A DNA stretch of 22,848 nt, from contig JAWOFX010000093.1 of NCBI GenBank assembly GCA_046497275.1, forward strand, positions 1 through 22,848, written 5' to 3'. The position numbers and the translations under genes were made by a program. The notes under the pieces are model-generated. The model did not search any database. It saw only the letters and a program-made list of their open reading frames with translations, and had not been told where the DNA came from. The DNA comes from Promethearchaeia archaeon. GTDB lineage: Archaea > Asgardarchaeota > Lokiarchaeia > Sigyniarchaeales > SOKP01. Positions 1 through 22,848 of the stretch are shown in pieces. Numbering within the stretch: the stretch's first letter is position 1; every line of letters begins with the position of its first letter.

Positions 1-2
1 TG

Positions 3-521
3 GGAGCATTAACCTATTTATCAGCAAAAATATATGCCAAATCCAATAGATTGATCGTAAACAAGATAACTGAAACACAATCTATATCTATAAATAAAAA
101 TAAATTATCCAGCCTTTCAGCTCTAAGTTTCTTATGGATTTTTCCTATGATAATATTTGCTGGATTTTTAATTATGTTTACAACTGTCCAAGGATTAAAG
201 GGGGCAATTCATGGCTTATGGACGGAATTGAACTCCATTAATGATGTCTATGATATTTTGGTATCTGTTTTGATTGGAGTGATCTATAATTTTGGATGGA
301 TCATTCTTTTTGGAGTTCCATTTATACTTCTTAGTTCTTGGATATTTGCACGCGGGATAAAAAATCTTACAAATAGCGAATTCAATATAAAAAGGACCTG
401 GAAGATTCCATTAATAGGCTATATGCTAATGTTTGTGGTAATGTTCTTGATTTATATTAGTCTATATATTGTGTTTAAATCATTGTTTTCCCTAGTATCC
501 ATTGAAGCAATAGTGGGTTAA
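3..521 (+). CDS. Hypothetical multi-pass membrane protein, 5'-partial
   Basis: The track starts it at TTG 51, but the frame is open to the window edge (GALTYLSAKIYAKSNR from nt 3), so the gene probably starts upstream. About 3 hydrophobic segments; no family motif recognised. Confidence 0.6.
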   Translation, partial: GALTYLSAKIYAKSNRLIVNKITETQSISINKNKLSSLSALSFLWIFPMIIFAGFLIMFTTVQGLKGAIHGLWTELNSINDVYDILVSVLIGVIYNFGWIILFGVPFILLSSWIFARGIKNLTNSEFNIKRTWKIPLIGYMLMFVVMFLIYISLYIVFKSLFSLVSIEAIVG

Positions 522-539
522 TGCAATGATATAAATAAG

Positions 540-565
540 AAAAAAAATTTGAAAATCTTTTTTTT
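540..565. terminator. Possible bidirectional oligo(T) terminator between convergent genes
   Basis: A8 (540-547) and T8 (558-565) lie between two convergent stops, giving a U-tract on each strand. Weak evidence in such AT-rich DNA. Confidence 0.3.
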
Positions 566-1178
566 ATTCGTTCTTTTTCATTTGTTTAAGCTTATATTTT
601 TGATACCGTCTGTAAAATAGAACCTCAAAAACTATAACTATCATTGCTGTGAAGGTTATCATCCCTAAGAGACTTTCAAAATCATCTCCGATTACTGCTC
701 CATGAATGTATGCGAAATAAAATGCTACATAATTTAATCCATGCAATATACGCCACAGTTTAGGATTTAAATGTTTTCTTATTAGCACAGCAATCACCGC
801 TATATAGATGAGATATAAAGCAGGTCTTCCAGCAAGAGCCCAAAATGTATTCCATGGATAAAAAATTGGAATGAATGCGGTTGGATCCCCAATCGAGATT
901 GCGAACGCAATTGGATGGATGGTAATCAATACTAGTCCTAAGATCGAAAACAAGTGATGGATTTTGATAAAAGAAGTCCCAAACATCTGATATACTTCTT
1001 TCATAAATGGTGTAATAATAGAGGTTAAAAATAAGGATGTAAAGCCATATAAGACCGCAAGTCGGATAAAATAATCTTCAACCCCTCCTATAGGGTTAAG
1101 AAAGAATAAAATAGTAACCCATACGTAGAGGGTAACAATTATAGCTATAAAATAATATCCTTTTTTTGTAATATCCAT
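564..1178 (-). CDS. Ferric reductase-like transmembrane domain protein (heme b-binding, MsrQ/YedZ-like)
   Basis: About 6 TM helices with spaced His pairs typical of the fold: IKIHHLFSILGLVLITIHP and WRILHGLNYVAFYFAYIHG. Confidence 0.75.
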   Translation of the reverse strand: MDITKKGYYFIAIIVTLYVWVTILFFLNPIGGVEDYFIRLAVLYGFTSLFLTSIITPFMKEVYQMFGTSFIKIHHLFSILGLVLITIHPIAFAISIGDPTAFIPIFYPWNTFWALAGRPALYLIYIAVIAVLIRKHLNPKLWRILHGLNYVAFYFAYIHGAVIGDDFESLLGMITFTAMIVIVFEVLFYRRYQKYKLKQMKKNE

Positions 1179-1258
1179 ATCAATCTATAATTAGTTCTTA
1201 AAATAAAAAACTTGTGTGTATAAAAAATTAAGTAATTTTAAAAAATAGAAATTTGAAA

Positions 1259-3166
1259 TTACAGGAATTCAGATGGAAGAATCTTTGACTTGCGTTTTTC
1301 TTCTTTAAGAGCATTTAAATCGTGTCTCTGCGAATTAATTATATTCCAAAAAAATGCGGGAATATTTGCTTCTTCTTTATACATGGTCTCAACTCGATTT
1401 ATCTTTTCAAGGAGTTTATTTGTGCGAATGCAAAACTGTTTCTCATAATCTTCTCTCCTATATTCTTTGCGAAGATACTCTTTGAATAATCCTCTCAGAT
1501 CTTCATATTTTGGTATATACCCAGCAGGAGTTTTAATCGCTTCATAATCACCATGAGTCCTCCCTTCTGCCCACATAAGCCATACCAGTTTATCTAACAT
1601 TCCATTAAGATAATTGCCGTCCTCATCTTTTAGAAAATAGTTGGTTGCAAATATTTTCGGTGGGTTTTGTACTGAATTGCCAAAATTACTATAATTATTT
1701 AAATATTTTCCTAAGGGTATAACTATGAAATCCAAAATAGCCATTGGATTCGCTGTTCTTACTCCAGCTTTCCCTAATGTTTGCGTTGTTGTCTCTGATT
1801 CAAGTGAAGCTCCAAAATAAATGCCGTGATCCCAATCTAAGCTTTCCAGAATAGGGGGCATTGTGTCAGAATCTCTTCCTCCGTAAAAAATAGCATGAAT
1901 AGGGACACCATCAGGATTTTGTAAATTCGGATCACTATTCGCTAATTCTTCTATTCTCACAGTATACCGAGCATTTGGATGTGCGGCGGGGATTTGAATA
2001 CCTTTTTCGTCTGTTTTCCCATCATACCATCCTCCAGAAAAATTAAAACCATTTTCAGGAATTTCGCTTCCCATTCCTAGCCAATAAGGTTTGCCATTAT
2101 TTATTAACACATTTGTAAAGATTACTTCCTTGGGTGTAGTTATTGCTTTATAAATTTCGGGATCGTGAAGTGGATTCACATCTCTTATTATGCCGAATAC
2201 ACCGCTTTCAATGTTAGCGGCATGCGAATAGCCATCTCCCCATGGTCGTAAATATGCAATATCATCTCCTATAATTGTCTGACCTGGAAGCATCGCAGTT
2301 GAAGTTTTTCCGCATCCTGAAGGATATGCACCGCAGAAATAAGTGACTCTGTTTTTTTCTTTTGGATGAATACCCAAAATAAAGAAATGTTCTGCTAACC
2401 ATCCCTCTTTTTCCGCTTTATGAATTGCAAGTCTTAATGCAAGCTTTTTTAGCCCAAGTGAATTACCAGCGTATTGATTATTAACTGAAAGTACTCTATC
2501 CTCTTCCAAATCTATGTAAATGCGTCGTTTCTGGAGGTTTTTAGTCACTGGAGGGTTACCTATTAATTTTCCAGAAGAATGTACAAAATAAAAGAAATCA
2601 TCTGAACCATTTAGCTCTTTAAAGGCTTCATACCCCTTTCGGTATAATAAATCTTCGCTGTGAGCAACATAAAAACTGTCTGTTATTTGAAGTGCTAAGA
2701 TTGAGAATCTTGAATCTAAAGGACCCAAGCAGAAGAATCGGATGACACATTCATGACCTTTCATACATCCGTCCATAATGTTTAAAATTTCATCAAGTCC
2801 TTCTTTTCTGTTAATTGTGTTAATCCATGGACTTGCATACTCTCCTTCTGGAACTAAAACCTTTGTGTGTTCCTTATCACGCGCTTGGTCATGATTCTTC
2901 ATATCCACGAATCCATCAAAATGAACGGTATGTCCTTCTATTGTGAGTAGTCGTTCCTCACCTAATTCGATACATTTTTCTCGAACGTAACGAATATCCT
3001 CTTCAGAATCTGTTATAACTGTTATTTTCGAAGGTTTGCATAAATGGATGAAATTCTCGACTATTTCAATTACGTGGTCATTATTTAACTCATATAATTT
3101 TTCGTAGTCTTTTTGACTGAGCATTGACCTTCGCACGTGGTCTATTAAGGCTTTTGAAGAATCCAT
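1259..3166 (-). CDS. pckG: Phosphoenolpyruvate carboxykinase (GTP)
   Basis: 635 aa; YAGNSLGLKKLALR, WLAEH, P-loop YPSGCGKTS, IGDDIA, HPNARYT, FYGGRD, NYF motifs. Confidence 0.95.
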   Translation of the reverse strand: MDSSKALIDHVRRSMLSQKDYEKLYELNNDHVIEIVENFIHLCKPSKITVITDSEEDIRYVREKCIELGEERLLTIEGHTVHFDGFVDMKNHDQARDKEHTKVLVPEGEYASPWINTINRKEGLDEILNIMDGCMKGHECVIRFFCLGPLDSRFSILALQITDSFYVAHSEDLLYRKGYEAFKELNGSDDFFYFVHSSGKLIGNPPVTKNLQKRRIYIDLEEDRVLSVNNQYAGNSLGLKKLALRLAIHKAEKEGWLAEHFFILGIHPKEKNRVTYFCGAYPSGCGKTSTAMLPGQTIIGDDIAYLRPWGDGYSHAANIESGVFGIIRDVNPLHDPEIYKAITTPKEVIFTNVLINNGKPYWLGMGSEIPENGFNFSGGWYDGKTDEKGIQIPAAHPNARYTVRIEELANSDPNLQNPDGVPIHAIFYGGRDSDTMPPILESLDWDHGIYFGASLESETTTQTLGKAGVRTANPMAILDFIVIPLGKYLNNYSNFGNSVQNPPKIFATNYFLKDEDGNYLNGMLDKLVWLMWAEGRTHGDYEAIKTPAGYIPKYEDLRGLFKEYLRKEYRREDYEKQFCIRTNKLLEKINRVETMYKEEANIPAFFWNIINSQRHDLNALKEEKRKSKILPSEFL

Positions 3167-3596
3167 TTTTTTGTAGTTTATAGTAATGATCTAAAATTTT
3201 ATGAAATGTTTAATATCACTATATAAAAGAGAGTTTTTTTTTATATAAACTTGCATGATATCTCATAATTGTTCAATATTGACTTGTTTTTGAATGAACA
3301 AAGTTCATTTTCTATTTTATCTTTTTTAAATCTTATGGTTTTAGATGAAAAGTGTTTAAAAAATGGAGAGGAAAACACAATTTTATACTTATTTCAACCG
3401 AAGGTTATTAAAAATTTAACAAATAGAGATTTGGATTTTTTTTAAAATTTGTTATTATACTATAAAATTCTTTATATAAATAAAGATCAATACTAAAGGC
3501 GAAAATAAAGGCTGCTAAAAAAAATATAAACATATAAAGGTGATAATTATCTTAGGTTTATTTAAGATATTAACATTCTTGAGAATATTGAATTAA

Positions 3597-4232
3597 ATGA
3601 AACATAAAACAGGATTTGTGTTATTAGTTATTGGCGGTATATGCATGACCATAGGCTCTGTAGTTGGAAGTATTCAAATCTTTGAAACACTTTACAATAT
3701 GGCTTCGAATGAGTGGCCAGAATATGAAGCAATTTTCAATGTAATCGTTAATATAATTTTTAAATGGATTGCTGATTTAGGTGGAATTGCAGTAATAGCG
3801 GGAGCAATATTGATAGTTCTAGGTGGAGTGAGAATTGGTAAATTTATTATTTGGATTGGTTTAGCTTTTGGAACGATAGCTCTCATTATTTGGATAGCGA
3901 CTCAAATAGTACGTTTGACAGGAATAATAACTGATCCAACAATAGTATTCTATTTAGAAGAACTTTACAATAAGTTTAACTATGGCTCAGGTGTGGGATT
4001 TGCTGGTGTCGTTATTGCTATTATTGGAAGAGCATGCGTAAAAAGGGAAAAGGAGGATGAAAAAGAAATACCAGAAGAAGAGGAGGAAAAAATTGAAGAA
4101 GAGAAATCAACAATCAATGTCAATAAAAAGCCAAATTCAACGATTTCAGACACAAAATTTTGTCCTGAATGTGGAGCAGAGCTGCCTTTTAGTGCAAGTT
4201 TCTGTGCCTATTGTGGAAAAGGCTTTGATTAA
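3597..4232 (+). CDS. Membrane protein with acidic linker and C-terminal zinc ribbon
   Basis: About 4 hydrophobic helices, a Glu/Lys-rich linker (EKEDEKEIPEEEEEKIEEEK), then FCPECGAELPFSASFCAYCG (CxxC-x10-CxxC). Confidence 0.8.
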   Translation: MKHKTGFVLLVIGGICMTIGSVVGSIQIFETLYNMASNEWPEYEAIFNVIVNIIFKWIADLGGIAVIAGAILIVLGGVRIGKFIIWIGLAFGTIALIIWIATQIVRLTGIITDPTIVFYLEELYNKFNYGSGVGFAGVVIAIIGRACVKREKEDEKEIPEEEEEKIEEEKSTINVNKKPNSTISDTKFCPECGAELPFSASFCAYCGKGFD

Positions 4233-4324
4233 TATTTTCAAAAAAATTAAAATAATAATATAGTTTTAAATAAATTTTTTAACAAATGATGAGAATTCTT
4301 GAAAATAAAGGAGATATTTATTAT

Positions 4325-4891
4325 TTACAATAACTTTCCAAATTCTTGAGTAAAGGTTTTGATTTTTTCCCAATCTCGAAAGTCATTTCGAGCATCTGGT
4401 TTAACTTCAACTCCATCTTCTTCTTTCATAGCTTTTGAAGCAACTTTCAACATTTTTTTATCAAGGAATCCTAAATTTGAATCATCAGAAAGATCTAATA
4501 CTCCCCCAAATGCTTCATAATGATCTGGTTCTAATCCATAATCCTCCATTAATCTTTGTTTAAGATCTTCTTTGGCTTTTTCTGGTTGCCCTATCGCAAA
4601 TGCACCACAAGTAAACATGCCAAATTTATTAGTTCTATTTTGAAGCATTTCTTGGTGATCTTTTATATAATTTCTAACATACTTTGTCCATTTATTTATT
4701 TTCATGCCTGTCCCGATTATTAATCCACCGTATTCTGAAATTTTTGGTATCTCGTTTGAATTAATCTCTTTAAGATTGAAATTTTCGGTAGATATATTCA
4801 TGTCCTTTAAATATTCAGTCATTTTCTCAACAATTTCTCCAGTTGTTCCATATCTTGTGCCAAATAATATTAAAACGTTTTTTTCGTCCAT
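4325..4891 (-). CDS. Flavodoxin-domain protein (HemG/flavodoxin_5-like)
   Basis: FMN-binding loop ILFGTRYGTTGEI, IIGTGM, AFGGVLD and C-terminal DFRDWEKIKTF, characteristic of HemG-type long-chain flavodoxins. Confidence 0.85.
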   Translation of the reverse strand: MDEKNVLILFGTRYGTTGEIVEKMTEYLKDMNISTENFNLKEINSNEIPKISEYGGLIIGTGMKINKWTKYVRNYIKDHQEMLQNRTNKFGMFTCGAFAIGQPEKAKEDLKQRLMEDYGLEPDHYEAFGGVLDLSDDSNLGFLDKKMLKVASKAMKEEDGVEVKPDARNDFRDWEKIKTFTQEFGKLL

Positions 4892-5102
4892 AAAACAATT
4901 AATCTTTTCCGCTTTAAATTTTTACTATAAATATTCTATTATACTTTTTTTTAATAACCTAACCTTCTAAAATGGATTAAATTTTGTGTTTGTTTTTATA
5001 ACAATTTATTATACCACTTCTTCTATAAATAAAGAAAAATGCCAAACATGAAAACAAAAACTTCAAAAAGATATAAATAATAATTTAACTTCTTTTTCTA
5101 TT

Positions 5103-5408
5103 GTGAAACCCAGTGAAGAAATTAAAGAGATTATTGAAAGTGTAAGAAATAATCGATATAACGTTCAATGTGCTGGTTGTTCTAAGGAAAATCCTATAAT
5201 CAACTTAGAGAAAGATATAGATACTAATTTATTGAGTTGTCCTAGTTGTAATGGAAATTCATTTCATCTTTTTTCAGACAATGCTTCATTTATTGTTCAA
5301 TGCAATTTATGCTCCAGAGAATATCGTATAGATGATTTACCCAAAAATTACGAGTCGTTATTATATTGTCCAGCTTGTCATGGCAGCATATTTTATATTT
5401 TGCATTAA
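5103..5408 (+). CDS. Small protein with two tandem C4 zinc ribbons
   Basis: GTG start; four CxxC motifs (CAGC, CPSC, CNLC, CPAC) arranged as an internal duplication. Confidence 0.7.
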   Translation: MKPSEEIKEIIESVRNNRYNVQCAGCSKENPIINLEKDIDTNLLSCPSCNGNSFHLFSDNASFIVQCNLCSREYRIDDLPKNYESLLYCPACHGSIFYILH

Positions 5409-5543
5409 AAGGATTAAGAAAAATTATTAATATAATCTCTCCTTCATCATTTCTGATTTATGTTTTTAGATGATTAAGGATTAAAAATACTTATATAAAT
5501 AAGAACAATTCTTAATTATTCTATTTAAATAAGGTATGGTTAA

Positions 5544-5729
5544 ATGTCGGAAAAAATATGGTATAAGGCAGCAAAAATAATTGTAAGAGCAAGTGGAAAT
5601 CCTTTATTTCAAGCAAATGAAACTCTAGTTGAATTATTAAAAACTCTTTTAAATGAAGAACAAGTGAAGTTTATTCTTAATTTTAGGAATCCGCGTTTAT
5701 CATTTCAAACCTTAAAGGATAAAACATGA
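5544..5729 (+). CDS. N-terminal fragment of a 4Fe-4S binding protein (ends at in-frame TGA)
   Basis: AAA ACA TGA (5727-5729) is followed immediately by an in-frame ATG at 5730. The peptide (LLKTLLNEEQVKFIL...TLKDKT) reads as the start of the wHTH-like N-domain continued by the next ORF. Confidence 0.6.
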   Translation: MSEKIWYKAAKIIVRASGNPLFQANETLVELLKTLLNEEQVKFILNFRNPRLSFQTLKDKT

Positions 5730-6647
5730 ATGAATGATGCTAAATTAAGGGAAATGTTAAACTCTTTGATGGACAATGGTTTTATCATGGATTGGCCAAT
5801 TGAAGACTCAGACATGATGGAATATCGTCTTTTAGCCCCTGTTCCATCTACTTTTGAATATTCACTGATTAAGCAAGATCGAACAATTGAAGAAAAAAAG
5901 AAATTAGCAAAGATTTATGAGAAAATGTTTAAAGAAGCAAATGAGATCACTCAATTGAATTTTGAAGGATTAATGCCTATTTTCAAAGACAAAATGCCAA
6001 TTTTTGCCAGAATTATACCCGTTGAAAAAGAAATTACAGTTCCTCAAGAACAAGTATTACCTTTACATGAAGCATCAAAAATTATCAATGAACAAGAGAT
6101 TATATCTCTATCTGAATGCGCGTACAAACTTCAAAAAACTTTGGTTGGGGAACCTTGTGAATTTGCCAGTGATATCAACAGATGTATTCATTTTGGGAAT
6201 CTTGGGAGATATTTTATTGAACATAATCTTGGGAAACAAATATCACGAGAGGAAGCTAAAAAAGTTTTAAAAGAAGCCGAAGCAGAAGGACTTGTTCATA
6301 AAACGTTTCATGATGATTTTAATCTTGAAGAGAAAGAAAATGCCATATGTAATTGCTGCAAAGACTGTTGCGTGTTATTTCAGAGTTATTATCGTGGAAT
6401 ATTTCCTTTTCATACAATAACATCTTATCTTACACAATTAGATGAGAGTAAATGCAAAGGATGTGGGACATGCGTGGAGAAATGTCCAATTGAAGCATTA
6501 ACTCTAAAAGAGGGAAGATCTTATGTTGATGAGACTAAATGTATAGGATGTGGTGTGTGCACTACTCAATGTCCGGAAGGTGCGAGGTTCCTAAGAGAAA
6601 CAGAACTAAGAGAAATCTACATCCCACCACCAAAAATTAAAGAATAA
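5730..6647 (+). CDS. 4Fe-4S dicluster ferredoxin-domain protein (C-terminal part of interrupted gene 5544-6647)
   Basis: AICNCCKDCC cluster plus two ferredoxin motifs, CKGCGTCVEKCP and CIGCGVCTTQCP; also ISREEAKKVLKEAEAEGLVH. Confidence 0.85.
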   Translation: MNDAKLREMLNSLMDNGFIMDWPIEDSDMMEYRLLAPVPSTFEYSLIKQDRTIEEKKKLAKIYEKMFKEANEITQLNFEGLMPIFKDKMPIFARIIPVEKEITVPQEQVLPLHEASKIINEQEIISLSECAYKLQKTLVGEPCEFASDINRCIHFGNLGRYFIEHNLGKQISREEAKKVLKEAEAEGLVHKTFHDDFNLEEKENAICNCCKDCCVLFQSYYRGIFPFHTITSYLTQLDESKCKGCGTCVEKCPIEALTLKEGRSYVDETKCIGCGVCTTQCPEGARFLRETELREIYIPPPKIKE

Positions 6648-6929
6648 CCTCTTTATCTGGATATCTATTACCTATTCAAGTTAATATAATACAAAATCTA
6701 TTTTTATTATATTTCTCATATTTTTAAGGCAAATAACTCCTAAAATTTAGTTCAAAACCACAAAAAATTAATAATACCATAAAAATCTATTTTTTCAATT
6801 TTTAAATGCTGGTATTCTTAAGAAGGTCAATTAATAAAGCAATTAGATATTAATAGTTAAACTGCTAATATCTAAATAAGGAAGGTAAAATAATATAGGA
6901 CAGTAAAAAATTAATAGCGAAATAATAAG

Positions 6930-8051
6930 ATGACCACTCTTTCTGAAGATACACTTATTTTTAACGCCTTAACTCCGGAAATTACGAATATGGATCAAGT
7001 ACGCAAAGCTTTGGATCATTTCATGAAACTAAAGAAGGAAAAAGACCAAAGTGATAGATTTAATCTAATTTTATTTCAAGAATATGGCCCCAATTATTTG
7101 AATGATTTTACCTTGAATCCAGAAAATATTTTAATGGCACTAAAAACGTTAGAACCTACAATTGTTCAAGGAAATCTGGCAAGTGGTATTTTTGTTGCAA
7201 TTACCTTTATAATTGAAGTCTACAAAAGAATCTCGCAAAAAGCGTTTCGACTGATAATTCTTACCGATTCTGGGACTCTTAAGATTCAAGGCAAGTTTAT
7301 GCCCGTTCTTGATAATTTGATCGATATGGTAAAAAACATGCCATTTTATATCGATATTGTGAGAATAAACACTGATGATCCGGGAGAAGATAGAAAACTT
7401 ATGGAATTAGTTAATAGTTGCTATGGCAATGTGCACCAAATTAACGATTTAAGGGATTTGGATTCAATTTTAGAGGTACTCGCTTTAAAACGTGAAATAC
7501 CTGAAGAAACATTCTATGATAAGGAAAAAAAGATTATTTCAAAACAAAATCAACCTTTTTATGTAAATTTAGCAGACGAACCTATACCCTATCAAGATAC
7601 TGAAACATGTTCGATTTGTTTTCAATCAGCTGATAATGGATTGGTTCAATGTCCAGAATGTGAAGTAATTGCGCATAGATCTTGTTTAGCACAGTGGGCT
7701 GAAAATTCAAATATAGGAATTTTAAACGTTTTTCGATGTCATAATTGTTATAATCTTTTAAAATTGGACCGAGACTATATCAATAAAGTTAGATATGGAA
7801 AAATTATGGCGTTTGGAAATATTCAAATTGAAGGATTAGATTTAACAGAATATGAACAAACAATAGAGCGCGAGAAACAACCAGAAATCATTCAGACTGA
7901 AGATCCTTTAAATGCATCTTCTTATGAAGAGGATGAATTTGAAATGGATAAGGAGGTAAAGGAAACTAAGTTTTACTTATGTCCAAACTGTTCGAAAATG
8001 ATTACAAACAAGTATAGCTATTGTCCTAACTGTGGAACAAAACTTAAGTAA
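6930..8051 (+). CDS. VWA-domain protein with C4HC3 (RING-variant/PHD-like) finger and C-terminal zinc ribbon
   Basis: N-terminal Rossmann-like VWA pattern (DRFNLILF, FTLNPENILMAL, GNLASGIFVA, RLIILTDS, IDIVRI); CSIC-x10-CPEC-x4-HRSC-x17-CHNC; terminal CPNC-x10-CPNC. Confidence 0.75.
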   Translation: MTTLSEDTLIFNALTPEITNMDQVRKALDHFMKLKKEKDQSDRFNLILFQEYGPNYLNDFTLNPENILMALKTLEPTIVQGNLASGIFVAITFIIEVYKRISQKAFRLIILTDSGTLKIQGKFMPVLDNLIDMVKNMPFYIDIVRINTDDPGEDRKLMELVNSCYGNVHQINDLRDLDSILEVLALKREIPEETFYDKEKKIISKQNQPFYVNLADEPIPYQDTETCSICFQSADNGLVQCPECEVIAHRSCLAQWAENSNIGILNVFRCHNCYNLLKLDRDYINKVRYGKIMAFGNIQIEGLDLTEYEQTIEREKQPEIIQTEDPLNASSYEEDEFEMDKEVKETKFYLCPNCSKMITNKYSYCPNCGTKLK

Positions 8052-8081
8052 ACTGAAAAAACAGAGATATTTTTTTGTTTC

Positions 8082-8882
8082 TCATATTTTTCTTATGCGT
8101 TTGGAAGTCCTGGGTGGCACACGGTGATATTTAACATCAGGATAGCCAAGCGTAAATCCACAAGCAGTTGGTCCAGAAATTTTTAATAATTGCTTAAGAC
8201 TCGGGTCAACTCCTAATGCTAATTGAGTCCATCCATGATAGCATGTGCCTAATCCAAGTGATTGGGCAGCTAATCGCCCATAAGTTATAATATTTCCGAT
8301 ATTGATATAATTTATCTTCATAGGCATGCTTGTATGGACAATTATTAGGTGAGGAGCATTGAACATCAAATTTCTTCCTTGTTTCTCAAGAATTTTAAAA
8401 TTTCTGGCAAATTGTGAATTTAACATTTTATCACTCTCAATTGCCTCCCTTAATGCAGCAGATATTTCTTTCAATTTATCTGGGTTTGAAATTATGGTAA
8501 AATTTTCTGCTCTAATGTTAGCCCCCGTAGCAGCATATAGCATTGCATTTATAATTTTTTCAATTAACTCGTCGGGAACTTTATCTTTCTTATAATGTCG
8601 AATTACTCTCAGTGATCTGAGGATTTTATAAAGATTTTGATAGGATACTATAGATTCGGGATGTTCAATATCGTCAAACGTGGCAGTTTCTCCCATCCCC
8701 TCATGAAGGATTGCATCCACAGGACACACAGCAATACAATGACCACATAAAATACAACTTTTTTTAGGATCGCTGTATTGAACTTTCCCTTCTTCATCTT
8801 CACGATAAAGAAATACTGGACAATCTTTTACACATTCCATACAGTCAATACATTTATCATAATCTATTCCTAATATTGGCAT
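8082..8882 (-). CDS. Nitroreductase family protein with N-terminal 2x[4Fe-4S] ferredoxin domain
   Basis: CIDCMECVKDCP and CILCGHCIAVCP, followed by LRVIRHY, ATGAN, AAQSLGLGTCY and LGYP nitroreductase motifs. Confidence 0.9.
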   Translation of the reverse strand: MPILGIDYDKCIDCMECVKDCPVFLYREDEEGKVQYSDPKKSCILCGHCIAVCPVDAILHEGMGETATFDDIEHPESIVSYQNLYKILRSLRVIRHYKKDKVPDELIEKIINAMLYAATGANIRAENFTIISNPDKLKEISAALREAIESDKMLNSQFARNFKILEKQGRNLMFNAPHLIIVHTSMPMKINYINIGNIITYGRLAAQSLGLGTCYHGWTQLALGVDPSLKQLLKISGPTACGFTLGYPDVKYHRVPPRTSKRIRKI

Positions 8883-9041
8883 AAATTCAACCTCTAACTT
8901 TTCGATTTTACTTTTTTATATATTTTATATAAAATAAAATAGAATTATCTATCGTTTTTTTATGTTTATAAAAAATTGAAATTAAGGGTAAAGTAAAAAA
9001 TATTAATAAAAATAAAAAATAAAAAAACAGTAAAAAAAGAT

Positions 9042-10634
9042 TTATTCGGATTCTTTTGATCCTTTCGCGTTGATGATTCTATCAACCCGGAGGATTAATC
9101 GAGCTAATTCACTTCCAGATTCAACGATGTGTTTGATAAGAACAGAAGGTTCAACTAAGCCGTGTTCATAATTATTCTGAATTGTATCGGTAATCGTATC
9201 AATACCTACCCATTTATCTTCAGGAGTCTTATGCGCTGCCCTCAGTTCTGTCATACGTTCAATCTCGTCTAATCCTGCATTTCTGATTAAAGTTCTTGGG
9301 ATTTCTTCTAATGCTGTTGCAAAAGCTTGAACTGCGAGTTGTTCTTTTCCGCCGATTTCAGAGGCGTAAGTTCTTAATCTTTTAGCGATTTCCACCCATG
9401 CAGCTCCACCACCGGCAACAACTGTTTTTGTGTCAATTATTTTTGCTAAAACACTAATAACGTCATGTAAAGCTATTTCTGCAGTATTTAAAATCTTCTC
9501 AAGCCCTCCTTTGAGCAAAATTGCGACAGATCTGGGATTTTCGCAACCAGAAAATAGTGTATAATTGTCATCGCCAATTTTCTCAAATTTCACTTTTTTC
9601 GCAAACCCAAGATTCTCTACTTCTAAATCTTTTAAATCATCAATCAAAGTCGCTCCAGTAGCATTTAAAACAGCTTCAATATCCTTATCCCCGAGGCTTT
9701 TTATGGCAGCAATTCCCTCTCTTCCCAGCATAGAACCAAATTTATCTGAAATGCTTTGAGAGTTTACTACCATATTCACATTAAGCTTTTTGAAATATTC
9801 TAAGAATCCTTCTAAAGTTTTCTTCTCTTGGTCTAAAAACTTTTGTATGTCTTCGGGATTTTTTATTTGAATTTGAGAGTCATATTCACCCTTGGCAATT
9901 TCTAATTTCTTTCGAATTACCGCAATTTTGGCGTCATTTATCACATCAGGCATATTAGAACTTACTTTTTCCTTATCAATGTACACACCATCTATTAACT
10001 CGGACTCCTTCAATGATTTTCCAGGTGCTTTAATAATTTTTATATTATCAATCTGATCAAATAAGGATCCGCCATCATTTCTTTCAGCAACACTTCGAAC
10101 GGCTTTTAAAGCTAACTCAGCGAAATATTCTTTCACTGCAGCGATATCCTTAGAATTCATAGAGGTTATTGCTGCACCTAAAAGAACTTTTTCATCTTCA
10201 GGTGATATCTTTTCTGCGATTTCGTTTAAAATCTTAACTGCTCGATCAGATGCTTGTTTATATCCTTGTGTAATTGGCTTTGGATGGATATCTTGCTCGA
10301 TCAACTCTAAAGCATTTTCTAATAATTTCGCACAAAAGATTACGGCAGACGTGGTTCCATCTCCAACTTCTTTGTCAACCGATTTCGCAAGGTTAACCAT
10401 CATGATAGCGGCAACATTCTCGATATCCAATTGATCTAAGATTTCCGCACCATCATTAGTAATGGTGACATCTCCTAATGAGTCAACGATCATCTTATCC
10501 ATACCTTTTGGACCCATAGTGCTTTTCACAGCCTCAGTTATCGCCATCATCGCTCGAATGTTCTGCGTTCGTGCTTCTCTATCTCTCTTCGTTTCAGTTC
10601 CTTCCCTAAGAACTATTATTGGAACATTTGACAT
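9042..10634 (-). CDS. Thermosome subunit (group II chaperonin, CCT/TCP-1 family)
   Basis: 530 aa; GPKGMDKM, TNDG, GDGTTS, helical protrusion (IQIKNPEDIQKFLDQE), LHD, AGGGA, VEP...I motifs. The paralog type cannot be assigned by eye. Confidence 0.95.
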   Translation of the reverse strand: MSNVPIIVLREGTETKRDREARTQNIRAMMAITEAVKSTMGPKGMDKMIVDSLGDVTITNDGAEILDQLDIENVAAIMMVNLAKSVDKEVGDGTTSAVIFCAKLLENALELIEQDIHPKPITQGYKQASDRAVKILNEIAEKISPEDEKVLLGAAITSMNSKDIAAVKEYFAELALKAVRSVAERNDGGSLFDQIDNIKIIKAPGKSLKESELIDGVYIDKEKVSSNMPDVINDAKIAVIRKKLEIAKGEYDSQIQIKNPEDIQKFLDQEKKTLEGFLEYFKKLNVNMVVNSQSISDKFGSMLGREGIAAIKSLGDKDIEAVLNATGATLIDDLKDLEVENLGFAKKVKFEKIGDDNYTLFSGCENPRSVAILLKGGLEKILNTAEIALHDVISVLAKIIDTKTVVAGGGAAWVEIAKRLRTYASEIGGKEQLAVQAFATALEEIPRTLIRNAGLDEIERMTELRAAHKTPEDKWVGIDTITDTIQNNYEHGLVEPSVLIKHIVESGSELARLILRVDRIINAKGSKESE

Positions 10635-10763
10635 ATTGTATCACTTTTTTGATATTTAGTTATATTAATTAGTATTGAATAATAATTTTGGATTTTTAAA
10701 AAAATTTTTGATATGGAGATCATTTTTAAATAAATAATTTTAAGAATTGTGGAAAAAATTACT

Positions 10764-11291
10764 TCATTGCTCATTAATATAAATTCTTGGATAATAAATG
10801 ATATCTGGATTATTATTGAAATCTCGTTGCGAAACAAATTGAAATTTTCCAAGATCAGCATTCTTTTGTAAAGCAATTTGAGATGCACAATACCAATTAT
10901 AATATTCATTTGGGGGCGTGAATATTAGAATTGTCTTATTTGGTCTTTTATTTTTCATATCCTTTCCGAGTGATTTTGCGAGTGCCATATCTTTTGCGAC
11001 CTGGCCTGTAAGAATTATGTTCGAATAAAGATCCTCTTGTATTTCCTCATCGCAATACTCAATAGTCGATATAATTAATTTAGAAAGTGAGGATGGCATA
11101 ACTTTTCTATTTAATCTATTTGGTTCAATTAAAATATTGATATCTTTAAATTTTTGTACTTCCCTTCCTGCGAGTAATTCTGACATAACTGCGTGTGACA
11201 ACTTATATCCCATATAATATGGTACGAATCGAGTGGATTTATAACCAATATCCACTACAATTCCCGCATTTTTGTTTGAGTTTAACAACAC
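10764..11291 (-). CDS. Actin-related protein, C-terminal part (frame actually open up to nt 11348)
   Basis: [26 protein letters not shown]..LAGRE matches actin [48 protein letters not shown] matches CDIDIRKDLYANNVMSG. IFTPP..W matches IIAPPE..VW. Confidence 0.85.
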   Translation of the reverse strand: [175 protein letters not shown]

Positions 11292-11311
11292 CGATTTCGT
11301 TGCTTCTATGA

Positions 11312-11701
11312 TTACAACAGCTTTGAAGTTAAATTTATGAAAAAAAAACTATATAAACGTTTAATCTGCGGTTTGGGTTGTAACACCCCGTTTAAAAGGA
11401 TAAGTGAATAATTCTTGAGAACATTAAGAAGGATGGATAATTTATCCTCAAAAAGAATACTGAAAAAAGAAAACATATCTTCCCATCTTATACTCATAAT
11501 ATCCCATTTATATTCTATCATTGGTTTAGGGCTATAGAGTTCGTTTAGAGCCTCTCTACAAATAAAAATACGACTCTTATCATTAGATTTTCCGATAAGT
11601 GATCTCGCCGAAATTTTGGGCTTTTCTTTACTCGCTCGCCCCGCTTTAATATTATAGCTTCCTAAATCAATGATAAGAATATTATTAGTCGGGTTATTCA
11701 A
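11312..11701 (-). CDS. Actin-related protein, N-terminal part (frameshifts near 11340-11348)
   Basis: TTG start; IIDLGSYNIKAG matches actin phosphate-1 loop VCDNGSGLVKAG; RWEDM matches NWDDM. Similarity ends at YSFFF and the last 8 residues are out of frame. Confidence 0.85.
   Translation of the reverse strand: MNNPTNNILIIDLGSYNIKAGRASKEKPKISARSLIGKSNDKSRIFICREALNELYSPKPMIEYKWDIMSIRWEDMFSFFSILFEDKLSILLNVLKNYSLILLNGVLQPKPQIKRLYSFFFINLTSKLL
11340..11348 (-). other. T9 homopolymer at the -1 frameshift junction of the actin-related gene
   Basis: Minus strand TAT AGT TTT TTT TTC ATA. Adding one T gives [36 protein letters not shown], collinear with actin [35 protein letters not shown]. Confidence 0.8.
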
Positions 11702-11935
11702 TTTAGGTGAGAATGAAATTTGTGATTTTATACTAGTTTCATATTAATATATTATGATTATATTAGTGAATTTTATTTTTTTTAAAGTTAATTCTCTTAA
11801 TTATTATTAATTTTTAAGAGAACATTATCAATGAAGAGATAAAGAAATTGAATGGAAAGATTTAATTTTTCAATTGAAGCGAGATTTAGGAATTTAATAA
11901 TATTTTCTTCTTTTTAGCTATAGCGTAAATATTAG

Positions 11936-12421
11936 TTAGGTATCTTCTTTAAGACTATCTTTATTTAAAATTATATCACTTTCGTTCTTAAATTCTTTCA
12001 ATACCATATTTGAGACTGTTCTTGTGACGCTTTCCTTCTCATTTAATTCCCGTATAAAATCATGGACATCATCAGATTCTCTGAACCGACATATGAGTGC
12101 AGCAGATTGTTCGCCAGTAGTATGGAAGATTGAACACACTTCTGGTCGATCCCTAATTTCATTTAATATTTCTTCAGTATGCTTACCATTTATTTGCATA
12201 CGTATCAGGAAGGTAAGCTTATAGCCCAATTTAGTGTTATTCAGTCGAATCGTGTAACCTTCTATAATTTTATTGTCTTTTAATTTGGCAATTCTATTAT
12301 GGATGGTTCCAATTGATATTCCTAATTTATCTTGGATTTCTCTGTAAGATGTTCGAGCATTTTCCTGTAATATTCGAATGATGTTACGATCGATTCTATC
12401 AATATCTTCTTTTGTCATCAA
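11936..12421 (-). CDS. Lrp/AsnC family transcriptional regulator
   Basis: IDRIDRNIIRILQENARTSYREIQDKLGISIGTIHNRIAKLKDNKIIEGY HTH, plus RAM domain (HTTGE). The real start is probably ATG 12418. Confidence 0.95.
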   Translation of the reverse strand: MMTKEDIDRIDRNIIRILQENARTSYREIQDKLGISIGTIHNRIAKLKDNKIIEGYTIRLNNTKLGYKLTFLIRMQINGKHTEEILNEIRDRPEVCSIFHTTGEQSAALICRFRESDDVHDFIRELNEKESVTRTVSNMVLKEFKNESDIILNKDSLKEDT

Positions 12422-12668
12422 TAGTCACAAATTGAAATAAGTCAGATTATTATAACAATAATATTTAGGTTGAACGATATTTAAATTTTTTTTATCTCAA
12501 CTAAAAAAATTTAAAAACTATTCATTTTTTGGGTTTGAATTCGAATAAATAGTATTCAAAAGGAAATAATAAATTTAATTTATTTAATTGATATTGGTCG
12601 AGTAATGAAAATAATGAAAATTTTGGAGACCCTTAAGATAAATTAAAAGAGATTATTACATAATAATA

Positions 12669-13337
12669 ATGACGGTAATGAATCATTTTATCAACAAATC
12701 GATCAGTGAAAATATAGGATTTACTGTTAGTGGTGTTGGGTTTTTTTTAGACAATATAAATATTGAGGAAGAGTCTAAAGAAAAGATACGAAAGATCTTG
12801 GAGGAGACAAAGAGATTACCCGCAGCATTAAGAGGGTATCATGGGGGGTATATCGGGGGACTATATGATCATAGTCTATTAGTCACAAATTTTGCATATC
12901 AGATTTGGAACCTCCCGAGTTTTCTTGAAGGATTTTTACCGTTTCTAAGAAATCAAGGTGTGAAAATATCGAGCGGATATCATAAAATGAACTTATCTAA
13001 GATACTCCAGACAGCACTTAGTCATGATTTCGGGAAAATTCCGTATTATGGATATAAAAGAAATTTACAAAACCGTAGGATCAACACCACACGCAGTTTA
13101 GTTGAAACTGTTTCTTCAGAGATTAAAGAAAAGTTTGACCTTTATGGCAAAGATTCTCATGTAGATCAGTGTATTGCTGTGCTGAAAAAGTACCATCTCC
13201 CATTTGATGACGAGATATCTCTGGGGATCATATTTCATCATGGTAGATGGGCGAAATATCGTCCCTTTCGATCAAATAAATTAAGTGAATTAATTCACAT
13301 CGCAGATATGATAGCAAGTCATTATTATAAGATTTGA
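12669..13337 (+). CDS. HD-domain phosphohydrolase (YhaM/TraI_2-like HD module, no OB fold)
   Basis: PAA..YHGGYIGGLYDHSL, ALSHDFGKI, IIFHHG and HIAD give the complete H...HD...HH...D set. Confidence 0.85.
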   Translation: MTVMNHFINKSISENIGFTVSGVGFFLDNINIEEESKEKIRKILEETKRLPAALRGYHGGYIGGLYDHSLLVTNFAYQIWNLPSFLEGFLPFLRNQGVKISSGYHKMNLSKILQTALSHDFGKIPYYGYKRNLQNRRINTTRSLVETVSSEIKEKFDLYGKDSHVDQCIAVLKKYHLPFDDEISLGIIFHHGRWAKYRPFRSNKLSELIHIADMIASHYYKI

Positions 13338-13388
13338 AGTTCTATTTTTATAAAAAGATTTTTTCTACAAACATAAGAGGGTGAAAAA

Positions 13389-14267
13389 TTGCCATCAATG
13401 ATTACTTCCTTAATTAAGAACCTACAGGATGAATATGGAGATGAGATTATCGCCATTTATGGAGTCGGCAGCTATTTTGATGAATCTCTTCCCAGTGATT
13501 GGATTAAAAATGATATTGATTTAATAGTGATTGTAAATTCCTTAGAATCGATCTCTAAAAAGGATTGGACTTCAGTAAGATATGAAAAGAAAAGTATGGG
13601 AAAATTCGAAATATGGATTGGATTTAACACTCTACTAGGTTTACTCAATAAAGATAAGTTTAACAGGGAATCGTTTTCAAATTATGAATGGAGCATTTTA
13701 GATTTAAAGTATCCCTCTAATTCACTTTTTTTGTACGGACAAGATATCCGCGATCAATTACCAGATTATTCTGAAATGATTTACGATTTTGGTGATATCT
13801 TACGTAGAAGTCTATATAACTTGGATCGTAGTTATAAAGCAGAATATAAAGATAATAATCTCGAGCAAAGTAAACAATTATTCACTAAAGCGGTTTTTAA
13901 ATTCGGCTTTTATCTATGTCTATATTTTAATGAGGAATTCAGCACTTCAACTATTCGATCTATCACAGAACAAATAAGTACGTTTGTTAAAGAGGGAATC
14001 ATTGAAAATAATATGCTTATGTTCTTAGAGAGATGTATTAAATATCGCCGAACACATCACACCCAAAAAGACTTTCATATCCTAAGAACCAAATTTACTG
14101 AATATGTTTTCTCATTATTGGGAAAAGGTAAACTTCACAAAAAAATGAATTATGAAGATCTAATGTTATTTTTGGAAAATACTTTTGCAGGGCTTGAATT
14201 TCTTGTTCATATCTTAAAAAAAGCCGCAGAAAAGCCTAAAATGAATATTAAATCAAATGGAGAGTAA
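13389..14267 (+). CDS. Pol-beta superfamily nucleotidyltransferase with C-terminal helical domain
   Basis: IIAIYGVGSYF (hG[GS]) and NDIDLIVIV (DxD), then an all-helical C-terminal half. TTG start with GAGGGTGA SD-like site at 13377-13384. Confidence 0.75.
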   Translation: MPSMITSLIKNLQDEYGDEIIAIYGVGSYFDESLPSDWIKNDIDLIVIVNSLESISKKDWTSVRYEKKSMGKFEIWIGFNTLLGLLNKDKFNRESFSNYEWSILDLKYPSNSLFLYGQDIRDQLPDYSEMIYDFGDILRRSLYNLDRSYKAEYKDNNLEQSKQLFTKAVFKFGFYLCLYFNEEFSTSTIRSITEQISTFVKEGIIENNMLMFLERCIKYRRTHHTQKDFHILRTKFTEYVFSLLGKGKLHKKMNYEDLMLFLENTFAGLEFLVHILKKAAEKPKMNIKSNGE

Positions 14268-14293
14268 AAAAATCTATATAAAAATGGAATTAA

Positions 14294-14692
14294 TTAATCT
14301 TTTTCTTCAAAATTTAACGAAATAGAATTAATACAATATCTTTTCCCTGTTGGCCTCGGACCATCGTCAAATACGTGACCAAGATGCCCTTGACATTTAC
14401 TACATAACACTTCAGTTCGATGCATACCGTGAGATGAATCCTCCTTTTTCTCTACATTTTCATCATTTATTGGCTCATAAAAGCTGGGCCACCCAGTGCC
14501 AGAGTGGAATTTGGTTTCGGAACTAAATAATGGATTACCGCAAGCCGCACATCTATAAACTCCTTTCTTTTTATTGTCAACATATTTTCCCGTGAAAGGT
14601 CTTTCAGTTCCTTTCTCACGTAGTACATAGTATTGATCTTCAGATAATTCCTCTCGCCATTCTTTATCAGTTTTTTCAATTTTTGGTTCCAT
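14294..14692 (-). CDS. msrB: Peptide-methionine (R)-S-oxide reductase
   Basis: [16 protein letters not shown] zinc ligands, [21 protein letters not shown]. Confidence 0.97.
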
Positions 14693-14854
14693 AGTAATTA
14701 TTTAATGTCAAAAGAATGAAATATATGTTTGTATGATGAAAACTTAGCTAAGAAGGTTCTTTGAAAACATTTCATAAATAAATTTAACAATATATCAATA
14801 AAATATAAATCAAGTTGATTCTTTCAAATAAAAATTAGAATTAAGATTTGAAGA

Positions 14855-15283
14855 TTATTGATTGGTCCCGTAAACTTCTTCGGGATTGAACATCTTTTTA
14901 CCAATCAATTTCATTTTTCCGTCAATATATTCATTATAAAAACATGTATTATATCCTTTATGGCAAGGTGCACCTATCTGGTGTACTTTTAACAAGATTG
15001 AATCATTATCGCAGTCAATTATAACATTTTTGACCTCTTGGATGTGTCCGCTTGTCTCACCCTTTTTCCAAAGCGTTTTTCGCGACCGGGAGTAGTAATG
15101 TGCGTATCCTGTTTCCAAAGTTTTTCTCACAGCTTCTTCATTTGAAAATGCCAGCATTAAAATTTTATCCGTTTTGTAATCTTGGGCGACAACAGGTACT
15201 AATCCTCCCTCTATCTTTGAAAAATCTAATATTTTAATAAAAGTATCAATATCTTTGTCACTAAATTTTTCCATAATTATCAA
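14855..15283 (-). CDS. hisI: Phosphoribosyl-AMP cyclohydrolase
   Basis: GLVPVVAQD, YYSRSRKTLWKKGETSGH, DCDNDS, ACH-like PCHKGYNTCF. The real start is probably ATG 15274. Confidence 0.95.
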   Translation of the reverse strand: MIIMEKFSDKDIDTFIKILDFSKIEGGLVPVVAQDYKTDKILMLAFSNEEAVRKTLETGYAHYYSRSRKTLWKKGETSGHIQEVKNVIIDCDNDSILLKVHQIGAPCHKGYNTCFYNEYIDGKMKLIGKKMFNPEEVYGTNQ

Positions 15284-15319
15284 AATTTTTTACTTTCTAT
15301 ATATTTTTGTTATTATATT

Positions 15320-16453
15320 ATGGGAAATGAAGATAAACTATTCGTGGATCCATGGAGCTCAAGTAATATTTTAGAAGAAGATTACCTCCGATTAATAGAA
15401 GAGTTTGGTATTGAAACTTTAACTGATTTAATGCGAGAAAGATTTCGAGATAACAAATTTTTAAGAAGAAAGGTAATTTTTGGACACCGAGATCTAGGTC
15501 TAATCTATAAAGCAATGGAACAAAAAAAAGAATGGGCTGTAATGTCAGGAATAAAACCATCAGGTCCATTTCATTTAGGAACAATGACAACTGCTCTGGA
15601 AATCATTGAATTCCAGAAAATGGGTGCAAATGCATACTATGCTATCGCAGATATAGAGAGTTGGGAGGATAATGGGATTTCCTATCAGGAAGCTGAAGAG
15701 AGTGCAATCGATAATGTTGCTGATTTATTAGCATTGGGATTAGATCCAGATAATACATATTTTTGGCGACAATCAAAAGAAGAGATTGTGAAAGATGTAT
15801 GTTTTAAGGTAAGCCGACTTGTAACTCAAAATATGTTAAATGCAATATATGGAGAAAAAACATTCGGATTATATTTGTCAGCATTAATTCAAGTTGGAGA
15901 TATCCTCTTGCCACAAGTCAAAAATGGAGCTCAGCCAACAATTGTACCCGTAGGAATTGATCAAGATCCGCATATAAGACTAACTAGGGATTTAACTAGA
16001 AGATACTACAAAGAGAAAAAAGTTGATGGTAAGATCGTACAAGAGGAATTTTTCTTGCCAGGAGCGACATATCATAAGTTACTACCTGGCTTAGACGGTT
16101 CCGATAAAATGTCTAAACGAAACCCAAATAGTTATTTTACTTTTAATGAACCTCTTGAATCTATTGAGAAGAAGATTAGAGGTGCTTTAACTGGGGGTAG
16201 AGAAAATAAAAAAATGCAACAAGAACTTGGTGGTGAGCCCCAAAAATGTATGATATATAAGATTCTGATGTATCTTTTCGAGGAAGATGATGAAGTTCTT
16301 GCTCAAGAGTTTGAACAATGTGTAAAAGGAGAACTACTATGTGGCGAGCATAAGCAAACTTGTGTTGAACGGGTTATAAAATTCATCAAAGACCATCGTA
16401 AGAAAAAAGAAAAAAAAATAGATCAAGCCAGAAAAATTCTTGATTTAGAATAA
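15320..16453 (+). CDS. trpS: Tryptophan--tRNA ligase (archaeal type)
   Basis: VDPW, HIGH-like PFHLG, VPVGIDQDPH, KMSK, ALTGG, CGEHK. Confidence 0.95.
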   Translation: MGNEDKLFVDPWSSSNILEEDYLRLIEEFGIETLTDLMRERFRDNKFLRRKVIFGHRDLGLIYKAMEQKKEWAVMSGIKPSGPFHLGTMTTALEIIEFQKMGANAYYAIADIESWEDNGISYQEAEESAIDNVADLLALGLDPDNTYFWRQSKEEIVKDVCFKVSRLVTQNMLNAIYGEKTFGLYLSALIQVGDILLPQVKNGAQPTIVPVGIDQDPHIRLTRDLTRRYYKEKKVDGKIVQEEFFLPGATYHKLLPGLDGSDKMSKRNPNSYFTFNEPLESIEKKIRGALTGGRENKKMQQELGGEPQKCMIYKILMYLFEEDDEVLAQEFEQCVKGELLCGEHKQTCVERVIKFIKDHRKKKEKKIDQARKILDLE

Positions 16454-16504
16454 CTTTAATTTCCTTAGCTAAAATGAGAAAGAAATATGTTTGTGGATCT
16501 TATT

Positions 16505-17467
16505 TTAAAATTTTTTCATATTAAAAGATTTTATTAGTAAAGCGGTTAAGATTTCTTTTATTTCTGAAAGAAATTCTGGAAAGTGAGATAAAAATAGGTC
16601 TTTATGCTTTTCTTGTAAAAGAGCCGAGATGTAAAAACTCTCACTCCCAATATCCATACCATGCAAATAAGATACTAGCTGGTTTTCAATCGTAAGAAAA
16701 TTTCTATTATGTTCATAATTTTCTTCTTTTATTCTTTTTAATAGAAAAAGATGTTCCTTGATAGCTTCTATTAGATATATATAAATTCCAGGATCAATCT
16801 CTTCACTATAAAATTCGCTTATTATTATTCCATTTTTATCAAATAACACCAGAGAAGTACAATGAAACTCGGCAATTGATTTTTCCATAAGAAGAGAGAG
16901 TTCGAAAAATTTTTCATCGAATACTGAAAGCCCATAGGATATTAATTGGACAATTGAGATTACATCATATATCGAGGTTTGTTGAAATAAAATATTGAAT
17001 GTAGAATATTGTTCTTTTATTTTCTCTCGTAAATAAGTAATATCTTCATTAATTTCCTCATAAGAACGAACTTCAGGATCATATTTATGAAATGTTATTA
17101 TGATCGGGATATTTATTCGATTTTGGATAAAATATTGCATTATGGATTCAAAATAATTTAATGACTCCTCAAACCTCTCTTGATCTTGGATGTCTATAAT
17201 ATACAAAAATAGGTCAGTCCCAGCAAAATATATATCTGTTTTTGAGAGATATGTTTCCCTGTATTTTTCTTGACCGCCCATATCCCAGAAAATTACTTTC
17301 CGCCCGAGGAAATCTGTCCTCTGATATTCTACTCTAATAGTAGGTTTAAGCTCTAATATTTCATCCCTAAAATCGTATTTTAAAGACATTGCCCTTAAAA
17401 TGCTCGTCTTACCAGCATTTTCCAACCCACTAACAATTACTTTTATTGCATCTTCCAAATATATCAC
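16505..17467 (-). CDS. Rag/Gtr1-family small GTPase with C-terminal roadblock-like domain
   Basis: G1 GLENAGKTS, G2 PTIRVE, G3 WDMGGQ, G4 HKYD, G5 TSIYD (RagA has WDCGGQ, HKMD, TSIWD). C-terminal SLVLFDKNGIIIS is roadblock/longin-like. Confidence 0.85.
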   Translation of the reverse strand: MIYLEDAIKVIVSGLENAGKTSILRAMSLKYDFRDEILELKPTIRVEYQRTDFLGRKVIFWDMGGQEKYRETYLSKTDIYFAGTDLFLYIIDIQDQERFEESLNYFESIMQYFIQNRINIPIIITFHKYDPEVRSYEEINEDITYLREKIKEQYSTFNILFQQTSIYDVISIVQLISYGLSVFDEKFFELSLLMEKSIAEFHCTSLVLFDKNGIIISEFYSEEIDPGIYIYLIEAIKEHLFLLKRIKEENYEHNRNFLTIENQLVSYLHGMDIGSESFYISALLQEKHKDLFLSHFPEFLSEIKEILTALLIKSFNMKKF

Positions 17468-17761
17468 ATCCTATAGGGTTTTTTCATTAAAACTTAGATA
17501 CATAGTAAAATATTTTAGTTAAAAATTTGTGGATAAAGATAATTTAATATTTGTTAATGTTGTTTAAAATTGTTATATTTTTGATGGTATCCAAATTTTG
17601 CAAAAATCATAATTATTTCTAGAACTCTTATATAAATCGAATTCTGCGGAGATGTATGCGGATTTGATATTATTTCGATAACACAACCATGTTATTCATT
17701 TTTTTAATTGAAATCTTCTCTTTTTTTATTAAAAAATTAGATTATCAAAATAATAGGAAAA

Positions 17762-17962
17762 ATGATTGAGGAACCAACAGAATTTTTAAAAAATTTATAT
17801 TATCAGATGGAGAGAAAGGCACAATTTTTAGAAGAAAATGCTAATACATTTAGAGACCAAGTGAGAAAATGCATGGAAAGTTTTGAGGAAATATATTATC
17901 GGGAAGCATATAAGGAGATGCTTGATGAATTCATAAAACTAGTTAAAAAACAAAGAAAATAG
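17762..17962 (+). CDS. Small helical hypothetical protein
   Basis: 66 aa, ATG start, amphipathic charged helical composition, fills an intergenic gap. No family recognised. Confidence 0.55.
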   Translation: MIEEPTEFLKNLYYQMERKAQFLEENANTFRDQVRKCMESFEEIYYREAYKEMLDEFIKLVKKQRK

Positions 17963-18037
17963 ATCCTTTATGTTCTGTTCTTAAATACCAGAATTTTTAT
18001 AAAAAATAGAAAGGATTTGACTAATATTTTTAAACAT

Positions 18038-18469
18038 TTACTCTCCCATAATAGTGCAGTAGATAGTTCGATTTCTTCTTTTTTCATCAAATTCTAAATA
18101 TATTATCTGTTGCCATGTTCCAAGTATGGCTTTCCCATTCTGAACCGGAAATGTTTCCGAAGATCCGATAAGAAACGATCTTAAATGTCCCGCTCCGTTA
18201 TGATCACCCCATGTATTATGATGGGCATAATCTTTGTCATAAGGAATAATTTTTTCGAGAAATTTTTCGATATCTGTTTTAACTAAACCAGGTTCGTATT
18301 CTGTTGTAGAGATCCCTCCCGTGGACCCCGCAACATGGACATTGACTAATCCATCCTTAATATTGCTTTCCTTGATCGTCTGTTGCACTTGGTCAGTTAT
18401 ATTAATAATATCGCAATAAGGTTTAGTACTTATAGAGAAAGTTTTTATTTCAATTACCAATTTTTTCAC
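18038..18469 (-). CDS. YjbQ/UPF0047 family protein (secondary thiamine-phosphate synthase-like)
   Basis: DIINITDQV, GSTGGISTTEYEPG, YAHH..DHNGAGHLRSFLIG, LGTWQQIIYLEFD. Confidence 0.92.
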   Translation of the reverse strand: MKKLVIEIKTFSISTKPYCDIINITDQVQQTIKESNIKDGLVNVHVAGSTGGISTTEYEPGLVKTDIEKFLEKIIPYDKDYAHHNTWGDHNGAGHLRSFLIGSSETFPVQNGKAILGTWQQIIYLEFDEKRRNRTIYCTIMGE

Positions 18470-18586
18470 ATCAGTTTGGTTTAAATATTAAATTCATTTA
18501 TTACTACTAAATAATTTAAAAATTGTATTAAATTTAAGTTAAATAATTTAGGAGCTCTCCAAAAAAGAGCAAAAATCTTTAAATTT

Positions 18587-19450
18587 ATGAGTGAAGATAA
18601 GTCAAAAAATGACCTGAAAGTGTGTTTTATTTGCGGAGCACCTCATTCAGGATCAACTTTATTAGGATTAATACTTGGAAGTCACTCACAATGTTTTTAT
18701 GCGGGAGAGGCAAATAAAGTTAAATTTCTAAACACAAATAAAAGTCATCCAGATAGATACTGTAAGATATGTGGACCAGATTGTGAAATTTGGGGAGATT
18801 TTATATATGAGAAAAATATTAATCTTTATGAGTGGCTCTCCAGCAAAACTTTGAAGCCTATAATTATTGATTCTACTAAAAATCTCGAATGGATAGATAT
18901 GCAAATAAAAAGAGTAAGAAAGCTGAGAATTGAAATTTATCTTGTATATTTATTGAGAGACGGGAGGGCTGTAATTAATTCAAGGCTTAGAAAATATAAA
19001 AATTCAGAACCTATTGATTTGATTAATGAATGGGTAACCCATGTGAAAAATACGAACCAATTTTTTCAAAAATTTGATGGAGATAAATTTCAAATGCATT
19101 ATGAAGATCTTGCTACAAATCCAGAAAAGAGCATCAAATCAGCATGTAAGTTTTTAAAAATAGAATATGAACCTTCCATGCTTCATTATTATACTCATAC
19201 CCATCATCCCCTTGGAGGAAATACGGGGACACAATCTCTTATTATTAAAGCCCAAAAATCAAGACTCGAAAATCAATTTATTCATTTAAGCGAACGAAAT
19301 GAATATTATTATGCGGATCATCCTTTATCGATAAAATTAGATTTTCGCTGGAATGATGAGCTGGATCCAGAGATTCAGAATCTATTTGAAAAACATGCAG
19401 GGTATATTAATGAAAGCTTAAAATGGGATAATAATGAAAAAAAGATATAA
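18587..19450 (+). CDS. PAPS-dependent sulfotransferase
   Basis: 5'-PSB loop GAPHSGSTLL, IIDSTK, 3'-PB LLRDGRAVINS, MHYEDLATNPE; also a CKIC..C Cys cluster. Confidence 0.88.
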   Translation: MSEDKSKNDLKVCFICGAPHSGSTLLGLILGSHSQCFYAGEANKVKFLNTNKSHPDRYCKICGPDCEIWGDFIYEKNINLYEWLSSKTLKPIIIDSTKNLEWIDMQIKRVRKLRIEIYLVYLLRDGRAVINSRLRKYKNSEPIDLINEWVTHVKNTNQFFQKFDGDKFQMHYEDLATNPEKSIKSACKFLKIEYEPSMLHYYTHTHHPLGGNTGTQSLIIKAQKSRLENQFIHLSERNEYYYADHPLSIKLDFRWNDELDPEIQNLFEKHAGYINESLKWDNNEKKI

Positions 19451-19491
19451 CTATTAGAAATAAAAATAATAAGTAAGATGTAAATATAAGA

Positions 19492-20868
19492 TTAAATAAT
19501 CTCAAATAATTGCTCGTTTGTTTTGACATCTGGAAACGTGGTTCTGATAAGGGGACGATTTAAAAAATGACATAATTTTTTCCAGGCTCCTTCTTCAAAT
19601 ATGTTCAAAATCAATAATTTTTCTGGCTTATCTTTGAAATAATCCAATACATTCTTAAAATGGAGATCATATACATAGGACATCCTTTCTCTATTAAATC
19701 GATAAGTTCCATATACACTTGCTCTTAAAAGCCTTCGAATTTTCATATAGGTTTCAGTTTGAGTTGGGTCTTCGAATGGATGTCTATCACTCCAATGTTT
19801 AACAAATGAATTGAGCCAAGCATCTTTATCGCGAATAGTGAGAATAAATTTACTTTTAGGATAAATTTTCTCCAATTGTGCATAATAGGGAGATACGGTT
19901 ATATCTGAGATTCCATCATAATCATTTAAAACTGAGAAATTGTATTTTCCGGAACTTAGTTCTTCAAATGTTAGTTTATCGCTTGGGTAATGAATGATAT
20001 TATATCCTAAAATATATAAAGCAACAGTTAAACTTTTAGTTCCAGTTCTACTTAATCCGATACAAAAGATTTTCTCATCATTTTCTGACTGTCCAAGTGT
20101 ATTATACGCTACTCTTAAATCCAAGACTTCGTGAAGCTTTAATTTAGGTTTTTCATGAAGATTTAGTTGTGCTATTTGATCTTTTGCGATAAAAGGCAAT
20201 TTTTCAATGAAATCTGCAATAGCTATCGGTTGTGCATCATATGGTATATAGTTACGTGTGTATTTTACTGCTTGTCTCGCAATAACATAATCTAAATCTT
20301 CGTTATGCCAGTTTGCCATGCAATATTCTAATTTTAATTTTCTATGCTCTGATCTACTTCTAAGTTCTCGAAGCGCATATTTTATGAAAATATCATTATA
20401 ATATTGGAAGAAATCATGAAATATTCTAAATTTCTTAAAGACTTTTTTCTCTCCCAAATTGTCTAACGCAATATTTCTTACTCTTGATTCAGGTCTCAAG
20501 ATATATTTCAAATCTCCCTCAGAAATATCTACTTTTTTCATTTCCTCTACTACATCTCTTCTTGTGATATGAGTTCCAGTGTGAATTATGCCTCTAAATT
20601 TATCTAACACGAAGCAATCTATATAAGGATCTTCATTTGTTTCAATAAAGTCTCTCATATTATCCATAATCAGACAATCAGCATCCATAAACACAATATA
20701 GTCACCTGAATAATCTATATTTAAGATGTACTTCATAGCTTTCGCAAAAGGCTTTATATTCTCTATGATATGAACTTTATCAGGATTTATATTCTTAAGA
20801 GCAAAATCAAGCGCTATATCTGAGGTTCTCTCTCCTATGGTTCTAAACACTAATTCTATATTTTTCAT
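19492..20868 (-). CDS. Fusion of GT-A-like (DxD) glycosyltransferase domain and sulfotransferase domain
   Basis: N-terminal Rossmann-like start with YIVFMDADCL (DxD). C-terminal IFCIGLSRTGTKSL..LGY, KFILTIRDKDAWLNS, LLILN...W..LCHFL...FP..N (Sulfotransfer_4-like). Confidence 0.8.
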   Translation of the reverse strand: MKNIELVFRTIGERTSDIALDFALKNINPDKVHIIENIKPFAKAMKYILNIDYSGDYIVFMDADCLIMDNMRDFIETNEDPYIDCFVLDKFRGIIHTGTHITRRDVVEEMKKVDISEGDLKYILRPESRVRNIALDNLGEKKVFKKFRIFHDFFQYYNDIFIKYALRELRSRSEHRKLKLEYCMANWHNEDLDYVIARQAVKYTRNYIPYDAQPIAIADFIEKLPFIAKDQIAQLNLHEKPKLKLHEVLDLRVAYNTLGQSENDEKIFCIGLSRTGTKSLTVALYILGYNIIHYPSDKLTFEELSSGKYNFSVLNDYDGISDITVSPYYAQLEKIYPKSKFILTIRDKDAWLNSFVKHWSDRHPFEDPTQTETYMKIRRLLRASVYGTYRFNRERMSYVYDLHFKNVLDYFKDKPEKLLILNIFEEGAWKKLCHFLNRPLIRTTFPDVKTNEQLFEII

Positions 20869-21243
20869 CTTTATTTTTTTTTCTCACATTTGGTTTGATT
20901 GAAAATGCCTTTGATTTTTTTTCTTTACTAAAATTTCTATTGGATAAATATTTTAACCCAGATATTAAAATTCTATATTTTATTAACATTTTTATTATTT
21001 ATATTTATTAATTTTTTAACACGTAATTATTGGGTATTTCTCGTATATATTATTAATTTGATGACCTCGTAAATTAACTCTTAAAAAATTATGTCTCTCT
21101 GTAAAAATTATACAACAATCTCTTTTAATATTTATGATTTTTTAGGAAATTTTAAAAATTAAATTATAACAGAAAGTTCTAGTATAAATATTTTAATAAA
21201 ATCTATTTTATAGAAAATTAATTTCTGTGCGATATTATTAATC

Positions 21244-22272
21244 CTATTGCTTATAGCATTTTTTATATTTATTTATTTGCTCTAAAATACTCAATGGGAG
21301 ACTCTTCTCATCTGAATATTTAAGAGTTAATATTTTAGAAAGAACAAGTAATTCTTTTTGATTCAATCCCTCAATATTACTCCACCCTTTAGTTCTTGCC
21401 TCGATACAGATATAATTTTCTATCTCACGTTTTTTATAACATTTTTTATCCTTACATTTTTCACAATTTTTCGGGATATAATATACATTACCGTTTCTTA
21501 AAAAGATAGAAAAAGTTCCAAAATTTTTATTATATATTTTAATCCATTCGGGTCTTATTTCTTCATAATCGATTTTTAATTTGTCAAGATACTGCCTTAA
21601 AGTCTCTACATCAATTCGACAGCTAGTAACAGAGGATTCGGTAGGTTCATAATAATCATGACAGTCGTATTTAATGGTTTTATCACCTATTAAATTTTCT
21701 AGAGAAATAAAACCTATGATAAAATGATCATTGTATTGATCATATTTTATTTTTCTTAGAAATAATGAACTAATTTGGCCGAAGATCTCCTTAGCGTTCG
21801 AAAATCTTTCTATTTTTAATTTCTCTTCAGAAATAATTTTTTCAAAATCCTCTGAAGTAAAATACGCTTGCTTTATTTCTTCTTCTGTCTTATTATCCAA
21901 AATGACGCAGAAAATAACTGTTATAATAGGAATTCTTGTCTTGAGCTCTTGTAGATATTGTAATATTTGCTCTATACAATCCTCAGAGATTAATACAATA
22001 ACGGCTTCAGAACCATTATAAAAAGTGCTCCTCAAAAATGCTTTCTCTTGCGAACAATTAATATTCCACAGGAAGAATTCAAAATTTTGGTTCTGAGTGA
22101 GTAAATCAACTTTTGATATATTGACTCCTATATTATTCTTATTTTCCATAGAAAGAGAGCTGGTGCTTAAAATATTCTGGAATTCATTTTTAATTTCTTC
22201 TACACCCCCAAGTAGGCAGACTTTTTTTTTAAAATATACCTCTTTTAAATTAGATTTTAGAGAATTCATCAC
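21244..22272 (-). CDS. Degenerate Rab/Ras-like GTPase-fold protein with Cys-rich C-terminal domain
   Basis: KVCLLGG (beta1), IGVNI (switch I-like), FFLWN (G3 position), FYNGSEAVIVL (Rab YYRGA-like). G1 and G3 are non-canonical. C-terminal CEKCKDKKC...C. GGAGG SD at 22282-22286; start probably ATG 22269. Confidence 0.65.
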   Translation of the reverse strand: MMNSLKSNLKEVYFKKKVCLLGGVEEIKNEFQNILSTSSLSMENKNNIGVNISKVDLLTQNQNFEFFLWNINCSQEKAFLRSTFYNGSEAVIVLISEDCIEQILQYLQELKTRIPIITVIFCVILDNKTEEEIKQAYFTSEDFEKIISEEKLKIERFSNAKEIFGQISSLFLRKIKYDQYNDHFIIGFISLENLIGDKTIKYDCHDYYEPTESSVTSCRIDVETLRQYLDKLKIDYEEIRPEWIKIYNKNFGTFSIFLRNGNVYYIPKNCEKCKDKKCYKKREIENYICIEARTKGWSNIEGLNQKELLVLSKILTLKYSDEKSLPLSILEQINKYKKCYKQ

Positions 22273-22402
22273 AATTATCTGCCTCCAAAATATTTGTATG
22301 ATAAAGTAAGGGGTTTAAGCTGATCATATTATAAGAATACAAATTAATATTTGTTATTATTGATTTAAATAATTAACATTTATCAAATATTTTTTTATTA
22401 TT

Positions 22403-22831
22403 ATGAGTGATAAGTATAGTGAGCTATTAGATAAAATACACGATAAAAAAGGTAAAATTCCGGTCTATCTAACAATAACCATACGTACTGGTAAAAAGAA
22501 GGATATTTTGGATATCAAGATTAAAAAAGAGAAGTCGAATATCTTAAAAGTCCTTGCACATGAAAAAGATCAGAAAGGTTGGTATTTGCATTCTTATCAT
22601 ATACCCTTAAAAAATCTGGGTTTACCCGAGGATGCAAAGAATAAAGAAATTTTACCATATCTTACTAAACCTGAAACTATTTTGAGTGATAAATACACGA
22701 AAGAACTAATCCAAGAGATATTACAGAAATATATTGAAATTCATGCAGAGCGCAAGAAACACTTTTTTAGAACCGAAAGATTTAAAGTTAAAAAGGACTT
22801 TAGTATGGGTACAAAAAAGAAAGGGTTCTAA
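22403..22831 (+). CDS. Hypothetical protein
   Basis: Complete 142-aa ORF with ATG start and Lys-rich composition; no family recognised. Confidence 0.65.
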   Translation: MSDKYSELLDKIHDKKGKIPVYLTITIRTGKKKDILDIKIKKEKSNILKVLAHEKDQKGWYLHSYHIPLKNLGLPEDAKNKEILPYLTKPETILSDKYTKELIQEILQKYIEIHAERKKHFFRTERFKVKKDFSMGTKKKGF

Positions 22832-22848
22832 TATTATTTAATTTTTGA

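Follow-up and report, generated by a model that had tools for sequence, protein, structure and literature searches.

The DNA analysed here is a stretch of 22,848 nt (the window) from Promethearchaeia archaeon, contig JAWOFX010000093.1 of assembly GCA_046497275.1. The genome is a 3.85-Mb MAG in 188 contigs, with a GC content of 30.4% and a completeness of 98.9%. It comes from an Asgard archaeon of the Lokiarchaeia type, and proteins of its relatives are labelled 'Lokiarchaeota/Promethearchaeota' in their sources. On its minus strand, at positions 10764-11701, the window carries two ORFs which make up one gene of the actin family, here called mini-actin. The gene and its surroundings comprise the following features, given in the direction of transcription:

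11936-12421, minus strand: gene of an Lrp/AsnC-family regulator, the upstream neighbour in the same orientation, syntenic in relatives
11312-11701, minus strand: N-terminal ORF (0 frame) of 129 codons, with a TTG start at 11701 and a TAA stop at 11314-11312
11349-11351, minus strand: TAG closing the -1 frame directly 5′ of the T9 run, read from the sequence
11340-11348, minus strand: T9 homopolymer of exactly nine T, the site of the frame break
10764-11348, minus strand: C-terminal ORF, -1 relative to the N-terminal half, 194 codons and a stop at 10766-10764
10635-10763, minus strand: AT-rich spacer of about 130 nt from the mini-actin stop to the thermosome start
9042-10634, minus strand: group II chaperonin (thermosome) gene, the downstream neighbour in the same orientation (Cpn60_TCP1, E 1.4e-147)

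Comparison with the Pfam Actin profile bore out the proposal of the sequence-only reading of this locus that the two ORFs are the N- and C-terminal halves of one actin-fold gene. The N-terminal half, the counterpart of subdomains 1 and 2 of actin with the phosphate-1 motif IDLGSYNIKAG, matched profile positions 4-89 with its residues 6-89 (E 1e-5, 24.8 bits). The C-terminal half, which corresponds to the remaining actin fold and includes the phosphate-2 motif, matched profile positions 120-180 and 299-383 (E 2.2e-15, 56.6 bits at a cut-off of 27). As the first piece covers positions 4-89 and the second begins at position 120, the two are collinear; one TAG was reported inside the match.

The reading frame is lost at the T9 run, where the codons of the 0 frame are AAA CGT TTA TAT AGT TTT TTT TTC ATA AAT. 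After TTC, eight sense codons follow before the TAA at 11314-11312, and the -1 frame is closed by the TAG at 11351-11349, which leaves a window of about 35 nt for the shift. Two heptamers, U UUU UUU and U UUU UUC, lie in the 0 frame at 11348-11339. Addition of one T, or a -1 slip anywhere in T9, gives a product of 118 + 194 = 312 aa. A T10 version would read AGT TTT TTT TTT CAT (S F F F H); the junction peptide of the restored product is LYSFFFHK and its counterpart in the 0 frame is LYSFFFINLTSK. The restored product aligned without a gap to the closest intact orthologue (...RWYE LFL YDFNF...), and the halves meet on the FFF columns. Beyond the missing T, both halves are clean, with zero extra stops or shifts. 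This anatomy agrees in every point with the earlier description, which had placed the TAG, the end of the 0 frame eight codons past the run and the heptamers correctly, had predicted a collinear product of about 312 aa from one extra T and had called the halves otherwise intact. The two further 9-mers that it had listed as in frame, 16410-16418 and 22222-22230, were also confirmed, both within intact ORFs.

An actin split into two chains was rejected, because no start codon was found for the C-terminal half upstream of the GTG at 11291; beginning there, this half would lose the strand that follows the break.

Two other ORFs of the window, 21244-22272 (minus strand) and 12669-13337 (plus strand), gave no Pfam match at E 1e-5. 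The first of them contains an in-frame A9 run (22222-22230, T9 on the plus strand).

Relationship of mini-actin to actins

A profile of the mini-actin family matched eukaryotic actins of the PDB with an E value of 5.6e-31. Family residues 7-193 align to actin residues 9-198 and residues 189-278 to actin 262-351, so that actin residues ~199-261, about 60 residues that form most of subdomain 4, have no counterpart across the whole family. The four-subdomain layout that characterizes the actin family (PF00022) is therefore incomplete, while membership of the family is evident from a match to the profile that is significant and collinear over the whole protein. Both the phosphate-1 and the phosphate-2 loop are retained, and D12, G14, G21, G147 and G153 hardly vary when the family is aligned with actins. 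For structure prediction, the intact 315-aa orthologue P0004, which is 57% identical to the protein of the window, was modelled in place of the latter. An alignment of 73 rows gave a model with a pLDDT of 91.4 and TM scores to actin of 0.79-0.82, normalised to the query; a model from a 6-row alignment (pLDDT 55.6) was discarded. According to the alignments and this model, the gene is a shortened actin paralogue lacking most of subdomain 4. Mini-actin thus resembles eukaryotic actin, Asgard lokiactin and the actin-related proteins (PF00022) in profile match, superposition (TM ~0.8) and phosphate-binding motifs. It differs from actins in its length (~312-320 aa in the family, not ~375), in its identity to them of 18-25% and in being very rare.

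Elsewhere in the genome there are five more actin-family genes, all of them intact (C156:92430-93542, C84:44117-45223, C172:136827-137909, C169:9099-10037 and C180:16325-17407). Two of these reach 425-444 bits against Pfam Actin, and one lies within an open frame of 511 aa.

Reproducibility of the T9 run

Homopolymers are the classic sites of indel errors, and an assembly error had been considered at least as likely an origin of the break as any biological one. In this case the true genome would contain T10, with one T dropped in base-calling or in the consensus. We therefore looked for the run in other assemblies and for its counterparts throughout the genome. A second MAG at NCBI, GCA_964385245.1, encodes the identical 129-aa N-terminal half followed by T9; its 23.5-kb contig differs from the window by one mismatch in 6 kb, at window position 14537 and thus outside mini-actin. 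In SRR31818008 and SRR14492185, Logan contigs match at 100% identity over ~990 bp each and likewise contain T9. In SRR31818007, a 2792-bp Logan contig shows matching gene calls of 129 + 163 + 530 aa with the same spacing; for this copy T9 was deduced from the identical gene calls, and for the four others it was read in the DNA. The run length is hence T9 in all five recoverable copies, and no length polymorphism was seen among them, although minority variants stay hidden in consensus contigs. The wide gap between the accession numbers of the two SRR series suggests separate submissions. Pattern scans that required exact flanks and allowed 7-12 bases between them at the run found no other variant, T10 or else, in genome or metagenome contig collections, and a look-up of a 175-aa variant of the C-terminal half (P0007) gave no record.

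The whole genome contains 534 A/T runs of nine and about 200 longer ones, and ~376 A/T runs of at least nine lie in frame within open frames of at least 200 codons. A census of frame breaks was taken at A/T runs, in which a break was scored when a long frame ended just past the run and another long frame began at it. The rates at long A/T runs were about the same as those at random positions. On inspection, the T9 of mini-actin was the only demonstrably broken single gene among A/T runs of at least nine; the remaining cases were ends and starts of adjacent genes, plus two transposase copies. A platform with systematic homopolymer compression is excluded, because frame breaks are not enriched at long runs in this genome. 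The assemblies may still have reads in common or a single site of origin, which leaves some room for a shared artefact. Yet T9 was recovered by different assemblers and from three separate runs of two accession series, in a genome that is not prone to homopolymer errors. We conclude that an assembly error is very unlikely as the source of T9, and that a T10 genome misread throughout has a very slim chance of being the explanation. The two ORFs, annotated as 'hypothetical', are accordingly pieces of a single broken gene, in which the break is real and not a fault of assembly. Mini-actin should therefore be left out of the organism's functional actin repertoire unless its expression is shown.

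The two transposase copies of the census (G000:C39:13617-13624 and G000:C150:6058-6065) are ISL3/MULE-like DDE elements and 94% identical. Both change frame exactly at a common A8 run (CTT AAA AAA AAC) with identical flanks, which makes the run a candidate for a conserved slippage or frameshift site of the insertion sequence. It illustrates what a conserved slippery site looks like, and the T9 of mini-actin differs from it in being unconserved.

Orthologues and turnover of the module

The closest orthologue, found in a genome of the same genus (G002), is one continuous ORF of 315 codons with 57% identity and stands in the same context of AsnC regulator, actin and thermosome. The N-terminal half is 54-57% identical to residues 2-124 of the intact orthologue and the C-terminal half 58% identical to the G002 protein. 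More distant orthologues are continuous as well, with 317 aa in G006 and 320 aa in G037. At the position of the break, which falls into a T-rich stretch coding for a hydrophobic helix (about actin residues 120-127), G002 reads GAG TTA TTT TTA TAT, G006 reads GAA TCT TTT TTT TCT (T8, in frame), G037 reads GCA TTG TTC TCA and the copy in GCA_014730295.1 reads CTA TTT CTT TGT. The frameshift is absent from all four diverged orthologues, three of which are continuous and one of which carries nonsense mutations only, and none of the four has a T9 or T10 run. The sequence-only reading had named just this finding, continuous orthologues without a conserved run, as one that would turn the break into an assembly error or a strain-specific mutation.

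Because synonymous sites are saturated at amino-acid identities of 57% or less, relative rates were compared in place of dN/dS. Identity to two outgroup orthologues is 40 and 37% for the mini-actin of the window, compared with 38 and 33% for the intact G002 gene. By this measure the mini-actin lineage is not accelerated relative to the G002 gene, and the protein looks functional up to the break. Signs of relaxed constraint, that is, more lesions or faster change, are missing, which would fit a very recent event.

The family is found in four of the 161 genomes of the class, the genome of the window included, and in two of the six other genomes of the genus. Among 1.84 billion cluster representatives there were about three mini-actin clusters and a few fragments, followed by ordinary actins from E ~1e-19. 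In G004, a genome of the same genus (97% complete), the AsnC and thermosome genes are adjacent with a gap of ~235 nt and neither mini-actin nor the profilin paralogue described below between them (L043, G004:C3:5941-9378). This adjacency identifies the module as an indel at this spot. The orthologue in GCA_014730295.1 (WJIN01000362.1, L029:2401-3339) is a single frame interrupted by three in-frame stops, TGA, TAA and TGA, at places where G002 has CGA, CAA and CGG; two of them are one C-to-T change away from the G002 codons CGA and CAA. Its neighbours, the AsnC, profilin-like and thermosome genes, are intact. Going by these codons, this copy is an independently inactivated pseudogene. Stop-codon reassignment in this relative was rejected, as the stops mix TGA with TAA and the neighbouring genes end normally. 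Judged by its distribution and by this second inactivated copy, the mini-actin family is dispensable.

In the AsnC-regulator orthologue of a further genome (L045, G001:C364:434-877), one in-frame TAA lies within the match.

Between mini-actin and the thermosome gene, G002 (L010:2193-2573) and GCA_014730295.1 (L029:3447-3827) have a gene of ~126 aa that encodes a profilin paralogue. It shows 34% identity to a profilin-like paralogue in the genome of the window (G000:C112:15610-15999), and a joint profile of the two matches the Asgard profilin structures 5YED/5YEE, 5ZZB, 5ZZA and 7PBH. The gene is absent from the window, where the corresponding place is taken up by ~130 nt (10635-10763). The arrangement suggests a dedicated pair of mini-actin and profilin; the data are compatible with a loss in the lineage of the window and with a gain in the two others, and do not polarise the direction. 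Since mini-actin is present, absent or inactivated across close relatives, and stands beside a profilin paralogue of its own in two of them, part of the Asgard cytoskeletal gene set is accessory and subject to fast turnover.

Origin of the break and comparison with known systems

Taken together, the T9 break probably goes back to a real slippage deletion from T10 to T9 that turned an accessory mini-actin into a young pseudogene or a gene in the process of being lost. The ancestral run would have consisted of the codons AGT TTT TTT TTT, from which replication slippage removed a single T, and the deletion would then have reached fixation in a nearly clonal population, of which several samples exist. 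Translation as encoded should stop after 129 residues, leaving the 194 C-terminal codons without a nearby start of their own, and a full-length protein of 312 aa would arise only through unprogrammed slippage of RNA polymerase or of the ribosome on U9. Such incidental slippage could supply a little full-length protein. The disruption recurs in every recoverable copy, stands against intact orthologues and affects a dispensable family, as is the case in pseudogenes; from these observations we infer the T10 ancestor and the loss of function. The five intact actin paralogues elsewhere in the genome also speak for this explanation. The clean halves and the lack of acceleration are a counterpoint to it, as are the known proneness of U9 runs to slippage and the expression of S. 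solfataricus fucA1 despite a strain-specific -1 break at a homopolymer (PMC8211752). The sampled copies are all near-identical, however, so the event must be recent, with no time for a dead gene to gather more damage. For the same reason, clean halves cannot tell a young pseudogene apart from a gene sustained by slippage.

The sequence-only reading had suggested recoding or phase variation as a means of controlling the protein. Neither is supported, given that the orthologues are continuous without a conserved run and that all five recoverable copies have T9; of that interpretation, the anatomy of the locus stands, and the weight given to assembly error and to recoding or phase variation does not. 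This leaves a species-specific mutation, most likely one that made a young pseudogene. With regard to the site itself, the overlap holds slippery heptamers of the type X XXY YYZ in 0-frame register (U UUU UUU and U UUU UUC), and the frame junction has an A/T run of the length, about nine or more, that is typical of slippage-dependent genes. Folding of the downstream RNA was not stronger than that of shuffled sequence (z-scores of +0.71 over 100 nt and -0.52 over 60 nt), which agrees with the remark of the sequence-only reading that no strong stimulatory hairpin is visible there, and direct reading of the 20-30 nt upstream of T9 revealed no SD-like (GGAGG-like) element. No frameshift or slippery site is conserved among the diverged orthologues. 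From these features, programmed recoding of mini-actin is not supported.

The gene might nevertheless still be in use, if transcriptional slippage from U9 to U10, -1 ribosomal frameshifting or both were to provide a useful full-length mini-actin and the break were tolerated or even selected for low expression, in the manner of fucA1 of S. solfataricus or of poly(A) frameshifts in insect endosymbionts. In many prokaryotes slippage begins to show at a run length of nine (PMC1088944), the heptamers are in the correct register of a shift window that stays open for ~35 nt, and either mechanism would yield one and the same gap-free 312-aa product from halves that are otherwise intact in a lineage without acceleration. 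In archaea there is a precedent with an efficiency of 5-10% (PMC8211752). Against this, none of the diverged relatives shares the break, the site has neither a downstream structure nor an SD-like element upstream, and the ~376 in-frame runs of at least nine in long ORFs imply that slippage at such runs is inefficient or tolerated in this organism; moreover, the family has been lost or broken repeatedly. On balance, we regard continued use of the gene as unlikely. The more specific idea that the break is tolerated since slippage on U9/T9 delivers a low, possibly regulated, dose of a mini-actin without subdomain 4 is quite unlikely. Phase variation would require the run to toggle between T9 (off) and T10 (on) by replication slippage and thereby switch expression heritably. 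Long homopolymers are indeed hypermutable, the off and on states are one unit apart, and Logan contigs and the consensus of a MAG conceal minority variants. However, the recoverable copies from two accession series all have T9 and none has T10, the 7-12-base pattern scans of genome and metagenome collections brought up no other variant, and the run is not conserved in the orthologues, which makes switching at this locus highly improbable. If slippage did rescue the gene, mini-actin would be the first cytoskeletal gene of an Asgard archaeon to depend on recoding and would join fucA1 as only the second cellular -1 case demonstrated in archaea; no finding points that way.

The fucA1 gene (alpha-L-fucosidase) of Saccharolobus solfataricus P2 has a strain-specific break, and -1 frameshifting at A-AAA-AAT gives it an expression of 5-10% (PMC8211752). 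Like mini-actin, it is an archaeal gene in two ORFs with a -1 relation and an overlap of ~35-40 nt that includes a homopolymeric heptamer, and most of its relatives are full length (PMC8211752). At the fucA1 site there are, in addition, rare codons on the flanks and a putative stem-loop, and experiments have demonstrated the full-length product (PMC8211752). Mini-actin, in contrast, has no such structure, is known from sequence alone and belongs to a family that is being lost in relatives.

As a mechanism, slippage at T9 is plausible. Selection against slippage becomes apparent at A/T runs of nine in many prokaryotes (PMC1088944), and AT-rich endosymbionts possess frameshifted genes that are rescued by slippage (PMC5009743). 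The poly(A) tracts of Buchnera and Blochmannia, the A9 run of T. thermophilus dnaX and Shigella mxiE share with mini-actin an A/T run of nine, an AT-rich genome (30.4% GC here) and a deficit of one base (PMC1088944, PMC5009743). In those cases, however, species or strains have the out-of-frame run in common and the genes remain under selection, whereas both the run and the break of mini-actin are absent from diverged orthologues.

A parallel to a young pseudogene of mini-actin is provided by the ordinary homopolymer-indel pseudogenes of prokaryotes. Here as there, one unit has been deleted from a coding homopolymer of a non-essential, patchily distributed paralogue, of which a relative's copy has been inactivated independently. 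Nothing essential differs between the two. The T9 break is a further instance of a well-known type of event, and what sets it apart is mostly the gene that it struck, a shortened actin paralogue of an Asgard archaeon.

Follow-up and report, generated by a model that had tools for sequence, protein, structure and literature searches.

A rare Lokiarchaeial family of short actin-related proteins without subdomain 4, and a probably frameshifted copy of its gene

Does an actin-like gene that is too short for a complete actin, and that is split between two reading frames, represent a genuine form of actin-related protein (ARP), or is it an ordinary ARP gene in decay? The question is raised by positions 10764-11701 of the minus strand of a 22,848-nucleotide stretch of DNA from a Promethearchaeia archaeon (assembly GCA_046497275.1, contig JAWOFX010000093.1), the whole of which we refer to as the window. 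Read through a run of T, the locus is a single actin-family gene of about 312 codons, with a TTG start at 11701 and a stop at 10764-10766, and is made up of two minus-strand ORFs, 11312-11701 (129 aa) and 10764-11291 (175 aa). With one T added, the gene reads as 120 codons (11342-11701; the N-terminal part of subdomain 1 and a shortened subdomain 2), one Phe and 191 codons (10767-11339; the remainder of subdomain 1, subdomain 3 and a stub of subdomain 4), that is, 312 aa. The frame breaks at a T9 run (11340-11348; A9 on the plus strand), past which the first ORF continues out of frame through 11312-11339, up to its stop at 11312-11314, while the other frame of the same nucleotides is the start of the second segment. 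The joined 312-aa reading aligned to an intact relative (P0004) without gaps, with exactly one alignment column between the two pieces, which indicates a single one-base deficit in one gene. The initial annotation of this locus described a T10-corrected protein; the run present in the sequence is T9, and T10 is the form assumed by that annotation, although it does restore the frame.

We compared the two pieces with the Pfam Actin profile (PF00022; curated cut-off, 27 bits). The C-terminal piece scored 56.6 bits (E = 2.2 × 10−15) and the N-terminal piece 24.6 bits (E = 1.2 × 10−5), and the joined neighbouring matches at the locus reached 60.6 bits in the genome search, which places the short ARP above the cut-off; the intact relatives carry PF00022 as well. 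HMMER alignment to actins in the PDB placed residues 3-64 of the C-terminal piece on actin 127-188 and residues 62-155 on actin 252-345. In canonical actin numbering (taken from P0048:137-511), the short ARP has 25 residues in place of the 90 of actin (185-274); about 65 residues net of subdomain 4 (roughly actin 190-252) thus have no counterpart, and the four-subdomain architecture of actin is incomplete. The junction of this deletion lies at 11085-11174, where LAGRE (actin 180-184) is followed by 25 residues up to the position of actin 275. In the D-loop region (GKSNDKSRIFIC; 11558-11593), the segment between the G36 and G55 positions has 12 residues compared to 20 in actin, a shortfall of 8, and falls 10 residues short of the Lokiactin of the same genome. 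Both losses, the first described as most of subdomain 4, had been read by eye in the initial annotation, and the alignments bear them out.

The same holds for the annotated changes in the nucleotide site (Q137 to E, H161 to R, and GGTT to GQVA) and for the retention of both phosphate loops, all of which are seen in the alignment to actin. The phosphate-1 motif (IIDLGSYNIKAG, with the core DLGSYNIKAG; 11639-11674) retains actin D11, G13, S14, K18 and G20 and has Y in place of G15; the phosphate-2 motif (VDIGYKSTR; 11229-11258) retains D154 and G156, with D157-G158 changed to Y-K and H161 to R; and the adenosine motif ILTGQVA (10995-11015) retains G301, followed by Q in place of G302, a position held by W in all eight other full-length members of the family described below. 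D11, G13, S14, K18, D154, G156 and G301 are invariant across that family, and K213 and E214 are gone with subdomain 4. The catalytic pair Q137 and H161 and the full D-loop for longitudinal contacts that characterize Lokiactin are thus absent from the short ARP, whose identity to Lokiactins is low (22-27%) and which does not group with them in the tree; a profile of the short family scored Lokiactins at about 75 bits vs. 470-600 bits for true members. By profile and by fold, the short ARP is a member of the actin family, but it is no Lokiactin.

An obvious concern, raised already in the initial annotation, is that close orthologs might retain subdomain 4, in which case the deletion would reflect local decay or misassembly. 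A word-indexed search identified intact relatives that measure 315, 317 and 316 aa and are 59%, 39% and 40% identical to the window's copy, and further members (317, 320, 328 and 295 aa) came from a profile search. When HMMER was run across 1.84 billion representatives, E-values below 1 × 10−30 were obtained for just two sequences, the piece from the window itself and a representative of the intact relatives; ordinary actins started at about 1 × 10−15. The eight intact relatives (295-328 aa) have both deletions, so that all nine members carry the subdomain 4 and D-loop losses while keeping the core of actin, with subdomains 1 and 3 in place and subdomain 2 reduced, and a search for relatives of at least 336 aa that would retain subdomain 4 found none. 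In a tree that included 67 other actin-family proteins, the nine short ARPs formed one clade with a support of 100 and a stem of 1.35, so the deletion does mark a clade, a point that the annotation had proposed to check. Because eight intact relatives carry the same deletions within one fully supported clade, the loss of subdomain 4 is a trait of the family and not local decay. Four eukaryote-like short actins (P0046, P0043, P0150 and P0090) were considered as members and rejected; they look like other truncated or mispredicted actins.

The family comprises two subtypes, type A (the window's copy and P0004) and type B (all other members), the latter with a conserved tail at the C-terminus whose last residues are WGLISYPL. 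This tail (AGIKTKKWGLISYPL) is basic and conserved, forms a beta-hairpin in the model and may point to a partner. Every type B gene has a PhoU_div/DUF47-like neighbor of 213-219 aa in the same orientation, some 200 bp downstream (L010, 8001-9826; L011, 8001-9813; L038, 6001-7821). In the 295-aa member (P0159; JGI/Logan contig, 17.9 kb), subdomain 2 is shorter by another 17 residues, a pattern reminiscent of stepwise erosion of the pointed-end face. Both subtypes occur in the same metagenome, JGI sample 3300035158, with type A (P0004; L009) on an 86.5-kb contig and type B (P0156; L038) on a 1.18-Mb contig.

The family is rare. Among the 154 species genomes of the order, 4 carry it, three of them in one genus, the window's genome included, and the fourth in a different family, and a search of 246 further genomes of the phylum found none; about 9 clusters of the family are present among 5.8 billion proteins, and two of its members come from the ‘Promethearchaeota archaeon’ MAGs BC3 and YT6_002. 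The family is restricted to Lokiarchaeia and apparently is missing from cultured strains too. Database names for the relatives are only ‘actin-related protein’ or ‘hypothetical protein’, and in the literature, within an incomplete coverage, we found no description of Asgard ARPs lacking subdomain 4, a weak sign of novelty. The genome of the window itself encodes, in addition to the short ARP, two Lokiactin paralogues (80% identical) and three other ARPs (L001-L005; contigs C156, C84, C172, C169 and C180 of G000); the three ARPs (L003-L005) have 371, 389 and 511 aa and keep subdomain 4. Among these, the 511-aa form, a zinc-ribbon ARP paralogue (L004), is marked by zinc-ribbon inserts. A search of this genome for a second copy of the short family found none.

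The aligned deletion could still have been a misalignment of a subdomain that is present, a possibility that the initial annotation had named. We compared AlphaFold (AF2) models, computed with alignments, of the relatives P0004 (the 59% identical one) and P0005, not of the window's own protein. Both models are of high confidence (pLDDT 90.5 and pTM 0.90 for P0004; pLDDT 94.4 and pTM 0.92 for P0005) and have the actin fold. Comparison of the P0004 model to actin and Arp2/3 chains gave Z = 32 and rmsd 2.0-2.3 Å over about 289 of 360-375 residues (about 2.1 Å for Lokiactin and eukaryotic actin), and Foldseek gave TM-scores of 0.8 by query and 0.7 by target. At the junction, the P0004 model has just three short helices (residues 179-197), without the hairpin and two long helices of subdomain 4, and nothing stands in for this subdomain in the models of the relatives, so that misalignment does not account for the deletion.

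Close type B pairs showed dN/dS of 0.23-0.27 at unsaturated dS values of 0.28-0.41, which indicates that the family is kept by purifying selection, looser than would be expected for a core cytoskeletal protein. The positions invariant in all nine members (51) cluster in the phosphate-1 loop, the phosphate-2 loop and W-loop, LAG, the SNI-x-L-x-G adenosine motif and YNW; this clustering in motifs of the nucleotide cleft is indirect evidence that the cleft is still in use. The Q137 position is E, S, P or T across the family, R stands at H161 throughout, and 8 of the 9 members have W at G302, a pattern of change from which it follows that actin's hydrolysis mechanism is probably not kept. The Trp at G302 might substitute for the lost base contacts of subdomain 4 or, as a pocket filler, might block nucleotide binding. 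The short actin form is a real, rare family kept by selection.

The state of the window's own copy is a separate matter. In the frame of the first ORF, the run reads AGT TTT TTT TTC ATA; an extra T, or a -1 slip at the T9 run, gives the same product, S-F-F-F-H-K, colinear with the relatives and open for 191 codons. We consider a real, recent frameshift in this copy the most likely explanation, and hold it with fair confidence from the sequence comparisons that follow. Across the whole genome, 144 runs of A or T of at least 9 bases lie unbroken inside long ORFs vs. 3 that have the signature of a frame break, the T9 run included, which makes a systematic assembly artefact unlikely. The other two are an A9 run on the minus strand of contig C13 and an A12 run on the plus strand of contig C25, and are candidate frameshifted genes or tight junctions. 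A Logan contig (run SRR31818007) shows the same split, with calls of 129 aa and 163 aa followed by the thermosome, but may derive from the same sample or reads. Misassembly or a chimera was rejected, given that the order AsnC, ARP, thermosome is identical in a congener (G274). The copy has no other damage: it departs from positions otherwise invariant in the family at 2 of 53 sites, one of which is the Trp-to-Gln change, compared to 8 of 59 for the intact P0004, and its end branch in the tree is 0.29 vs. 0.46 for P0004.

That the break falls exactly within a 9-base homopolymer, that one T restores a gap-free match to the relatives and that the copy is otherwise undamaged could also be explained by a sequencing or assembly error, with the organism carrying T10 and making the 312-aa protein; however, the scarcity of other broken runs shows no general homopolymer problem in this assembly, and the same split in a contig that was separately built, though perhaps from the same reads, counts against an error too, so that we regard this explanation as unlikely, although it deserves weight. 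Still less probable, in our estimate, is that the T9 run is tolerated or used, with low or variable amounts of full-length protein arising where the RNA polymerase slips or where ribosomes shift by -1 on U UUU UUU. The run does form a perfect X XXY YYZ heptamer in the incoming frame, the product of a -1 slip equals that of T10, and the copy lacks other lesions; indels in homonucleotide runs are known to be bypassed (PMC3812077), and the archaeal fucA1 gene of Sulfolobus, whose two ORFs become one reading after a -1 shift on a slippery homopolymeric stretch, is a precedent for such frameshifting (PMC1616953). The short ARP gene shares with fucA1 the two ORFs and the slippery run, but unlike in fucA1 the run is not conserved in relatives and has no stimulatory structure downstream. 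Relatives stay in frame at the homologous site without any long T run (TTA TTT TTA, TCT TTT TTT TCT, GCT TTC TTT and GCA TTG TTC), and the 100 nt downstream of the run contain no stimulatory RNA structure, with a minimum free energy of −11.9 kcal/mol that is no better than that of shuffled sequences (z = 0.71). The T9 run is therefore not a conserved recoding site, and a programmed frameshift was rejected as the main reading. Moreover, unprogrammed slippage is usually inefficient.

Under the frameshift that we favor, the initial annotation needs a qualification, as it treated the protein as made: the reading of the gene is indeed colinear with the relatives, but the copy is frameshifted and the genome has no second one, for which reason the short ARP may not be produced at all in the source organism. 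Such a loss fits the setting of the gene. The slot between the AsnC/Lrp regulator gene (11936-12421) and the thermosome gene (9042-10634), window positions 10635-11935, holds the broken gene in the window's genome (G000), an intact type A gene in the same order in G274, and nothing over about 235 bp in G276 (L035, G276:C3:6900-8000), whereas in G277 (L034, G277:C12:373000-376300) it is occupied by a 520-aa small-GTPase fusion and a 97-aa zinc-finger-like ORF; G277 has a type B short ARP gene elsewhere in its genome. Because the content of the slot varies within the genus, and the family is present in so few genomes of the order, the gene is dispensable and lies in a variable slot. The thermosome gene, which follows the actin-like gene in the same orientation at a distance of 130 bp, encodes a group II chaperonin of 530 aa (493 bits), and in eukaryotes CCT folds actin. 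An operon link with the thermosome was nevertheless rejected as a clue to function, because it is shared only by the two type A loci of one genus and not by type B, as expected for inherited synteny.

What might the intact members do? Along actin-like filaments, each subunit uses its subdomains 1 and 3 to contact subdomains 2 and 4 of its longitudinal neighbor (PMC5597319). In the short ARP, the pointed-end face is dismantled, with the D-loop shortened and subdomain 4 deleted; since the longitudinal contacts use subdomains 2 and 4, which are here cut down or missing, the protein presumably does not polymerize in the manner of actin. The initial annotation further claimed an intact barbed-end half, a claim that stands in part: the fold, the W-loop (165-172) and the 283-294 segment are conserved relative to actin and Lokiactin, but the hydrophobic groove of this face has diverged, with Y143 replaced, an insertion of 2-3 residues in 346-355 and a different C-terminus. 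Together, these features suggest a protein that would bind nucleotide without actin-type hydrolysis and that, with its pointed-end face lost, would form no actin-type longitudinal contacts through that face and hence would not self-polymerize. Its subdomain 1/3 face might dock on the pointed end of a Lokiactin filament or on a monomer, so that the filament would end there. By analogy, then, the most likely action of the short ARP would be that of a monomeric terminator or seed of Lokiactin filaments at the pointed end.

The pointed-end role is favored by the logic of Arp11 of dynactin, in which one half of the contacts is lost and the other half is still on offer. Arp11 has a deletion of actin residues 38-57 and has been predicted from its sequence to be non-polymerizing and to bind only the pointed end of the Arp1 filament (PMC2174220). 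With its dismantled pointed-end face, Arp11, along with the Arp10 of yeast, is the closest functional analogy to the short ARP; unlike the latter, it keeps subdomain 4, with insertions, and is eukaryotic, and we found no specific sequence relationship between the two. Arp11 works within the p62/p25/p27 pointed-end complex of dynactin, and we know of no partners of this type for the short ARP.

The joint account that we find best, and judge to be somewhat more probable than not, is that of a family of nucleotide-binding, non-polymerizing short ARPs that dock on Lokiactin pointed ends, with a recently frameshifted copy in the window. A homopolymer slip would thus have inactivated the gene recently in this genome, leaving at best a low expression through slippage, in keeping with a dispensable and patchily distributed gene. 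Capping by the barbed-end face is not clearly favored by sequence conservation, given that the groove that receives the D-loop of the neighbor is poorly conserved. The divergence of the groove residues from Lokiactin argues instead for a partner other than the D-loop of actin, and thus for a protein without any action at filament ends, either a nucleotide-dependent adaptor that binds a non-actin partner via its subdomain 1/3 face, much as nuclear Arps bind HSA helices, or a decoy for gelsolin- or profilin-type binders. This is a possible but clearly less probable reading: the genome does encode a two-domain gelsolin protein (contig C51) and weak profilin-like candidates, and type B has its own conserved C-terminal tail and the constant PhoU_div/DUF47-like neighbor, whereas no partner is conserved across both subtypes, and the W-loop and the 283-294 segment, which serve in contacts of actin with actin and with profilin, belong to the surface elements that are best conserved. 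A more specific version of filament-end action, to which we assign a rather low probability, is that the family consists of dedicated pointed-end terminators or nucleation seeds for Lokiactin that arose in Lokiarchaeia by the deletion of subdomain 4 and the D-loop residues, with the T-run copy representing an on/off, phase-variable-like state. If true, archaea would have, in a single protein, an equivalent of Arp11 or tropomodulin.

Lokiactin is universal in Asgard archaea (PMC9834061). The short ARP shares with Lokiactin and eukaryotic actin (PF00022) the fold and the phosphate-1, phosphate-2, W-loop, 283-294 and YxxW motifs, and differs from them in its low identity, its two deletions (about 65 residues of subdomain 4 and 8-10 of the D-loop), the replacement of Q137, H161 and G302, and its separate, long-stemmed and patchy clade. 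‘Ca. Lokiarchaeum ossiferum’ also has three other ARPs that are divergent actin paralogues (PMC9834061). Such ARPs, including the three in the window's genome, resemble the short family in being divergent actin paralogues of Lokiarchaeia, but are full length or longer, with subdomain 4, and lie apart from the short family in the tree. A precedent for an actin fold that lacks one of the four subdomains is the bacterial protein FtsA, which is without subdomain 1B (PMC5597319); in FtsA, however, the lost subdomain is replaced by an insertion elsewhere and the protein still polymerizes, and it is only a distant relative within the superfamily.

A minimized actin fold without subdomain 4 that is kept by selection is a compact test case for separating the parts of actin that serve folding and nucleotide binding from those that serve polymerization. 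It might also be a test case for an independent archaeal origin of capping by a crippled actin paralogue, to be compared to Arp11 of dynactin. The structural oddity is real and conserved, in a family that is tiny, with an inferred function, and with a probably broken and possibly dead copy in the window. Because the family has few members and most genomes lack it, its biological reach is probably narrow.

Two further ORFs of the window, both on the plus strand, are worth recording. One (13389-14267), of 292 aa, adjoins an HD-domain gene and has no Pfam match at E = 0.001; the other (6930-8051) encodes a 373-aa protein with weak, sub-threshold Pfam matches to VWA_2, RING-like fingers and a zinc ribbon.
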